Assembly (NCBI GenBank): GCA_020536535.1
Contig: JAHLWZ010000346.1
Span: 1 to 64,000, forward strand
DNA from: Pelomyxa schiedti
Taxonomy: Eukaryota > Protista > Evosea
DNA: 64,000 bases
Reading direction: 5' to 3'
In this document: positions 1-64,000 of the stretch, piece by piece
Position numbering within the stretch: position 1 is the first letter of the stretch
Layout of the letters: each line of letters starts with the position of its first letter
Made by a program: the position numbers and the translations under genes
The notes under the pieces: model-generated
The model's database searches: none
What the model was told of the DNA's origin: nothing
What the model saw: only the letters and a program-made list of their open reading frames with translations

Positions 1-224
1 ACCCAGTGCTCCCGCTGGTATTTGTGGGCGAAATTCCACCCGAGAACAAGCCGGGAAGGTTCACGTTGATCATGCTGAACGCAGTGAATGGAGACGAAGA
101 AGATGACGACAAAGAAGAAGAGGAAGAAGAACACGGAGAAAATGAGTGGGTGCAAAAGTCATCGCTGAGGACCCTTGGCACAACGACGGTGCACACGACG
201 TGGGAGATTGAGACTATTTGCTGA
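1..224 (+). CDS. Possible 3' end of an unknown gene with an acidic D/E tract (5'-truncated by window edge)
   Basis: Open frame from the window start to TGA at 222-224 with a DEEDDDKEEEEEE tract; no recognisable domain. Confidence 0.3.
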   Translation, partial: PVLPLVFVGEIPPENKPGRFTLIMLNAVNGDEEDDDKEEEEEEHGENEWVQKSSLRTLGTTTVHTTWEIETIC

Positions 225-447
225 ACAGAGAGGTACCGCCGTGGCAATTCTAAGTACACCCCACTCCCTCCTGTTGGTCGTGTAACTGCCTCGGTAGTCG
301 TCATCCAACGTTTCGCGTCGTGCTTTCCGGGAATGAATTCTTCGAAGAAGCACCCATGGGTGGCGGTAAAAGGCAAAGAAAAACATTGAGCCAGCAGCGC
401 TGTTTAGGGGTAAAAGCAGCTTTGGGGGGGGTGAAAAGTGCTCCAAA

Positions 448-471
448 TGGGGGAAAAGCGCTTTTCCCCCA
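448..471. repeat. Perfect 24-bp palindrome TGGGGGAAAAGCGCTTTTCCCCCA
   Basis: The sequence equals its own reverse complement. It lies among GGGG(T)AAAAG-like motifs (about 407-550), just 3' of the minus-strand transposase remnant. Confidence 0.85.
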
Positions 472-600
472 CCTGGCGCAGGTTCAAATTTTATTATTTC
501 TCCGAAACCCATCAAGTGATGGTAGAAGATTCGATCAGGGTAAAAAAAGTTCTTTTATTAGGAACTGAGGTGTTGAACAACACCACCCCGAACTTTAGCC

Positions 601-1583
601 TCACTCTGTATCGGATTCTTCTTCTGATACAGAGTCAGTGTCTAAGGTATCAGTGTCTGACTCAGGCTCAGGATTAAGTAAATATTCCACCCCATCGTCT
701 TCATACTCATCAGCAAGAAGTGGGTTGTTGTTGATGGGAAGAGGATGAAGGCTGACTGCTGTGCTTGAGGATAACTTTGCTCTTTTGGATGCCGCTTCAC
801 CAGTGCTATCTCGTTTTTTGGCTGCTTTTGCTTCTCGTTCATCCGCGATTTTTTTAAGCATGCCATAAAATCGCTGTCTCATCTCATAATCTTTGTCAAA
901 GTTCAGTTGGTGCAGNNNNNNNNNNNNNNNNNNNNNNNNNNNNNNNNNNNNNNNNNNNNNNNNNNNNNNNNNNNNNNNNNNNNNNNNNNNNNNNNNNNNN
1001 NNNNNNNNNNNNNNNCTTCACCAGTGCTATCTCGTTTTTTGGCTGCTTTTGCTTCTCGTTCATCCGCGATTTTTTTAAGCATGCCATAAAATCGCTGTCT
1101 CATCTCATAATCTTTGTCAAAGTTCAGTTGGTGCAGGCTGAAATAAACGTAAGTGCCAGAAAACAATATTGGAAAAGGTACCGGATGTGTTCATTTGTTA
1201 GCAAAATCATGATATCGATATCTGCATTCAAGTGGGCCTTTTTAAACTTGTAGGAGTGTAGTAAACAGCTCCATAGCATGCACATATGGCCAAAGAAGCA
1301 CTCCACCACAACCCTATCAAGTATCAGTATGAATTGGATTAAAGGGACACCTACCTTTTGCTTTTCAGGGCTGCCACAGTTTCTTCTGTATAAGGAGCTG
1401 GACCAGAGGTTGGCTTTGGCAACACAACCTTGTGCAACCTGGCAAACAGTGAGTACAATAATTTGCAAAATAAGGGGAAAAGAGTTACCCTGGGTGGTCC
1501 CCGAGGTAGCCACTGTCAAGAAGAACAGCCCATGTGGGATTCCCAGGAAAAAGAGTCCAATCGGCTGGCTTTTTGTGCAGAAG
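601..1583 (-). mobile_element. Degenerate DDE transposase remnant (PIF/Harbinger-like, DDE_Tnp_4-type C-terminus), broken by N gaps
   Basis: Minus-strand DRVVVECFFGHMCMLW...ILLTNEHIRY, then (frame change) DKDYEMRQRFYGMLKKIADEREAKAAKKR. This resembles the R-x-x-V-E-x-F-F-G...LTNxHI end of Harbinger-like transposases. Frameshifts and gaps are present and there are no introns. Confidence 0.5.
916..1015. other. 100-N scaffold gap
   Basis: Run of exactly 100 N; the flanks duplicate each other (about 796-915 recurs at about 1016-1135). Confidence 0.99.
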
Positions 1584-1683
1584 NNNNNNNNNNNNNNNNN
1601 NNNNNNNNNNNNNNNNNNNNNNNNNNNNNNNNNNNNNNNNNNNNNNNNNNNNNNNNNNNNNNNNNNNNNNNNNNNNNNNNNNN
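1584..1683. other. 100-N scaffold gap
   Basis: Run of exactly 100 N followed by a G homopolymer. Confidence 0.99.
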
Positions 1684-1877
1684 GGGGGGGGGGGGGGGGA
1701 TGAAACGAATCAAACACCACACCGTGTGCGGGAACATAGCGTCGCCCATGTCTAATAAACAGGTCCTAGTCCCGTGCCTCATAATAACTACAACAGCCAC
1801 CAGCTCCATCACAAGATCTTAATTTTTTGTTGTTGCGTTCCGTTGCTAAAGGAAAAAACCCATCACAGAGGTGACAT

Positions 1878-1966
1878 GGCTGACTAAAATAATCAACGGA
1901 CCGGAACGCTGTCATTTTCCTTGTCGTCACTCAGGGTCGGCGGTCTGGTGTTTTTTTTATTCAGCC
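1878..1966. mobile_element. 89-bp MITE, copy 1
   Basis: Imperfect terminal inverted repeats of about 25 bp (GGCTGA...GACCG / CGGTCT...TCAGCC), flanked by direct repeat ACAT (1874-1877 and 1967-1970). Near-identical to 3912-4000. Confidence 0.8.
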
Positions 1967-2058
1967 ACATGATTACCCTGCACCTGGAAAATGACCCGAA
2001 AGACGTGCAACGGTTAGAAATACAAACAAATTTAAATTAAAAAGGCACTAGGAAAAGG

Positions 2059-3334
2059 TCATAGACCCTGATACTGCACTGGTTGGTTGTTGTGGTTGTT
2101 GTCGTTTGTGAGTGTGATGGTTGGGTCATAGGACTGGGCTGGAATTGGGTGTATTGTGGGAATGCAGGAGTGCAACAAAAGAGCCTGTTGTACCTGGTCA
2201 TCAGGGTTCATTAGTGGAATCAGGGTGTTGGTCGCGGAGCCTATTTCCAACGCCTCATTAGCTTGCTGGTTGATTGTGCCGATGATAGCGGGTATGGGCA
2301 GGGGAAGGTATGTGGTGCATGTTGTTGGTGCGGTTGATATTGGTAGTGGAGTAATGGGGAGTGTTGCCGGGTTTGTTGCGGGGTCCAGGGGCTCTGGTAG
2401 TACTGATTGCTGTGTGGTGGATAATGTTGGATTTGCTGTTGTGAACGGTGGTTTAGAGGAGCAGCGGCACTTTGTAATTTCCACCCTAAAGTATTGTTCA
2501 TCATCTGTTGGGATGGAATATCATAGGCTGGCATACTCTGTCTGGGTTGCCGCATCACATACGTGCCGTTCCACAATCTCCATGGTTTGCTTCTCTGCAC
2601 GCTTCGATTTTCTCTTTGCTTTTTGCTTTCTTCCAGTTCCAGATTTTCGGGCTGCTTCTCTTGTCGCTTCACGAAGAGCAGTAAAGGCGGCCATAGGGTC
2701 TGGTGCTGCCAAAATTTTCTGCACTTCAGCTTTCCAAGGCTATGTGAAGTTTTAATTGGCTTTGCTTATGTTAATTGTTTGTAAACCTCTCGAGCAAAAT
2801 CTGATAGGTTCGACCACTGGTGTGCAACGGAGGTGAGAACTTCAGACTCTCTTGCCTGAGGATTCAAACGTTTCACCTCCTCTCGAACGGAAGCTCGTAC
2901 GGAATTAGCATACAGAAGGTACGGAGTCAGCCACTTCATGTTGTTCGGATTCCGTGTAGAGGTGGGTGTTTCACTTGTGACTGTTGTTGTGGATGTTGCA
3001 TCAGAAGATGGTTCAGTTGGCTGAGTATTTACAGGGGTTGGTCCAGTCACTGATTTTTTTGTATTTCTGCGTCGTTTGGCCTGCATAATTAACACTTAAC
3101 TTTTTTGCGCACAGGTGTTGGTTATTATTGTTATTATTTTAAATTCAGTATCTTTCACTGATAGGTACTGCGTTACATGAGGGTTTTAGTTTGCCCTGTG
3201 ATACGTGGCTTGTGATTTTTATATGTAATGAATGTAGCGATTAATACGGGACACACACAGAGGGCTGAGTTGGCTGATCCTCGGCACAACCACCACCAGC
3301 AGCGCTGCCAGATTCTTGTTTCGCCGTCGCAGTC

Positions 3335-3365
<31 letters not shown>

Positions 3366-3750
3366 GCTGCTGCTGCTGTTGCTGCTGTTGCTGCTGCTGC
3401 TGCCCTTGATGCTCCTGTTTATCGGGTTCCTTGACGTCGTGCTTGTGCTTCTGCCTGCGTGTGCTACGTCTCGGCTGTGGTTGTTCTTGTTGTTCTTCCA
3501 GTTGTGGTTTCGCCTGCCGCTGCTGTGGTTGTTTCTTCTGGTCGTCCTTGTGTTCCTGTTGGGCTTCACCGCCCATGTCACTCGTCGACAGGGAGGTCCC
3601 GTTGTGGTGGTCGTCGAGTGCCGATTGCTGGGCCACCGCCCCCGGCGCGGCTTGTTGCTGTTGCTGTTGCTGCTGTTGTTGTTGTTGGGAACTGGGCAAT
3701 TGCGTGTCCGCGGGAGCCAAGCTGACGTCCGCTGTACCGTCTCCCATCAT
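2059..3750 (-). CDS. Q/N-rich HMG-box DNA-binding protein (multi-exon)
   Basis: WLTPYLLYANSVRASVREE...SEVLTSVAHQWSNLSDFARE, spliced (GT at ...AGAG|GTTTAC, AG at ...CATAG|CCTTGG) to PWKAEVQKIL, forms an HMG box. Poly-Q first exon starts at ATG 3750; the last exon ends at 2059. Confidence 0.75.
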
Positions 3751-3911
3751 TTCGTGAAAAAAAAAAGACAGAGGACCGGGTAGCCGGGTGCCGACCAAAA
3801 CACACTTTCTCACGCGAGAGATACAGAAGGGGGGTTGGTACGCGGGTCCCAGTGGGACTGCTGACATGCTGATGAACCCCGAGAACTCCGCGAAGATTGT
3901 TGTCACTATTT

Positions 3912-4000
3912 GGCTGAATAAAATAATCAACAGACCGGAACGCTGTCATTTTCGTTGTCATCGCTCAGGATCGGCGGTCTGGTGTTTTTTTTATTCAGCC
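3912..4000. mobile_element. 89-bp MITE, copy 2
   Basis: Same terminal inverted repeats as copy 1, flanked by direct repeat ATTT (3908-3911 and 4001-4004). Confidence 0.8.
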
Positions 4001-4209
4001 ATTTGACAGGTGAAAACGTGTAGCACCACTGCACCTACTACACTACTGCCTGGAGCTGGCACCACATCAAGGACGAGTGTCCAAGCATTGTGAATTCTGA
4101 GCTGCAATTTGGGACGCACACTTTTAATTTTTTGGGTCAACATGCAATCAAATAGTCGTTTAACGGGGTATTAATAATTAACTATTAGGCGAACTAATGG
4201 CATAACTGG

Positions 4210-6162
4210 TCAGTCGGGACCGTCACTGGTGTTGGTGTCGTAGGCGATTGTTGGGGGCGGCTTGTTGTTGACCCAGAACTGATGGCCCCAGACCAGCTTG
4301 ATCACGGTGCACAGGAGCACGTTCCACGACACCCACACGCTGCCCAGGATGCTGAACCACACCTTGTCGTAGAGGTCGAGGAGGTCCGTGTCTATCAGCG
4401 CGCACGTAGCGTTCTCAACCACGATCAGGCCCAGCGTCGTGAAGGCGACGATGATGTAGAGCTGCGGGTGTGTGTGTGTGTGTGTGTGGGAGGGAGGGAG
4501 GGAGGGAGGGATTGTGTGTCAGTGGCGCGGGAAGGAATCGAATCAAGTGGACTGGCACACATCGATGATGGTCAAGTATGATATCCTGGGCAAATATGCT
4601 GATGTGGCTCCTTTGAACGCCACGGCCGTGAGCAGAAGAGTAAGTGATATGGACAGCCTGGTCTGTTTGGGTTTTAGTTTTTGGCTGTTATTGCTATCTG
4701 TTCACCTGCTGGTCAGTGGGGTCGATGCAGGCCGAAAGAAAGCCAAGGGATATTATGAAGAACAGGGGTGTCATCAGATTTCCAGCATAGAACCCGGACC
4801 GCCTCTCTGCTTCTGTTTGGATGCAAAACCCCTCTGCCTTGGTTGTGGGCTCAGGCCTGCATACATGCATATTTCATTCTGTAAGTGAATATATGTAACA
4901 CCAAATGGGAACATCACGCACAGTAGTTTTCTTATCTTGGGATTTTCTGGAAACCCAGTGACCCACTCCACTTCGTCACAGTCTCTCTCAGTGTATCCAA
5001 ACCCCTTGAACTCAAACGTCACTTTCTGAGACTGGGATTGAAAGTTAACAAACACGAAAAAGTTTTCACTCTGAGTGATTCTCACCTTCTGCTTGGTGGT
5101 GTCATGGCGCACAAGAACACGGAACAGGTGCTTGTCGAACGGAAAGTTACGCAGTGAGAAGTGGTCTTCGAACCTGCCAGCAAGAATGATGGTGTAAAAC
5201 AGGGTATCCTCTTTCCCTTTTTCCCCCACTGTGATGAACTCACTTCGTATGTCTGGCGGAAAGTGGTTAGTTGTTAGAGGGGTGCGACAGTTTGGCTGGC
5301 AGACCTGTTTGGGTTGCATTTTCAATAAACAAAACTGGCTTCCAGACTTTATCGACATCCAACTTCTGGCCAGTGAGTTGATCCAAGGGAGAAGACAGTG
5401 CGCTGGCAACACCAAGGCCACCGCCACCCATCGCGGTGCGGATTGCCTCGGGCAACGTGCTGGGAATGGCCAGCCCCTCCTTGCAGGAGCTAAACAGTAC
5501 CTTGTCCACATCCCCCATTCTCCAGCTCATCGTGATGACCAGGTGCAATCCGAAGTTGTGGTTGATCAAGTCCACGTCGAGCTTGGACACCTTCACCACG
5601 TCGATTCGGATTGGGATATTGGCCTGAGTCTGTGGAAGTGGTTCTCCGTTGAGCTGGGCTTTTATCAGATGCCTCTCCAAAGGGTTAGTAATGCCTGCTT
5701 GTTCCAGGATCGTGTTGTTGGTGCCCCTAAACTTTACATCAGAAACGGATGTTGTTGACGAATCATGGGGGCGCCACAGAGACAATAAAAGAAGAAGAGA
5801 TACTCACACATCAATGAGTTTTTTGAGGTCATATTTTTGCTTGAGAAGAGGGACGGTGTGCCTCTCCAGACCAAAGTCCCAACCGTCATCAATGTGTCTC
5901 AGCCATGCTCTCAACGCCAGATCTGGGACAAAAAACTCGTAAGCCTGCACCCCCTCTGTTGAATGTTACTACCTTTCGTTGTAGTCTCGGGGTCAATTTC
6001 AGGTTCACTTTCCTCCTCTGTGTGCATTATTAAATGTAAGCCATCGAACAGGAGAGAACTCAAACCTGTAGATGACGCAGCCCGTCGGCGATGATGAGTG
6101 GTGTGGTGGTGTGTGTGGCGGTGCCTGTGCCTCGTCTGGGAGTGCGCTTCGCTCTCTGACAT
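4210..6162 (-). CDS. Cys-less (Pro-loop) pentameric ligand-gated ion channel with N-terminal SAM-like domain
   Basis: Extracellular-domain motifs VWKPVLFIEN and GRFEDHFSLRNFPFDKHLF; pre-M1 RRSGFY; M1 LMTPLFFIISLGFLSACI; M2 RLSISLTLLLTAVAF; M2-M3 LPRISYLTIID; M3 LYIIVAFTTLGLIVVEN; M4 VWFSILGSVWVSWNVLL. Exons are joined by GT-AG introns; the 5' exon structure is uncertain. Confidence 0.85.
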
Positions 6163-6465
6163 TTTTTTTATTCTCTCTTTCGGGTAAAGTAAATTTTAAA
6201 ATTCAAAAAAAGCAAAGTTACTTGTTCCGTTTTTTATCTGACTTGCATTTCGGCCATAAAAGGACACAGTCCATCTGCTGCAGAAACACCCACTTGATAT
6301 CTGGGCACTTGCACATGATCTTCTGTTCTTTCGTGGAATAAGAATTACCGGAAACGTTATCGAAGAGCTTTTTTAAGGAAGGGAAAGGAACCCATTAAAA
6401 AATAAAAAAATAAAAACCCAAGAAGAGACAGAAAACACACAACAAACACATCCCACCTTGCAAAG

Positions 6466-6929
6466 ATGCAGGTCAGAATGAACATCCGCATCACGATGAG
6501 GGTCATGAACGGCTGTGGGGACTCTGTTCGAGATGGAATGAAGCGCTCTCTGATGGACTCACTCTACAAGCAGTCCGGTGGAAACATCGAGTCCGAGATG
6601 GGCGGCTGCGGCTTCAGGGAGAGCTTTCCCAACAACGGTTGGTCCGGGTTTGACTACATCATTAACGCTCCAATTGTGGTCAATGTCGAGTATGTTTCCC
6701 TTGACTTTAGCACCATTAACCAATTACCTTCAGCCGACTTGTGAAAAACACTGTGCCTGGCCCTTTTGCCCATTTCGGCTCCAAGTTCTTGTCCAATGTA
6801 ACAGGCTATGACCCAGTAGCGAAAATAATTCGGTCCCAGCTGGATGCAGCAATCAGACAGAACCTTGCCGAAGCTGACTGGACTGGCTTTGGTGCCAGTC
6901 TCAATGGGGTTGAGGTTACTCTTCGATGA
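6466..6929 (+). CDS. Small hypothetical protein (about 140 aa, 2 exons)
   Basis: ORF from ATG 6466 joins, via intron GA|GTATGT...CTTCAG|C, the frame RLVKNTVPGPF...GVEVTLR*. No family recognised. Confidence 0.6.
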
Positions 6930-7034
6930 AAATCCTGATATGCTGCTTGGGCCCTCCAGAAAGTTGTTTAAAGAAAGAAAAAAAAATCCCCATTTGCTGG
7001 CATTCCGTAGTACTTTGTTTTGCCGACGCGGGAA

Positions 7035-9423
7035 ATGAGCAACGAACAGCAACAAACACAGGCACAACAACCCCAACAGGCGCAGCAGATGGCGCGACAG
7101 GGTGTTACTGATGTAGCGCGCAAGGAGATGCTAAAGCAACTGCTGTGCGTGTGTGTGGGATGGACTTCGTGATGATGACATTTCTCTTTCCTCCCCTCCT
7201 CCTCCTTCCCGTCGCCCGCACCCCCGCTGTTTTTCCCTCTTTCCTCCTTTTTCTCTATCAACACGCGCACACACAGGCCACCACATCCAGATACGACGGT
7301 GACGGAGGTGCTTAAATTACTCGAAGTTGAAACTGCGAGGGCACACACGAACAACTTGGTGTGTATGTGTTGGCTAGTGTAATAGCCGCGCTTTGTGTGT
7401 GTGTGTGTGTGTGTTAATCCCATCACATTCAATTATTCAGTCTTTCAATCAGGATCACCCAACATTACATCGCACGCATTGTCGCTCCCCAAATAACCTT
7501 GGCGGAGTGTAAGTTTGAGAATCTAACACAACCTTCTTTTGATTGAGTGCAGGCGGCGTATCGGATTGCAATCTCGAATTCTCTCGAGGAGGCGTTGAGG
7601 AATCCAAACCACCAGAAGAATGCCGCTCTGAGTCTTCACACGCAACACTTTGAGCGCCAGATCGGCAACCTGCGGCAGTCAGCTCCTCAGAATACTGTGC
7701 TGCCGCCTCAGCAACTATTGACACAAAGGCCACAACCACTCTTACAAGGCAATCAACAACTTCAAGCGCCACAACAAATGCCACAAGCGTCATCACAGCA
7801 ACCACAACAAATGCAACAATTTACTGCAAACTTCATGCCAAAAATGCCTGCCAAGCCACAGGTTCTTCAGCAGCACGGAATGCCACAAGGTCCTCAGGTT
7901 CAACAGTCCATTTCACTTCAACCACAGATAGTATACATACAACCCCCCCAACAGCAGCAGCAATCATTAACTTCAAATGCCCCTGTTGGGAATATCAACA
8001 TCAACAACCCACAGTTAAACTCTCAGGCAAAATTTGTGGATTTAACCCCAGACGAATTTCCCAATAACCAACGAATTCCCCCGCAGCAAACACAACAACT
8101 GCAAGCCCAGTTACAGCAAGTCCCACAACAGCTGCAAGCATCTCAGTATCAGACAGCATTATCAGCACAACACCCGACAAGACAGTCGCCGGCACCCTCC
8201 CAAGTTGCACCACAATCCGCTCAAATGAGACCACAGAATATGGCACTTCCACAGCAGGCCCAACTTTTACAGTTGCAGCAGCAGCAGTTGCGGCACTATC
8301 AACAAATCCAATTGCAACAGCAACACATGCAGCCGCAACAACACCTGACCCAGCAGCAGGCACAGAATCAGCTGGGCGCCAATGCACGGTACGGCACACA
8401 GCCGATTTCTATTCCTCCCAACTCCACTCAACTTCAAGCCAGTGGTACCACACCTCCAATGTACATGCAACAGCAGCAAACAGCCCTCCCTCAGCAACCT
8501 CAGCTGCAACCACCTCAAGAAATACCATCTCAGGCCTTCCCACCGCAAATGTCAGTCAATGCACAACTTGCTCTTCAAACACAAACGCAATCTCATCAAT
8601 TGGGCAAATTAATGCCACAATTTCCTCCACAAACTCAACTTCCACTGGTGCAAACAAACACACCGCAAAAGGTGCCCCTAATTCCAGGACAATCACAGCA
8701 ACCCCAGAGAGTGTATGCTTACCCGTACCCGCCCTCACAAGGCGTGCCAAATATGCCCCAATTTCATCAACAGGCACAATTTACACACCAGCCGCAGACC
8801 TCAACCCAGTTGCAACAAGTGGGAGTCACTCACGTGATACGAAACACACCACTCGAAGCACCACCTGCAGCAACCCCCAATACCGCCACCATTGGGAACC
8901 TGTCAGGAATATTCGCCAGTCAGACAGGGCCCTCCGGCCCCCATGCGGCTGTCAAGAATTCTCCGGACTTCATGAGCACATCAATGGCGGACTCAGGGCC
9001 AGTAATGGTAACATCAACCGTGACAACGGCACCACCACCGCCAACACAACAGGCTCTTGTCATGATGTCACAAAACACGTCACTCCAACAAGCACCGGCA
9101 CCTATGAACTTCGATTCTCCCGAACTCACCAGTGCCAGTGGACCCGTATCTCGCCTTTCCGAACTCCTCACATCCTCTCAAGATGGTATTACTCCATTAT
9201 TCCCTGGTGATAAACTAACTTTGCAAATGTTACAGAGAAGCAAGAAGCGCAGAAGCTGGAATCGTTTACCCAGAAACTCGAGGTGATCACCCAAACATTT
9301 ACCCCGAGCTACCAAGAATACAAATACGGATGCTCTAAGTGCCTTCAAGAATTCGAAAAGCACTTCGCGCTCGCCAAGACCGCAAGCACAACGCACGACC
9401 CAGCCTCGATGCCCGTGGACTGA
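7035..9423 (+). CDS. Q/P-rich low-complexity protein (possible transcriptional co-regulator)
   Basis: ATG 7035 (MSNEQQQ), short 5' exons, and a 579-aa Q/P-rich ORF (7547-9286). A spliced last exon EKQEAQKLESF...MPVD* ends at 9423. Function is inferred from composition only. Confidence 0.7.
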
Positions 9424-9538
9424 TAGAAGGCACTTAGAGCAATGAGGAATCTGCTATCTGTAAAGTAAAAGCAAAGATACATGCTTTCTTGTAACTTGTT
9501 TACACCGGTCGGCAAAAACCTAAACTCTTTTGTTGGTG

Positions 9539-12320
9539 ATGCGGCATACCACAGGGCCGACGACTAGCGCGGCGACGGGCGCCGCGACGGGGACCGCGAC
9601 GGCGGCGGCGACAACTACCGTGGGAGCGCACGGGGGGGCGACGGCGACCAAGACGAGCAAGTTGGTGGTGGTGTACTCGTACGGCGGCACGACGCGCGCG
9701 GTCGGCCGCAAGATCGCGGCGATGATATGCGCGGATCTGCTGGAGATCCTCGACAGCGCCGCTGTCGGCGCCGAGGGGAAGAAGCCCAAGAAGGACAAGA
9801 CCGGCAAGAAAAAGCACGGCGGCAAGAAGGACAAAGGAGGAGGAGGAGGAGGATTCGACCCCAACTTGTCCGCGGCTACGCCCGCCCGCTCGGCCACAGC
9901 CCCGCCGACGACGACGACGACTACGACGGCGACGGCGACGACGGCCGCGACCGCCGCCGCCCCGCCCAACTTGGAGGCGCAGCACCAGGGCGGCGGCGTC
10001 TTGCACGCGAGCGCGGACGACGAGGGGGCGAGGGAGTCGGGGATTGGCAAGATCCAGTACATCAAAATGTGCTACAGAGCCAAGTTCAAGGTCACTACGG
10101 TGCCCGTTGCGGAGCGCATTACGCCGTGCCAGGACCCACACGAGGCCCACCACACAGGCACACCGAGTGCCGCCCAGCCGGCGGCGACGACGCCCGCCAC
10201 GACGGCCACCACGGCCTCGACGGCCAGCACTGGCGCCGCATCTACTGCGGACGCGCATAACGACGCACAAATGGAAATGGATGCTTTGGCGGAGACTACT
10301 GCCTCACTTGGCGGTTGGTCACACCTTGAGTCCTACACGACTGTCTACATAGGCGCTCCAGTATATGTAATGGCGCTCCACCTTTTTTTTTTTTTTTTTT
10401 TTTTTTTTTTCTCAATTTTTCATCATGTTGAAGGCAAATCACCTCCCAGCACCATGCAGATCATGGTTAGTTGGCCACCGCGATAAACTCTTGACAAACG
10501 CTGCGAAGAAGGTTCGTGGCCCTTGGAGGTTTTATTTACCTAAATGGTCCATAGGTGTTTCATTTTTTCACAACCACACGGACTTCTGGTGCCACTGAAC
10601 TCTTTGCTGATATATCAGAGATACTAGGCATTTCTCCTGTGTCTACTCTCTGTGTACTTTCCAAAAATGCTGAGACGTGGAAGCCAAAGAAGATAGACTT
10701 CTTTGTATGCCAAGCACCTACCCATTTCTTCTCTCACAATTTCTTCAGCGCCAAGACCCTGGGGCTGGCCCAACAAACTATCTGTCTGAAGGACGAATTG
10801 AAGAGCTCTATGAGGTACAATACATTGAGCCAGCAACTGTGTTGTTTACTTAAAATGTAAACAGATTCTCCCCACTGTTCTGGGGAAGGGTACATTCAGT
10901 GTGGTCTACAAAGGGGTTCACAAAGCAACAGGCGAATTTGTTGCAGTAAAGAAACTGCAGAAAAACTCCTTAAGACCTGAGACAATGCGACTCCTTCGCA
11001 GGTGTGTAGACACGGCTTGACCTGTCTTCCCATTAATCTCTGATTAGAGAGATGGTCATATTGAGGAAACTCACCCATCCAAATATTGTGCACCTAAGAG
11101 ACGTGTAATACTTTTTTAAAGTTGTGCCATTACCCTCTAAAGATTGGTAGGTTTGAAACAGAGGAAAGTGTATTCATGATTATCGAGCTTGTTACAGGTG
11201 GAGAACTCTGGCAAAGTATTGTGTCACGAGGTTCACTTTCTGAAGAAGAAGCACGTCACGTTCTTCGACAAGTCCTTGAAGCTGTGGATTACATGCATAG
11301 CAATGGCATCATTCATAGGGTAAACTCTCACTTGTTGGCATTTTCAAGATACAAACTTATTTTCCACAGGACTTGAAAGTATTGCTTACTCTATTCTCAC
11401 TTTCTTTAACGTAATATCAGCCTGAAAACTTGCTCTGTGTTGACTCTACAGTATTTCTCATTTTCTTATCTGTTACTAGAAGACTAATAACACTGCAGGG
11501 TCTGAATGTGAAAATTACTGATTTTGGTCTTGGTAAGTGAACGTCACTCTTTCAAATCTTGACTACTAGCTCAGCAACTGATTCCGTTATGGAGCCGTCA
11601 GTTGTAACACCCTGTGGAACTCCTTCATATGTTGCACCTGAGGTTTTCCTTACCATTACACGATGGACTTAGCATTAACCCTTTTGAAGGTATTCCAAGG
11701 AGGAGAATATGACAACAAGTGTGACGTGTGGTATGAATCAAACACAAAACAACCAACGATGATGAGTACCTTTGTTTACATTACTGAAGGTCGACGGGAG
11801 TATTGTTGTACGTGATGCTCAGTGGTTATATGCCTTTTGATGCGTATGGACAAGTGGTTCCAAACACTGATTAAGGAACATATAGGGATTCTCTGGATGA
11901 AACTCTACGGCGCATCCTTTCGGGGAAGCTTTACTTCCCTGCCAATCTGTTTGGTAATGTGTCTGCCGGTGCCAAAAGCCTCATACAAATGATGTTGACA
12001 GTATCACCCGATCAAAGACCAACTGCAGGTTTGGTCTTCTTTCTGGCACCTCTTTATTTGAAGCTTAGCTGACTTTAGCTGATTGTCTGGCGCACCCTTG
12101 GCTATCCCAAGTTGCTTCCACAGAACCGTTATATACGAAAGCGGCTTTTATGGACAAACAAAATTCATTCTACAAGTACCTCATGGTACCTTCCCCTTGC
12201 AGAATCCCTCAGTGCAACTGACTCATTTTCCCCATTAGCTTGAAGGAAGCATGGAAAAAGTTGATTGAGCACCTCCTCATAAATCCTGACCCCAAACAAC
12301 ACCTCCACATTCCCATTTGA
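9539..12320 (+). CDS. Flavodoxin-like domain fused to CaMK-type Ser/Thr protein kinase
   Basis: Flavodoxin motifs KLVVVYSYGGTTRAVGRKIAAMICADLLEI, YTTVYIGAPVY|ANHLPAPCRSWL and VFHFFTTTRTSG. In-frame splicing (10705-10748, 10815-10864) leads into IEELYE|ILPTVLGKGTFSVV, VAVK, HR|DLK|PEN, DFG, GTPSYVAPE and HPW. Stop at about 12318-12320. Confidence 0.85.
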
Positions 12321-12467
12321 TCGCCCGCCTATGGTTCCTCAATAGAACATCGACAAATTCCAGCCCCGCCCCTGTCCCAGGGTCTCAATTGGAGCCCAAG
12401 ATGAAAAAAAAAAAAAAAAACATCAAAAAATCAAAACACAATTAGAAAGCCCAAAGACGAAATCGAA

Positions 12468-15400
12468 ATGAACAAGCCAGCACGTAGTAGCAGCGCCGAC
12501 ATCAATGCACGGCATCAGCAACAACCGAAAAACAACCAACACAAACGACAACAGCAACAGCAGCAGCAACAAAATCGCCAACAACAACAGCAACAGCAAC
12601 AACAACGTGAGCAGATCGCATCCCCAGCGCCGGCAAAGAAGCACAAGGCGCCGGGGCCCGCCCCAGCGACAAGCGCGACGAGGGGCGCGGGGGCGGCTGC
12701 TACTGCGGCTACGACGGCACCAAGCGTAGCGGCTGCTACGACGACGACGACGACTACTACTACGACGACGACGACTACGGCGCCGGCGGCTGTACCCAGC
12801 TCGAGCTCGGGCAGCGCGGCTGCGATGGGGCGAGGCGGGGGCGGAGGGGGAGGGAGCGGCGGAGCGACGGCCAGCGGGGCGACGGGCAGGGCACCGAGCG
12901 CGAGTGCCAGCGCGAGCGCGACGGCGACTCCAGGGACAAGCGCGAGCAGCGGCAACGGGGGTGGTGGTGGTGGTGGAAGAGGAGGAGGAGGAGGCGGCAA
13001 TAACGTGCCTGTGGGAAACAAGGCGGGAGCTCAGGGCGGGGTAGGAAGAGGGGGCGGCGTGAGGCCCCCCGGTCGGGCAAGGGGAGTTCCACCTACATGC
13101 AACTGCAGTGAATGTGGTGTGTGACATTTATCACCCTTTTTCTTTTTCCTTTTCCTTCCCCCCCCCCCCCCTTTTCTTCCCCTCAGTGTTGACCTTTATT
13201 CTAATCCCTGCCGTTTCTTTCACACACTATCTTTTTCGTTTGGTTTAGTTGCAGCAAGTAGAGAATATGACAGAAGCTTGATAGCTATTGACAAACTCGA
13301 TCGAAACGGCTTCACTTCTACTGTGCCACCTTCAGGAAGAGCAAATAACAGAAGCAGGAGTAGTAGCCAGAGTAGAATTACTATTGGCGTTAGTGTGGAG
13401 GGGGACAGCGACTATTTAAGTGGAAGCAATAGTTGTGAGACTGCTGAGGACACAGATGCATATGACGACTCCAATGAGAGCGAGGGTTGTCCTGCTTCTG
13501 AGACTACATGCCGCGAATTTACACGAGTGTGGTCAGCGTTACAAGGTTTCCTGGTCAACTTACACTATTTTGGACTTACACGGGGTGAAGAAATGCTTAA
13601 GAACGGAGGAGAAGACTTTGCACGGCAATTTTTGAACAGGCACAAGGAAGCTCCTCAAACTTGTGTATGTCTATGTTAAACCTCTCAATATGTCTGTTGA
13701 TGACCTTTTTTTGTATTGGATGTATCGTTTTGCGTTCGTCTAATGAACAGGGTAATTATCAATAATGTTAACATTGGTTATGGCAGCAAAACGGTTGCAT
13801 GTGCCCCACACGAGCCCAGTGGCAAATTCAGTGTTCTGCTGCCGTTCCAACACAGTACCCTCAGTACCGTAAGTGTGAACGGACACAATACAGTGAGTGC
13901 AAAGCCAATAACAGTAACTGCGGAGGAACGACTTCCACCGCTAGGACATCTGGTGGTGGGGGTGGTAGTGAATCAAATGCTTCTGTGGACATGTCATCTG
14001 GTTTCATTGTCGTCCCTGGAAGCATTGAAGAGGCAAAAAAACTATCAAGAGAGAAAAAATTTGCTCTCAAAGTACCAGCTTGTTGTGGCCCACTTCCCTC
14101 ACATGCATCACCTGTAACCAACAAACCTTCATCAACTCCTATTCTGTCTCGCACCATAACAAAAGCTTGCACTTCCGAGATGAGACCCCAAGCCCATTCT
14201 CCTGTGGTCATTCCAGATGACGAAGGATACTGGTTGGAACTACAAAATCTTGTTGGCAGTATTTTCAAAGACCCAACGTGCCCTACCACAAGGGAACAAC
14301 TGGAAAGAGGGTACCAACGTTGTCAAAATTCTAAACAAACCTCACATGTCTCTCGTTCTTCACAGGCTGATTTGCACATGTAAACTATGTAACATCAATC
14401 CTGTATCTCTATTTTTGAAATTGGAGAACAAAGCAGTTTCCTGGATGCAACATCTAAGATCGCACCTGGTTCAATTTATTTCATCCTCAGCCCCGCTCAT
14501 GAGCCAATGTTAGCTTCCATATCTCTTTCATACACATTTAACATGATAAAAAGCCAACGCAACTGACTTTGTCACCCTTGTTGGGGCCTCATTTGAGAGC
14601 ATTACAAAAGCGAGCCAAGTACTGGATCCTGTTCTGGAGCCCCTTTATACACATTTTCTAATTCAGTTCAACATCAATTTTGGCGATGTGATAAAGGTAC
14701 AAAACCGTTCTATCTTATCAACTTAAACGAAATAGGGTTTGTTCCATCATATCGTTTTTGATGATGCTATCGTGCAAACTGTATTACCTCAAGTAAAATC
14801 CCTTCTAGGGGATGGTAGCACTACAAAACAGTCCACAAGTTCTCCTGCACCAGCCTCAGATACTCCGCATATTCCTGTGCAAAACCCAAAGGAATCCTCA
14901 CACCAACCAGTACCTACAACTTCTTCAGTACCCACATTGCCCGTAGAGTGCAACCGCTATTGTCACATATTTGATGGCATCGTCAGTAGTGCCCTTAAGT
15001 GCGCTATTTTATTTTATTTTATTTTTTTTTTTTTTTTAAGAATTACCTATTATTTTAATTTTTTTACTTAGGTGGACATCTAACAAAGAGGTGCTACAGC
15101 GGTATCTTGCCCAGCATCAAGTACACCACATATATTATTGAAAATTTGCAATCAATACTAACTCAACCTCTATTAGCACACAGTACATAAAACTGTTCCA
15201 TCTCCGCCGTCATGTAAGCATTTACGGCAACATCATCAACAAATTCCAGCTGAACTTCCTCACTCTCACAACCACTCTATTATCCATACACATCATCAAC
15301 CCTCTTCCCCAAAGCAAGGGCAGCAGTCACAAGCACAGCAGTTGCAAGTGCAACAATCGCAATGTAGTACATTACCACAAGAAACAGCACAGCAGAGTAA

Positions 15401-18400
15401 CGCCTTGGCGTCCCATGTTCGTGAGCATAGACGGCAGCAGCAATCACTTCACTCTAAGCATCAAAGCTCCCCAATCTTAGACAAAGTTGTTGCTCTAATG
15501 CAACAGCAGAAGCAGCTGCAACAATCACCACAACACCATTCACACAAGCTTGCAGCTGTAATTCATATGGCGGAGGATGGTACCCCTGAAACGGTATCCC
15601 AAGGACAAAGCATTATATCCCTTCTAAAAAAAAAAAAGGCTACAGATCCTCTGTGTTCCTACACAGCTGAAGATATTTTGACCATTGCGGCAAATGTGTG
15701 GTCAAACCAGGGCTTCTTTATCACCCCTGAAGACGGCAGCATTACAAAGGAGGGTCAGAATTTAATTGCAACTTCAACTGGTGTAAAAGCTGTTGTTGGG
15801 GGGCAGAGTGTTGTATTAACACAGGAAGGTGATGATGGCAATTATGTATACGACATCGAGGAGTATGACGAGGGAGAGGATGGTGACGAAGATGTTGAAG
15901 ATGATGGAGACGAAGGTGATGATGAGGATGAGGAAGAGGAGGAGTATGACGAGGAGGAGGATGATGATGACGAAGAAGAAGAGGAAGAAGAGGAAGACGA
16001 AGGGGAAGCTGAGGTTGAGGATTCCAAAGGCCCTCTTGAAGAGTATATCGATAAGAACGGAAACACTATTGCACAGTGTGAACAATTGGCACAGAATGCC
16101 CTAGGGCATACCAACAACCCCAATCAAACACCTCCTCTGGAAGACAGTGCCAGGGATGGTTCAGATGAGGGCTATCAGACAGAACCACTCCCTGAGGACT
16201 ACTCTGTGGACAATGTATCTGGTTCGTTTTTCTTCATAGTTTGAGACTTTTTTCACTCGAATCAGAGAAACTGTATACTATCAAGCCTCCAAAAGCTATC
16301 ACCAAAGGTTTTTATTTGAAGCAACAATAAAATCGCACTGCATCCTTATCGCAAATACATGCGTACACATATGAAACACCTAACAAGAGCACCTTGAATT
16401 TGAATATGATACCGAACAGGAGATGGCTGTAGACGATGCAATTCAATGTCATGTGCCTACTGTGCTCTTTCTGAGATAGCAAGTAAAGTTCCCACTTACC
16501 CTACTGTAGGACGCGGTATTACTACCTTAAATAGGTCCGTATCAGCTTGCAAGAGACAAACTCAGACAAAAGTTGAAGAATTCCAAGGAACAGAAAAAAT
16601 CTACCGCCCCATCAAGTGCCTTCTCTTCCTTTTTGGACCAGGATCCTAACAGTTTTAACAACAAACAAAACAGAACCTCCTCCAATCAAACGGACTGATA
16701 ATCGATCATTAAAGGAGTTATTGGAGCTCATAGAAGGGACAGACAAAACAAAGCAGAACTCACCCAATCCCAGTGGAAAAGCTAAGACCAAAGTGCGTCA
16801 ACCAGCCCAAAGTAAAATGCAAGATAAACGCGTAAATACTGTCACGGCACAAAAAACCTCCCAGAAATCCATTAAAACTACAAATTCCACAAAGGAAACG
16901 CAACCTGCAAAAACTACCAAACAAAGTGCGCAAAAGAGGGCACCTAAATCCCAGCTCTCTTCGTCGCCCTCTGATACTGCAACTGAAAAAGAAGAAGCCA
17001 CTGAATCAGAGGCCAACACTGACAACAGTGAAGCTACTAGGACTGAATCGACAGCTGAGAGTGACTCGGACAATCAGGAGGAGGAAACAGAAGATGTTCA
17101 GGAGACAGACTCTGAGCAACAAAGTGCAAGCTCACAAAGTGATACCAGTGAAGACCAAATGCAAACTGCCAGTGAAAGTGAAGATCGTAGTAGTGACCAT
17201 GAAGAAAGCCAAGATGAAAGTGATCTGGAAGAAGTCGAAGAAGAAAAAGAAACAGACGAAGACAGTGAGAACATCGCAATTCCAAAAAAGGAGCGTACCA
17301 AGGGATCAGAACAACAAAAGAAGCAAGTGAAAGGAAATCCCCCCAGACCGCAGGTGTCTAATAAAGACGTTGCCAAGAGAGACTCTAGGAAAAATACCAC
17401 ACAGCCAACTCCTCCACAGGAACCACCTAAGAATAAGAGCTCTAAGAACAAAGGAACTCCCAATTCCAATTTGGTTGTACCCCCAAGTGGAAAGAAAGCC
17501 GCCAAAAATATAGAAACTCAACACAATAACTCAACTAAGAAAGCACTCCCCAAGCAACCTTCAGCTGATACCCCAACCCAACAGCCAGCCACGAAGAAAC
17601 CACCTTCTCTCACAGTCAACGCACCCCCTTCATCAAACCCAAAACCTGGGAAGGTAGTTAACCCTAAGAACAAACCCAACTCCACTTCATCCCAATCACT
17701 TCTCAATAAACCAACCAAAGCATCAAATATCCCCACTTCGTCTGGGTCAGTTCTAGCCCCAAAAATCAACGGTAACACACCTGCAAGGTCATCATCTGCA
17801 CCCACTTTCACTCAAATTCCGGTATCCACCTTCCCGTTACGTACCCTAACCCCCGCGCTTTCGAAAAAAGCACCCGCAAGTTCGCAGGCACAACCACCAT
17901 CACCCATTTTACCTACGGTTGTCTCTGTGGCTCAACCCAAACCAAGCCATGCCACACAGCAACCTATTGTACTTCCAGAAAAATCTGCCAGCTCACTTCA
18001 GGCTAAAATGGCAGCCTTTAACGGCAAATTCCCAGCTTTCTGGGCGAATTGTAAAGAAACCTCCTCTGATCAACCTGCACCCCAAAGTACCCCTGCCACT
18101 GCCGCGATTCCCCAAGTTCCTATGTAACATCCCAATTCTCTTTCAATTCGAATTCCTTAACTCCCGACGACTAATAGATGTCACAGGCACAATGACAGTG
18201 TCAGTGATGACTGTGCCGAGGGTGAAGATGAACTGGACCCTACATTCAAGTCTCTGCTTGAGAAAGAAATAAGTGCCTTCAGACAAGCTCTCGAATCCTC
18301 TTACAAACAGGTAGCCCCGTAAGACAATACTATAACCCCTAACACCATCAAACAGGTACCACGCCAGAAAGTGAAGCCAAATCCACATTCCTCCTCCGCA

Positions 18401-18568
18401 CTTGTTGAAATGTGCCGGAATTCTTTGCAAGCTTCTAAGCAACCTGGTACTCCCGCAAACACCAGCAATAACACCAACGCCGGTACCAACCTAAACACAA
18501 CCTTAAATGCAAATACCCCCCTGAAACCAACAGCAAAAGCCCCACCAAAACGGCCCAATAAAGCTTAG
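12468..18568 (+). CDS. Large multi-exon low-complexity protein (Cys motifs, acidic tract, K/S/P-rich region); tentative FAM193/Nst1-like C-terminus
   Basis: Chain of same-strand ORFs (12468, 13278, 13799, 15342, 16616, 18371) separated by intron-like gaps. Includes a CNCSEC motif, a poly-E/D tract and C-terminal EDELDPTFKSLLEKEISAFRQALESS. The family label is weak. Confidence 0.65.
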
Positions 18569-18616
18569 GTTCGATATGAATCCCAAAACAATTTTTTATG
18601 TGTCCTTTTCTTTCTC

Positions 18617-21530
18617 CTACGGTTTCTTCTTGAATGGATAGGCATCACAGGCTTGTGGTTTGTAGTTTTGTATGGAGTCATAGAGCCACTGTAAAAGAAC
18701 AATCAGATGAGAGGAGAAAAGAGAAGCTCTGGACCCACCGATTCAGAAACCAATGGGCATTTACAAGGCTTATTGGGGGACAGAATGCATAAAGTAGCAT
18801 CTTTCAGCTGCTGGGTCTGTTTTAGGTGTGAGCGAAAAGGAGAGAATTGCGGTTGCGAATTTACGGTTGCTCCCCCTGCAAGTTTAATGAGTTCTTCTAA
18901 CGATTCACGGCTGGAGTTTGTTCCTGATCCCAGAAAAATTGTAAAACCATGGAATATCCCGGGTGTGCCATTCTCTATTTATGGATTCAGCAGGAAACTT
19001 ACTAGTCACCAGAATTCAAAACCATGAGCTTTTCTGGAGACACTAGCTCCAGGGAATGTTGCCTTCATCTCAAACTCTTCCTCTGAAAGTAGTTTATTGG
19101 CTTCATGGCTCCTTGATAGCCACTTAACATCCAAAACCCACAAACCTGCAATTTCTCTGTTTTATTTGTTGTACAAAGGCAAAGCCTACCTTTCGCAATT
19201 GCGGTCATCAATTTCAAGCTTCTTCTATCTGAGCCACATAAGAGGTGGGTTGTATGTTCCTCAATTTCAGGTGTGCAGTCTCCACCCAGGTCTGAAACCA
19301 TTTGTTCGAGTTTTCTAGAGGGTTGGCCAATCAAAAACTGATAAAAGAATTAAAACAAATAATGATATCACTAGACAATCAAATAGTCCTCAAATAATAC
19401 AAATCCCTTCCCTCAAACAACAGAAAAGAAAATATTCATTTCAGCAACCTTTTTTGCGAGACTAGTGTAAAAGTGCACACAAATGGTTTGTTTCCCACAC
19501 TCATAGTTGAGTCCCTTGGTAAGATGGGTGAAGGGCAAGGCGGCGTTCTGGAAGTGCCATCCTTATTTACTGGTTTTGTGCCTTTGTGAGAAACATGCCT
19601 CTTGTGAGATTTCGTTTTCTACAAGGTGTCAGTCTTTCCTTATAAGTTTGCTTGTTAAAAAACCTCATCCGAAGATTGAGAACTACTTGAGGAACTCCCG
19701 GAGCTCCTTGAATAACTAGAATCTGTGTTGCTCCCACTACTTGAATCGGAGTCTGATACTTCAATTCTTCTTTTGCTCTTTTTCGTGGCTTGCGGCACTA
19801 CTTTTGTGACCTGTGTCGCAGAGTGCTTGCTAGTTTGAGGTGCTGTAACAGTCTGCTTCTCTGACGTTGGGATCTCACTGTCTGACATCGAGGTATCGTT
19901 CGCATCAATGGATTTGAAAGGAGCAGCAGTTTCCGGAGGACCAACTGGGGGTGCTTCACAACTTTGACCTGTGTTCTTTATTTCAGGTTTGGAAGGCGGT
20001 GCTATGCCAGGGTCAACTTTTTCTGGATTGTCATTGTTGATACTAAGATGAGGGTCCGTAGGTTCCACAGTTGTCGCGCTCACATCACAATTACTTTTTT
20101 CAGCTTCATTGAGACTAAATGTTGGCATATCATCCAAGGCACCTTGGATTGTATCTGGATCTCCAGTAGTAATTGTATTTTCTGGCATTTCAGTTTCAGC
20201 ACCATTGTCAATTTGTGCCTGGTCGGCATGGTCCGTGGAGATGGGTGCAATCTCATCCTGTGAGCTTGTCTGCAGGTGTAACTCGATTACTTTTTCAGGT
20301 TCAGGATTATTAGGGTCTATCTCAGTGGATTTGTCTTTTGATGTATCTGGGCTTGTCAGATCGGCATCTTGCAATGGCTGTCCAACGTCTTGAGAGACGG
20401 AAGTATCCTGAGTTGTGCGCTGGTGTTGTTGTTGTAGAATCTCAGGTTGTGCCTCCTGTCTCGGACTTGCAGATGCTGAGGAACTTCCAGTACTTTTCTT
20501 TGACATTTCCAACGGCTTTTCGGTACGGTCGTCGCTCTTCATCATGACAACAGACTTTACCAAATCCAGCTGGGCAGAGTTTTCTTGTTGTATTTCTTCC
20601 ACCATTTCCTTCTGTGAGGCGTGAGTGTTCTGTGGTTCCAATACCAAAATAGGCAGTTTTTCGCATTCCTGCTTGGCGATGGCGGCACCATTTCCGCCGA
20701 AACTGTTGCTTCTGCTGCTGTTGTTGGAGGTAGTTGTGGCCGTGTTTGTTGTGCTTGTCGTTTTGATGTTATTGTTGCTGCAGCTGTCACTTTTGATACC
20801 AGTTCCGCTGCTGCCTGTGTTACTTATGGGAGAACACACAGCTCCACTCACAACTGGTTTGGCAGATTCGAAGCCAATTGAGGCAGTTGATGGAACTAGA
20901 GATAGCGGGCTGAAAGTGGGAAACGCGGCATTAGCATTAGTATTAGCACTAGCATTAGAACCAGTGATTGCAACAGGGGGAGAATCGTGGGTGGACTTGA
21001 GCAGAGCCTGCTGAGTGCAGGCACAAAGCAGCGAGATGTGAGTGGGTTGGCGCAGGGGAATAGACTGTGAGGAAGAAATAGGGGGCTGCAGTTGCATTTG
21101 CATTTGCATCTGCGGGGGTGGTTGACTTAATGGTGGCTGCTGTTGTTGTTGCTGTTGTTGTTGGAGTGAGAGGGCGAGGGTGCTTGTGGTAGTATTAGAT
21201 TTGGGCCTGGGGATTCGGCAGGCCTTGATCCAAAATGATTTGACTCTCAGGCGCTCGACCAGAGTGGCTTCTGGCCACACTTCACCAAGCAAGCTGAGGA
21301 GTTCCTTTTTTTTGGAGGGGGAAGGCAGAAAGGCATGAGTGGTTGGTCTTAGTTTTTTTTTAAATCTGGCTGCTTCCAGACGACCGGGAAGAACAGCACA
21401 ACAAACATACCACATCACTAAAAAAAAAAGACGGAAACAAAACAGGTCCTACTTGTTCAGTTGTTATGGCGTCGGGGTCAATGTCGAGGTTTCGCACCTC
21501 GGCCTCGAACCGAGACCCGGCTGTGTCCAT
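18617..21530 (-). CDS. Tandem C-terminal BRCT domain protein (MDC1/PAXIP1-like architecture) with long disordered N-terminus
   Basis: BRCT1: LEQMVSDLGG...TTHLLCGSDRRSLKLMTAIAKG...W. BRCT2: GIFHGFTIFLGSG...LEELIKLAGG...SES|WLYDSIQNY. Preceded by the 587-aa S/T/Q-rich ORF 19655-21418. Confidence 0.8.
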
Positions 21531-21564
21531 CCTACGCAGGTAATTGATCTAAAATCTACTAGAA

Positions 21565-24500
21565 ATGCCCTTAGTTCATCGAAGAGGTTCAGAAAGTATG
21601 GGAGTCAGGAATGGGAGTTCACTGTGACGATATTGTTGACAGCTGATTGAACAGCCATCAGTCGGGAATCACTCACTTGGAAGATGTCTGATGAGTTTGT
21701 TTCGTTTTTGAAACGGCACGGTGCTGCTGTCCGTTTTACGGTAATGGCCGTAGCTCTGAGACAAGAAGAAAAAAAAGAAAGAAAGAAATGACTTGCCGTA
21801 CGATGATGGCCGCAAGTGATCCAATTGGTTCTGGAATTGATCCCGACATCACACATCACCTGGGTCAGTATGATTGTCACGCCAGCACACTCATTTTTTT
21901 TTTTTTTTGAAAAACCCTTTGCACTGCTGTTGGTGGGAGATCTCTCACGTATTTTTCAAGAGGTTCTGGAGTTGTTAACCAAGCAGTACCCAAGCATACA
22001 TGCTGCATCTAACGAGATAGTGAAACTGAGATCCATTTTGACTTTGCCAAAAGGCACAGAGTACTGTGAGTTTCCTCCACTTTACCTTTATGGCCTAACT
22101 GTGTTTCTCATTACGAGCGTTCAGTCATGTCAGGTATTCGCTTTACTTTATTCCCCCGTTATACATGGTACATGGTTCAAGCTTCTCCTTCGAAGATATA
22201 CATGGTGAATACGAGGCTTTTTGCCACTTCATGAGGAACGGCAGTGGGATCATTAGGGAGAAAATCGAAGACCTCTTTGTAACTGAGCTGAGTGAGGAAG
22301 ACCGTAAACATCTCGCGTTCATAGTCTATTACCCAGGCGAGTTCAATAGACAACTATTCTGATCTAATCGACATGTCAGAGCACAAGCTGCCTGAACTTC
22401 TTAGGGCATCCACAAATCCTTCTCTCTTCTTGAAGACTGTCCTTGCAAATTTAATTAAATTGACTCGCTATGTGGGACTCAAATACAGCCAGTCAAAGGT
22501 TTTCAAGTTTTCTTTCTGGGAGATCTAAGAACAAAACTCAGATGAGAAAATCGGTATCCCCGCATCACCGTGACCTTATTTTAGAGTTACTCTCTGAGAG
22601 GGAAAGTACGGAAGCCAGACAACCCTATTTTGAAGGCACTCTTGAAATAGTAGTAGTATTATCCAATAACAGTTAGATTAGCTCTTCTTGAAAACATTGT
22701 TGAGCTTGGAGAAGCAACTTCACTTATTACATCTCTGGCAGAAACAATCCGAACCCTTGCCGTTGATCACTTGCACATACTTGGTGATGTAATTCTTCCG
22801 TTTTTGCTCATTTTATAGCCTACCTATCAAATAGATATTCGACCGTGGCCCAGGGGCTCACATAATCTTGGATAGTTTGATGCGACAAAATAAGGACCAA
22901 CTAGATATTGTTTGGGGGTACCAAGTGTATGTGTCTCCATTAGGTTTAATGCGTGTTCAGAAACCATGAAATGATGTGGCTTGGCGCTGCTGCTGGCAGT
23001 GCAGCACTTGTATGCCATGTACTACGTGTGTCTCTTGCATATGGAAATTTGGAAACACTTGAGGTGCCTACGTCCGCCATGAGGTCCTCGATTTCCCTTA
23101 CATTCATTATTGAAAGAGTGCGTACGGAATTGACTTATTACCACTTGCAACATTTGCTATGGAGACTTATGCTGATGACCCATGTGAAAAGTTCTTTCTA
23201 CTCTGTGAGACATAACAGTGTAACGCATAAAAAGATTCATGCCAAAGATAAGTGAAGTGCTTCCTGCTGACCAACCTTATATCCCTTCAAGTAAAGTACC
23301 AACAATTGGTGAAAAAAGACTGCTCGCAAAAATGCATAAGGTAGGAACTTCACATTTTCAATAACGAGTTTATTCTTTTTAGGCGGTAGCAATACTCCAA
23401 TTCAAACTGGAGGGCCAGGTATTTTCTTTACCGAATTAAATCGGTTGTAATGCCGGCAAGTTGATACACAGGAGGCCCGAATTTGACATGGGAAATCGTC
23501 TACTTCTAGATAAGGTAGATCCCGCCACAGGCACAATCCAAATTGCTGGAAATCAGTACCATCTTATCGATACTTTATTCCCAACTGTGTCTCTAAATTC
23601 AACTTCGTCAAGGTATTTGTTAAACTGCATCTCATAATTAACATCTGCACTTTATTTTCGCAGCCCTTGTACGTGTGTTTGGTGCTCTAGCAGTGACAGG
23701 GAGTCCGTGACACTACAAGGTACACCCGTGTGTCCAAGAACTCCTCTTCCATCAGCATACAGTCTCACTCCATCGGAGTCACTGCTCGTTGATAAGTAAT
23801 TATGCAAGTGCATTGACATTTTCTAATTGCACTCAGACTTGTTGGGTCCTTTCTTTCAAGCTCGAAATTGCAACAACATGCCCGATTTCTGTTTTGTCGC
23901 GGCTCTATGTATCTTAAGTATAATGGAAATTTATTATTCCATGGCGGCATACCTCTCAATTCTGATGGAGCCTTACAAGTATTCTGGAAAAGGTTATTAT
24001 TTTTTCACTTTAATTCTTCACCAGAAACTTCATATCGAGGGCCAAGTGTATGAAGGGAAAGAACTTATGGACAAATTAGAACGAACAGTGAGGGCTGGCT
24101 ATTTTCTTCCTGTAATGTATTCGCCACTCTTCAACCTACTGACTACACTAGACTGGACACCCACAAAAATCATTTGGACAAGGTTGTTTCTTTCTTTCTT
24201 TTTCCCTCTGTTTTTACATTCTTAGATACTATGTGGTATTTATGGGTTGGTGAGTTTTCCCCCCTTTATGGGAGGAAAAAAATGGCTACCTTCGAGAGGT
24301 TGTTTATTCGGGAAGAGGCCACTTGGGCGGTATAACCTATTTTTTCACTCTGTCTAACATGATTACAGGAGGGCCATACACCATATTATACATTTAGAGA
24401 CAAAATAACAGCTGTGGAATCCATCCTTCAAAATTTCGGGTTAGAGCCCAATAGTGGTCACATTATCAATGGTAAGCTAATAACCCATTTTTATGGTCAA

Positions 24501-24994
24501 CGTTTTCCTAGGGCATGTCCCTGTCAAGGTGACTAGAGGGGAATCACCAGTAAAAGCGAGTGGAAAACTTCTTGTGATAGATGGTGGTATGAGCAAAGCG
24601 TATCAAAAAGAGACTGGGATTGCCGGTATACAGACCTCGTTCTTTATAGTTCTAAATCACCTCAGGGTATACACTGGTTTACAACAGCTGGGGATTAATG
24701 CTCATTTCTCATCAACCCTTTGTCTCTGTCATGCGTGCTATTGAGAAAGAAATTGATATTGTCTCAGTTGCACGAGTTATTGAGCGGAACGAGGAACCAA
24801 GCCCAAGCAGCGTCTCTGAGGGGGTAGAATCTTCGTCTCTTCCCGGCGGTACCACTTCCGTTGTGAAACTAGCACCGCACAAGAGAATTCGGGTTGCTGA
24901 TACTGACCAAGGCAAAAAAGTAGCTGCCCAAATAAAGTACCTTCTGATGCTCCGTGCTGCCTACCAACATGGTTACTTGAAGGAACTGTCTTGA
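21565..24994 (+). CDS. fbp: Class III (Firmicutes-type) fructose-1,6-bisphosphatase, heavily intron-interrupted
   Basis: Spliced product reads LTLPKGTEY|F M S|DIHGEYEAF...[14 protein letters not shown]|IFDRGP, IVWG|[47 protein letters not shown]|HVPVK...[22 protein letters not shown]. These are the conserved blocks of the Bacillus/Clostridium Fbp family. Confidence 0.93.
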
Positions 24995-25145
24995 ACTCTG
25001 GCAAAAAAATAAGCAAGAATAATAAAAAAAAAACTTCTGATAGTATTATCCCAAAACCAATTGACTTCTATAGTCCAATTGTTGAGAGAAGATAAAGTAG
25101 GGTGGTGGTACAGTGTGGTGTGTTTGTTATGAAAGTCCCTAGGGA

Positions 25146-28100
25146 CTATTGCCAGATGAGAAGGGTGGTGGAGCCTTCACCAACAGAGGCCCATATTGTA
25201 ACTGGGTTGGTGCAAACCAGTCCAGCTGTTTCGGCCACCACAAAAGTGTGCAGTGGTCTGTTTCTGTGTGAATTGGGGTTTGTTGGAGTTGGCGTTGGTG
25301 TTTGTGTTGTTTGTGGTGATTGCAGTTGGTTCGTTGTGGTTGGTGCAGTAGAAGACAAATCCGGATGTGTAAGAACGGTTTCCGTGTTAGGTGGTTGTAC
25401 TGCCGGCCTGTTTGGGGTGAGAACTTGCAAGCACTTGGGATCCTTCCTGTTCCACACAAGGAGTTTTCCATCCTGCTGTAGTGCTATTACAAAGTCAGAC
25501 AGTGTGCGCACTGCCACAATGGAGTTGGTTTGTTGGGCTGGACCGGTTTTAATAGAACCCACAGAGCCTTGCGTCGTTGTACCACTGCTAATCACCGCTG
25601 TCGGGGTGTGGGGTTCTCCCAGCCTTTCAAAGCATTGAACAGCCACACCAGTGTTGATATCCAGCGAAATGAGAGAAGAGCCCTGAGCAACTAGAATAAA
25701 AGATTCTGACCACACATTGGCCATGCTAGTGACAGATTCACTTTGCAGGCGAATGACCCGTACCAGAGTGAGGTTATGTGCATCAAACACGATTATAAGG
25801 CCCGAACTAGTGCCTATCCACAATTCATTACAGTGTTGGGTTGCGCACGTAGCGATTCCATCAATCTGTGTTTTGATAGTGTCCTTTGAAGCGGAATCAC
25901 CAGACAGGAGAACAGCATGTGAGGTTGAAGATGTTACTGAAACCACAAGGGCCTTGGCATCTGTTGAGTTTTCAATGTGTACTGGCATTATGATTTGTAT
26001 GCGTGAAGATACCTTCTTTTTTTTTTCTGTAAGTTTACAAATAGATGAAATTAGGACACACAGTTCCGAGGAAACTGCAATCCCTCTTTGAAATTGTGTG
26101 TGAAAGGATATCAACGTCGTACAACTCGGAATTTTCAGACGAGCACAGGACAGAATGGCCCACCATCGTCATGCAGAAAATTGGTGTTTTATGTATAGTC
26201 ACAGAACAAGAGAAATCACTTGTATCTCGATAGATCAATATTTCTCCAGTACTGAGACCAACCCATATTTCACCTGTTCCGACTGATGCTATGCTACAAA
26301 CCTTTTTTTTGTGTTTAGCTGGAAGGAAGTACTTGAGGAAAATTTTTCACCATTTGTTCAACTGGTAACGTAGAGGAACTGAGACCAGAAAGAATGTCCA
26401 CTGAGATCTTTCTTTGAGTGCCTATTGGTTTGTTATTTGATTCATTGAAAATGTTAAGGAGGAAACCTATGAAATGGTGAATTTTAGGTGAACTGGATGT
26501 CCTCGTGATAGTGTTTGGGGAGGAAGATTTCAGCTCTCCATCATCCATTTCAAATGGAAGTGCTTCCTCTGTGGCCAGTGGACTGCTGCCTTGAACAGAC
26601 ATGCTAGACTCTGAAACGGGGGACACTTCTGCACTCGGAGTGGCGTTGCTAGGCATTTGAGGTGACGGTCTTCTCCTAGCGGCTTGCCTTGACATAGAAA
26701 ATAAGAAGGCAATTGAGAAAATGGGAAAACCATGACTTGCTTGGCACAGTGGGTGTTGGGACTGAAGTTCCACTTCTTGTGTAATTTTTCCAAAAGTAAA
26801 ATTGATACTTCTTACTTGTCACGGAGGCTGGAGGATTCTGGATCTGGTGAAACCACATTCAGGTCAGATGGGTCCATGGTTTCAATGTAAAGACAGGCCG
26901 AAACTAGGTGTGTGTAAAAACAAAATCCTTCACCGATGCGCTCTTCCATGTCAGCAAACCTACTTACAAACGTGACAATTAGTTAGGGAGCAACTCTTAA
27001 GATGGTAGGTGACGGTTTGTTTTGGATATGATGTATTTGAAATAACTCGTGAGAGATTGGCTTGAATGACAATATAGATAAAGAGCGGTAAAAAGTCGTC
27101 AGCACCAGCTGAACTTCCAGAGGTCTGCAAGGCATCTATTTGAGTGACAGTAATGCCAAGTGAGATGCTCATCGCTTAAGAAAGTAGGAAATGACAGTAC
27201 ATATAACAACTTTGCATGCTTTTAAAATACATGCTATTTTCTCGTAAGGTGTATAAACCTTGTCCATAGCTTCCAGCTCTGGAAGTGATTGAGTGCATAT
27301 CATTTTTAAGGGAGATACCTTCAATAGACGAGCGAATCAAGCTTGCATCTATTGGAATTTTAATTTCCATTGTGCTAAGAGTCACAACTGGCTTCAGTCT
27401 TGCAACTTGTTGTTGGAATTTGTTGTCCTTTTCTTGAAAAGCTCTTTTGAAAAAAATACTTGGTAAAGTGAGGAGACAGCCGATTCAAATGGAGGTGAAA
27501 ACCAGTTATATAAGTGGCCAAAGACATATCGCTTCATGCTTGCCTTGGCTTTTACAAATTCGTTTGATGGCATAGTGCACCAGGGAGGCTTAATTTTCAT
27601 CGTATATTCAGCAGATGCCAAGAAGTCATTGAGTATTTTAGATTCATCATCCAACGGAAGCCTTTTAGTGCGTTTCTCAAATGTGCGAATGAACCTTTGT
27701 GTTATCAGAAAAGGTACATTATTTGAAGTGGTACATTTCAACAACAGCTTTTATCTCTTTGCACAACGGTGTTGTTAATATATGTGAAAATGAGTACTCG
27801 GGTAGCTCGTCAGTATTAGTCCAATATATTTCCTAAGTCTGTAAGAAATTGCTGGATTTTAATGAAATGCACCACCTACCTTATTTTTTGAAGGTTTCAC
27901 TTTTGACTTGTCATCTGGAATCTTCCTCTTTTTGGCTTTTGTAGACTTGTCATCCTGCTTTTGATATGATTAAAGATGACACTACCTGCGCATATTACTT
28001 TCTTATGCTTTGATTCTCTATCCCTGGTCTTTCCGTCAGCTCCTTCTTTCAATATTGATGGTATTGGAGGAGGATTTTTTGGAGGGGGAGGTATGATCAT

Positions 28101-29093
28101 GTTGGTTGTTTCAGTTTGTGCCCTCTTTGAGGGAGGTGCAGTCGGAGGTGATCCAGTACGAATCGGTGAGGGTACTGGAGGGGGTTCTGAGGGAGGGAGC
28201 ATGAGCTGAAATATTTGTGAATGTCCACTTGCCGGTATTTCCATAGAGGAAACGGATGTTTTGAGGGGCTCCTCAAACGGTACCTTGCTACGAGGGAGCA
28301 GTGGTGGCGGGGTGACAATAGATGGAGGTATTGGTGGAGGAGTAGACGGTGGTGGCATTAGGGATACAATTGCCGTTGGAGATTTTGGTGAACTACCAGG
28401 AGGGACAGATGGGGACATAGAAAGGTTTTTTGACCCAATATCCTGTGATACTGTAGGTTCAGGATCAGAGAGATCACCCCTGGAATGGACAAGCAGTAAC
28501 CGCCGTTCTTGTGATGTTGTTCGTGATAACTTTGGGGATGCAGTAATGAAGACACTCTAAGAACCGATGGATAAGTTAATTTTTTGTTGTTTAATGGAGG
28601 TATACCCGTCTATTGTTTGAATCCGGTCTAGGGCAACTAGTATCCACAAATTGGGGTGAAGAACAAGGTGCCTGATACCTTGCAAGGAGTAAGTACCCAA
28701 ACAGAGGTCCGAAAGAAAAAAAAAAAGAAGGTGACATACACTAGGCTCTGTGCGCGCTCAGCAGAATACATTGCCACAAAAGTCAACTTAGCGTTGTTTC
28801 TCACCAGTACCACAGGTCCAGCATGTGGTTGCCTATATGCACTGCCACAAAGTCTCTCCATCAAGTTGACCCACAAACGAGAATCCTCACCAACTGCCTT
28901 TATCCTCCTACATGTGCTGCACACAGCCAACAAATCTGATCCACCAATAAATAGGGATTTCAAGGCAAGGGGAAACAAAAAATTTTGCACCAATTGAAAA
29001 CAAGCAATATAAAACAACACAAGCAGTGGCCTTACCTCGAAGAGGAAGATACAAAAAGCACCTCACGAGCAAATCCGAAGACAATTTTTCCAT
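25146..29093 (-). CDS. F-box / Pro-rich / VPS9 (Rab5-family GEF) / C-terminal WD40-like beta-propeller protein
   Basis: N-terminal MEKLSSDLLVRCFLYLP..LLAVCSTCRRIKAVGEDSRLW (F-box), a PxxP-rich ORF at 27897-28418, the VPS9 signature GADDFLPLFIYIVIQAN, and propeller-like repeats GEIWVGLSTGEILIY and ELWIGTSSGLIIVFD. Confidence 0.75.
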
Positions 29094-29429
29094 AAGGACA
29101 GAGATCTCGTATCCTCAATGGTTTTCTCACGCCGTAAATGAAAAATACGCTCACAGCGTACGTGCCCCGGTACTGCCCGCGTATCTGAGTTTTTGTAATA
29201 GTGCTGCTTCTTGATTTCTGATTGTTTTCTTCTTCTGTTTTTTGGATCCCTGATGTTTTCTTCTTCTTTCGCTCGACAACGAAAATTCGGTGACAACACC
29301 CAAAAAAAGACAACGAGACGAAATTAAAGATACCGAAGCTACAATATTTTTTTTCACAGGGTTATAGCAAGTGATACAAACAACATAGTGGTGTTGCACT
29401 CTGGGAAGCCAGTCAATGTCATGAGCTCA

Positions 29430-32400
29430 TCAGGCACTCGTGGGCTTCGCGGAGGTGCCCTGATGCAATAAATCATCAAGCGAGACTGACAGAGCTACGC
29501 CGAGGGCAGAGAACGTGTGTGGGGATATTGACTTGGTGGCCAGTTGGTTCTGCAGCCGCGCGGAAAGCAGGCCCAAGAGGTACGAGTGCGTGGATAGCGG
29601 AATGGACGACGTGAGTGATTTCAGGAGCAGCGCGATTGCGGACGACGGTATGAGGTCGATGGAAGAAGCGCGAGTGAGTAGATAGTGTAAGACCGCGTGC
29701 TTGCCGCTTTCGTCGATGTTGAGTACGAGGTGAGACAGGAGGCTGTGGAGAAGTGGCTCCGTGCCTTGGAGCGAAGGAGCTTGCTGGTTGAGGATTGCTT
29801 CTGTTGTGTAGAGGCACACATCTGCGGAAAAGCCTGGTTGGCCTGTTGACAAGGACTTAACCATGTCAACCCATGCCTCAAGGGATTTATTCCTGAAGGG
29901 GCCTGGTGAAGATGCGATCGGGCATAGAGATTTACAAATGTTGAGTACTACTGTGCAATACTTTTCTTCGTTGTTCCCATAAGCGGACTTTAATATTTGC
30001 CCAGTGGATTTTAGCATTGTGGGAAAATGACTGCTTCCTGAATGGAAGGTATCACTAAGGGTGATAATTAATTCGGATTCCAGGAGTGGGGTGTAGCACT
30101 GGGGATATAGAGGAAGAAGCCTTTCTAGCATCAATAGTGCGCTTTCCTGAGAAATCAAATCCTTCCCTGCAAGGTCGCTAAGTAGTTCTTGGGTGATAAA
30201 CCTTTCTACTTCTTCGGCAGATAGCATGTGGCAGCGCACACAAGCAGCTGCAGCACGTGTCATAGGTCTCCCACTGTGATGCATTTCAATAACGTGTTGT
30301 CTTAGTTTTTGGAGAGTAAGCTTCCCGATTGAATTGTGGGGAAGCTGTAATAACTCTAGCATGAGCATCAAGGCCTGTGATTGTCGTTGGTCATCGAAAA
30401 TATTCAGACCAGTTTCAAGAGATATGGTAAGAGCACTACCCTTGGATGTGAATGGGGTGATGTACCCCAATAGAGCACAAAAGAGTTTTATCTCAAGTTG
30501 TTTGTTGACTAATGAACCACATTCATGTATAATTTCCGAAAGTGGGCCAAGAGGCTCGTTTAAAAGCGTATCAACAACTTGGTTGAGAAGAACTGAATTC
30601 ATTTGTGATTTGCTTCCTTTCACCACACTTGCAAGGGTACGAGAAAGGTGGGATCTTATGCTACTTGTTGTAGTGGTCTTGAACATATTGCGCAGTTTAC
30701 AAAGAATGTATTCGAGGACAGGGAGAGCACAGACCTCAGACACTTGTTGCAGCGCCCATTGAGCGAGACTCACATCTGGTGACTGTTTCTTGTGAGGAGT
30801 ACTCCAAATTCCAGTGCCTGGTATAAAAGAGAAAATCCAATGAAGAAAACGGACTGTCTCTGTTTTCCGCAAAGATTCGTCCGTTTGGAGAAATTTGAGA
30901 AGGGTTTTAGTGGTTTCCTTCGTTCCTGTAGGACCCATATTTCGTTCTCCAATGAGAAAGTGCAACGCACTAGTTCGTTCTTTATGAGACAAATCCAACT
31001 TCCTGTAAGCCTTGATTCCTGCCGAGAAAATAATGGCAGATGAAGAGCTCAAGGCATGTCTGTGCTCTTCCTTTGTAAGTGCGTTGGTAGATACGAGAAG
31101 TAGGATGGCCTGGGCAAGGAAATTTTCATTATTCAAGTCACAGTCATGAAGGGAGGTGTGCAGGGTCTTGGATATTTCCTCTTTGACAAGTGCCGGTTGC
31201 TGCTTCAGAATCTTTCGTGCCGTTGAGCCTTTACAAAGTCCACTGAAAAGGAGATCTTTAAAAATAGAACCCGTAATCAAGCTGGGATGTCCCCTCAAAA
31301 CGTTCATTAAAGTAAAACCAATTTCCTTCTGGTATGAATTGCCGGCTATTTGTTGTAGTAATTCTTTTTGCAACAGCGCACTGGCCATGGTGTGCAACGT
31401 TTTATATTTGAAGACTATTTCATCCAAATCCTTGTATGAAAGATGGCTGAACTGAAAAGTCTGTAGAACCGGCAAAAAGGACTGGTTTATGAGGTTACGG
31501 AAATCACCGTTGTTGCCATCAGAAAATAAAGATGTCAACATCTCTGTGTAGCGCTGCAGCCAAAACCCTACTGAGTTGAACTGGTAATGGTGCACTAATA
31601 TGGGGTTCAAAGCGGGAATAGAGCATTTGCTCAAATTTAGTGCATCACATTTGGAGATAAGAAATTTTTGAATTTTCGGGAAACCAGACCCACCAAGGGG
31701 AGCTTCCAAAATGAGTGTGCTTAGCTGGCAACAATTCTTAATCTCCAGTGCCATCAAATTGTCTCCAAGTGACAAAGAGAGTTCCCCAAGGCCCTGACAG
31801 TTGTTTACAAATAAAACTTGCAGGTGAGGCACTTGTGCCTGGAAATAGAGCATATCGCACCGATCTAAGCACAACGTATGCAAGTTACTGAACTTCAAAT
31901 CGAGGGCATGAATCTCACAGGAATATAGCCCTAGAGTAAGTAAATTTCCAGAGGATCTTTCTAGAAGATGTTCAAACAGGACACCGGAGGACTCCATTAC
32001 TCCATGCAAGGCAAGAGCAGAGAATGTATCTTTACTCTTAATGCATTCCTCAAAAACATCCTCCCCAAACTTCCCTAGTTGGGAAAAATTGAGGTGGGAG
32101 ATTACTTCTTGCCGGAGGGAGGAAGAAGCCCCAGTGAAAGAGTTTAGTTGCTTGTCTTGTTGCACTGTCGTAAGAATGTTTAGAAATTGCTGATATACCG
32201 GCCTATAGTTTGATATGATGCCATATAAGTAGTTAACATTGTTTGACTGGGTGCCAGAGCGGGATTCTGCCGCCATAGGAAGGAGACAAGAGCCGTGCTT
32301 TACATCAGGAAAAAATCCAGACCCAACAGATTTGAGTAATTCTTCATGTGTCCACTGTTTTGCAATTGGCAAATTCAAAAAATGTTGAAGGATAAGAAAT

Positions 32401-35400
32401 CTCTCCAGCAGTTGGATGACATCGGTCTGCAAGTCAGGTTCCCTGGTGAAGTGACCACCAACCAGCTGCTGAATATGTTGGACGTTTATCTGAACGGTTT
32501 TCAGCCAAGAAGAGAGTGTAAGATGTGGGTCTAACTCCAAGAAGGCGGTAACAGCGTGAAAATCGATTTTTTCCTTCATTTGCGGCATTTTTAGCAGAAC
32601 GCTGCTAATAGTGGAGCTTTCTTCATTGATGCCAGTACTATCAACAACGGGGAGCCAGCCATTCCCCGTGATAATATTGTCAAACGTATCACTCAGGGGG
32701 TGGAGTAGAAAGGATTCAATAACCCGCCACGTGAAGGTTTTTGGAGTTAAATCAGACTGATCAAGAGCCATTATCATTAAGGCGAGATAGGGGTCATTCG
32801 GCTTGTTGGGGTGAGTGATTTTCGTGAGAGTGCTTACTTGGGGATCACCACTAAGAAGGCACCGCAAGTCATCAAAATAGTAACGCCTGAATAGTTGGTT
32901 GGGAGGAGTAACACAGTAGGCTGCCACTTTGTTATTGTCCCGTAAAATTCTGCATGGAGTGTTTGAGGGTTTAAGAGACCCGTCTGCGTTAAATAAAACG
33001 GAGGCACAATCTTGCTTCAAGGGTGCAAGAACCAGTCGGCTCGAGTCATCTAACCACGAAATGCTAATACTTCCAAACTGAAGAGGAGACAGAGCACAAA
33101 ACGAATGGAGCTGGTTCTGCCACTGGGTGCGTATTGTTGTAGAAGGAATATGCTGTCCGCTTGAGCTGATAGGAATACTTTCAAGCCAGTAACGAATTTC
33201 AGGAGAACGTGATTGATGCAAAAACTCCTCTACGAGAATATTCCTATACCTCCAATCGAGCTTCCAGTAGAAGGTTTCGCAGAGAGAAGAACTGACTTCC
33301 TTAGTGGCAAATAGATCACACAAAGATGAAAAGGTCCTTTTTACCCACTCGTTGCTGGGAACAAATGAAGGTTCAGTAGAAACCAGCATAGAGTCGAGAA
33401 GAAGTTCAAGAGATAAGTAAGTGAGAGAAAGCCTACTAGAAAAGGGCACTCCAAGGGAAGAAACTTCAGGGTCAATTTGGTGAGCTTTTCTAAAGAAGAC
33501 CATTGCTTCATTTTTTCTTTGCGTGAAGTTGTAGCTGGACAGAGCTGTATTGAGGAATAATTCAGCATCAGGAAGATTTAGTTGGATTCCTAAGGCCATT
33601 TTATAGTGAAAAATGGCTTTTTCCCATTCAGAGGAAGAAAAGAAATTGTCTCCACGTGCTTTGAAGTATGAGTACATCTGAGCAGGAAGAATAGAGGTAG
33701 ATTGAAGCCCCTTCCCTTCATTGTCAACTTCTAAAAGGAGCTTCTCGATAGCTTGTGCAACTGCGCCAGTTTTATCCAGTTCCAATTGTTTACAACAGAC
33801 TTGGAACAGTTTAGAGAGGCTCGCTCGGTACCGAGCAGGATCCTTTGCAACCTGGAGCACAAAATGGAATTCATCCAAGGCTTGTAAAATAGGTAGTGGT
33901 GCACAGTCTTCTGTAAATTGGGCAGACCACTGCTTTGCTGTCGGGATACAAGTACTGCCATTGTCGCACACAGGAGTAGAGGTATTTGACTTGTAAAAAA
34001 TACAGAATTCAGGATATATTTGAGCATCTCCCAAACAGAACTCGTTGGAGGAAAAAGAGCTGTCGGGAACGAGCTTGGAAAAAGGCCCCCATGCAGAGTC
34101 GTACCCGGCAGGAATTTTATCATCCCATTTATGAGATTTCGTTTTGTCAACATAAACATTTCCCAGTACAACTCTGCAAAGAAGTACAGCTTTTAGAGCA
34201 TCGCAACTGCAATCATTCTGCAAACACTCGGGACACTGAACATATGTGGATACTTTGGAAAACGAGTCCGAACAGTAGATACCCTTGCCCAGGGCACCAT
34301 AACCAGTAAACCAGTTGTACTTGGAGAAATTCGCATTGAACCCCGTCTTGGTTATTTGTTTCATAGAGAGTTGGTTGGTACCATGTAGAAGCCAGCATTC
34401 ACCAATTTCTGCATTTAAAACTGGTAGTCCGTTTTCCAATGGGGCATGCCAACAAACGCCTGCAAGTGGTGTGGAAATGCCTCTCTCCTTCAGACTAGTT
34501 GCAATATTCCTTCGAGTTTCGTGGTATCTGGCCCAGAGGAGAGGATTATTGATAACTTTAATGTCATGGATGGTAACGCTTTCTGTCTTCCCTTGGTATT
34601 GAGGCGGACTCCATACTTCTTGATAGAGGAATTGAAGAAGTGATCCATGTTCTGCAGCTTTCTTCAATCTAGCAAACTCAAATGCACCAGATTGGAAAGT
34701 CTCAGTGTCACTGGTACTATGAATCAGTTGTACAAGAATTTCCCAGAGTTTGTCACTTTTCTTAACATTGCAAGTTGTGCCTGGGGGTGAAACCCAGTCA
34801 GGTTCCTCCATCCAATTTCCTTTCGGCAACGCGAGGCAGTCACAAGTATCAGCTTTTATCCACTGCTGAAGTGCATTCTCAATTGGTGGCTGATTTTCAA
34901 CTTTAATCTTGAATTCGGGATGGGGACCTGTTTAACGCAATAAGCAAAGGGGTGGGGGTTGTAGTCCCATACCAGCAACTGAACCGAAGCCACGTAGCTG
35001 CTCCAATGTGAAACCCCTCACCTCCAGTGGAGAAGAGTTCATGGCATCACACTTCAAGAAGTCTGTTCCACTTACAACAGCAGATTCCATACAAGCTCCT
35101 TTCAGGATTGCCAAATCCAAATGGGCTTCACATAGGTACGCACACTTAAAATCGGCTCCTTCACCACGTATATGAGACAAGTCAGCCTTCCACAGGTTAG
35201 AATAGTCGAAACTTGTGGAGTTCTTGATGATTGCCTCGGTGAATTTGGATTCTATCAGTGAGGCACCTGTGAAGTCGGTGTGGTCCAGAACAGCACGAGA
35301 CATGACAGTGCTGTCAAGACAGGAGTTGTTGAAATGTACCCCAAAAAGTTCAGCTTTTTCGAAAGAGCACCCACTTAGACAAACACCGGAGAAGTCGATA

Positions 35401-36002
35401 TTTTCAAGCTTAGCTCCGAAGAAATTGCTCAGAGAGAGCTCCACATAAACAGTTTCACTTAAAGCAGGGAAACCACTCAAACGCAGGACATCTTCGCCAC
35501 AAGTTATTGCGTTTGCATCCCCATCTCCATTCAATGAGCAAGCTCCAGTAGACACCAAAGACAGGCCAATCTTTCTCCACGCTTCATCCTGATCTCGCAA
35601 GCACAAAGTGAGCATTAAACTCAGCGCCCATTGCGACGTCCTCGCCATATCCACCAATTTGCGCCTATCACTTTCACTCAGTTTGGTAAATGACGTCACC
35701 TCCTCAATCGCGTCGCGCTTCCCACTTTCACCATCTCTCACCAAACATGTCTTGATCAAATCTGCACAAAACTTCTCATCGCCGGTGCACTCGTGGTGAG
35801 ACAGCCGCTCAAAAAACCGAGATCTAGACAGTGCGGCCTGCCTGTTTTTCCACAGTGGTTGATATCGTGCATCGTGAAGCCTGTTGTCGAAGTAACTACG
35901 TAACGGTGCGAAGTACTCCGCAACCAACGATTCGCCCTTTTTTTTTAAGCAAAAAAAAATTTAGCACAGAACAATCAGTGTAAGGAAAATCAGAGATACC
36001 AT
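29430..36002 (-). CDS. About 2154-aa pentapeptide-repeat + tankyrase-like PARP + TPR + kinase-like + LRR + HEAT/ARM protein (3 exons)
   Basis: ATG at 36002-36000 is followed directly by an intron (35999-35937). Exon 35936-34973 carries A(D/N)LxX pentapeptide repeats. A 45-nt phase-1 GT-AG intron (34972-34928) joins it in frame to the 1799-aa ORF. PARP motifs: LLHGT, GKGIYCSD..SKVSTY, CPECLQNDCSC, LLCRVVLG, SNEF...QIYPEFCIFY. Confidence 0.85.
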
Positions 36003-36634
36003 CTCTGTGGGTGTTGTGTTATTTGGTTTTTTTTTAATTAATTAATTCCTGGGACCTATCTGTGTCTACTGGGGGAAAAAAAAAGCTCCATAGACCCCAC
36101 ACACGCCAAAATTTTGTTTGGGGATTATTCGGGTGCAACTCCGGTCTTCCGTGCTTCTTTGAATTTCCAATTTGTATCCCAGATCCGGACACCCAATGGA
36201 TCTGGAGTTTTTGGTCTGGAAGCTCACCACCATGTGTGAGGTGTTGTTTTCATCAGCCGCAAACGAGTACCAGCAGTGGCTGGAGGACTCACATGTGGAT
36301 TGACATCCCAGACTCAGAACTACTATGGTTGGAGGGGTTGACATCTCTTCCCTGATCTCCCCGAGTTGATTATTACGGAGCTGCCGCGAATGGACAATCT
36401 TCCATGGACGGGTGGATAATATAGATCCAGCCTAAAAACATTCTGTGGAGAGCAGCAGACACAGCGAATGAACCCCTGTCCATCGTACTAACAAGGCTGA
36501 TATCCCAAAATGGCAGTAAACAGTTTTAAAAGAATTGCAATCCCCAAAAAACAGAAGAAACAAAAAAACCGACCTATCTCTATCCAACACACCACAACAA
36601 CTACGATTCCACAGGCGATAACAATACCAACAAA

Positions 36635-38242
36635 ATGGGCATTGTAACGGTAATTATAGGCCTTTTGTACATCGGCAGTACTGAGGATGCCAACGCCGAA
36701 AAACAAACACACCAGTGCAATCCGCAGAGATACCTCTCCGTCGGAGCATCGTCTTCTCCTTCCTCTTCTTCCCACCCTCACAAGAGAAGAAATTCAGGCT
36801 CACCAACGTCGTCTTCACCAGAAGGGCCAGAGTCACACCAAATTCTGCTCCCAGCCCCAACCACTTCCAGTTTTATTGACACAAAATCCTCCAGGGAAAC
36901 AGTGCCCATTCCCAAAATCGTTCTCCCTCCTCCCAGTAATTCCGGGTCTCAGTCGCCTTCTCAGCCCAGGACCCCAAGGTTGATGAAACTAAACAACAAT
37001 TTGGGCGGCAGTTGTCCCACAATCAACCGCGTGGGCGGTGCCTTTCTCAACCCCGAGAGTTGGGGCTCGCCGACGACCTCGCCGCTTTCGTCTCCCTTGC
37101 TTTCCTGCTCCCCGCCCTCGCCAAATGCCTTGTTCTCATTGGGGAATTCGCCCAAGCTGTCGGCTTCCGCTCTTCCTCCCCTCGTTTCCGCCGATTCCAC
37201 GTCGTCTCATTCCACCTCCCCGTCGCCTTCCACTTACTCCTCCTCGTTTTCATGTTCGCCCACCTCGACTTCCTCGTCTGTGGCCTTGCCGCCTTCCGCT
37301 GCCAGCCCCCCCAACTTGCTGTTCGAAGCCCTGCAGGAGTGCTTCAACTACATTGATTATGGGAACGCTCCGCGAAGCTGCCCCGAGCGAGGCCGCACCA
37401 GGTCTTTGTCACAGCCAAGGGCCGAGACAGGGACCCCCACCCGCCCAGCTGGAACACTTGTTCATTGTTCTACTGGAACCATTCACTCAGTGGTTGTGGC
37501 TCTTGGGTATCTCGTTGCTGTTCGCCACTATGACTTACGCGCAGCTGCCATGCATATCCTTTACGGAGGGATAAAACCTCAGATTCCAGTTTCGTACTTG
37601 TATCAGGTAGATACATGAGTTTTACCATAAATACAAGTTTCGTAAAACATGTATTAACCATAAATACAAATTTCGTAAAATCTGAGGCCAAACCAACTAC
37701 AGTTGCTCGATCTTGAGAAACGCACGCTCCGTAAGAACTCAACCACAATTACATGGCTCCGTGAATATTTCTGTCAGAGCTATCAAGAGCTCCCCCCAAT
37801 CCACGCCTCACTCCGCCCCGCATGCACCACCACCGCCATTCACTCAGAGGAATCCCATAAACAGGACTCCTCTCCACTAAGCTCCCCTCCCATATTCCCA
37901 TCACCCGGCTCAGCCTTCTCCATTCCCTGCCCCTCTCCATTCCACCTCCCCCCCCTCAGCCCCTCGTCCTCCACAACCACTACCCCCACTTCCTCCCCCC
38001 TCAACACTTACAGGAAAGGCAAGAAGATTCCCACCCTCCCGGCTCTGGGAGGATGCCTAGCTCCTGGCGGGGACTCCTATAGGCCCCCTACTCCTCATCC
38101 TAACCAAATGACCCAAATCCAACAACTGTCTCTACTTATGCTAGCTACTGGGAGCTCACCTACCAGCACTACTACAACTCCTTCCAGGAATGGTAACACA
38201 CCCTCTCCGCTTTTGCAGCTGGGGAATCTTAGTGGATTTTGA
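36635..38242 (+). CDS. Dual-specificity phosphatase-like protein with altered CX5R motif, S/P-rich
   Basis: LFEALQECFNYID...TLVHCSTGTIHSVVVALGYLVAVRHYDLRAAAMHIL...PQIPVSYLYQ|LLDLEK follows the DSP catalytic half (VHCxxGxxRS...AYLM...L..A...P...F..QL..YE). Confidence 0.65.
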
Positions 38243-38509
38243 CTTCCTAGAACCTGAGCTTGACTGGCTTTGGGGCTACTAGCCAATCCCTACAGCACAG
38301 TCACCAAAGTTTTGGTTGTTTTTGTGTATTTTTTTCCTACTAATAAAGAGAATTCTATCGGCAAATTGTATTTGTTTTTTTTTGTTGCTCGGTTGTTTGC
38401 AATTTTAATTGTGAACAACTTGCACACAAGAAGGAAGCCTTCTGGGTGAGGGGGTTCTACAGTAGTCAAGGATATAAGCAAAATACTATGGTTCAGCTGG
38501 CAGTTATGC

Positions 38510-39290
38510 TCACTCTGCCTCGACAGGGGTCTTCCTCTTGGCAACTTTGACTTTCTGCCTGATAGCGGTTTTTGGTACAGTTGCCGGTGGTGTGAAGAAG
38601 GATGACGGGGTGAGTTCCTCAGAAGGTGGAGTGAAGGAGTGCGCAATTGCAAGGGCTCGTGCGACTCTCTTCTGTTTTTCGGCTTCTCTTTCAGCTGCCT
38701 CGCGTTCTTCGCGCATTTTGATAAGAGGCACATCTGGAGGAAGGAGAAGGTGCTCATGCTTTTTAATTTCTGCAAGAATAGCTGGTTTTTTTATTCTGGC
38801 CGCATCTGCCATTCTATCGATAAAGTTAGTGAGGTTGCAAGAATAAAGGTGCTCAGTGCACGCACCGCTTTTCATAGAAAGCTTGTTCTCGCCTCTCCTT
38901 AATGGCTTGTATCCTCCGCATAGCAAGCAGAGTTTTTGCAAAAAGTTCTCGATTGTATTTAACCGGTCTATTTCTTACTTTCTCAAACTCGAAAGTTGTA
39001 TCCTATTCCAGCATTAATGAATGATTTTTATCAACCCAAACAAAACAAACCAAAACACTACAAAAAATTTAGTCCAGTTAGATGGACAACAAATTACCAT
39101 TGACATCTTTGTTGTGGGACTTGCGGTAGGCCTTTGTCCAGGGTCTGTTGAGTGGGTTGTGCCTCATGTGGAAGTGCTTCCTGCACTTGCTGGCACAAAA
39201 CCGGAACACCTTCGCGTCGTTGCGCACAAACACTGACCCGTGCCCTGGGTATATCGGGCACCCGCAGAAAAAGCACTTCTCAATACGCAT
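38510..39290 (-). CDS. RLP24: Ribosome biogenesis protein RLP24 (L24e family)
   Basis: [36 protein letters not shown]...[10 protein letters not shown]; downstream exon [34 protein letters not shown] is typical of RLP24 rather than cytosolic RPL24. Confidence 0.92.
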
Positions 39291-39301
39291 CCCTTACTTC
39301 C

Positions 39302-40130
39302 TTAGCTCGTTAGGTTTTTCGCGTTCCCAACCAACAACTTTCGCCCCGCGTGGCCTCGCGTGCTGTGGTACCGAAATGAGATTAATATTGGGAACCGTGC
39401 AACTGCAGGTTTGATTAAAAAATTTTTTTTCCTTTCGCGCGTATTTGCGTAAAAGGGTCTTTGATTAATCAAAGACGGTGAGCTGGGTGGATTCTGGGGT
39501 TGTAGTGTGGGAGGGAGTGATGAGGTGAGAGAGGGACTGGCGTATTGGTGTTGGTAGCTCTCTTTTTGGCTTCGGGGTGAATGGGGTTTGGTGCTGGGAG
39601 AGGGATAGCAACGAGGGGCACTCTCTTGTAATTGGGGGCTGAGTGCACCTGTATTTTCATTTGAGAAAACGCGGCAGTGAATGGAAACATACTGGAGCCG
39701 CAGTTGGTGAATTTCGTTGGAAATTACAGAGAGCAAGTTCGCTTCTAATAGAGAATAAGAGCTTACTATTCTGTCCTCAAACTGTGTTTCAAGCTTTGTT
39801 TCAAGATTTTGTAGTTTCATGTCTGTGCACTCATCAATCTGATTTCTGGATGTGGTGTGAGGAGAGGAAGAGACGGGTGGTGCTACCTAGTTGCATCCAG
39901 TACAGTAGAAAGTTTCTCATCCAAAGTATCATCTACCAACTTGCCAATTTCGCCAATTTCCTTCATTCAGTCATAAGATATTTCTTCTTTGGTGAACACA
40001 CAGGACTGCTTGTCCTTACTTTGCTCAAGTCCACATCGCGTTCATTCCTATGTACGCCTTCGAACGGAGTTGTATTCATTGTATTTTTGAGGAGTAAACA
40101 GAGACCGTATGTGTAGTGCTTCAACATGGC
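39302..40130 (-). CDS. Hypothetical multi-exon protein, short coiled-coil plus P/S-rich tail
   Basis: Exon-like frames EIGEIGKLVDDTLDEKLSTVLDA, IDECTDMKLQNLETKLETQFEDRI and a Pro/Ser-rich end. The 5' end is unresolved. Confidence 0.45.
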
Positions 40131-40661
40131 TCCTGCACCAACAATAAAAACGACTGGAGACACATGAGCTCTCAAGTACGTATGGTTGCATGAGAAATAA
40201 TATATAGGGCAATCAAAACGCTGAAGCAGAGTGGAACAAAAATGTAGCCATGGTCGGCAATGCAACTGACAATGCGGCAGTGTGCGGCACGCCCGAGAAC
40301 ACGGCGAGAAATGTAGGAAAAAAAGGCCGAAGCGCAAAACGCAGTCCATATAGTAAACACAGCACTCGCGATGGTAGTGAGTCCCGCACCCCGCACGTGC
40401 AACCACATGAGTGATTATAAGCTGTGTTTGTGCAACAAAACCCCACGTAGATCCACATGAGGAAGCAAATCTACTTTGCCGGGCAATGATGCCACCCCGC
40501 ATCCAACAGTCTTCATTTTCAAAAGACGGGTGACATCGCACAGCCAATCAATTTGCGCGTTTCTTGGAATTCAAGTTGAAGAGAAAAAACCACCGACGTG
40601 ATGGTAGCGGATTCGGGATTTTTTCTCTCTTTTCGAAAAACCTCCGAATCGTTGTGCAACA

Positions 40662-43600
40662 ATGTCGGGCGCAAAGGACTCTCATTGGTTTTTCAAACGC
40701 ACAGAGAAGGACAAGGACAAGTCCAAGGCTGCCACTACAGACGCGGCAGCGCCCCCCACCAGCCCCAGGCGTGCCCCTTCCCCGGCCGCCACCCCCAGCA
40801 CCCCCTCCCCGTCCCCCTCCTCCTCCTCCTCTTCCTCTTCGTCCACGCCGCCCCTGGCTCCCCTCAGCACCGCCGCCGCCGCCGCCGCCACCACCGCGTC
40901 GCCCTCCCCCTCGCTGCCGCCGTCGCCCAGCACGGTGGCGCTGCCCCCGGGGGTGGCCGCGGCCATGGCGGCGGTGATGGCGGCGGCGCCCAAGGTGGTG
41001 TCGGCCACGCCGGTGATACCCAGCGGGCTGGAGTCGGCCGCCCTGGCCGTGGCGTCCCTGGCCTCCCTGCCCGCCGCCGTTGCCGAGACCATCGTCGCGG
41101 ACGCCGCCGCTGGTGGCGGGGGTCCGGCTTCCCGTACGTTGTGTGTTTGTGTTTGTGTTTGTACTATTGTGGGATTATGTTGTTTATGTTGGTTGGATTT
41201 CCATGAGGGTGAACTTTTTGTTCTTGAATAACTTTGATCAGTTATTGGATCAAGCTTGTCATCTTTCCAGGCTAGTTTCCAAAGATTTTTCGTAACTGCT
41301 AATACAGAGGGGAAATTTTTTTTTTTAGAAGAGCCCAGGAAAACTGGCTGCTGAAAAGATGACCCCATTCCTTGGTGTTGTGGTTTCAGATGTATGCATT
41401 CGTGTCTCATTTTTTCGTCACCTTCAACTGTGTTATTTTTAGAGTGCTAGACCTGTCCAATTCGAATCTATATTGCAGGCCTCTATTCAGTCGAAAACAA
41501 AAGAGGTAGATTGGAAACCTATTTTGCCTTCTTTGGTTCATGCCTCTTTTAGATAGCAAGATTAAATGAAATTTTGAAGGCTTCAGAACTGCAAGTAGCC
41601 AATTTAAAGAGCAAACTAGCAATGTATGAAAGCTTAGTTGAGAGAAACAGTGAGGAGAAACAAAGCCACACTCCTGATAAGAATGATAAGCATCATCACA
41701 GACACTCGCATCATCATGTATCCAGGCACTTCGGTTACTGCACATTAATTTGGTATAGAGGAAAGTCAGTGCTCCCGAGCTTGTCACTGCCATCAATAAC
41801 GTTGCTGCAAAGAAAGGGATTCCTGTGCATCTCAGAGACAATAGCAAGTGGAAAGGAGTAAACAAGCGCTTCGTTCAATCGGTGGAGGTGAGTAGTTGTC
41901 AAATTGTTGTCCGTTGGAAAACTGCTGAATAGGCTCCAAACACTTTTGAATCGCCAGAGGATTACATTTCACTTCTTCTTTCTGCTCGTTCATCATCTTC
42001 ACGTGATATATTTGCTTTCAAACGTGCTGTCATCAGTGCAAAAAAGTCTCACTCTCTCCTGTGTACTTTCTCTTCTCCAACACTCCTTTTCAGGCAGTGG
42101 AAAATGGATTTTATTGAAAAAGGAGGATTGGCAGCTATTGCTCATGCTGCAAACGTTCTTGAAAAAGAAGCAACAGGGTAATAATAAAGAAGCCGTGGCA
42201 CGAATCCAATTAACCTCAATCTTTGCACAGGAAATTCAACATGAGAGAAATTGTTTGTCAGTGTTCTCTCGTTTTGACACTGAAAGCTTTACTTCAATCA
42301 GAGGTTTTAAGAGCAATCACCCTCTATTATGCTCCTACTAATCTCCATATGACAGTCGGGCTTAGAGGCAATTATTTCCACCTCCGACAGTTCAGCTCTC
42401 TTCAAGTTGCTTGTACTAATGCAACACACAAAAAATCTTATTATGAGGATGGAGCTCCTTCAACTGTTTTCTGCATTGTGTCTGTATTCCTCAGCTGGAA
42501 GAAGGTTTGACTATTCTTACAATTCCAATTTATATTAAGGTAAAACAAAAAGGCTTATCATTGAAGGGGTTACAACATCTTCAGAAAGACTAAGTTCTCC
42601 AGTGGCTTCAAATAGATTTTCCTTTCTGTGCAAGTGGCTTTCTGATGATTTGAATGATTGGAAATCTATTGTGAGTTGCACTCTTTTCTTCTTTTTTAGA
42701 TTCTATTTAGTGATAATATGCAGGATGCGGTGCTATTTCTTGTGAATTCCTTGATAAATTCGCCTTCAACTGTCCACGAGAGAGATGCTATTCGTTCTGA
42801 GTTTGTTGGACTGTATTTGCCAGTCACTTTACAGGTTTTCTTCATTAATCGAATTTTAAATTCGTCTCAACTGTGGGAAAAAAGATTTTACGAAAAAAGG
42901 CTGACCATGATCAGAGCCTTATTACTTTAAGACAGATAGATGCGTTTTTCGAAGAGATGGACAATGACACAAAAAAACTGGAAGAAGAAAGAAGCAGGCC
43001 AGAAGAAAAATATAAACAGTAAATCTTCTATTTATACTTCATAATGTTCAAATTTCCTCAAGAGAAATGCGGAAAGAAGCAGAACAAGTAATGGTTGCCT
43101 TGATAAATTCTCCCAGTGAGAAAGCCACTCAAGTTCTGAAACGAATGGCCATTGTAACACAGAAGCCAGAGTGTGCCATCCTTTCCCGTGCTTCTTTTTT
43201 TGCTTAAATCTTCAAGTTGGTCATGGGAGACGTTTGATATGGCTCTTGTTGCAGTTGGCTCAGGCGAATCATCCAAACAGATTCCAAGTAGTGGGAGTAA
43301 AACGATCGAGCCTGCACCCTCAAGTGCAACTCCAGCAGCCACAGAGGATGCACCACCACCTATCCCAATGTTACGAAGACGGCGCCAAGCACCTCCTGAA
43401 ACAGCTGAGGTATCCCAAACTTCACCAACTCCAGCAGACACCACAACACCCTTACCTTCCAGTACGGAATCAAAAAGTGGTACCACTGAACCTCCTAATC
43501 CACAACAACAACCTTCAGCCCCCCCACCTGAGGCACCACCCGCTCCGAATGCTCCTCCTCCGCCACCGCCTCCCGATGCTCCCCCACCTCCTGGGGCCCC

Positions 43601-45874
43601 ACCTCCCCCAGGAGCCCCACCTCCACCTGGTCTGGGCCGAGGACGAGGCAGAGGAAGAGGGGGAGGGAAGCCCGTCCTCAGAGGTATCCTCCAAAAGAAA
43701 TTAATTGAATTTCACTGTATTGGTAGAGTACAAAGGACCTGTTCCAACAGTTAAAGTCAAGACCTTTTTCGTAAGCAAAAGCTCCATCTCCTTCGTGACT
43801 TATGATCTCCAAGTGGGAAAAAATTCCAGATATTCCTCAGAAAGCTGAAGCCACAATATGGCTAAAAAAAGGGCTGGCTGATTCCATGGTATCTTCGCAT
43901 CTGTGACAAAACAAAACAAAAATAAACAAAAAAGAATGAGATGAACAGGGTTTTTCTGAGATAACGTTTGCCACAGGTTGAAGTTCCTCACGAAGAACTG
44001 GAACAACTGTTTGCATCAGCACCCAAGAAGACAGGGCCTGCCACCAAGGCGGACGAAAAACCAAAACAAGTTGCCCTTTTGGCTCCAAAGCGGTCACAGG
44101 ATGTTGCAATTGGGCTCAATAGATTCAAAGTGACCAACTTTGATGATTTATTGAACTCTGTCTATGAATTCCCGTGTCCTCTTAGCAATGATGACTTTGA
44201 GGCTTTATTGGCTGTTCAACCAACTCCTCAGGATGTAAGTTCAAGTTCACATTCTCTTCCTCTCCCTCAATTTTCTTTTCCCACAGATTGAAGCTGTCAA
44301 GCCATATACAGAAGGCATAGAAATGCTGCCCAAAGCAGAAAGATTTTTCTTGACGGTTTTTTTCTTCCTTCTGGGGGAACCTAAGCCAGCACTTTCTTAT
44401 TGTAGAATGCAACGAACAGGTAATGAAATCCAGTCACCTTGTAGAATCGATCAAGTTGCAAATATTTCGCTCAGAGTTTGAGCATAAAGCCAATTCAGTT
44501 TCTAATGTATTTACCAACACTTTTTAACTCTAGTAAAAATAATAAATCCACTTCCACTTGTTTTAAATATTTTAAAGAAAATACATGCCTTTGAAGATGC
44601 GGTTCTACAATTGACTGACAACAATTGCCTCGAATTCATTTTCCGGGTTCTGATCCCTCCTCCATTCGCTTTGTTTTTCCCTTTGTTGTGCATAACACTG
44701 AGGGTTGCAGGTCGTACTGGCTGTGGGTAACTTTTTAAACCACGGAACACCACAAGGCAGTGCTCCAGGATTCAAGTTGGACACCCTCTTGAAGGTAACT
44801 TTGTTTTCTGGGGGAGAATACTAGTAATGCCCACCTTAGCTCTCAGACCTTCGTTCTACATCTCAAACCAAGATATCTCTTCTTCATTTCGTGATCAGAA
44901 TTGTGGAAGAGAAGCATCCCGATCTTTTGAAGCTGAGAGATAGTTTGAGTTCCCTGGAATTGGCAGTTAAAAGTGGGTAACCGTATCTTGCAACAAAATT
45001 TGGCTAATGATGGCTCCAAATACACAACAACTTCCAGTAAAATACGGAGAGGTTGTGACAGATGTTGCCAAATTGATCGGCGAAGTCCGCATATCCAAGA
45101 GAATGTTGGAGAGCCACACAAAACCCAATTTTGTCACAGCAATGATGGTACATTCATTTTCTACCAATTATATCCTTCATTCTCAAGTTGATAAAATGAC
45201 ATCATTCACTCAACAAACAGCCTTTCATTGAGTCAGCTGAGGTGGAATCCGCCCGGATTGACGCCTTCATGAAATCTACAACAGGAAAGTACACGGAGCT
45301 TCTCACCAGCTACGGGGAAGAAAACAACAGCAAACCTGAGCATTTTGATGCCTTTTTACTTGTTGTGAACAATTTCACAACTCTGTGGACCGTGTGTTCC
45401 TCCAAACTTTTTAAAAAAAAATCTAAAAATACACACAGAAAACCCATGATCAAATTCTCCTGGATAGGATGATCGCCCTCAAAAAGAAAGAAAAAGAATC
45501 CGCGGTTTGTGTCCGCTCTAAAAACCTAGACTTCATTCACAACCCGACGCCACACCCATAATAGCATTCTGTATAACATTCAATTACAACCACTTCCACA
45601 GGCACTTGAGAAAGCAGCAACCAAAGGCCGGACCTCAGGCAAAAGCACAACAGCGAAAACATCACTGGGCAAGGAATCACACTGCATGGTGGACACACTC
45701 ATGGACAACATCAAATCGGGCAACTTCAGGCTCGCACACATTGAGGCCCCAGCGGAGAGACCAAGGCCCATGGTTCAAGGAAACAAAATAAAGAGAGTTC
45801 CACAGCCTGGAATCGACGAGGTGCTCGATGACACAACTCCCCATCAAACAGTCACCCCCAATCCCAACAGCTGA
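40662..45874 (+). CDS. Diaphanous-type formin (GBD/FH3, FH1, FH2, DAD-like)
   Basis: FH1 poly-Pro PPPPPPDAPPPPGAPPPPG; FH2 motifs EELEQLFAS, LLAPKRSQDVAIGLNRFK and NFLNHG..QGSAPGFKLDTLLK; C-terminal MVDTLMDNIKSGNFR (DAD-like). Confidence 0.9.
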
Positions 45875-46799
45875 ACAAGTAAAAAACAAATTCCAGCAAC
45901 AGAGAATAAAAAAAAAAAGGATCCAACAGGTGGCAAAGAAATTGGTTGAGATGGAGACCGGGAATTGGGGCCTGCAACCAAGACAAATTGGCCAAGAAAC
46001 AAGGAGGAACTACGACAGGGAGTGCGTGGCTGCGCTGTGGGGCCTGTGCGCCGGCGGCGGCCTGTAGCTGGACCAGGAGCTCGTCGAAGGCGTGTATGCT
46101 GGGCACGGTGGCTGTGGTGGTGGTGGTGGTGAGGGACGGGGTCGTTGCGTCCCTCACATCCCATGCTAGTCGCAATTACAATTACAATTTCGAATACAAT
46201 GGCACATCCACTTCCAACACTAGCCTCCAATCTCACAAGCACCACGGCTTCTTCAACTTCCACTTCCACTTGGTCAGCTCACCCAAGTAACACCAACCCA
46301 TGGCAGTTGTCAAACCCACAACTTATCCGAGATAGTACTGTGGGGAACAGCCACTGTTCCCAAAAAGCTGTTGAAACCGATTCCGCTGGGAGAGGGGCAG
46401 GATACCAGTAGGAGTGCCAAGACTGAGGAGAGCAAAGAAGGAAGTGTGCATAGAGACAGGAGTGCAGATAGAGGAACAAGTACGAGCAAGAGCCACTGAA
46501 GCACCGCCAAGGTCACTGAGTCCACTCTCACAGCCCCACTTCATCCCGTTCTACCTCCGCTTCCGGATCCCCTCCTGAAGATAGGGTCATAGAAACAGGG
46601 GCTGACTTTTGTCTACACTTAACAGCTCCATACACAAACTCCAAGACTACAACTTGTACTTCTATTCAAAGTTCTTCAAAACCTTGACACCCAGCTTGTA
46701 CCAACGTGAAAAAAAATGCAAAACCCAAGCTTCACAAAAAGTTTCTTTTTTTTTTTCACTTCGGGGGATTGGCATTCAGCTTGTTATGCTTTGGCTACT

Positions 46800-47310
46800 G
46801 TGACTCTGAGACCAATGTCGGCCTTGACAAGGTTGAGTAATAGGCATGCTCCCAGACAGTCACTCATGTCATGATGGGGCAGCCAGCTCCTACAATGGCG
46901 GTTAAGAATACATAAAAGTAGTATGGGAGTTGGTATACCTTTCTTAAGAGGGTTACCGGCACGAGACAATTTCCGGCTTGCCGGCATCATTGAGCAACAA
47001 CCAGACCCAGACACCACTTCCAAAGTGTCGGAGTGCCGACCGAGCGGTCTCAGATAACTTTCTCTTGAACTCGGCGGAGGAGCCAAAGTCTCGGTCAGTA
47101 AGTGCCGCAAAGGGGGGGGGGCGGGTCGCTTGCGGTTGCCAGTGGGTGGGGCCATTGACAACCAGAACATGTTGTGGTTACGAAAGTGAATGGGACGGTA
47201 TACCTGAGCGTCATTGTTGAGGCTCGGTGTCCCGACTGCGTAATTCGCAAGGGTCATAGACGCCTCGGGCTTGTCGCGAGTCAGGTCATTCAACTTTGTG
47301 GCATAGCCCT
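46800..47310 (-). pseudogene. sod: Fe/Mn superoxide dismutase pseudogene
   Basis: Fragments across frames: GYATKLNDL, LNNDAQV..NHNMFWLSMAP, RDFGSSAEFKRKL...FGSGVWVWL, and PIMT*..(D)VWEHAYY. There are in-frame stops and frameshifts, and one apparent intron remnant. Confidence 0.8.
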
Positions 47311-49699
47311 AACTAACAAAGTGAGTGAGACTACCGAGGACTTCAAGGGAAAGAAAAATAACCTTGTGCCAATAAGGGAAGATCTACCACAGTGAAAGGC
47401 ATTGTTGCTCGTATAGGGAATGACTGTTGATGAGAAGATATTGCTGTCGCTTTGTGTTGTATTGGCTTTTTATTTTGCTTTGTGTGGGGAATGGATTTTT
47501 AATAAGCATAGAGCAGCAGCTTTAATACCCAAAATTCTCCCCTCCTGTATTAGTTAGTGTTCTACAGGCACACCTTTGTATCCGAGGAGCTTTTTTGGTG
47601 GAAATGAATTTTTTTGTGCAAAGGACAAAATTCAAAATCTCCTGGGTCAATGGCACACAATGATGGCCACTCAAAAGAGTTCTGTTCGCCTGTGAGACTA
47701 CATAGTATGAAAATTGCCAAAAGAATGGGCATAATACCGAGACGATTTCTGGTGTTGTTTTTTTGCGGTGGTAGTGGTAGGTACTCCCAGAATTCCAGTC
47801 CCCTCAGTTGATGATGGCGTGGTGTGCTTTTTCCAAGTTGGGATTTTATCCTGTTGTTCTGTGTGATGTTTTTCTGATTAGTTCGTTCAATCATCAAAAA
47901 AAACGGTTTCGGTTGGATGCACCGACACAGCGGATGTGCTCAAGGTCACCAACACAACTGCCAACAAAGTGACCATAAAAGAATGAGACGCGCAAGAGAG
48001 ATTTCCATTACCATGGAGAATTCCAACAGAATGGAAAAATGCCCACAAACACAGCCCCACGCACGGTACTGGCATATTTTCTCCACTCACGTGACTCAAC
48101 TCCGTCGCCCGCAATACATGTCATGTTGAAATGTCAATTCCCCAAGACACGCGATCCCATAGCCACAACTGTGACGAGTGCCGAAACAAATCCCCACTTC
48201 GGAAGCTGCAGCCTCATCGTCAACTCAAACACGGCGGCTCTCCACGCGCAACAATGTCCAACAACCACAACCAGCCAATGGCGTAATCAGGGCACGTTGG
48301 CAACCACCACGAACGATCCCACGTGTGACTGCGCGTCGCAACAGCGCCAGCAACAACCGCACCGCACAACCCCACGTCGCATCATCACCACCACGTTCAT
48401 CACAACCACGTCCAGCCAGATCCATTTTTGTCTCATTTTATATGTCCCTCCGGAGTTGCCAAAAAATGGATTCGCTGAGTTAGCTATGTCTCTGCCGGAG
48501 TTGCAAATATTTCCCGCACAGGTAAAAGACAAAAAAACGCCGCTAAATCATAAAACACAAAAAAACCAAAACAACCAACATCGCCAACGACTACTACCGC
48601 GACCAGAGACTAACGCGTACGACGACTGCTACTAGACTAAAACTAAACCAACCGTAACAACGTGTTTTTTTTCCCTGTTTGCGTTTTTCTTTCTCGCCGT
48701 AACTAAATTAAAAGTATTGCAATTTTTTGTCATACAACTCACAAAAAGAAAATGAATACCTCAAAAAACGCAAATTAATACCAAGTGGATTCACACAATT
48801 ATTAAAACTTAGCAGAACGGTAAATACACCACTCCTATTTACATATCCAAGTACTAGGAATCTACTTCTTTGGCATACAGAGTGGCTCTCTCTACTAATG
48901 AAGAAGGTAACGAGTACACTTGCACTTGTAGCACCATCACTAACCGGTTTTCTACTGCAGGGGAACCCACGGGATCCAGCCACCACTGACAACAACCAAC
49001 CCCACCAAGGTTTTTGGGGTGGTTTGTTGCCAGTTGTTTTCTGTGGCTGATGAGAAAAGAACCACCTCATCGACTTCAAAATTTTCGCGGAATTATCGAA
49101 TCAAATCGACTGGCTACTCACCAGGATCGTCAAAGCTGCAGACCATAACCAACAACCCTAGCTGTAAACAACAACCACAGAGTGCCTTTACATATGTTTT
49201 TTCTTTTGTGTGTTTTTTTGTGATAGTAGATTGTTGGTGTTGGGGTATGTGGAGAGGAAGAGCAAATAGCCGGGATGGCGGGTGCCGGGACGCCGTGGCT
49301 GTGAGGTACCAGCACCGATTGTGGGAGGCGTGGACCCGGGATTCGAACGACGACTTCTTCAATCCCTGTGTTATGGGTGCCTCTTGCTTGTTTGCCCCAC
49401 TGATGGAATCGAACGGGTGCTAATGTTGTTCTTCTGTTGCTTCACTGCTGCTGCTTATGTCTCACAAGAACTGTCACATTTTTGAGGATGAAAGATTTTT
49501 TGCCAAGGGCCTGCAGCATTCCTCAACAATCTACTAGAAGTGGTTCTTGCAAAACAATAGAGATAGAGTTGTTCGGGTAATTCCAGGTTTGTATGATGCT
49601 TGAAATCAATCCCTCATTACTGTTGCATCCATCATCTGGGGCAGGTTTATGAACGCTGATGCTTGCTATGCAGGGTGGAATAATTCAGCTGGAATAAGC

Positions 49700-52600
49700 G
49701 GTAGTAATGTATTTACTCAGGGGTGCAGATGGCTGGTGGAACGATCGGTTCCGCTTCAGGAACTGGAATATTAGTATGCGGTTCAATATGCATCTGTGCT
49801 CGGTGCAATATTCGTACTCGTAGTAGTGTTTTCTGCTGTAGTCTGGGATGGAAGGAATGTCAGATTGCAGTGCAGGTGCTTTCTGGCTTACGTTGTCTTT
49901 GGGAATGATCCTTGCGTTCCCACACATCCCATTGAGCTTCTGAAGATCGAGCATTACCTTGAAACTTGACTTTGAATTCTTCTCCATGCCGCGGGTTACT
50001 CTGTGCATCAATATTTGTTCTTGCTTGTACACAGTCTCGACGTTGTCCTTCTATATAACTTCAATCTAGCAACGTGGACAGTTTCTTCCATCCGGGAAGG
50101 TCCAAAATCAGTACACGGAGTTAACTGAGTTGGGCCTTTGATGAATTCGGTATGGTCCATTCCACTTGAGTAGACCAGCTCTTTCAGTTGATTTGGTGAT
50201 GCTTTCAGCATGACCTTGGTAACACCAACATCCATACATAGCCTTTGGCTAGTTTTGTGACTCTTCTTTTCATTGCCAGATGTTGACGTTCTTTCTCATG
50301 TGCTTGCTTTTTCTCACGAACTCCTTGTCTCTGCTGCAACAACAATTGTGTCAGGTAGTTTATTATCTTCTGTGAAGTTAGCTCCTGTCTCAAAATCAAT
50401 AGGTAAATTAGCTTCGCGACCATGATCCACAAAGAATGGTGTTTCATTGGTCAGTTTCCAAGGTTCGGGAACACATAATTTCAAACAAACTCTTAGTGGC
50501 TTTCTTATTCTTAGCAGGCTTCTCGAGATGACGATTTCTCATCTTGGGTTGTATGTATACCAGCGCTTCAAGTTCAGCTTGCTTTTTTTTATAGCGTGTA
50601 CACCTCTAGACTCTCCCCTTTACAAGCCCGCCATACATCTTGCCGTAATGAGCATCTTCTTGTCGAGCTTGTGAGAAGTCCGGGTAGCTGATCAGTGTCT
50701 AACACCACACAGCAAATGTGCCCCATGTAGTGGGTGTGTAACTCTTCCCTGATCGTTTTCTTCAGGAACTTCCTTATGATTCACTCAGTTAAACCATCTG
50801 AAATACTTAGCGTCTACTGACAAACAACAATAGGTGCAATCTCGCCATTGGCTTTAAAAAAAAAAGTCAAGGTAGCCACCAGTACATTATCATCAGAGGC
50901 ATCAGTCTCTAAAATTGGAATTCACGAGACCAATCCGGATAATAATGGGATACTGGTGCCGTCGCCAATGCGGTCTTCAGTAATTCCAAAAAAAACTCAT
51001 TCTGCCCCAATGGAAGGAAGATAGCACCCTTTTTCTTCAAATCCTCCAAGGGAGCAGACAGCTTTGCGAAGTCTTTGTGACAAAACTGTCTGTAGTATCC
51101 CACCAATCCTAGAAAACTTCTAATCTCCGCGGTATTAGTTGGAGTTTGAATGCCATTTACAGCAATCACTTTTCCTGGATCAGGTGCTCTTAGTCCGCTC
51201 TGTCCAACAATATATGTCCAAGGTACTTAAGCTCTTGTCTTGTGCGAACTGACATTTGGATTTGTAGCACTCGCTTCCTCAATGGCAAGTGAGCACCTTG
51301 TCCACCCATCCAAGGTGTTCTTCAAAGGTACCTTTCGGGAATATCACAACATCATCTATGTACACCATACAGTGAAGCGGCATTAGTCTGGCTAGAACGA
51401 CGACATTCATCAAGCGGAAAGGTAGCTGGAGCATTGGTCAACCCAAAGGGCATGACCCTAAAACTCATACAGTACAGCCCAGAGCGTGTACGAAACGCGG
51501 ACCCCTAGCTCTTCTTGCTTCAGCCGTCAGGTCAACTTGCCAGTATCCAAATTTGAGATCCAACCCCGTGAACAGGTTGGAACCCACCCCCCACCCCTGC
51601 CCCCAGATTGTCCAGCATCCTATGCGAGGCAGGGTATAGACAACCTTCGTGGGGACCTCGTTCAGGGCTCTATAATCAACACAGAATCTTCTCATGCTGT
51701 GCCATCCGGTTTGCGTGCTAGGACAACCAGAGCTGGCCCAAGGACTAGTGGAAGTTGTTGGATAACTCCTTGTTGGGAAAGCATTTTGGTAGTAACTTCC
51801 TTTTCAATCAACTCCTGTTGAGCAGGTGCCTTATGATACATAGGTAAAGCAATTGGAACTGCGGTGCCTGTCTCCTCAATAGGAATACTGTAGTATGTAT
51901 GTCCAGTGACAACACCATCACTACATGCGTGAAGGTGTTTCATCAACAATGCTTTGTTTGATTAGCCTTGGCTGGGATTCCTCAAGTGGTTCCATATTCA
52001 AGCCACGTATCCAATCCCGTTTCTTGTACATACCTCCAGGTATAACAAACAACACTCCTTGACATTCCTCTCCTTTAACCTCCTGCCTAGAGAGATGTAG
52101 GGTTTGTAACCAGTATGGGGTATTCTTCCCCATCTCATCCACCTTAGCCACCACACCACTGCTGCGCAGAGAGTCTCTTGGCTCGAGGGTTCCAGCTCCA
52201 CCACCAGAACTTCATCACCAACACTGAACTTGCCAGAGCGGATCTTTTGTATAGTGTATGACCTTGCTGAGATTTCCCCTTCTTTTCAAAGAGATACTTG
52301 CCATCTGAGCTCCCCATGAACTCAGATTACAATGTATAGCCAGGATGATGTATGCCATACATCTTCATCAGACTTCTCTCCTTGCAATCAATACGAGCTC
52401 CTTGCTCAGCGCTGAGCCAGTCAATTCCCAGAATAACACCGGAACTGTCAGGCCTCGCACAATGTAGCTGCGCAGCATCCGCTCATGTCCCTGAATCCAG
52501 ATAGGAAAGGTGCATAATATGCACCCAATCTGCTCAATCTTAGTGCTATCACCCGCAGCCCTTCTCGCTGGCACTGTCTTCACTTTGAAAGCAGTACGGG

Positions 52601-53650
52601 AATATTCTTCATCAATGAGCGAGACTCATCGGCTCCTGTATCAACTTTTGGCCATTACCTCCACCCCCAGTAGGCAAGCAAGGTTATAGCCATGTCCAGA
52701 GCCACATTTCTTCGTCACAGAACTGCTACCACACTAGGCTTCATAGTGTAGTGTCGTTTGATCTTGTTCCATCTTCTGAATAAAAAAGAGAACTTCTTGC
52801 AAAACAAATAGTGCGGTTGATTCTTCCAGTATCTCCTCTGCTTCAATTTATCAGGCTCAGGTGCTGTAGGCTTATTAGTAGTAGTAGTTGCCACTATCTA
52901 CAGTTATAACTTGCTTTGGACAATTACGAACTAGATGACCCAGCCCTTGACACTTGAAGCATCTTTTTTCTCGGAATGATGGATGATGCGTCTTTCTTCT
53001 GTGATGTGGACTTGGTTGTGGTGTCGGCTGAGGCGTAGCCTTCAGCCTCTCAAGGGTTGTAGCAAGCTCCAGTGCATCGTACACATATCTATCCTTGACA
53101 GCTATAGTCCTTCTCAAGTGTGGCGCGCAAACCATGACTGAATACATGCATTCAGCTGAAATACTTCCCTGGCTTCACTCAAGTCAGGAATCATTGCCGC
53201 CTTCATCCACACTCACCTTGCTGACCAGAACTGTCCACAATAGTCTCCGTCGGTTCTTGGGGTGCAAATCCATGGAGCTTACTTACTTACCTCAAAGTCG
53301 TCTACACTTGGAAGGAACACCACCAAATCGTTTGAAGAAACAAACATGTTCTCAATTGCTCCACCATTCGTGATGTTCAGAATCTCACAGTGGTCAAGAA
53401 GGAAAACTGGAGTACTATAAACACCATTGCCACCATTCGCCTTGGAGAGTGTCTGTTCCTCGCTCTCCACCATCAAACTTTCGTAGCCTCCAGAACTTAT
53501 ATTCTGCGAAGGGTAAGGCATAGGACATGGGAAAACTGGGCACAAGTGGAAAAATGGATAGACAGGGGAGCTGTTGCGACGCTGTTGGCACATGGCCATG
53601 GGATCAACATTGGTGCGCCATTGTCCACATTGCGTGATTGGCCACATTTT
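49700..53650 (-). mobile_element. Degenerate Ty3/Gypsy LTR retrotransposon (gag-PR-RT-RH-IN order)
   Basis: Gag knuckle CFKCQGLGHLVRNC; protease VDTGA; RT RFCVDYRALN, LDLKFGYWQV, MPFGLTNAPATF, VYIDDVVI; RT/RNase H region IRSFLGLVGYYRQF; integrase C-terminus ETPFFVDHGREANLPID and VHVARLKLY. Many frameshifts; LTRs not identified. Confidence 0.92.
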
Positions 53651-55179
53651 GAGCCTTCACGTTACGACTGTGACCCACATTTTGATTGTCCGCCGCATTG
53701 TCACCGTTCACAACCAGCAGGGGACCACTGGCGTGGCCGTATCACAAATGTTTCGTTCGTTCGCTCAGATCTCGCGTTGCGTTTCGTTCGTAGGCGTGCG
53801 TGATTCCGATGTTCGTGATGGTATGTTCGTAGAACCACCACGTTCCGTGTACGCTTACGCTGATCGGCTCGTACGAGTTCGTATCTACGTGAGAGACGAG
53901 TAGCTGCCGCGCTCCGGTTTGTTTATTCGCTTGTGTGCAGATGTTGCCGTGGCCAATTTTTTTCGAAGTGCCGTGGGCGCCGCGTCACGCGAGTCGTTAT
54001 CGCCGTCATTTCTCTCGATCATTAATAAAAAAAAGGTCTTTGGAACGGCCAATTTTCTGCCGTTTTGGTTTGATTATTTTGTCTTGTCGTTGCTGCGGGG
54101 ACGGACAGTACACGGATGGGGCAGTGGGGTGGAAGTAGCAAACACAAACTCCGTCCGTCCATTATTATGGGACAATCACTGCCGGCACGCGGGGGCGGCG
54201 AGTGTGCGAGTCGTTCTGCCGAGTGAATGACATGACACTCAACGTACAGCACCAAGAACGCGTGTGGTGGACTGTAGTGTGAAGGCGCCGCGCGTGGCGT
54301 TTTTCAGGCTGAGTGGGCACCTATGTCACGGACGAGTGTGATGACGTCGTCATCTATTCTTCTCGTGGGCGGGCGTTCAGAACATCCCCCACTTTTATCA
54401 TCTCCTCTCATTCGTGACTGAAGGACACTCCAGCCTGCCTGCCTGCCTCACTTTCTGAATGAATGAATGAAGGAAGGAAAGGAATATTGGAACTATTGGA
54501 ATCCTTCTTTAATCGTACCCCACTGCAGTGGTGCAGTCACACAGACAACAACTACGCGAGAGCTTCAAAGCAGTAACAATCTTTAGTTATCAGTTTTTCT
54601 TTGGTGCCACTCCCGCAAGTGAGATGGAATTCTTAAGAAGCACCCAATCATACGGGAGTGCACCGGGACCCTGCCACATATCTCTGGAATCACAGTGAGG
54701 ACACTGGCATCAAAGAAGCTAAGCAACCTGGCCTCTCCAAATAACAAGAGTCGCCTCATCCTGCCCCCTTGCCAAACAAAAAGGTAAGAGAAGCTCTCGT
54801 ACGAATTCCCACAACTAAAAAAACAAACAGTGGATCTCTTTACCGCCGACTCCAACTCCAACTCCGACTCCGAATTCCGTACTTTGCCAACAAAAAAACC
54901 CTCACATGACACAGCAAGTTCTGTTCTCCACGAATTGGAAACACCCAGACGAGTCCGCCCCGTTTCCTCATCCAAAAAGGTAAGAAGTTCTCGTACACAA
55001 CTAATTCATTACCCCAACAACAAGGAGTCAGTTGTGGACTTCTGCCAACGAGCTCTGCTGCGCCCCTGATTGAACAATATACCCTCCACCAAGCACCCCT
55101 CATCGACGAGTTTCCTTCCAATTCTGTTGACCATTAATTGTTCGGGTCCGTTGATTACTTTTTTTTTTGTAGTCGATCA

Positions 55180-58100
55180 ATGCGGGGGATGGCAACGAAC
55201 GGCAGCGGAAACGCGCAGGGGCCTCCGGGGGCCATGTTGCCGTCGACAAAGGACAACACGGTGTTCAACGGCGCCCCGGTGGCCAGTGGCGCCATGCTAG
55301 GGGGGGCTTCGCTGGCCCCCTCCGCAGCTCTCACCGGGGGGCCCCGCACGCCCTCGGGGAGGGGAGCTCCGGCGGCCTCGCTGATAGGGTCGCTGGCCGC
55401 CGGGGTTGCCAGGCAGCAGCAGCAGCAACAACAACAAGGGACAGGGGCACAAAGGCAAGGCGGCGGCGGGGGGCGTGGGGGAATGGGGACTGCTGCTGCT
55501 GCTACCACGGGCGGGCTGCGGGAGAGGGAGAGGCAGGGGCAAGAGGAGGGCGGGGGCGCCACGCCTGCCGAGACAATAGCCTTCTTGGAGGACACTGGTT
55601 TGTGTGTTCTGTTTATTGTTGGCTGCCGTTAATTTTTGTGGGCCTGCTTTGATTGATACTGTACGGTGGCTATTTTTTTTTTTTTTTTTAATAGGTGTAC
55701 TACTTGTACTACGTAGAACCCTAATGCAATTAATTGGGTAACTCTCTATTTTTCTTAGTGAGAAGGCTTCATGCTGAACTTGGAAGGTGGCAGCTGAAGT
55801 ACCCAGGTGGATTGAATTCACCAAGGAATGGTGACCAAGATGACAGTGATGACGGTGGAGAGGCAGTGGATCAGGGACTTCCCTTGTGGATGAAGGACCC
55901 AAAGGCAGTCTCCCCGCTTTTTCGTGCTTATGACAACAAGATAAGCACCCTTGAGTCACAGCTGTCTCGATGCAAAGTTAGCTCACCAACTTTTAAATAC
56001 AAGTGGTAAAAACATGTCTCAGGAAGAAGTATCTAAACTTGAAACCCAAGTCCAAGACGTGATTGGTGAAAATGAGAGTCTCATGAAACAGTTAAAGAAC
56101 GCCTATGGTGGATTCCAGGATGATACTGAACCAAGACCGACACTGGAAACATGGTACTTTCTGCGTAGTTTACCACCAGTTAAATTTTCGCTATGAAGGC
56201 GAGAACTCCAAAACCGACTCCAAATATTGGAAGAAGAAAATGAAGTTTTTTTCCAACAGCAACAACTCAAAGTATCTGAGCATGCAGAGGCTCTAAAAGA
56301 ATTGCAGGATTTGACTTCCAAATGTTTCCCTCTCCAGAAATCCTCTTTGCTTATGTTATTAAGATGACCAAGCCAGAGCAAAATTACATCAGCTTCAGTC
56401 ACGTGCAGCCGATTTAGAACAAGCAAGATCTCAAATTTCACTCTTGGAAAGGAAAAGAAATTCTTTAGAAGAACAACTCAGATCTTGTAAGAGCGATTCT
56501 GCTGCTCTGGCAGCTTTGAGAATGTGTGTTCCTCGATACATCTGAAAGTGTAACCATGCAAAACAAGTGAGTTCGAGCAACTTAAAACTCAGAAGGATGC
56601 ATTGCAGCAAGAAAATCAAGAACTGTTATCCCGCGAGCATGGATTGTCAAGTGGTGCTGCCACAGCCGAGAGAAAAATTGCAGGTTTACACGTCTTGGAA
56701 ATAGATAAAAGAAATCAAACAGCCCAGTGACTTCAAACAGCACTTACTGAACAAAGAGACAGTTTGCAGCGGGAACTTCGGATGGCAAATGCTGACAGAG
56801 ATGAACTGTATAAGGTGTTATCTTCCTAACCACCTTTGGAGTTAAATCTGTTTAGAGTATTGAATCACTCGAAAAACGAATAGCTTCCAGTGAGCAGAGA
56901 GAAGCTGCATCTCTAAGAAGGATGAATGAATGTGAAGAGCAGGCATGAATTGATTATTTCTACCTCTTTACCAAACTGGAAGCAGGTTGAAGAAGCAAAA
57001 CTCGAGCACCAAAAGGCTGTGCTTTCTGAACAAAAGGCACTTGCGGAAGCGCAAAAAGCCACTGAACAGTTTTCTGTGGAAACAGAAAAATTGAAGGAAC
57101 ACTACACAGCAGAACTCGGCACGTATGCCTTTTCAATCAACTTTGAGGTATTCCAACATACAAGGAAAAAGATACAAAGCACAAGCCGATGCCAAAACAT
57201 CAAGACTTCAGAATGAGATCAATGAACTTCAAGTATGTTGCATTCTCAAGAAAAGGAATTTTTTTATGGTAACCGAGCACAAGGTTTCCAACGCAACACT
57301 TACAGCAGAAATCGACAGAAGAAAACGAGAAAAACGATCTTTGGAGCTTGAATTGGATAGGTTGCATAAAGTTCCCGAGACAGAGTTGCAGAACTATCGC
57401 TCTCGGCTTGATGAAGCTGATTCTCGCCTTGCGGCGGTTATACGGGAAAAAGACACTGCTGTAATCAACGCCCAGAGGTATGCAAACAGCTTCTCAGTGA
57501 ACATTACTCTCATTGCGGCTTTTTCCTCTCCTTACATAATTCTGTTCTCCTGTCATGTCTCCAAAAACAACCAACCCATACGACGCTGGAATGTGTTGTG
57601 GTTACCCGCTAAGAAACCTTCGATAGAGTTGAAAATGATCTCGCCAAAGTCAACAAATCTTCACTGCAGGATAAAGAACAACTGAATATGCAGATACAAG
57701 AACTTCAACAAAGGATCCGTGCCCACGAGCAGACCATTCAAGCTCAAAAGGTAATATGTGTTATGCCTGTTCCCAACATGCTAACTGCTTTTTTTCTTTT
57801 TTTTTACAGAACGAGATTCAAAATACAACTGAATCCATTGATCAACTGGAGAATGACCTCAAATCAGCAATTTCAGAGAAAGAGGCAAGTGAGAGGTCTC
57901 TACTCTCAGAAAAGGATTTAACCACCAAGTCTCTTCAATCTCAGGTTGTTAGATTTGCCAATCTTCTGCCATAATTGTTGACGTAAACAAAGATTCAAAA
58001 CTTACAACAAAGACTGGAAGAGAGTGAAGTTTCTAGAAAGCAAGCACTTGAGCAACACAACACTATTGTATCTTCACAAACCTCCATGCGCGCAAAATGG

Positions 58101-59116
58101 TGACTCGAACACAGAGTTTCCCCTCTTCCTAAATATGCTTTGTTACCCTTAGGAAAGAAGACCTGCAATCAACAACAGCTCGGTTTCAAAAAGCACTCAA
58201 GGAAATCGAATTTCAGAAAGCAAAACTACAAGACCAAAACGAAGCACTCTCTCTTCAGCTCACTCAACTTTCCGCACAAAGGAATTCACACTCCATGCAA
58301 GACAGTGAATTCCGCCGGGTTTGTATCCCTCGATATTTCCCCAAACCCCAGCACAACACACTAACACAAACTAACAACTGCACCAAAAACCAGACCGTCG
58401 AAAAATACCAGAAGAAATACGAAATGGCGGAGCGGAACCTCGCCCAGCTCGCCGGCCGCGAGCAAGAATACATCCAGTCGCAGCAGGTTCTGGTCAGCGA
58501 GCACGCCAAGGTCTCAGCGGAGCGCGACCAGCTTCTGGCCGAGCGAGACCGGCTGCGGCGGGACCTGCGCGAGACCAGCATGGAGCTGCAGCAGCAGCAG
58601 ACGCCGCACCAGGCCCTCCAGTCCTCGATGAACTCGCTGAGGCTGCAGCGGGACCAGGCCCTGGAGAGGGTTGCTATGCTCGAGGCCCTCGTGGCTCGCC
58701 TAAGGGACGAGAAGCACCAGCTCACCTCGAAGCTAAGAGCCTTGCCTCTGGGTGGATTTTGATGGGCTTCTTTTGGTGTTGGTTATTGTACAGTGACCCT
58801 ACGAGACAGAACTCAATCGGTGGCTCGGGAATTACACAAACTAAAACTACACAACAGTTCTGCTCTTTTCTGGGGAACCACTCCGGTTGTTGCACCTGCT
58901 GCGCCGGCATTATGGGCCGCCGCGGCTTCGTGCTCACCGCCGTGGCGCCAAGGGGGATGGGGAGGAGGCCATCACCGCGACCGCCGACTGGTTGAGAGGG
59001 GGAGTCGAGGACGCCGTTCGCGGCCGCTGATGGACTCGACACCCCGGGATACGGGCCGATACCTCGCCCACGACCGAGGCAACATCAAAGTTTCTAAAAA
59101 AAAAGTACATGAATAA
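55180..59116 (+). CDS. CEP89 (CCDC123)-like coiled-coil centriolar protein
   Basis: LPLWMKDPKAVSPLFRAYDNKI...VQDVIGENESLMKQL...LQILEEENEV resembles the conserved CEP89 N-terminal block, followed by a long spliced coiled-coil. Both ends are uncertain (stop at 58762 or 59116). Confidence 0.65.
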
Positions 59117-59446
59117 ATTCTTTACTGAGGTTGTGGCAAGTCAGTCTTTGAGACTGGGAGCCAGGGGAGGCTAGGGGTTACAGCAGTAACAACGTTCCCG
59201 CAGTCGCGTTACATGTAAAACACAAGGCCACGGTTGACCATGGGAAATTCCCAAATCTTAAAATGGCGCCAAAAAAAGGATCATACAGAAACAATAAGGA
59301 AAAATAAAAATAATAAAAAAAACAATAAGGAAAAATAAAAATTATAACAAGTGCGAAAGCAACAGCACCTCCGGCAATGCAGCAAGCCGTACTCCGGCAA
59401 AGCAAAGGAAAGCACGTAAGAACCAAAGAGCCACGTAAACCTCGTA

Positions 59447-59715
59447 TTCTCCAAGCTCTATGTTTGTTGTTCTCTGCCTCTTATTCTCCTTCAATTTGGG
59501 CGATTCCCAAGCTCTATGTTTGTGTTCTCTACTCTATTCTCCTATTCCTCCTCCTATTCCTTCAATTTTGGGCGATTCCCAAGCTCTCTGTTCTCTACTC
59601 TATTCTCCTATTCTCCTTCAATTTTGGGCGATTCCCAAGCTCTACTCTATTCTCCTATTCTCCTTCAATTTGGGTGATTCCCAAGCTCGGCTCTATTCTC
59701 CTATTCCTCCTCCTA
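59447..59715. repeat. Irregular minisatellite with conserved hairpin core TTCAATTT(T)GGGCGATTCCCAAGCTC
   Basis: Four cores at 59490, 59561, 59617 and 59664 (periods 71, 56, 47), separated by related CTATTCTC-type pyrimidine linkers; a partial core at about 59450. Confidence 0.85.
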
Positions 59716-60377
59716 TTCCAGGCCTTTTTCCCTTCTTCTATTACTCCTAGCAAATTCCAGTTCAGCAGCAAATATGTTAACCCCTATAGTGTATTGGCAC
59801 GGGTGGAGAGTAGAAGAATTACATGGAAGGGGTGCAAAGTCCCATGGAATGTGTGGTTGGGTGTACATCGCCGCCGATTGGTTTGAAAAACCCTTATTTT
59901 TCGCTAAGTGGGCTGTATTCCAGACATTGAAACGATTTAGTTTATTGCCATACCTGCAACCACCAAGAAGTCATTACTGTTCTGTTTGTGGATCCCAGTG
60001 TGTGAAGGTTAAAAACGAACTATGCAATAACTGATGTAGATTAGCTAAAGCTGTTTAAGTTTCGCGATCATCCTATCCTCGTAACTGTGTGCATCACGAT
60101 TGGGGAATTGTGAGTACCTGTCTGCTGGGTTGTGTTGCCACTTTAGTCATCTCCAGTGACTCATTTGACCCACACTGAGATGTTTGGGACTATTGCTGAA
60201 GCCTTTTTAGCATGTCCTACATAAGGAAGAGATTTTTGTTTTTTCAAGGCATACACAAATGACCAATCCAGTCAGAACAAAAAAAGAATCACTTGGAACT
60301 ACGCCGCGCTGCCTTCACAACAATAATGTTTTTCTTCAATCTCAACCAAACAGGTCAAATCCCACCTCTGGGAGTGC

Positions 60378-63300
60378 TTAAATGGGGTCCTCTATTGCCG
60401 TAGAGTATATGGGCTTGGGGGCTTCTTGTTTGTGGGCATGTTCTTCCCCAAAGGCGGCCTTTCTGGTCTTGTAGGCCTCTTCTAGCTGTGGGATGTAAGT
60501 CGCCTCCAACTCCCCAGCGCATATTTCACATGAGGCAAGGTTGACCAAGTCAGAAGCTATTGTGGGATGATCACCTTTGTGCACCTGCCGGTTTATTGCC
60601 AAAGCCTGTTTGAAAAGGCTTACAGCTTGTGGAAAGTCCTCCCTTCTCTTGAATACATTGGCTAGGTTGGTGAACCTAATTGCATTTGATAAGCTGGATT
60701 CATAACTTGGACTATGCATACGCAATTGCAGTTTTTGGGTGAGCTTCCCCTTACAGCCTTTTCCTCATTTCAATTGTTTGTTCATACAACTGGACTGCTT
60801 CTTCTAGTTTCCCCATGTCATAATATACCTTGTAGAAGTCACGTGACTTCTGGATTGGGACATGTGCACTGATACCTGTCCCATGTTGGAAGTTACATCT
60901 GCGATATCAACATGTTGGTCTCCATACAGCTTCTTCAGGATAGCAAGTGCCTCCTTATAGAGAGGAAGACTGTCCCAGTGCCTCTTCCCATGGTGGAAGT
61001 ACAGGCCAGCCAGGTTATTGAGGCTATTATTTGTTTTAAGGAAACAAGTAAGGTAAAATAAAAAAAAAAACCTGTGTGCTATCAAGTCTGGTGGGCACCC
61101 TCTAGTTTTGCGTTTTATTTCCAGTGATTTTTTATGGTTAGCCTCAGATAGATCAATTTCCCCCTTTTTTTCATACAATCTACCAAGTAAATTGAGTGCA
61201 TAAGCGTGGGTAACATTGAATCCGAAGTGGAACTAATCAACATGGTGAGAAGGAGTGTGGCTTATAGGGACATACAGGCTCACTCATTGCCTGAGACGTA
61301 GTGGCAAAACTGAGTCCATCATCATACCGTGCTAAATAATACATCAACTCGCCGACACGGAAGTATCTATATGCTAAATCCTCTTTTTCCACAGAGGTCT
61401 GCGATGTAGCAAGGGTTAGTCACAAAAGAGGATGTGAGTAATGGGTTTGCCATTTTGTCTAAGGTGGCGTGGTATAGCTTTGCCATGGAATCATCTTTGG
61501 CAGTGGCGTACCAGAACTTGTAAAGTGTGTATTTAGTTTCATCATTATACCAAAAGTCGAATGTTTCCCACAGGGATAGACAGCGTGCTAATCGGTCTTT
61601 TTCTTGCATTTCCTTATGGCAGTGTAAAAAACGCACTAAATATTTAAGAAGGTACACACCAGTAAGATTACTGGTAGCACTCTTGCTCGGCGCGTTGGTT
61701 CGACTTGATCAGATTCAAATAAAGTGGCCACAAGTGTCAGACACGCCTTGGGAACAATGGAAGAGAAAACTGAGTCCCTAATAAGAGAAGGGAGAAATTT
61801 CTGGAACCCAGCAAAACCTTTTTTAAAGAGACTATGTGCAAAGGTGAGAGAGCTCCCTTCTGCAGATTTTGCAAGGAAAACTGAGAGAGATTGCCTTCAG
61901 GTGTGTTGGATTGTTACAAAGAATAGATACTAGTTCTTACCTTAGGGAAACAAACTCTGATGGGGAAATTCCGAGTGCCATCTGCATTTCCGGTTCATAC
62001 AATGCTGAGAACCCATATCAGTCAAAGCAATAAAAGAAAAATGGGCCTTACACTCAGGGCAGTGTGTCAATATTCCGAGAAAGTTGTCTACTGCTACGGC
62101 ACTATTTTCCCCTTTGATCCGATTGTATATTTGCTTAAGGAGGCCCGGAATAGTTGGAGACATATTCCGTATAAATGTCGTAACCTTGACAGCGAGTAAG
62201 TGAGAGTGCAACAACTGCGGGATTTGAAAACCTGCTCAAATATTCCAAACACTCTCAATTCCTCACAAGCAAGAACCAGATAGAGTGGCGACTGCTGTGC
62301 GTCATATTTTTCTATAAGCAACCTCATCTGCTTGTTGTTATCGTGACATTCGGGCTACAAAAGAGATACTTGTTCAGAGTCTAATTGTTTGTTACTCTCC
62401 CGTAAATGGGTAGAAATGATTTCCTCAGCCTTGTGACATTGAGCACGAATTGTGCTTGTCACTTTCATTTTAGGAAACGCGAAAGTGAAAGGGCCACAGG
62501 AGGTAAACATTATTGAAACATTAGGCCAATTTGAGAGCCACCAGTCGGGCACTGGATGCTTGGAACGGTTATTGCTTTCGTTATAAGGGGAGTAAACAAA
62601 CGTCAGAGCTTTCTAGGGTATCTATGTCATCAATGCAAAGTAAAAATTTCTTGGGTAACTTGGATAACTTCCCAATAACACCCATTGCTATGCTGTGTAT
62701 AGAATCTTCTTCACCTTCAAGGCGTTTAAGACCACCCCATTCCTACAACACAAATGTCAATCAATTGCACAAACGAGTAATACAACCATGCATATGCGTC
62801 TCAATAAATTCATGCTGGTTTTCGAGCCTGGTCCCGCCCCTGCAAAATGTACCAGCACTTTCCACTTGGAATCCTTATGGGATTGTTCATCACCCACTAA
62901 AAGACTGTATTTCTAGGAACCTTGAGAACTTCTTGTTCAATTTCAGATAGAAGTGTAGACTTGCCAGAACCAGCACTCCCAGTAATTTGAATTATGGCTG
63001 GATGGGAGTCCCTGAGGGAAGAGAGAGCAAGCTGAACAGAACCAGTGGTATCATGAACACCTTACCGAGAAATAAGCATGGAACCATTGCAGAGTAAGGG
63101 TGAGTATTAGAACATAGTCTAGTTTTGTTTTCCAGCATTGAAGTATGTGGGAGTTTTGCCAAGAGGACAGGTTCTGGAGAAATGTGGTCTTCAGGGTACT
63201 GCTGTGAGATTGAAGTTTTTAAGAAGTTAAGCACCTTGGGTTTATTTTAGTTTATGGATTAAACAGGATTTGCACGATACTGTTGCCTCGAAGTCCTCCA

Positions 63301-64000
63301 TGTTGATCATTACAGGTTTTCCATCGGCTCCAACGTGGGAGAAAGTGCATGAATAGTCAAAACAGCTTGCAGGGAACCAAGATCTGACCTTAATTCCCAG
63401 GAAGTCACCACAATGAAAAAATACACTAAGAAGGAAACACCTTTCTTCGAAGTTGGTCGACAAATTCGTTGTGTTCTGCAGTGTCTTCTTTAAATTGGGG
63501 AAGAATTTCTCTGGGCAGTCTTGAAATTAACGAGGGATCACGCAACATGAAAACTGCATTCGGTGTACGTGTCCGACAGACTCCATGTAATATTTCCATT
63601 CCAGTTACAGAAAAGCCATCAATCCAATGGTACCTTGCTTGAATGGCCTGAGTAAAGGGTAATTCAAGTACATGAGATATTGGTCAATTACTGGAGGAAC
63701 TTGGTCATGTGTAGGTATCCAGCCACACCGACCACCAAGCAGTGATACAAAAAATGGGTGCCCATTTTCACTGATGCATCTATCAAGCTCTCCCAAACAC
63801 ACCCGCAGAGTATCACCCGATGCAGAGTCCTTGGGAACACCCCACCTCAAATCACATTCCACCAAGTGCAAACGCCTCTCAGAACACCATTTTCTTAGAA
63901 CTGGAAACACTCGTTTCACAAGGCATTCTCTTTCACTGTGCATATCTGCAAATGTGCTTGACACAAACACCCTGACAGTCTTCCACCCACGCAAACTGCT
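60378..64000 (-). CDS. DUF4062 + NACHT/AAA (STAND-like) + TPR protein, NPHP3/TEP1-like architecture; 5'-truncated
   Basis: VRVFVSSTFADMHSERECLVKRVFPVLRKWC...DLRWGV (DUF4062); Walker A ITGSAGSGKSTLL; kinesin-light-chain-type TPRs SLNNLAGLY...YKEALAILKKLYGDQHVDIA and AIRFTNLANVF...KQALAINRQVHKGDHPTIA. Confidence 0.88.

Follow-up and report, generated by a model that had tools for sequence, protein, structure and literature searches.

[quoted passage not shown] To our knowledge, every pLGIC studied so far, ranging from GLIC and ELIC to the nicotinic, GABA-A and glycine receptors, detects its ligands at the outer or the periplasmic side of the membrane. The question is raised by a gene, Pelo_4295, on the minus strand at positions 6162-4210 of a 64,000-nucleotide stretch of contig JAHLWZ010000346.1 (hereafter, the window) of the anaerobic amoeba Pelomyxa schiedti. 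Its product (P0001, 486 aa) is a very divergent relative of the neurotransmitter-receptor channels. The account that we favor, i.e., a gene for a SAM-capped and signal-less pLGIC without the Cys-loop cysteines (Cys-less), whose sensor domain would lie in the cytosol, has, taken as a whole, a somewhat better than even chance of being right.

The gene comprises nine exons (Table 1) separated by GT-AG introns of 43-99 nt, and its spliced product, which maps exactly onto the window, is identical to the NCBI entry "hypothetical protein Pelo_4295 [Pelomyxa schiedti]". The published P. schiedti annotation was built with Augustus, PASA and EVM (PMC8887013), which does not amount to gene-specific proof of the Pelo_4295 model. 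An earlier, sequence-only reading of this DNA had missed, as the mapping of the annotated product reveals, the 45-nt mini-exon (6017-5973) between its first two exons; it had also placed the SAM-internal junction at LID/FRG, whereas in the annotated product exon 3 ends at 5808, before the donor GTGAGT, exon 4 begins at 5726, and the joined sequence is ...KKLID-V-GTNN. Its acceptor for exon 6 is here corrected to 5031 (SQKVTF). In the paralogous locus described below (L001), a 45-nt exon occupies the position and phase of exon 2, and the counterpart of exon 3 is likewise 115 nt long. The RNA check drew on one RNA run (runs X2-X4 behave as DNA), whose sole contig of 393 nt (window 4842-5234) is unspliced and follows the genomic sequence straight through two introns.

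Table 1. Features of the Pelo_4295 gene in window coordinates; residue numbers are those of the spliced product.
Feature	Position	Strand	Content
Exon 1	6066..6162	-	Start codon 6162-6160; His/Arg-rich, non-hydrophobic N-terminus, aa 1-32 (exact mapping of the product)
Exon 2	5973..6017	-	45-nt acidic mini-exon EEESEPEIDPETTTK, aa 33-47; absent from the earlier exon model
Exon 3	5808..5922	-	SAM-like helices 1-3, aa 48-86
SAM-like domain	5645..5922	-	aa ~48-113 (~46-113 also given); split by intron 5807-5727
Exon 4	5305..5726	-	SAM-like helices 4-5, ~10-aa linker, beta1-beta2, ~55-aa low-confidence Gly-rich insertion, loop A
Exon 5	5086..5252	-	Sensor-domain strands, Pro-loop FPFD (5145-5134); without Cys-loop cysteines
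Exon 6	4922..5031	-	Sensor-domain strands beta8-beta9
Exon 7	4706..4856	-	beta10, pre-M1 Arg R337, M1, acidic M1-M2 loop DPTDQQ
Exon 8	4561..4662	-	M2 TRLSISLTLLLTAVAFK, 9' Leu = L380; M2-M3 loop LPRISYLT
Exon 9	4210..4461	-	M3, ~10-aa acidic M3-M4 loop DTDLLDLYDK, M4, 25-aa C-tail, stop 4212-4210

Residues ~120-465 of the product constitute a Cys-less pLGIC subunit, and the family hallmarks that the sequence-only reading had claimed are all present in the 486-aa sequence, as is the M1-M2 linker TDQQTR that it had named. Specifically, loop A reads VWKPVLFIEN (residues 213-222, with W214-K-P216 read straight from the sequence); the Pro-loop FPFD occupies residues 263-266, and a search around it (SLRNFPFDKHLFRV) for the Cys-loop pair (13 residues apart, beta6-beta7) found no flanking cysteines. 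The four transmembrane (TM) helices lie at about 341-363, 372-391, 401-426 and 437-461, R371 being the 0' basic residue and L380 the 9' Leu of M2, with the M2-M3 loop at residues 393-400. Seven positions (P264, D266, R337, L380, P394, Y398 and T400) are invariant in a 31-sequence alignment, and N222 is nearly so. Searching PDB with the whole product (phmmer) returned sTeLIC (6fl9, E 5.7e-12) and ELIC (~1e-9), then GABA-A, GlyR and DeCLIC, the sequence matches ranging from E 6e-12 to 1e-8. The AF2 model has pLDDT 80-94 for the sensor-domain core and the TM domain, and Foldseek matched it to full-length sTeLIC, GlyR and GABA-A chains with E 1e-19 and target-normalised TM scores of 0.7-0.77; because of these sequence and fold matches, the hallmarks are far beyond chance. 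The Pfam scores stay under gathering (Neur_chan_memb 16.9 bits with a cut-off of 28.1, Neur_chan_LBD 13.7 with a cut-off of 26), and on single exons Pfam returned only Neur_chan_LBD at E 0.16, exon-wise profile scanning being too weak for this protein. An exhaustive phmmer search of 1.84 billion representatives with exon 4 alone returned the product itself and a spurious tandem-repeat protein (P0002). A TM helix within the Gly-rich insertion of the sensor domain was also considered and rejected (highest 19-residue hydropathy mean, 0.83).

A paralog, Pelo_12267 (P0003), is 71% identical to Pelo_4295 and has the same nine exons and phases, with the reading frame intact throughout in both genes. 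The dN/dS ratio between the two is 0.09 in the TM domain, 0.11 in the sensor domain and 0.17 in the SAM-like part, which is thus under purifying selection as well, and 0.74 in exon 1.

The sequence-only reading had seen a SAM pattern in the upstream exons, and a sequence profile together with three fold searches supports, at moderate confidence, that residues ~46-113 adopt a SAM-like fold. AF2 predicts a five-helix bundle here (pLDDT 62, the model of this region being built on two sequences only), and a separate whole-protein AF2 run likewise predicts five helices of SAM-like length. When a two-sequence profile (A2) was compared with PDB, the best three matches were all the SAM domain of SHIP2 (E 0.02-0.1), with the alignment spanning helices 2-5 at ~30% identity. 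SAM domains make up most of the Foldseek PDB list, in which no match reaches E 0.001, and nearly all of the top ~30 of the wide VIA search (Z 5-5.9, 56-70 residues aligned), whose scores fall in the range that the tool calls common for helical bundles; SAM families also fill 7 of the 10 rows of the ESM Atlas structure comparison. On the sequence side, the Pfam models SAM_1 and SAM_2 gave no match to the product in scans with E limits of 10 and 1, an ESM Atlas feature search with the region gave no usable match, a word search with residues 40-125 found a homolog only in the paralog, and a profile word search with A3 added fragments only.

That this module and the channel are parts of one protein, as had also been proposed, is borne out by exon 4, which encodes portions of both; hence, the fusion is independent of gene-model joins, and separate transcripts for the two parts are very unlikely. 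The paralog keeps the arrangement, in which a linker of ~10 residues connects the bundle to the first strand of the beta-sandwich. Among the relatives found, the SAM-pLGIC fusion is seen only in Pelomyxa.

The N-terminus itself is His/Arg-rich and non-hydrophobic, as previously described; over its first 45 residues, no 10-residue stretch exceeds a Kyte-Doolittle mean of -1.3. Kyte-Doolittle scans of both paralogs found no hydrophobic N-terminal stretch and no TM-like segment before M1, and the reported lack of a signal peptide holds for both proteins, with no upstream exon conserved between them. The Pelo_4295 ATG is preceded, 36 nt upstream, by an in-frame TAA and is ~300 bp from a divergently transcribed neighbor (300-490 bp over both paralog loci). 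The only sequence that the upstream regions of the paralogs have in common is the start codon region of this neighbor, in reverse complement. A hydrophobic upstream ORF (MFILTCI...) was tried as a hidden signal-peptide exon and rejected, since it is the reverse complement of the neighbor's conserved start and the similarity ends at that ATG.

An N-terminus without a signal is also seen in relatives that come from independent pipelines; 26 further eukaryote-type sequences lack one, with cnidarian, echinoderm, oomycete, diatom and metagenomic members in the group. Some members carry a coiled-coil-like, WW or EF-hand module at the N-terminus, and most of the 26 have long basic tails after M4. A relative that clusters with the coral sequences is represented by a spliced transcript-like contig, in which a TGA stands in frame 9 nt before the ATG and no signal peptide is encoded. 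Ahead of the sensor domain, P0029, one of the 26, has a WW domain (residues 3-30, E 1.8e-11) and P0034 an EF-hand pair (residues 5-73, E 2e-11). The M3-M4 loops of the relatives are 11-28 aa long and net acidic in most, and their post-M4 tails are 22-207 aa long and K/R-rich in most. We count the Pelomyxa pair among the signal-less eukaryotic group because of the M2 motif RLS(I/V)xLTLLLTAVAFK, which it shares with the eukaryotic relatives, and not because of the tree, where the pair sits on a very long branch without a resolved placement. At -1', the Pelomyxa proteins carry Thr, most relatives Asp.

On which side of the membrane, then, does the sensor domain lie? SAM domains are as a rule cytosolic or nuclear, the cytosol and the nucleus are also where WW domains act, and the same goes for most EF-hand pairs. 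Because the relatives are signal-less and combine WW or EF-hand domains with basic post-M4 tails, the best reading is that the sensor domain probably faces the cytosol; and because neither a signal peptide nor a membrane helix precedes it, M1 would most likely serve as an N-in signal anchor. An inverted, cytosol-gated channel thus appears to be the most economical interpretation of the Pelomyxa protein. The charge argument points the same way, with 6 vs. 2 K+R residues on the sensor vs. the opposite side of Pelo_4295 (net charge, +3 vs. -4) and 7 vs. 3 in the paralog, and all 28 signal-less sequences (the Pelomyxa pair and the 26 relatives) share the K+R bias, with a median of 9.5 vs. 2. The bias of the Pelomyxa proteins themselves is modest, and the argument is weaker for them than for the relatives because they end in a short C-tail that is not basic. 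These counts have a thin control, consisting of two signal-bearing bacterial sequences; a search of genome contigs for bacterial controls gave three loci only, all relatives of P0011, and the first alignment gave no usable pattern.

Alternatively, the locus might be a relic, i.e., a pseudogene or a gene for a protein that no longer conducts ions, as could be suspected from the long branch, the sub-threshold Pfam scores, the low-confidence ~55-aa insertion in the sensor domain, the Thr at -1' where most relatives have Asp, and the unspliced RNA contig. We consider this highly improbable given the frame kept open over nine exons in two paralogs, the strong purifying selection, strongest in the TM domain, and the retention of all superfamily-invariant coupling and pore residues, which together indicate a real, functional gene for a Cys-less pLGIC subunit. 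It is also quite unlikely, in our view, that the N-terminal helical region is a lineage-specific cap with a chance likeness to SAM, in which case the gene could still encode a signal-less pLGIC. Against it, one SAM domain supplies the best three profile matches in all of PDB, SAM domains take nearly all top ranks in three structure libraries with the whole domain covered, and the five SAM-length helices return in the separate whole-protein run; what speaks for it are the silence of the Pfam SAM models, a homolog found only in the paralog, a model at pLDDT 62 from two sequences, and fold scores that are common for helical bundles.

In a conventional pLGIC, the other possibility, the sensor would face the cell exterior or a lumen, either with its signal peptide on a missed 5' exon or exported by an unconventional route, and the SAM-like bundle would be an N-terminal domain outside the cell, placed much like the extra one of DeCLIC. 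The 5' end of the gene lies outside the RNA-run contig, and the stretch from the in-frame stop to the ATG contains AG dinucleotides, which could in principle serve as acceptors for an upstream exon; yet both paralogs start hydrophilic, close to a divergent neighbor and with no conserved upstream coding sequence, and the signal-less start recurs in relatives, including the transcript-like contig with its upstream stop. Prokaryotic pLGICs with extra periplasmic N-terminal domains do exist, with DeCLIC among the PDB matches, and one bacterial control is similar in K+R bias (4 vs. 2). This topology, however, would put the relatives' long basic tails outside the cell, and it would place outside, together with the WW domain and the EF-hand pair that precede the sensor in relatives, a SAM domain of the kind generally found in the cytosol or nucleus. 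We therefore regard the conventional arrangement as unlikely and favor the cytosolic sensor.

The rest of the working model, in which the sensor is cytosolic, is inference, from the orientation in the membrane and the side of gating to assembly into pentamers, the part played by the SAM domain, ion selectivity and the host membrane. The disordered His/Arg-rich stretch would be followed by a SAM-type five-helix domain tethered to the beta-sandwich sensor, and M1 would insert, most likely as an N-in signal anchor. This would put the SAM domain and the whole of the nominally "extracellular" sensor domain on the cytosolic side, along with the C-tail and the M2-M3 loop, and the short acidic M1-M2 and M3-M4 loops outside the cell or in the lumen of an organelle. 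Gating would then proceed from the cytosolic side, by some ligand or ion, and the pentamer would be topped by five SAM domains, free to cluster or to dock other SAM proteins. For the wider hypothesis, that the SAM-capped Pelomyxa channels and the signal-less eukaryotic Cys-less pLGICs in general are upside-down relative to every characterised member, with a cytosolic sensor gating a plasma or organelle membrane and, in Pelomyxa, SAM domains clustering or scaffolding the pentamers, the balance is about even.

If true, the pLGIC fold works in either orientation, and the cytosolic-sensor branch consists of pentameric channels gated by intracellular ligands, which is unusual for the family. Orphan Cys-less pLGICs of protists and invertebrates would then have to be deorphanised via ligands at the cytosolic face, with organelle membranes taken into consideration. 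The SAM fusion may provide a ready-made handle for clustering or scaffolding.

Our literature search, whose coverage was incomplete, found no SAM-pLGIC fusion, inverted pLGIC topology or signal-less pLGICs. The best sequence matches, sTeLIC (6fl9) and ELIC (2vl0/2yn6), with E 6e-12 and ~1e-9 from loop A to M3, have the same fold and share with the Pelomyxa protein the lack of a Cys-loop disulfide, a very short M3-M4 loop, the Pro-loop FPFD, the pre-M1 Arg, the 9' Leu and an M2-M3 loop of the form LPR(I/L)xY(I/T)T. Identity in structural alignments is only 16-18%, however, and the Pelomyxa protein has ~120 extra N-terminal residues (the His/Arg-rich stretch and the SAM-like domain), a 25-aa tail and the ~55-aa sensor-domain insertion. 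Solved bacterial pLGICs have periplasmic sensor domains, and the bacterial relatives P0005 and P0011 start with a hydrophobic N-terminus of the cleavable type and stop directly after M4, whereas the Pelomyxa protein has no signal. The inventory of Cys-less pLGICs by Jaiteh, Taly and Henin (2016, PMC4795631) lists stramenopiles, chlorophytes, opisthokonts and alveolates among the eukaryotes, and the terms Amoebozoa, N-terminal domain and signal peptide are absent from its main text. As far as that text goes, the Pelomyxa gene, likewise eukaryotic and Cys-less, extends the family to Amoebozoa, which are not listed there, and our oomycete, diatom, cnidarian and echinoderm relatives belong to the kinds of taxa that the inventory covers. 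An extra N-terminal domain has been described for DeCLIC (PMC9897478). DeCLIC appears among both the sequence and the fold matches, and it shares with the Pelomyxa protein a folded domain added ahead of the canonical sensor. Its added domain differs from a helical bundle of the SAM type and is periplasmic, behind a signal peptide; that of Pelomyxa, in contrast, is a predicted small five-helix SAM-type bundle, of the cytosolic kind, with no signal peptide. Although only ~30% identical to known SAM domains in structural alignments and missed by the Pfam SAM models, the Pelomyxa module is, like the SAM domains of SHIP2, EphA1/A2, CNK2, BICC1, tankyrase and SARM1, a predicted five-helix bundle of ~65 residues.

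[quoted passage not shown] Searching the whole protein against the PDB with phmmer returned the bacterial channels sTeLIC (E 5.7e-12) and ELIC (E about 1e-9), as well as GABA-A gamma2, GlyR and DeCLIC, with the matched span covering residues ~201-422. The AlphaFold2 model, computed from an alignment of 31 relatives, reached pLDDT 80-94 both for the beta-sandwich core and for each of the four TM helices (M1-M4), and it matched full-length pLGIC chains in Foldseek with E 1e-19 and target-normalised TM of 0.7-0.77. Invariant in the relatives' alignment are P264 and D266 (FPFD), R337 (pre-M1), L380 (9') and, in the M2-M3 loop, P394, Y398 and T400. All Pfam pLGIC models score under their cut-offs for P0001, and thus the protein must be strongly divergent. 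It has none of the Cys-loop cysteines, its M3-M4 loop is about 10 residues, and it carries Thr at -1' and Gln at -2', with D367 and D364 as the nearest acidic residues; in most relatives, position -1' is Asp.

The gene model was recovered from the minus strand of window 4100-6400, where a 3-frame reading gave a chain of open segments with short GT-AG introns between them. With the largest exon as query, an exhaustive search of protein sequences retrieved P0001 at 100% identity, under the NCBI name "hypothetical protein Pelo_4295 [Pelomyxa schiedti]", and splicing nine exons of the window gave its exact sequence (see the table). The sequence-only reading lacked the mini-exon of 45 nt, and two of its junctions were wrong by a few bases; all other features that it described are present. 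Speaking of P. schiedti gene models in general and not of Pelo_4295 in particular, the genome paper (PMC8887013) reports Augustus predictions that PASA and EVM refined by means of single-cell transcriptomes. From the RNA run, a single contig (4842-5234) falls on the channel gene, and it is unspliced; the remaining runs have the character of DNA. In the last intron, (GGGA)n microsatellites come after a (GT)n run, and window 4457-4523 was passed over as repeat in the read analysis. Just 3' of the gene lies a segment that looks like a high-copy repeat of the genome or of its amplified DNA, because the DNA-run word depth there is >13,000 (vs about 3-18 over the gene) and many contigs end or branch in it.

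Features of the window in and around the channel gene
Feature	Window position	Strand	Basis or remark
P0001 gene, exons 1-9	6162-6066, 6017-5973, 5922-5808, 5726-5305, 5252-5086, 5031-4922, 4856-4706, 4662-4561, 4461-4210	minus	exact mapping of P0001
Last intron of channel gene	4462-4560		microsatellites
High-depth segment	3910-4005		apparent repeat
Head-to-head neighbour gene, two exons	6466-6929	+	paralogous copy: L001 3043-3514 (-)
229-aa ORF, long Q runs	3241-3930	-	CAG/CAA-encoded polyglutamine; no Pfam family
579-aa Q/P-rich ORF	7547-9286	+	CAG/CAA-encoded polyglutamine

The fusion of a SAM-like part to the channel is real. Exon 4 is one uninterrupted frame that runs through SAM helices 4-5, a linker of ~10 residues and the first strands of the sensor domain (the beta-sandwich N-terminal half of the pLGIC); hence, the fusion does not depend on the predicted splices. 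Further, the paralogue Pelo_12267 (P0003, 508 aa, 71% identity) retains the whole architecture, and its locus, L001, has nine exons with the same phases, those of 45, 115, 151 and 102 nt being equal. Synonymous sites are near saturation between the two paralogues, and dN/dS is 0.17 in the SAM-like part, 0.11 in the sensor domain and 0.09 in the TM domain; the first of these values indicates that the SAM part is coding sequence under selection. The His/Arg-rich head (dN/dS 0.74) keeps its composition, not its sequence, between paralogues and could, as a speculation, serve as a tail sensitive to metals or pH. Exon 4 also matched P0002, a 1013-aa protein with about 15 repeats of ~66 aa in tandem; the similarity lies in a short motif, SWRxG(D/E)V(D/E), and we judged it to be a chance match to a repeat.

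The N-terminal piece itself (residues ~46-113) probably adopts a SAM fold, given that the different measures agree, each score being middling by itself. Pfam gave no SAM match in this region, and the SAM claim of the earlier reading is supported by profile and fold searches instead. A profile built from the two paralogues gave the SHIP2 SAM domain as all three of its top PDB matches (E 0.02-0.1), the alignment passing through GLERH.../...ILEQ.G...PLERH.I. An AF2 model from the two sequences alone, without templates, showed five helices (pLDDT 62), and Foldseek against the PDB returned mostly SAM domains for it, SHIP2 first at 33% identity, with no match reaching E 0.001. In a VIA-align comparison with 48,161 representatives, SAM domains took almost every one of the ~30 highest ranks (Z of 5.9 for BICC1, 5.8 for CNK2, 5.5 for EphA1 and 5.1 for SHIP2; 56-70 residues aligned), and SAM families filled 7 of 10 rows of an ESM Atlas search. 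Row 1 of that search was a bacterial (Verrucomicrobiota) cluster combining TatC with SAM_1/SAM_2 domains, a further case of a SAM domain on a polytopic membrane protein.

The claim that the channel has no signal peptide held as well: P0001 and P0003 both start hydrophilic, with neither a hydrophobic N-terminus nor a TM-like segment before M1, and the Pelo_4295 ATG at 6162 is preceded by an in-frame TAA at a distance of 36 nt. A hydrophobic ORF (MFILTCI...) upstream of both genes was considered as a hidden leader and rejected, being the reverse complement of the conserved start (MQVRMNI) of a small, divergently transcribed gene that begins about 300 bp from the channel ATG; similarity between the two upstream regions stops exactly at this neighbour's ATG. 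The neighbour (137 aa in L001, no Pfam family) is found head-to-head in both loci and is duplicated together with the channel gene.

On established principle, a leaderless N-terminal region that is predicted to form domains, here of ~340 residues, would be expected to stay cytosolic, with M1 as an N-in signal anchor. The structural side of the earlier interpretation is supported, and the inverted topology that it suggested, with a cytosolic sensor domain, is, as an inference, the best available reading. The sensor side (pre-M1 flank, M2-M3 loop and post-M4 flank) carries 6 K+R in P0001 and 7 in P0003 vs 2 and 3 on the opposite side, a metric that leans to the sensor side by construction given the conserved basic residues in pre-M1 and M2-M3; the net charge of P0001 is +3 vs -4. 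The C-tail after M4 is short and not basic. Such a channel would be a pentamer gated from inside, in which five SAM domains cap a sensor domain that lies in the cytosol, and its acidic M1-M2 and M3-M4 loops would face the far side of the membrane.

The case for this orientation is much stronger for the relatives than for the Pelomyxa proteins. The word search recovered cnidarian and echinoderm proteins named "cys-loop ligand-gated ion channel", as well as oomycete, diatom and metagenomic proteins. K+R was higher on the sensor side in all 28 signal-less sequences (the two paralogues plus 26 relatives), with medians of 9.5 vs 2 and net charges of +6 vs -3, where the bacterial control for bias consists of two sequences, one of which shows 4 vs 2. 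The relatives have hydrophilic N-termini, M3-M4 loops of 11-28 residues (net acidic in most) and post-M4 tails of 22-207 residues (K/R-rich in most). Hydrophobic leaders occur only in the two bacterial-type proteins of that control, both ending directly after M4. One relative, which clusters with the coral sequences, is represented by a 1551-nt contig whose ORF of 429 codons is uninterrupted, follows an in-frame TGA placed 9 nt before the ATG and encodes no leader. Two metagenomic relatives carry other domains directly before the sensor domain, i.e., a WW domain in P0029 (residues 3-30, E 1.8e-11) and an EF-hand pair in P0034 (residues 5-73, E 2e-11); the literature searched held no description of either fusion. 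The Pelomyxa pair sits on a long branch without a resolved position in the tree, and its link to the signal-less group comes from the common M2 motif (RLSISLTLLLTAVAFK), not from the tree.

Finally, neither a SAM-pLGIC fusion nor an inverted-topology proposal was found in the literature searched, the incomplete coverage of which makes this weak evidence of novelty. The main text of Jaiteh et al. 2016 (PMC4795631) names no Amoebozoa among its taxa and does not use the terms N-terminal domain or signal peptide. The Cys-less protist and metazoan pLGICs that it describes are the closest described group to P0001, and the closest solved relatives of P0001 are the bacterial Cys-less channels sTeLIC and ELIC.

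Follow-up and report, generated by a model that had tools for sequence, protein, structure and literature searches.

Does one gene of the protist Pelomyxa schiedti join a flavodoxin-type domain to a protein kinase, and may such a domain hold a flavin and control the kinase? The question is raised by a locus lying within the first 64,000 nucleotides of contig JAHLWZ010000346.1 (assembly GCA_020536535.1), a stretch hereafter called the window. Pelomyxa is an anaerobe with methanogenic and syntrophic endosymbionts. To our knowledge, flavin input to eukaryotic protein kinases is known only via LOV/PAS domains, and oxygen and redox-stress sensing in anaerobic protists are largely unknown. The combination of flavodoxin and CaMK domains is an undescribed architecture in the literature searched.

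One spliced mRNA joins a divergent flavodoxin-type domain to a CaMK kinase via a linker of 22 residues, and of this joint we are nearly certain. The gene on the plus strand contains 15 GT-AG introns of 42–67 nt each (Table 1), and has been delineated with contigs assembled from the single-cell RNA libraries X1, X2 and X3. Record 1 of X1 spans 10113-10366 in exon 1 and is spliced onward, linking exons 1, 2 and 3; record 2 of the same library (1052 nt) connects exon 3, by way of the linker, with the kinase; record 4 of X2 carries the exon 3-exon 4 joint in a second library. The two phase-0 introns on which the first-pass annotation had built the fusion (10705-10748 and 10815-10864) are real: the joint 10704>10749 is present in the RNA of X1 (depth 15.8) and X2 (4.05), and the joint 10814>10865, flanked by GT..AG, in contigs of both, so that transcripts do cross the boundary between the two domains. 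Exon 4 and the beginning of exon 5 encode no Met, so that the kinase lacks a separate start codon. Intron 1 holds a run of 28 T residues (10383-10410). A microexon of 9 nt is confirmed by the RNA joint 11320>11421, which holds ACTTGAAA between its sides in X1 and X2. The 3' end, previously placed at 12320, was wrong by one splice donor; the last donor is 12186, not 12176, hence the protein ends in ...FYKYLMLEGSMEKVD and the stop lies at 12268. The C-terminus agrees with those of GenBank KAH3763828.1 and of the paralogue KAH3759715.1.

Table 1. Features of the fusion gene (positions in the window)
Feature	Positions	Strand	Description
Whole gene	9539..12268	+	16 exons, 666 aa; flavodoxin-like domain, linker and CaMK-group kinase
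Exon 1	9539..10366	+	276 aa: Ala/Thr/Gly-rich N-terminal leader, beta1/phosphate loop/alpha1/beta2, long insert, beta3
Residues 38-72	9650..9754	+	KTSKLVVVYSYGGTTRAVGRKIAAMICADLLEILD; beta1, phosphate-binding loop (SYGGTT, 9677-9694), alpha1, beta2
Insert, residues 73-240	9755..10258	+	about 70% G+C; Thr/Ala/Gly low-complexity runs
Residues 241-276	10259..10366	+	end of lid region and beta3 (YTTVYIGAPVY); matched to 3KLB residues 56-89, local HMM positions 50 onward, and by hhalign
Intron 1	10367..10433	+	67 nt, GT..AG, phase 0; X1 record 1 stops at 10366 and restarts at 10434
Exon 2	10434..10511	+	26 aa, ANHLPAPCRSWLVGHRDKLLTNAAKK; post-beta3 loop and alpha3
Intron 2	10512..10554	+	43 nt, phase 0; RNA joint in X1
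Exon 3	10555..10704	+	50 aa, VFHFFTTTRTSGATELFADISEILGISPVSTLCVLSKNAETWKPKKIDFF; beta4, FxTxxxSG loop, alpha4, beta5, conserved Trp
Intron 3	10705..10748	+	44 nt, phase 0, at the flavodoxin/linker boundary
Exon 4	10749..10814	+	22 aa, linker RQDPGAGPTNYLSEGRIEELYE, without Met
Kinase exons 5-15	10865..12185	+	every joint seen in RNA; end of exon 15 (12185) set by RNA
Microexon	11370..11378	+	9 nt, GACTTGAAA; encodes DLK of HRDLKPEN
Last exon	12239..12268	+	LEGSMEKVD and TGA (12266-12268); RNA joint 12185>12239 in X1 and X3

The product corresponds to P. schiedti KAH3763828.1 (P0007), to which it is identical from residue 62 on, and which GenBank labels as "myosin light chain kinase". The GenBank model begins at the internal Met62 (MICADLL), and the phosphate loop is consequently left out of it. 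The spliced protein of 666 residues was scored by local HMMER only; Pfam, structure and database runs made use of KAH3763828.1, from Met62, and of KAH3759715.1.

The C-terminal half matches the Pfam Pkinase profile over residues 318-569 of KAH3763828.1 (3.6e-77). The kinase exons encode GKGTFSVV, VAVK, the alphaC Glu, HRDLKPEN, DFG, TPCGTPSYVAPE, APE, DVWS and RPTA, among them all the kinase motifs named in the first-pass annotation, which had rightly described the kinase as intact and CaMK-like. With all catalytic motifs in place, the enzyme is assigned by sequence to the CaMK group, relatives being ranked by a phmmer search of PDB with exon 7, in which CaMKIV, MELK, CaMKII, CDPK1 and CaMKI come on top (2W4O CaMKIV, for example, at 1.3e-13 on the 56-aa exon). 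The activation loop ...TPCGTPSYVAPE is like that of CaMKI, and the short C-terminal ...QNSFYKY resembles the start of the autoinhibitory segment of CaMK-group kinases. By inspection, neither a basic amphipathic calmodulin-binding helix nor EF hands are seen; the tail following HPWL measures about 36 aa and is net acidic. Unlike CaMK-group kinases, the protein carries its accessory domain, of flavodoxin-like type, at the N-terminus.

The paralogue KAH3759715.1 (P0001; 595 aa) features the same architecture with a full N-domain. Its locus, L121, lies on a different contig, and 15 of its 15 introns are found at identical positions and phases; the DLK microexon is conserved at L121 7568-7576. The same fusion is found in a metagenome contig of another eukaryote, L122 (ENA ERZ21831265; also Logan ERR12015701), as an open spliced frame leading from flavodoxin to linker to kinase. 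Introns 1, 3 and 4 are at matching places in the metagenomic gene; intron 2, present in L121, is absent. Because both a paralogue and another organism carry it, the fusion is a real, conserved architecture; it is older than the gene duplication in P. schiedti, and is found in at least one other eukaryote. Values of pN/pS between the Pelomyxa paralogues (0.165/0.955 for residues 38-72, 0.14/0.89 for a conserved block in the insert, 0.12/0.61 for the C-half of the N-domain, 0.10/0.74 for the kinase) indicate that both halves of the fusion are under purifying selection. A scan of JGI metagenomes with the three C-halves aligned gave 499 pattern matches, 0 of which were confirmed, hence no further relatives were found in JGI metagenomes.

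The N-domain covers residues ~38-352 and is broken by an insert of ~170 aa, largely of low complexity. Residues 38-72 align to residues 8-38 of PDB 3KLB, to Flavodoxin_4 positions 2-32 and to local HMM positions 4-34. The insert carries a polybasic cluster, KKPKKDKTGKKKHGGKKDK, at 9779-9835, and the conserved block ESGIGKIQYIKMCYRAKFKVTTVPVAERITP (10034-10138), which is 80% identical to the paralogue and has low-complexity runs on both sides. The insert is shorter in KAH3759715.1 and nearly absent in L122, where about 58 aa replace the lid. No signal peptide is seen, and the protein is cytosolic by default. The flavodoxin motifs reported earlier are all in place: besides the phosphate loop, IGAPVY ends exon 1 (10366), exon 2 encodes ..PAPCRSWL, and exon 3 FFTTTRTSG.

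Homology to Flavodoxin_4 (PF12682) is supported by several comparisons; identity between eukaryotic N-domains and bacterial sequences is low (14-26%). The N-domain stays under every Pfam gathering cut-off for Flavodoxin_4 (24 bits) and Flavodoxin_5 (27 bits): Flavodoxin_4 scores 18.8 bits (E 1.2e-3) on the N-terminal piece of exon 1 and 16.3 bits on the paralogue, Flavodoxin_5 16.4 bits (E 0.011) on the C-half. At these thresholds the flavodoxin part goes unrecognised by Pfam. A custom HMM was built on 43 sequences of bacteria; a repeat scan of 42 of these matched PF12682 in every case. The HMM scores 25.2 bits on the whole spliced protein (E 5.6e-10, Z=1) and, with the insert deleted, 30.3 bits on the core, versus 8.5 bits for the best of 4001 shuffles. 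Among 1911 six-frame segments of the window, the exon-1 frame ranks first against the Flavodoxin_4 HMM (E 1.2e-5). Alignment of the fusion profile to the bacterial profile by hhalign gives 96.1% and E 3.6e-9, and 3KLB matches the N-domain in two collinear segments. Language-model neighbours point in the same direction, as PF12682 occurs in 55 of the 100 atlas clusters nearest to exon 3, and those of the paralogue N-domain are flavodoxin clusters. A phmmer search with exon 3 picks up the paralogue at 73% identity. Exon 2 or exon 3 alone found no PDB match at E 10 by phmmer, the pieces being too short; nothing scored in a homology search with the exon-1 frame, where 8000 candidates were swamped by low-complexity words; residues 193-276 found no homologue among proteins called on RNA contigs. 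As judged from these alignments, the N-domain is a highly divergent homologue of Flavodoxin_4, the match being significant and collinear with verified members.

The AF2 model of KAH3759715.1:1-290 has a core pLDDT of 86-94 and superposes on 4ICI, 4J8P and 3KLB with Z 13.2-13.5 (rmsd 2.7-3.2 A over 135-138 residues); Foldseek gives a target-based TM of 0.67-0.69 for 3EDO. The N-domain thus models as a flavodoxin alpha/beta fold, as the first-pass annotation anticipated, only when the alignment includes bacterial sequences. With fusion sequences as the sole alignment the pLDDT falls to 36.5, which is uninformative; since confidence in the fold requires bacterial rows, this structural support is not independent of the bacterial alignment. 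Structures of the KefF, WrbA and NQO1 type are among the weaker fold matches. A receiver (CheY) domain was also considered and rejected, fold matches to receivers being far weaker than those to flavoproteins. Both 3EDO and 3KLB are FMN complexes, and in 3KLB the FMN is bound non-covalently (PMC11334425). Like the FMN-binding Flavodoxin_4 proteins of Bacteroides (3KLB, 4ICI, 4J8P) and Lactobacillus (3EDO), the N-domain is predicted to have a five-stranded alpha/beta fold, matched collinearly over beta1-P-loop-alpha1 and beta3 to beta5, and shares the S..G.T loop, the G-x-P after beta3, the K-x-x-x-x-F-x-T-x-x-x-S-G after beta4 and a C-terminal Trp. Unlike them, it is eukaryotic and joined to a kinase; the sampled bacterial members are stand-alone, and often lipoproteins. 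The claim of a complete prokaryote-type flavodoxin is too strong, given the insert standing in for the lid and the sub-threshold Pfam scores.

Wherever they align, the three fusions share the family positions S24, G27, T29, G197, P199, K227, F232, T234, S238, G239 and W269 (KAH3759715.1 numbering); the residues that the phosphate loop and the post-beta4 (ribityl) loop contribute to the FMN site are retained. Compared with S/T-x-S/T-G-x-T, the phosphate loop reads S-Y-G-G-T-T in the gene at 9539, S-H-G-G-T-T in the paralogue and S-R-T-G-C-T in L122; the third position is Gly, not Ser/Thr, in both Pelomyxa paralogues, and canonical in L122. The aromatics flanking the isoalloxazine ring (G-Y-P-I-W-W-G in the sampled bacteria) are not retained, the sequence being G-A-P-V-Y-A-N in Pelomyxa and G-S-P-V-H-S-N in L122. 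The Trp-Trp pair following beta3 is replaced by Tyr-Ala and His-Ser, respectively, a comparison in which the invariance of the pair in bacteria is overstated because the bacterial sample was selected by that motif. The bacterial lid segment PY..DL..SR..E is replaced by the insert.

These residues can be read in two ways. The reading we favour, held tentatively and at a little under even confidence when taken whole, fusion included, is that the divergent flavodoxin domain holds a flavin and regulates the fused kinase. The strongest rival, a serious possibility that we still would not bet on, is that the fold has been kept and flavin binding lost, leaving a cofactor-free module for regulation, dimerisation or docking, similar to a degenerate receiver domain, with the insert block and the polybasic cluster as its functional surface. 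Replacement of the Trp pair, disappearance of the family lid, the SxGGTT loop of both Pelomyxa paralogues, the sub-threshold Pfam scores and the low identity to bacterial sequences would all suit such a module, as would the insert block being the best conserved of the new features (pN 0.14). However, what stays invariant when Pelomyxa and L122 are compared is precisely the cofactor-site loops (S..G.T and HFFTTTxxSG), together with NHLxAPCR following beta3; a scaffold kept only for its fold would have no need of such residues, and L122 combines a fully canonical loop with an almost absent insert.

If the domain does regulate by way of a flavin, the N-domain would still hold most likely FMN, the phosphate and ribityl parts of which would be bound by the S..G.T loop and by the F-x-T-x-x-x-S-G loop after beta4, respectively, with Tyr or His standing in for the first Trp of the family over the isoalloxazine ring. 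As regulatory input of the kinase, the domain may respond to a change in flavin redox state, set by oxygen or by a low-potential electron pool, or to a change in flavin occupancy. Either would move the loops that follow beta3 and beta4 and, by way of the short linker, act on the kinase N-lobe, switching its activity. Flavin input would so substitute for the calmodulin-binding tail that is missing; localisation or the binding of partners may be contributed by the polybasic cluster and the conserved block of the insert. Gating of the kinase by FMN redox state, suggested by the first-pass annotation, is what we infer as a candidate mode of control, and the coupling of N-domain to kinase is put forward as pure conjecture. 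Still more guarded is the view that a flavodoxin fold may here, for the first time, serve as a flavin sensor coupled directly to a eukaryotic kinase: an FMN-loaded domain derived from a bacterial Flavodoxin_4 gene would, in this anaerobic amoeba, switch the CaMK-type kinase according to exposure to oxygen or to the state of its low-potential electron pool.

In concept the protein is like phototropins and other LOV-kinases, where a flavin-binding input lies N-terminal to a eukaryotic kinase in one polypeptide, FMN binding being putative here. LOV domains have a PAS fold, form a light-driven Cys-FMN adduct (Cys of the GXNCRFLQ motif), and couple to an AGC kinase via the J-alpha helix. Unlike LOV-kinases, the fusion features a flavodoxin fold and a CaMK-group kinase, implies no light chemistry, and resides in a sediment-dwelling anaerobe; no PAS/LOV Pfam match was found on KAH3759715.1 or KAH3763828.1. 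As in KefF-KefC, WrbA and NQO1, a flavodoxin-like flavoprotein would be the regulatory partner of a non-redox effector; those proteins differ in being separate subunits of the FMN_red/Flavodoxin_2 groups, none of which regulates a kinase by fusion. The fusion is a concrete, bench-testable candidate for redox sensing in Pelomyxa. Should the domain bind FMN, it would be a new class of sensor for kinase signalling, distinct from LOV/PAS, and would offer engineers a compact redox-switch module; should it not, it would clearly exemplify the recruitment of a cofactor domain as a regulatory fold that works without its cofactor.

An unlikely alternative is that of a tethered, bifunctional protein, in which the flavodoxin domain functions as an oxidoreductase or carries electrons, docking on redox enzymes (PFO, hydrogenase), and the kinase is recruited to phosphorylate these enzymes rather than being switched by flavin. 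Flavodoxin_4 proteins do transfer electrons (PMC11334425), flavodoxin-hydrogenase fusions occur in anaerobic protists (PMC5608401), and the host is an anaerobe (PMC8887013). Yet no partner is known, no redox-enzyme neighbour of the fusion gene was found, and tblastx of the window flanks against L121 and L122 revealed no synteny; nothing in the data separates tethering from sensing.

It is improbable, too, that the protein encoded at 9539 starts at Met62 or later, leaving the phosphate loop untranslated and the domain crippled here even if the paralogue is intact. The GenBank start would fit, as would the RNA depth, which is zero over 9501-10106 in the three libraries, and one cDNA ending in a template-switch oligo tail at 10200; given these RNA data, the presence of the phosphate loop in the mRNA of this gene is based on conservation, not on reads. 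The X1 contig, however, reaches 10113, upstream of the tail, so that 10200 is not the transcript start. Against a late start are also the frame, open from the ATG at 9539, and residues 38-61, near-identical to those of the paralogue, with synonymous changes saturated and non-synonymous changes few. The uncovered stretch is about 70% G+C and repetitive, in a region where short-read contigs break, and the RNA of the upstream gene ends near 9451.

That a pair of adjacent genes, or a chimera made in assembly, has been read as one gene, as the sharp shift in G+C content at about 10370 and the breaks of short-read DNA contigs at 10078 and at the T run might suggest, is so improbable that it can be set aside: in separate libraries, spliced RNA carries 10113-10366 on into exons 2 and 3 and leads from exon 3 to the kinase, ruling out two separate genes, and the same 16-exon structure is found on another contig and the same fusion in another organism.

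Public annotation misses the fusion, both paralogues being named as kinases only. The locus serves as a warning in this respect, as a domain interrupted by three tiny introns and a low-complexity insert of 170 residues drops below all profile thresholds. A second weak match to the flavodoxin HMM in the window, at 27397-27750 on the minus strand, is not a flavodoxin and matches DUF5601.

The gene model, built by reading window positions 9000-13000 in three frames, consists of 16 exons on the + strand with the first codon, ATG, at 9539; the 15 introns measure 42-67 nt each and have GT..AG ends. The catalytic motifs listed in the first-pass annotation are all encoded in exons 5-16, HRDLKPEN being spread across a 9-nt microexon and two further exons. 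Contigs from one study (single-cell RNA libraries X1-X3, and X4, of unrecorded run type, which contains the stretch) were mapped onto 9400-12400. X1 record 1 has exons 1, 2 and 3 spliced (10113-10366, 10434-10509, 10553-10648), and X1 record 2 (1052 nt) runs from exon 3 (10622-10704) across linker and kinase exons. In an independent contig, X2 record 4, 10634-10704 is spliced to 10749-10812, so that the proposed junction between flavodoxin and kinase is bridged in both libraries. Every kinase exon joint is present in RNA contigs. At the joint 11320>11421 ACTTGAAA sits between both sides and, since it lies within the skipped stretch, proves the microexon. The last intron donor is at 12186 in RNA; the protein therefore measures 666 residues and the stop lies at 12266-12268, correcting the gene end earlier placed at 12320. 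Short-read contigs, both DNA and RNA, are broken at the T28 run, across which G+C falls from ~70% to ~40%. The gene encodes one polypeptide, made by a flavodoxin-fold domain, a short linker and a CaMK-group kinase with all catalytic motifs.

Features of the fusion gene and of its surroundings in the window
Feature	Position	Strand	Content
Upstream gene	7547-9423	+	very Gln-rich protein; TGA at 9421-9423
Exon 1	9539-10366	+	~70% G+C; Ala/Thr/Gly-rich leader, KLVVVYSYGGTTRAVGRKIAAMICADLLEIL, long insert, ...LESYTTVYIGAPVY
Polybasic cluster	9779-9835		KKPKKDKTGKKKHGGKKDK, within insert; conserved in paralogue (EKKPKKEKSGKKK), absent in L122
Insert block	10034-10138		ESGIGKIQYIKMCYRAKFKVTTVPVAERITP, non-repetitive; 80% identity to paralogue, faintly recognisable in L122 (GSFLRLCSAAVEKADNTPIRASP)
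T28 homopolymer	10383-10410	+	within intron 1
Exons 2 and 3		+	ANHLPAPCRSWLVGHRDKLLTNAAKK and VFHFFTTTRTSGATELFADISEILGISPVSTLCVLSKNAETWKPKKIDFF, respectively
Exon 4		+	linker, 22 residues, without Met
Exons 5-16		+	protein kinase, complete set of catalytic motifs
Microexon	11370-11378	+	9 nt, DLK of HRDLKPEN; RNA-confirmed
Downstream ORF	12468-13124		Gln, Thr, Ala, Gly low-complexity runs in G+C-rich DNA; resembles exon-1 insert

Several tests agree in indicating that the N-domain is homologous to flavodoxins, although Pfam cut-offs are not reached. Flavodoxin_4 scores 18.8 bits on exon 1 (positions 2-32) and 16.3 on the paralogue P0001 (cut-off 24), Flavodoxin_5 16.4 bits on the C-half (cut-off 27); Pkinase reaches 3.6e-77 on P0007, the GenBank model of the gene. 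The top phmmer match in the PDB is 3KLB, in two collinear segments. A custom HMM was made from 43 domains extracted from bacterial genes picked by the pattern GYPIWWG; 42/42 re-scanned domains match PF12682 (best E 7.5e-61). With it the spliced window protein scores 25.2 bits (single-sequence E 5.6e-10), split into two collinear stretches, and the core without the insert 30.3 bits, vs a maximum of 8.5 bits in 4001 shuffles; exon 1 ranks first of the window's 1911 six-frame segments. A further, weak match at 27397-27750 (-), E 0.025, is not a flavodoxin, and is DUF5601-like (22.7 bits vs a cut-off of 23). Profile-profile comparison of the fusions only (alignment A3) with the bacterial alignment (A4) gives a probability of 96.1%, E 3.6e-9. 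Language-model neighbours of exon 3 and of the P0001 N-domain, regarded as leads only, are flavodoxin clusters.

The AF2 model of P0001:1-290 (alignment A1) has pLDDT 86-94 in the beta/alpha core and <50 in the insert; the conserved insert block comes out as a low-confidence strand. The best Foldseek match is FMN-bound 3EDO, followed by 4ICI and 3KLB. VIA-align Z scores are 13.5 for 4ICI, 13.2 for 4J8P and 13.2 for 3KLB (rmsd 2.7-3.2 A over 135-138 residues), with classical Clostridium flavodoxin next (12.3-12.5). The domain models as a flavodoxin with bacterial rows in the alignment, but not without, as pLDDT collapses to 36.5; the fold evidence is hence not independent of the sequence alignment. 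FMN is bound non-covalently in 3KLB, and some members with a beta1-alpha1 insertion are covalently flavinylated extracytosolic electron carriers (PMC11334425). In many of the bacterial Flavodoxin_4 genes fetched (L001, L005, L010, L012 and others) the domain is preceded by a signal peptide of lipoprotein type and a low-complexity linker, which fits an extracytosolic electron-transfer role (PMC11334425).

Word-index searches with two exon-1 pieces retrieved no relatives. When exon 3 was searched exhaustively by phmmer against 1.84 billion representatives, two informative proteins emerged: P0001, with 595 aa and 73% identity, and P0002, a 72-aa fragment. P0001 is KAH3759715.1, "CAMK protein kinase [Pelomyxa schiedti]"; its N-domain as query retrieved P0007, KAH3763828.1, "myosin light chain kinase [Pelomyxa schiedti]", identical to the RNA-corrected window model from Met62 through the final residue; the window is accordingly DNA of P. 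schiedti. At the P0001 locus (L121, GCA_020536535.1) the 16-exon structure recurs, every intron sitting at the corresponding position and in the same phase; the microexon is there too (L121 7568-7576). P0002 was called as a prokaryote-style ORF on L122, a 76.8-kb ENA metagenome contig with a Logan counterpart, L123. The open spliced frame of L122 reads MAAAGS…NLVVFYSRTGCTKAIALKIAIQIAADVIEI…TYKTVYIGSPVH, then SNHLAAPCRTWMV…HKAFHFFTTTWSSG…TWKPSSTDFY, and after a linker a complete kinase that includes …LGRGSFSVVYK…; its introns match window introns 1, 3 and 4 in position. The locus is 38% G+C and ~50% identical, with only ~58 residues from beta2 to beta3, by which it is assigned to a different organism, whose form of the fusion has almost no insert. 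JGI metagenomes, when scanned, gave no further relatives. The architecture has persisted through a duplication and is shared with this second organism.

Bacterial columns conserved at >=75% were compared with the three fusions at aligned positions only. The phosphate-loop Ser, Gly and Thr, the Gly-x-Pro after beta3, the Lys-x-x-x-x-Phe-x-Thr-x-x-x-Ser-Gly around beta4 and the C-terminal Trp are kept in 3/3 fusions where aligned. The bacterial Trp-Trp pair, whose invariance is inflated because the sample was selected by this motif, is replaced, by Tyr-Ala in the Pelomyxa proteins and by His-Ser in L122. The third phosphate-loop position is Gly in Pelomyxa and Thr in L122, and the bacterial PY..DL..SR..E lid is absent, the insert occupying its place. 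Residues invariant between both organisms are the cofactor loops, as expected if flavin is still bound; on this ground the N-domain may still hold it.

Among solved structures, those closest to a 56-aa kinase exon are CaMKIV, MELK, CaMKII, CDPK1 and CaMKI. The tail past HPWL (~36 residues, acidic, C-terminus …QNSFYKYLMLEGSMEKVD) features on inspection neither a basic amphipathic calmodulin-binding helix nor EF hands, and the N-terminal domain is the sole accessory domain. As no other regulatory element is present, this domain would be the likely input of the kinase. Together with the invariant loops, this favours control of the kinase by flavin state, a reading held tentatively, at nearly an even chance. 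That the domain is a cofactor-free regulatory fold is a possible, rather doubtful alternative; that it serves as a tether for a redox partner is unlikely.

A truncated start in the window paralogue is very unlikely. No RNA contig covers 9501-10106, and KAH3763828.1 starts at the internal Met62 (9722), leaving out beta1 and the phosphate loop (within 9539-9721); both are conserved in L122 and in P0001, which retains this N-terminus (…KLVVVYSHGGTTRLIGRKIAAFICADLLEIL…). Synonymous sites of the paralogue pair are close to saturation and non-synonymous change is low. In aa 38-72 (beta1 to beta2) pS is 0.955 and pN 0.165; by this comparison the segment is coding and constrained in this gene, which argues for Met1 (9539) rather than Met62. 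Corresponding values are 0.89 and 0.14 in aa 166-200 (conserved insert block), 0.61 and 0.12 in the C-half of the domain, 0.74 and 0.10 in the kinase, 0.63-0.73 and ~0.41 in low-complexity parts of the insert. One X2 cDNA contig starts at 10200, preceded by GAGTACATGGG, which we take to be the tail of the Smart-seq template-switch oligo; since an X1 contig extends to 10113, position 10200 marks where a cDNA ends inside G+C-rich repeats rather than the transcript start. RNA of the upstream gene extends to at least 9451, leaving <90 nt before the ATG. An artefactual fusion, given the spliced junction, is hardly credible.

The first-pass annotation named no characterised example; no description of a flavodoxin-kinase fusion was found in the 8.4 million papers and preprints searched, and flavodoxin is not mentioned in the P. 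schiedti genome paper. Both proteins are already deposited under kinase names only, with precomputed Pfam kinase domains alone. Sensor-type domains on Ser/Thr kinases are known; a flavodoxin input fold is unreported for eukaryotic protein kinases, and unnoticed examples may exist. The polybasic cluster resembles a patch for nuclear localisation or membrane binding. G+C-rich coding repeats recur in the window, with G+C peaks at ~37-38 kb, 40-41 kb, 55-56 kb and 58-59 kb.

Follow-up and report, generated by a model that had tools for sequence, protein, structure and literature searches.

Two long open reading frames (ORFs) lie on the minus strand of a 64,000-nt stretch of DNA from the anaerobic amoeba Pelomyxa schiedti (the whole stretch is hereafter called the window), at 34932..35927(-) and 29430..34829(-). 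They raise the question of whether they form one gene, what this gene encodes and from where it came to the amoeba. Both ORFs are one expressed nuclear gene of P. schiedti. We consider it likely that the explanation developed below is right as a whole, with its gene model, its modules, its membership of a wider protein family, its transfer from a bacterium to the amoeba and a PARP domain as the only active enzyme.

A preliminary description had joined the two ORFs through an exact 45-nt phase-1 intron at 34972-34928 into a protein of about 2154 residues, and had proposed looking for splicing at this junction. This model was confirmed. The intron (intron 2) begins with GT, ends with AG and contains a TAA, and its removal joins the two frames in phase 1 (G at 34973 with GT at 34927-34926). 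A cDNA-type contig from sequencing run X4 (2293 nt, depth 18) covered 33528-34925 and then 34971-35862, skipping 45 nt whose ends, with the cut shifted by +2, read CT..AC, that is, GT..AG on the minus strand, while the intron was retained in the long genomic contigs of three further runs (X1-X3). The same cDNA-type contig carried two 1-nt insertions (35208 and 35446), which would break the frame if real. A second X4 contig (3020 nt, depth 80) ended near 29349, ~80 nt beyond the stop codon, which sets a minimum 3′ UTR length of ~80 nt. The three-exon model, of which intron 1 is predicted, translated into 2154 residues with no internal stop. The gene had been called hidden, which it is not, since NCBI already lists it as a single gene for the hypothetical protein Pelo_4303 (P0001, 2057 residues, 100% identical, same intron-2 splice), with a truncated N-terminus.

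These data also bear on other readings, in which the locus would be a contaminant from bacteria or an assembly chimera, or the ORFs two separate genes. The P. schiedti genome was obtained by single-cell whole-genome amplification from a polyxenic culture (PMC8887013) and members of the family exist in bacteria, both of which would favor contamination. Several results speak against it: a spliceosomal intron has been removed in the cDNA-type contig, long genomic contigs of three runs cover the gene with its flanks, and the paralogues have eukaryotic neighbors, for instance a formin FH2 gene, on contigs 144-154 kb in length. The two ORFs are also joined in the public protein and by the reading-frame calculation. 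On the strength of the spliced contig, the public protein and the eukaryotic gene neighbors of the paralogues, we rejected these readings, which we regard as scarcely credible.

The annotated start of Pelo_4303 was then compared with the extended model. The frame remained open upstream of residue 98 without any ATG, an in-frame stop lay at 35963-35961, and the far end of the X4 contig (35862) was 214 nt upstream of the annotated ATG. Two paralogues, P0002 and P0003, each have a single phase-0 intron (71 and 52 nt, respectively) at the place homologous to intron 1, five residues upstream of an A-E-[FY]-F motif. A tblastn search against L001, the contig that carries the relative P0005 of a bacterial metagenome-assembled genome (MAG) organism, gave an alignment beginning at residue 2-3. 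Residues 2-97, which are missing from the public model, aligned with the paralogues and P0005 and include invariant P, L, PLW, R, A and F positions. Judged by this conservation, the annotated N-terminus is 97 residues too short, and the gene model of Pelo_4303 should be corrected by adding 97 conserved N-terminal residues.

Table 1 Features of the Pelo_4303 locus, with positions in the window and residue numbers of the three-exon model.
Feature	Model residues	Position	Strand	Basis
Exon 1, coding part (ATG only)		36000..36002	(-)	Predicted; sole in-frame ATG before donor; upstream in-frame TAA 36044-36042
Intron 1, 63 nt, GT..AG, phase 0		35937..35999	(-)	Predicted; position and phase match with paralogue introns
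Exon 2 (conserved N-terminal domain and pentapeptide repeats)		34973..35936	(-)	Conservation; X4 contig up to 35862
Annotated start ATG of Pelo_4303	98 (internal Met)	35646..35648	(-)	P0001 begins MARTSQW = model residue 98
Intron 2, 45 nt, GT..AG, phase 1		34928..34972	(-)	Verified: X4 contig skip; public protein splice
Exon 3, 5498 nt, stop codon 29432-29430		29430..34927	(-)	ORF, frame and model translation
Conserved N-terminal domain	2-165	35445..35936	(-)	Conserved in all relatives
Pentapeptide-repeat region	about 169-304	35028..35435	(-)	Pfam PF00805
PARP catalytic domain with family-specific flanks	386-733	33696..34739	(-)	Pfam PF00644
PARP triad codons	H504, Y540, E618	34385-34383; 34277-34275; 34043-34041	(-)	Motifs LHG, GIY, NEF
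PARP Cys cluster	Cys554/557/562/564	34235-34203	(-)	CxxC-x4-CxC
Helical TPR-like region	737-886	33237..33686	(-)	Pfam TPR_1 E 0.0088, below threshold
Type II PI4-kinase-like domain, degenerate	887-1202	32289..33236	(-)	Fold match of family model and motif table
Putative Cys-containing leucine-rich repeats	about 1293-1439	31578..32018	(-)	Motif and strand periodicity
HEAT/ARM-like alpha-solenoid	1477-2154	29433..31466	(-)	Paralogue and relative matches

The modules follow one another in the order first described (pentapeptide repeats, PARP, TPR-like helices, kinase-like domain, LRR and HEAT-like repeats), the TPR, LRR and HEAT regions of this protein being under the Pfam thresholds (Table 1). 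The conserved N-terminal domain had no Pfam match and gave only weak matches in the ESM Atlas. The pentapeptide repeats, taken to form a beta-helix, were found in four stretches (PF00805, E 6.3e-18, 64.4 bits against a cut-off of 20.2). Such repeats, above the Pfam threshold here, are shared with Qnr/MfpA, HetL and the Salmonella proteins PipB/PipB2. However, the likeness to HetL, PipB2, Qnr and MfpA in NCBIfam was weak and generic, with all scores far under the family cut-offs and no sign of DNA mimicry, and, in contrast to known pentapeptide-repeat proteins, the repeats are here a single module of a giant enzyme.

The PARP domain (PF00644, E 8e-11, 42.2 bits against a gathering cut-off of 26.7) had been described as carrying an H-Y-E triad and a tankyrase-type Cys cluster, and both were indeed present and conserved in relatives. 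In a PDB profile search with the family PARP, the best matches were PARP4 and tankyrase-2 (E 3e-8), and PARP1 chains also matched; H504, Y540 and E618 aligned with the H, Y and E of tankyrase-2, and the Cys cluster fell on the tankyrase-2 segment CPVHKDRSCYIC. Among the relatives, Y and E were invariant and H was found in 10/11, while three of the cysteines were invariant across the family. With its H-Y-E triad intact, the domain is apparently competent. Tankyrases 1/2 (PARP5a/b) share this triad and have a Cys/His cluster that follows the second NAD-site Tyr and precedes the next strand, where the CxxC-x4-CxC of the family aligns, suggesting a tankyrase-like, Zn-like Cys4 site. Nevertheless, the protein is not a tankyrase, because ankyrin repeat clusters and a SAM domain are absent (no Ank or SAM match to Pfam in either piece), and this assignment was rejected; PARP4 scores equally, and the nearest PARP clade in our tree is not that of the animal tankyrases but a Sel1-PARP group that has a bacterial and a rotifer protein among its members.

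The central domain was resolved only by fold search. Pfam gave no match for 14 family members at E up to 1, a PDB sequence-profile search with this domain gave nothing, a word-based homology search with residues 800-1240 returned only the protein itself, and a regular-expression search found no Walker A, HRD or DFG motifs. The fold was modeled with AF2 on the relative P0013, which the family alignment A4 aligns with the window protein (pLDDT 83, pTM 0.85). Compared using VIA-align, this model gave Z scores of 14.6 to PI4KII-alpha, 14.4 to PI4KII-beta and 11.7 to CotH; the PI4KII match extended over 253 aligned residues, well above other kinase classes, and the best 10 matches in an AFDB Swiss-Prot search were all type II PI4Ks. 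The fold is thus like that of PI4K2A/B and plant PI4K-gamma (Z 14.6 over about 250 residues), although the family domain has no sequence-level match to Pfam or PDB kinases.

The non-Pelomyxa relatives carry a Lys, a D-[ED]-K-x-[DN]-N motif and a D-x-[DN] motif, and all 10/10 of their rows in A4 retain the Lys and the catalytic-loop Asp and Lys. This loop motif resembles the DRGNDNW loop of PI4KII-alpha. By contrast, the catalytic-loop Asp and Lys are missing from every one of the four Pelomyxa paralogues, and the window protein has also lost the ATP-binding Lys: V995 stands in place of the ATP-anchoring Lys, and S1068 and T1070 in place of the catalytic-loop Asp and Lys, while D1072, N1073 and D1085 are still there. 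Because these residues are lost, the domain is probably a pseudokinase and, unlike the type II PI4Ks, probably inactive. The earlier kinase-like call therefore stood for the fold, which is of the type II PI4-kinase kind, and not for the catalytic residues, which are lost in this protein.

The flanking repeats were assigned less firmly than the pentapeptide and PARP domains as far as the LRR and HEAT regions are concerned. The TPR-like region was all-helical in a low-confidence AF2 model, and the relative P0013 matched TPR_16 at E 1e-4. For the LRR region, three matches to LxxLxLxxCxxL were found (1338, 1358 and 1380), with no Pfam LRR match in the window protein and weak Pfam LRR matches in the homologous ORF of L001. 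An AF2 model of P0001:553-1400 built on a four-sequence alignment was poor (overall pLDDT 57) and was kept for the LRR periodicity, its strands being evenly spaced in this region at a pLDDT of about 80. Foldseek returned weak mixed matches for the LRR region, including F-box-type LRRs; matches to clostridial glucosyltransferases with the same model were spurious. HEAT-type Pfam scores of the window protein were below the cut-offs (E 0.04-0.05), and the aligned regions passed for HEAT and Adaptin_N in the paralogues P0003 and P0004 and for HEAT_2 in the bacterial relatives P0014 and P0017. In the ESM Atlas, the middle part of the protein gave weak TPR/LRR leads, and the clusters nearest to the C-terminal part were ARM/HEAT-like families.

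The architecture is not unique: it is common to at least 15 unnamed database proteins, several of them bacterial. The earlier remark that it was not recognized from characterized proteins remained correct for the literature searched. No description of this PARP family was found in the literature, and by sequence these giant proteins would form an unnamed family. Literature searches on pentapeptide repeats with PARP gave nothing relevant, and two surveys of PARPs (PMC2964712, PMC4245714), in which bacterial PARPs are mostly small WGR-PARP proteins, do not mention pentapeptide repeats. The P. schiedti symbiont paper does not mention Gammaproteobacteria, gene transfer or effectors.

Uncultured Gammaproteobacteria encode the same architecture as intact single ORFs. 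One bacterial member (L004) has ParE, LysR, FGGY and OmpA genes as neighbors, and another (L005) has U-box, MlaA, RluD, BamD, CsrA and HemN genes, with no N run in between; the best named relatives of this RluD were Gammaproteobacteria MAGs. One Gammaproteobacteria MAG has three copies, one of which is an intact 2526-residue ORF beside SecB and an ankyrin gene. The lineage of the bacterial members was resolved to the level of Gammaproteobacteria and no further, and an affiliation with Legionellales is only a guess. The architecture also occurs in at least one other, AT-rich eukaryote, as the member P0278 lies in a eukaryote-type context (24.7% GC, with a LINE reverse transcriptase). The C-terminal repeats vary, being HEAT in some relatives and WD40 in others. 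Bacterial P0010 joins the ADP-ribosyltransferase to a C-terminal OTU protease, and genes for U-box, ankyrin, RING and WD40 proteins lie next to bacterial relatives. As a set, the domains (PARP with a tankyrase-like site, PI4KII-like, HEAT, WD40, U-box and OTU) are of kinds typical of eukaryotes, in agreement with a source that was ultimately eukaryotic.

In layout, the family resembles the LRRK2/ROCO scaffolds, which are giant (roughly 2000 residues or more) and combine ARM/HEAT, LRR and WD40 solenoids with embedded enzymes; relatives exchange HEAT for WD40, and one PARP relative has a Ras/Roc domain. But the window protein has neither a Roc-COR GTPase nor a protein-kinase domain and its enzyme is a PARP, making this a likeness of layout and not homology.

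A tree of 1301 columns, unrooted within the family and with a weak backbone, placed the four Pelomyxa paralogues (28-29% identical over their full length) in one clade (95/95), sister to bacterial P0010 (98/97), this sister being one bacterial sequence only. A single eukaryotic clade was rejected (AU p 6.6e-8). Introns are few in the Pelomyxa paralogues, 1-2 (42-71 nt long) over about 7 kb, compared with an average of 7.43 for the genes of this genome (PMC8887013). Because this intron-poor clade is sister to a bacterial member, a transfer between domains is indicated, probably from a bacterium to the amoeba. As the tree is unrooted and its backbone weak, the direction rests on parsimony (2 changes vs 3-4) together with intron poverty.

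The opposite direction would make the family ancestrally eukaryotic (amoebozoan), with vertically inherited Pelomyxa genes and repeated uptake by amoeba-associated Gammaproteobacteria as host-mimicking effectors. Its repertoire of domains typical of eukaryotes, the second, AT-rich eukaryotic clade in the tree and the AFDB clusters would agree with this, the latter containing the same kinase-like domain in two giant uncharacterized proteins, Q55A60 and Q54KW5 (E 1e-13 and 4e-12; TM 0.64 and 0.61), whose accessions resemble those of Dictyostelium entries. So would the rarity of bacterial PARPs, described as acquired by transfer (survey PMC4245714). However, this direction needs 3-4 transfers to bacteria instead of 2 to eukaryotes and leaves the low intron number of the Pelomyxa genes against the genome mean; among the sourced strong matches there was no named amoebozoan protein except those of Pelomyxa, and the sister Sel1-PARP clade contains bacterial P0020 (beside hemCDXY) and a bdelloid rotifer protein. 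We therefore consider a eukaryotic origin doubtful, if far from negligible, and retain entry from a bacterium as the preferred reading.

As to function, the protein had been likened to an innate-immunity, anti-endosymbiont or antiviral effector, a sensor in which the repeats would detect an invader and the PARP would execute the response, as in NLRs. The layout of an enzyme followed by long variable C-terminal repeats (HEAT or WD40 by relative) and the lineage-specific expansion into four divergent paralogues are consistent with this, and PARPs are reportedly implicated in host-virus conflict (Daugherty et al. 2014, in the reference list of PMC8195603). Pelomyxa also carries permanent prokaryotic endosymbionts (PMC10579272). 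The comparison with NLR/STAND proteins extends to the C-terminal repeat region (putative LRR and HEAT-like solenoid in the window protein, WD40 in relatives) but not to the central NACHT/NB-ARC NTPase, in place of which stands a kinase-like domain: Pfam and a Walker A search (G-x4-GK[ST]) revealed no STAND/P-loop NTPase in any paralogue. In addition, PADLOC gave no match for either piece of the window protein, Pfam found no death-like or TIR-like adaptor, and the nearest relatives outside Pelomyxa lie in bacterial genomes with U-box and ankyrin genes next to them, as is typical for host-directed effectors and not for receptors. With no NTPase and no defense-family match, the immune reading stays a speculation, and an unlikely one.

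The bacterial setting is closer to that of effectors. The Legionella SidE family comprises multi-enzyme effectors that combine an ADP-ribosyltransferase with a deubiquitinase, and bacterial P0010, with its OTU protease, and the ubiquitin-related and repeat-protein genes adjoining other relatives recall this arrangement. In contrast to the SidE mART, which is of the R-S-E type, the enzyme of this family is an H-Y-E PARP, and the window gene is eukaryotic. One could speculate that the family represents unrecognized giant host-directed effectors of intracellular Gammaproteobacteria, linking PARP, PI4K-like and ubiquitin enzymes (fused OTU, adjacent U-box), and that Pelomyxa acquired one of them, whose kinase was then inactivated while the transferase was retained, and expanded it to four copies that would now serve as decoy or guard sensors or as regulators of symbiont-housing membranes; we regard this full scenario as quite unlikely.

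In the scenario that we prefer, a bacterium was most likely the source from which the gene reached the amoeba lineage, where it may then have gained one or two tiny introns and would have been duplicated. The four paralogues would share a single ancestor, to which a bacterial member is most closely related. The Pelomyxa copies would have lost kinase catalysis and retained the ADP-ribosyltransferase. We infer that the PARP would be the sole active enzyme, ADP-ribosylating targets recruited by the pentapeptide, TPR, LRR and HEAT modules, and that the dead kinase fold may act as a binding or regulatory module.

To our knowledge, almost all known PARP enzymes come from animals, plants and a few fungi. 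This locus exposes an unnamed family of giant proteins in which a type II PI4-kinase-like domain and repeat solenoids are combined with an H-Y-E PARP that is apparently competent. Uncultured Gammaproteobacteria with eukaryote-like genes have this family in common with two or more lineages of protists. It would provide a clean example of cross-domain transfer into an amoeba with permanent endosymbionts and a natural experiment on the inactivation of one enzymatic module out of two following the transfer. In the bacteria, the family is a candidate for a new type of effector in which ADP-ribosylation, phosphoinositide-kinase-like chemistry and ubiquitin enzymes may be linked.

The two ORFs that the preliminary description had joined into one gene belong to a single spliced, expressed gene. 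Removal of the 45-nt intron between them links the G at 34973 to the GT at 34927-34926 and joins the frames exactly. The window DNA is present in four public runs, all from one sample. Long contigs of three of them (X1-X3) retain the intron, and a 2293-nt contig of the fourth (X4) joins 33528-34925 to 34971-35862, skipping exactly the 45 nt of the proposed junction at 34972/34928; the skipped ends are CT..AC (cut +2), equal to GT..AG on the minus strand. Because of this skip, the absence of depth past about 36007, a 3′ contig stopping ~80 nt beyond the stop codon and its short contigs (the longest has 14 kb vs 53-104 kb in the three other runs), we read X4, from depth and contig pattern, as one Smart-seq2 cDNA library, a type reported for Pelomyxa schiedti (PMC8887013). 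Single-A insertions after 35208 and 35446, both in short A/T runs, also occur in the X4 contig and are missing from X1-X3. They would disrupt the reading frame within the pentapeptide region if they were real; we suspect an amplification or assembly error of a single-cell library.

Contrary to the earlier claim, the gene is not hidden: a public entry, "hypothetical protein Pelo_4303 [Pelomyxa schiedti]" (2057 aa), matches its large exon at 100% identity, already includes the pentapeptide part and uses the identical splice. Judged by conservation, the public start lies too far downstream: the 93 open codons upstream of it are conserved in three paralogues and an environmental relative (invariant P, L, PLW, R, A, F), and tblastn against the contig of that relative begins at residue 2-3 of the longer model. 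No ATG occurs in the upstream open frame, which a TAA at 35963-35961 closes, so an upstream exon must contain the start. The three-exon model proposed earlier supplies one and translates without a stop over the 2154 aa announced for it. Its intron 1 is a well-supported prediction, independently backed by the paralogues Pelo_10512 and Pelo_10683: the only intron of each (71 and 52 nt, phase 0) occupies precisely the corresponding position, five residues ahead of an A-E-[FY]-F motif. Another paralogue, Pelo_16630, may have a mis-annotated start: its public model opens with ~145 aa of low-complexity sequence that relatives lack, interrupted after residue 88 by a 42-nt intron.

Coordinates of the studied gene, its neighbours and related loci
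Feature	Sequence	Position	Strand	Remarks
Start codon ATG, three-exon model	window	36002-36000	minus	
Intron 1	window	35999-35937	minus	63 nt, GT..AG, phase 0, predicted
Start ATG of public Pelo_4303	window	35648-35646	minus	
ORF 1	window	34932-35927	minus	
45-nt intron	window	34972-34928	minus	GT..AG, phase 1, TAA inside
ORF 2	window	29430-34829	minus	
PARP catalytic residues	2154-aa protein	H504, Y540, E618		
PARP Cys cluster	2154-aa protein	Cys554/557/562/564		
F-box-like ORF	window	28637-29020	minus	match below threshold (E 0.0024)
Beta-propeller ORF	window	25146-26114	minus	322 aa
Gene downstream of Pelo_10512	L002	10449-11369		weak ubiquitin-domain match
PARP product upstream of Pelo_16630	L016	1-468		537 aa, P. 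schiedti
Pelo_16630, public model	L016	2001-9521		
U-box gene	L005	14131-15237		directly downstream of PARP giant
U-box gene	L011	6694-9234		directly downstream of PARP giant
Split copy	L001	1194-9967		consecutive ORFs in different frames
Split copy	L008	1814-8920		consecutive ORFs in different frames
P0020	L013	8001-13865		1954 aa, Sel1-PARP-Ras/Roc

Several neighbouring ORFs were also recorded. The F-box-like ORF lies just downstream of the studied gene, and its pairing with the ubiquitin-domain neighbour of Pelo_10512 may be coincidence. The beta-propeller ORF matches Pfam Beta-prop_LRRK2 over the cut-off (E 2.5e-8) and other beta-propeller models; a ROCO/LRRK-like gene, 3 kb downstream of the studied one, may include it. 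The product encoded immediately upstream of Pelo_16630 has a PARP domain and a faint CBM_20 match.

Two modules of the protein exceed the Pfam curated thresholds, the pentapeptide repeats (E 6e-18) and the PARP catalytic domain (E 8e-11). Compared with solved structures, the family profile matched PARP4 and tankyrase-2 best (E about 3e-8). The H-Y-E triad described at the outset was borne out, with the catalytic H, Y and E matched by LHG, GIY and NEF, as was the tankyrase-type Cys cluster, CxxC-x4-CxC, which aligns with CPVHKDRSCYIC of tankyrase-2. The Y, the E and three of the Cys do not vary among the relatives, and H is kept in 10 of 11; at the sequence level the PARP catalytic residues are intact. 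The remaining repeats are fainter: the TPR match is below the Pfam threshold in the window protein, with TPR_16 at E 1e-4 in one relative; the LRR region shows three LxxLxLxxCxxL matches, periodic strands in the predicted structure (pLDDT about 80) and weak Pfam matches in a homologous ORF; and HEAT is below threshold here, while the aligned region passes in paralogues and bacterial relatives, and ESM features of the C-terminal region likewise point to HEAT.

The kinase-like region had no sequence match in Pfam or PDB, and its fold was modelled confidently by AF2 from a 14-sequence alignment of the region (pLDDT 83, pTM 0.85). VIA-align placed the model closest to PI4KII-alpha (Z 14.6, about 250 residues aligned) and PI4KII-beta (Z 14.4), followed by CotH (Z 11.7), PI4KIII-beta (Z 9.9) and VPS34 (Z about 9), and the ten best matches of the AFDB Swiss-Prot fold search were all type II PI4Ks. 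Among AFDB clusters, the first two were giant uncharacterised proteins, Q55A60 and Q54KW5 (E 1e-13 and 4e-12; TM 0.64 and 0.61), with PI3K/PI4K proteins next. These two proteins, whose accessions we take to resemble Dictyostelium entries, have 1890 and 1836 aa, and one carries a Rab GTPase domain. The label "kinase-like" is therefore right at the level of the fold, and the predicted fold is more precisely type II PI4K-like.

The family alignment of this region has 10 non-Pelomyxa rows. All 10 keep a Lys on the strand and a loop of the form D-[ED]-K-x-[DN]-N, and nearly all a D-x-[DN] motif; these positions are presumably equivalent to the PI4KII-alpha catalytic residues. In each of the four Pelomyxa paralogues other residues stand in place of the first Asp and the Lys of this loop, and in the window protein the strand Lys is replaced as well (V995). 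Judged from these replacements, the kinase residues are degenerate, and we infer that the domain would be a pseudokinase in Pelomyxa.

A profile search of 1.84 billion representative proteins returned 46 at E below 1e-30. Several have 1700-3400 aa and the identical module order, and one, P0010, adds a C-terminal OTU protease domain; none of these proteins is named. The family is common to Pelomyxa and bacteria. A U-box gene starts 32 nt downstream of P0010, with MlaA, RluD, BamD, CsrA and HemN next in line and no assembly gap between P0010 and these bacterial neighbours; among named sequences, those closest to this RluD come from Gammaproteobacteria MAGs. ParE, LysR, FGGY-kinase and OmpA genes flank P0017/P0155, likewise a bacterial setting. 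Species-representative genomes were also scanned, which added an uncultured Gammaproteobacteria MAG with three copies on one 166-kb contig; one copy (L006) is an intact ORF of 2526 aa that ends in WD40 and neighbours SecB and an ankyrin gene. On two further contigs a U-box or an LRR-ankyrin gene lies directly downstream. The U-box E3-ligase gene thus recurs in two unrelated contigs, L005 (that of P0010) and L011, the latter inferred to be bacterial. Some copies of the Gammaproteobacteria MAG and of its sister contig are split (L001, L008), through pseudogene formation or through long-read frameshift errors. Other contexts are eukaryote-type: P0278 lies on a 136-kb contig with 24.7% GC, low ORF density, LINE-type reverse transcriptases and a eukaryotic-type galactosyltransferase, and the contig of P0006 (25.9% GC) has a similarly low ORF density.

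The PARP-region tree unites the pentapeptide-PARP proteins in a single clade (87/87). The sister of this clade is a Sel1-PARP group with, among its members, a bdelloid rotifer protein (Adineta steineri) and P0020, encoded on a bacterial contig among hemCDXY, pyruvate kinase, WD40, RING and IcsB-like genes. A second tree (1301 columns, N-terminus to kinase-like domain) recovered the four Pelomyxa paralogues as monophyletic (95/95) with bacterial P0010 as sister (98/97). Grouping Pelomyxa with the AT-rich clade, a group defined after the first tree, was rejected (AU p 6.6e-8). With this placement, at least two between-domain transfers are needed. Eukaryotic ancestry with transfer to bacteria is the less favoured direction; the second tree has no root within the family and a weak backbone, which leaves room for it, but it costs three or four changes vs two for bacterial ancestry. 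It also sits poorly with the one or two introns (42-71 nt) in about 7 kb of the Pelomyxa paralogues, vs a genome mean of 7.43 per gene (PMC8887013). Transfer from a bacterium to the amoeba is thus moderately favoured; the gene would then have gained introns, duplicated three times and lost kinase catalysis.

The earlier idea of an immune or anti-endosymbiont factor keeps a low probability, and nothing in this analysis supports it. No NTPase was found in the window protein or its paralogues, PADLOC gave no defence-family match for the window protein, and the nearest relative outside Pelomyxa looks like a host-directed effector, not a receptor.

Two broad surveys of PARP evolution (PMC2964712, PMC4245714), one of which describes bacterial PARPs as mostly WGR-PARP, mention pentapeptide repeats for no PARP, and a full-text literature search pairing the two terms gave nothing relevant. 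The family, already in public databases but unnamed, is an undescribed architecture inside the known PARP superfamily. For its bacterial members, the recurrent U-box gene association and the OTU domain hint at a link to ubiquitin signalling. In Pelomyxa, the PARP domain would be the sole active enzyme, the pentapeptide helix, TPR, LRR and HEAT parts would recruit substrates or partners, and the pseudokinase may serve as a binding or regulatory module.
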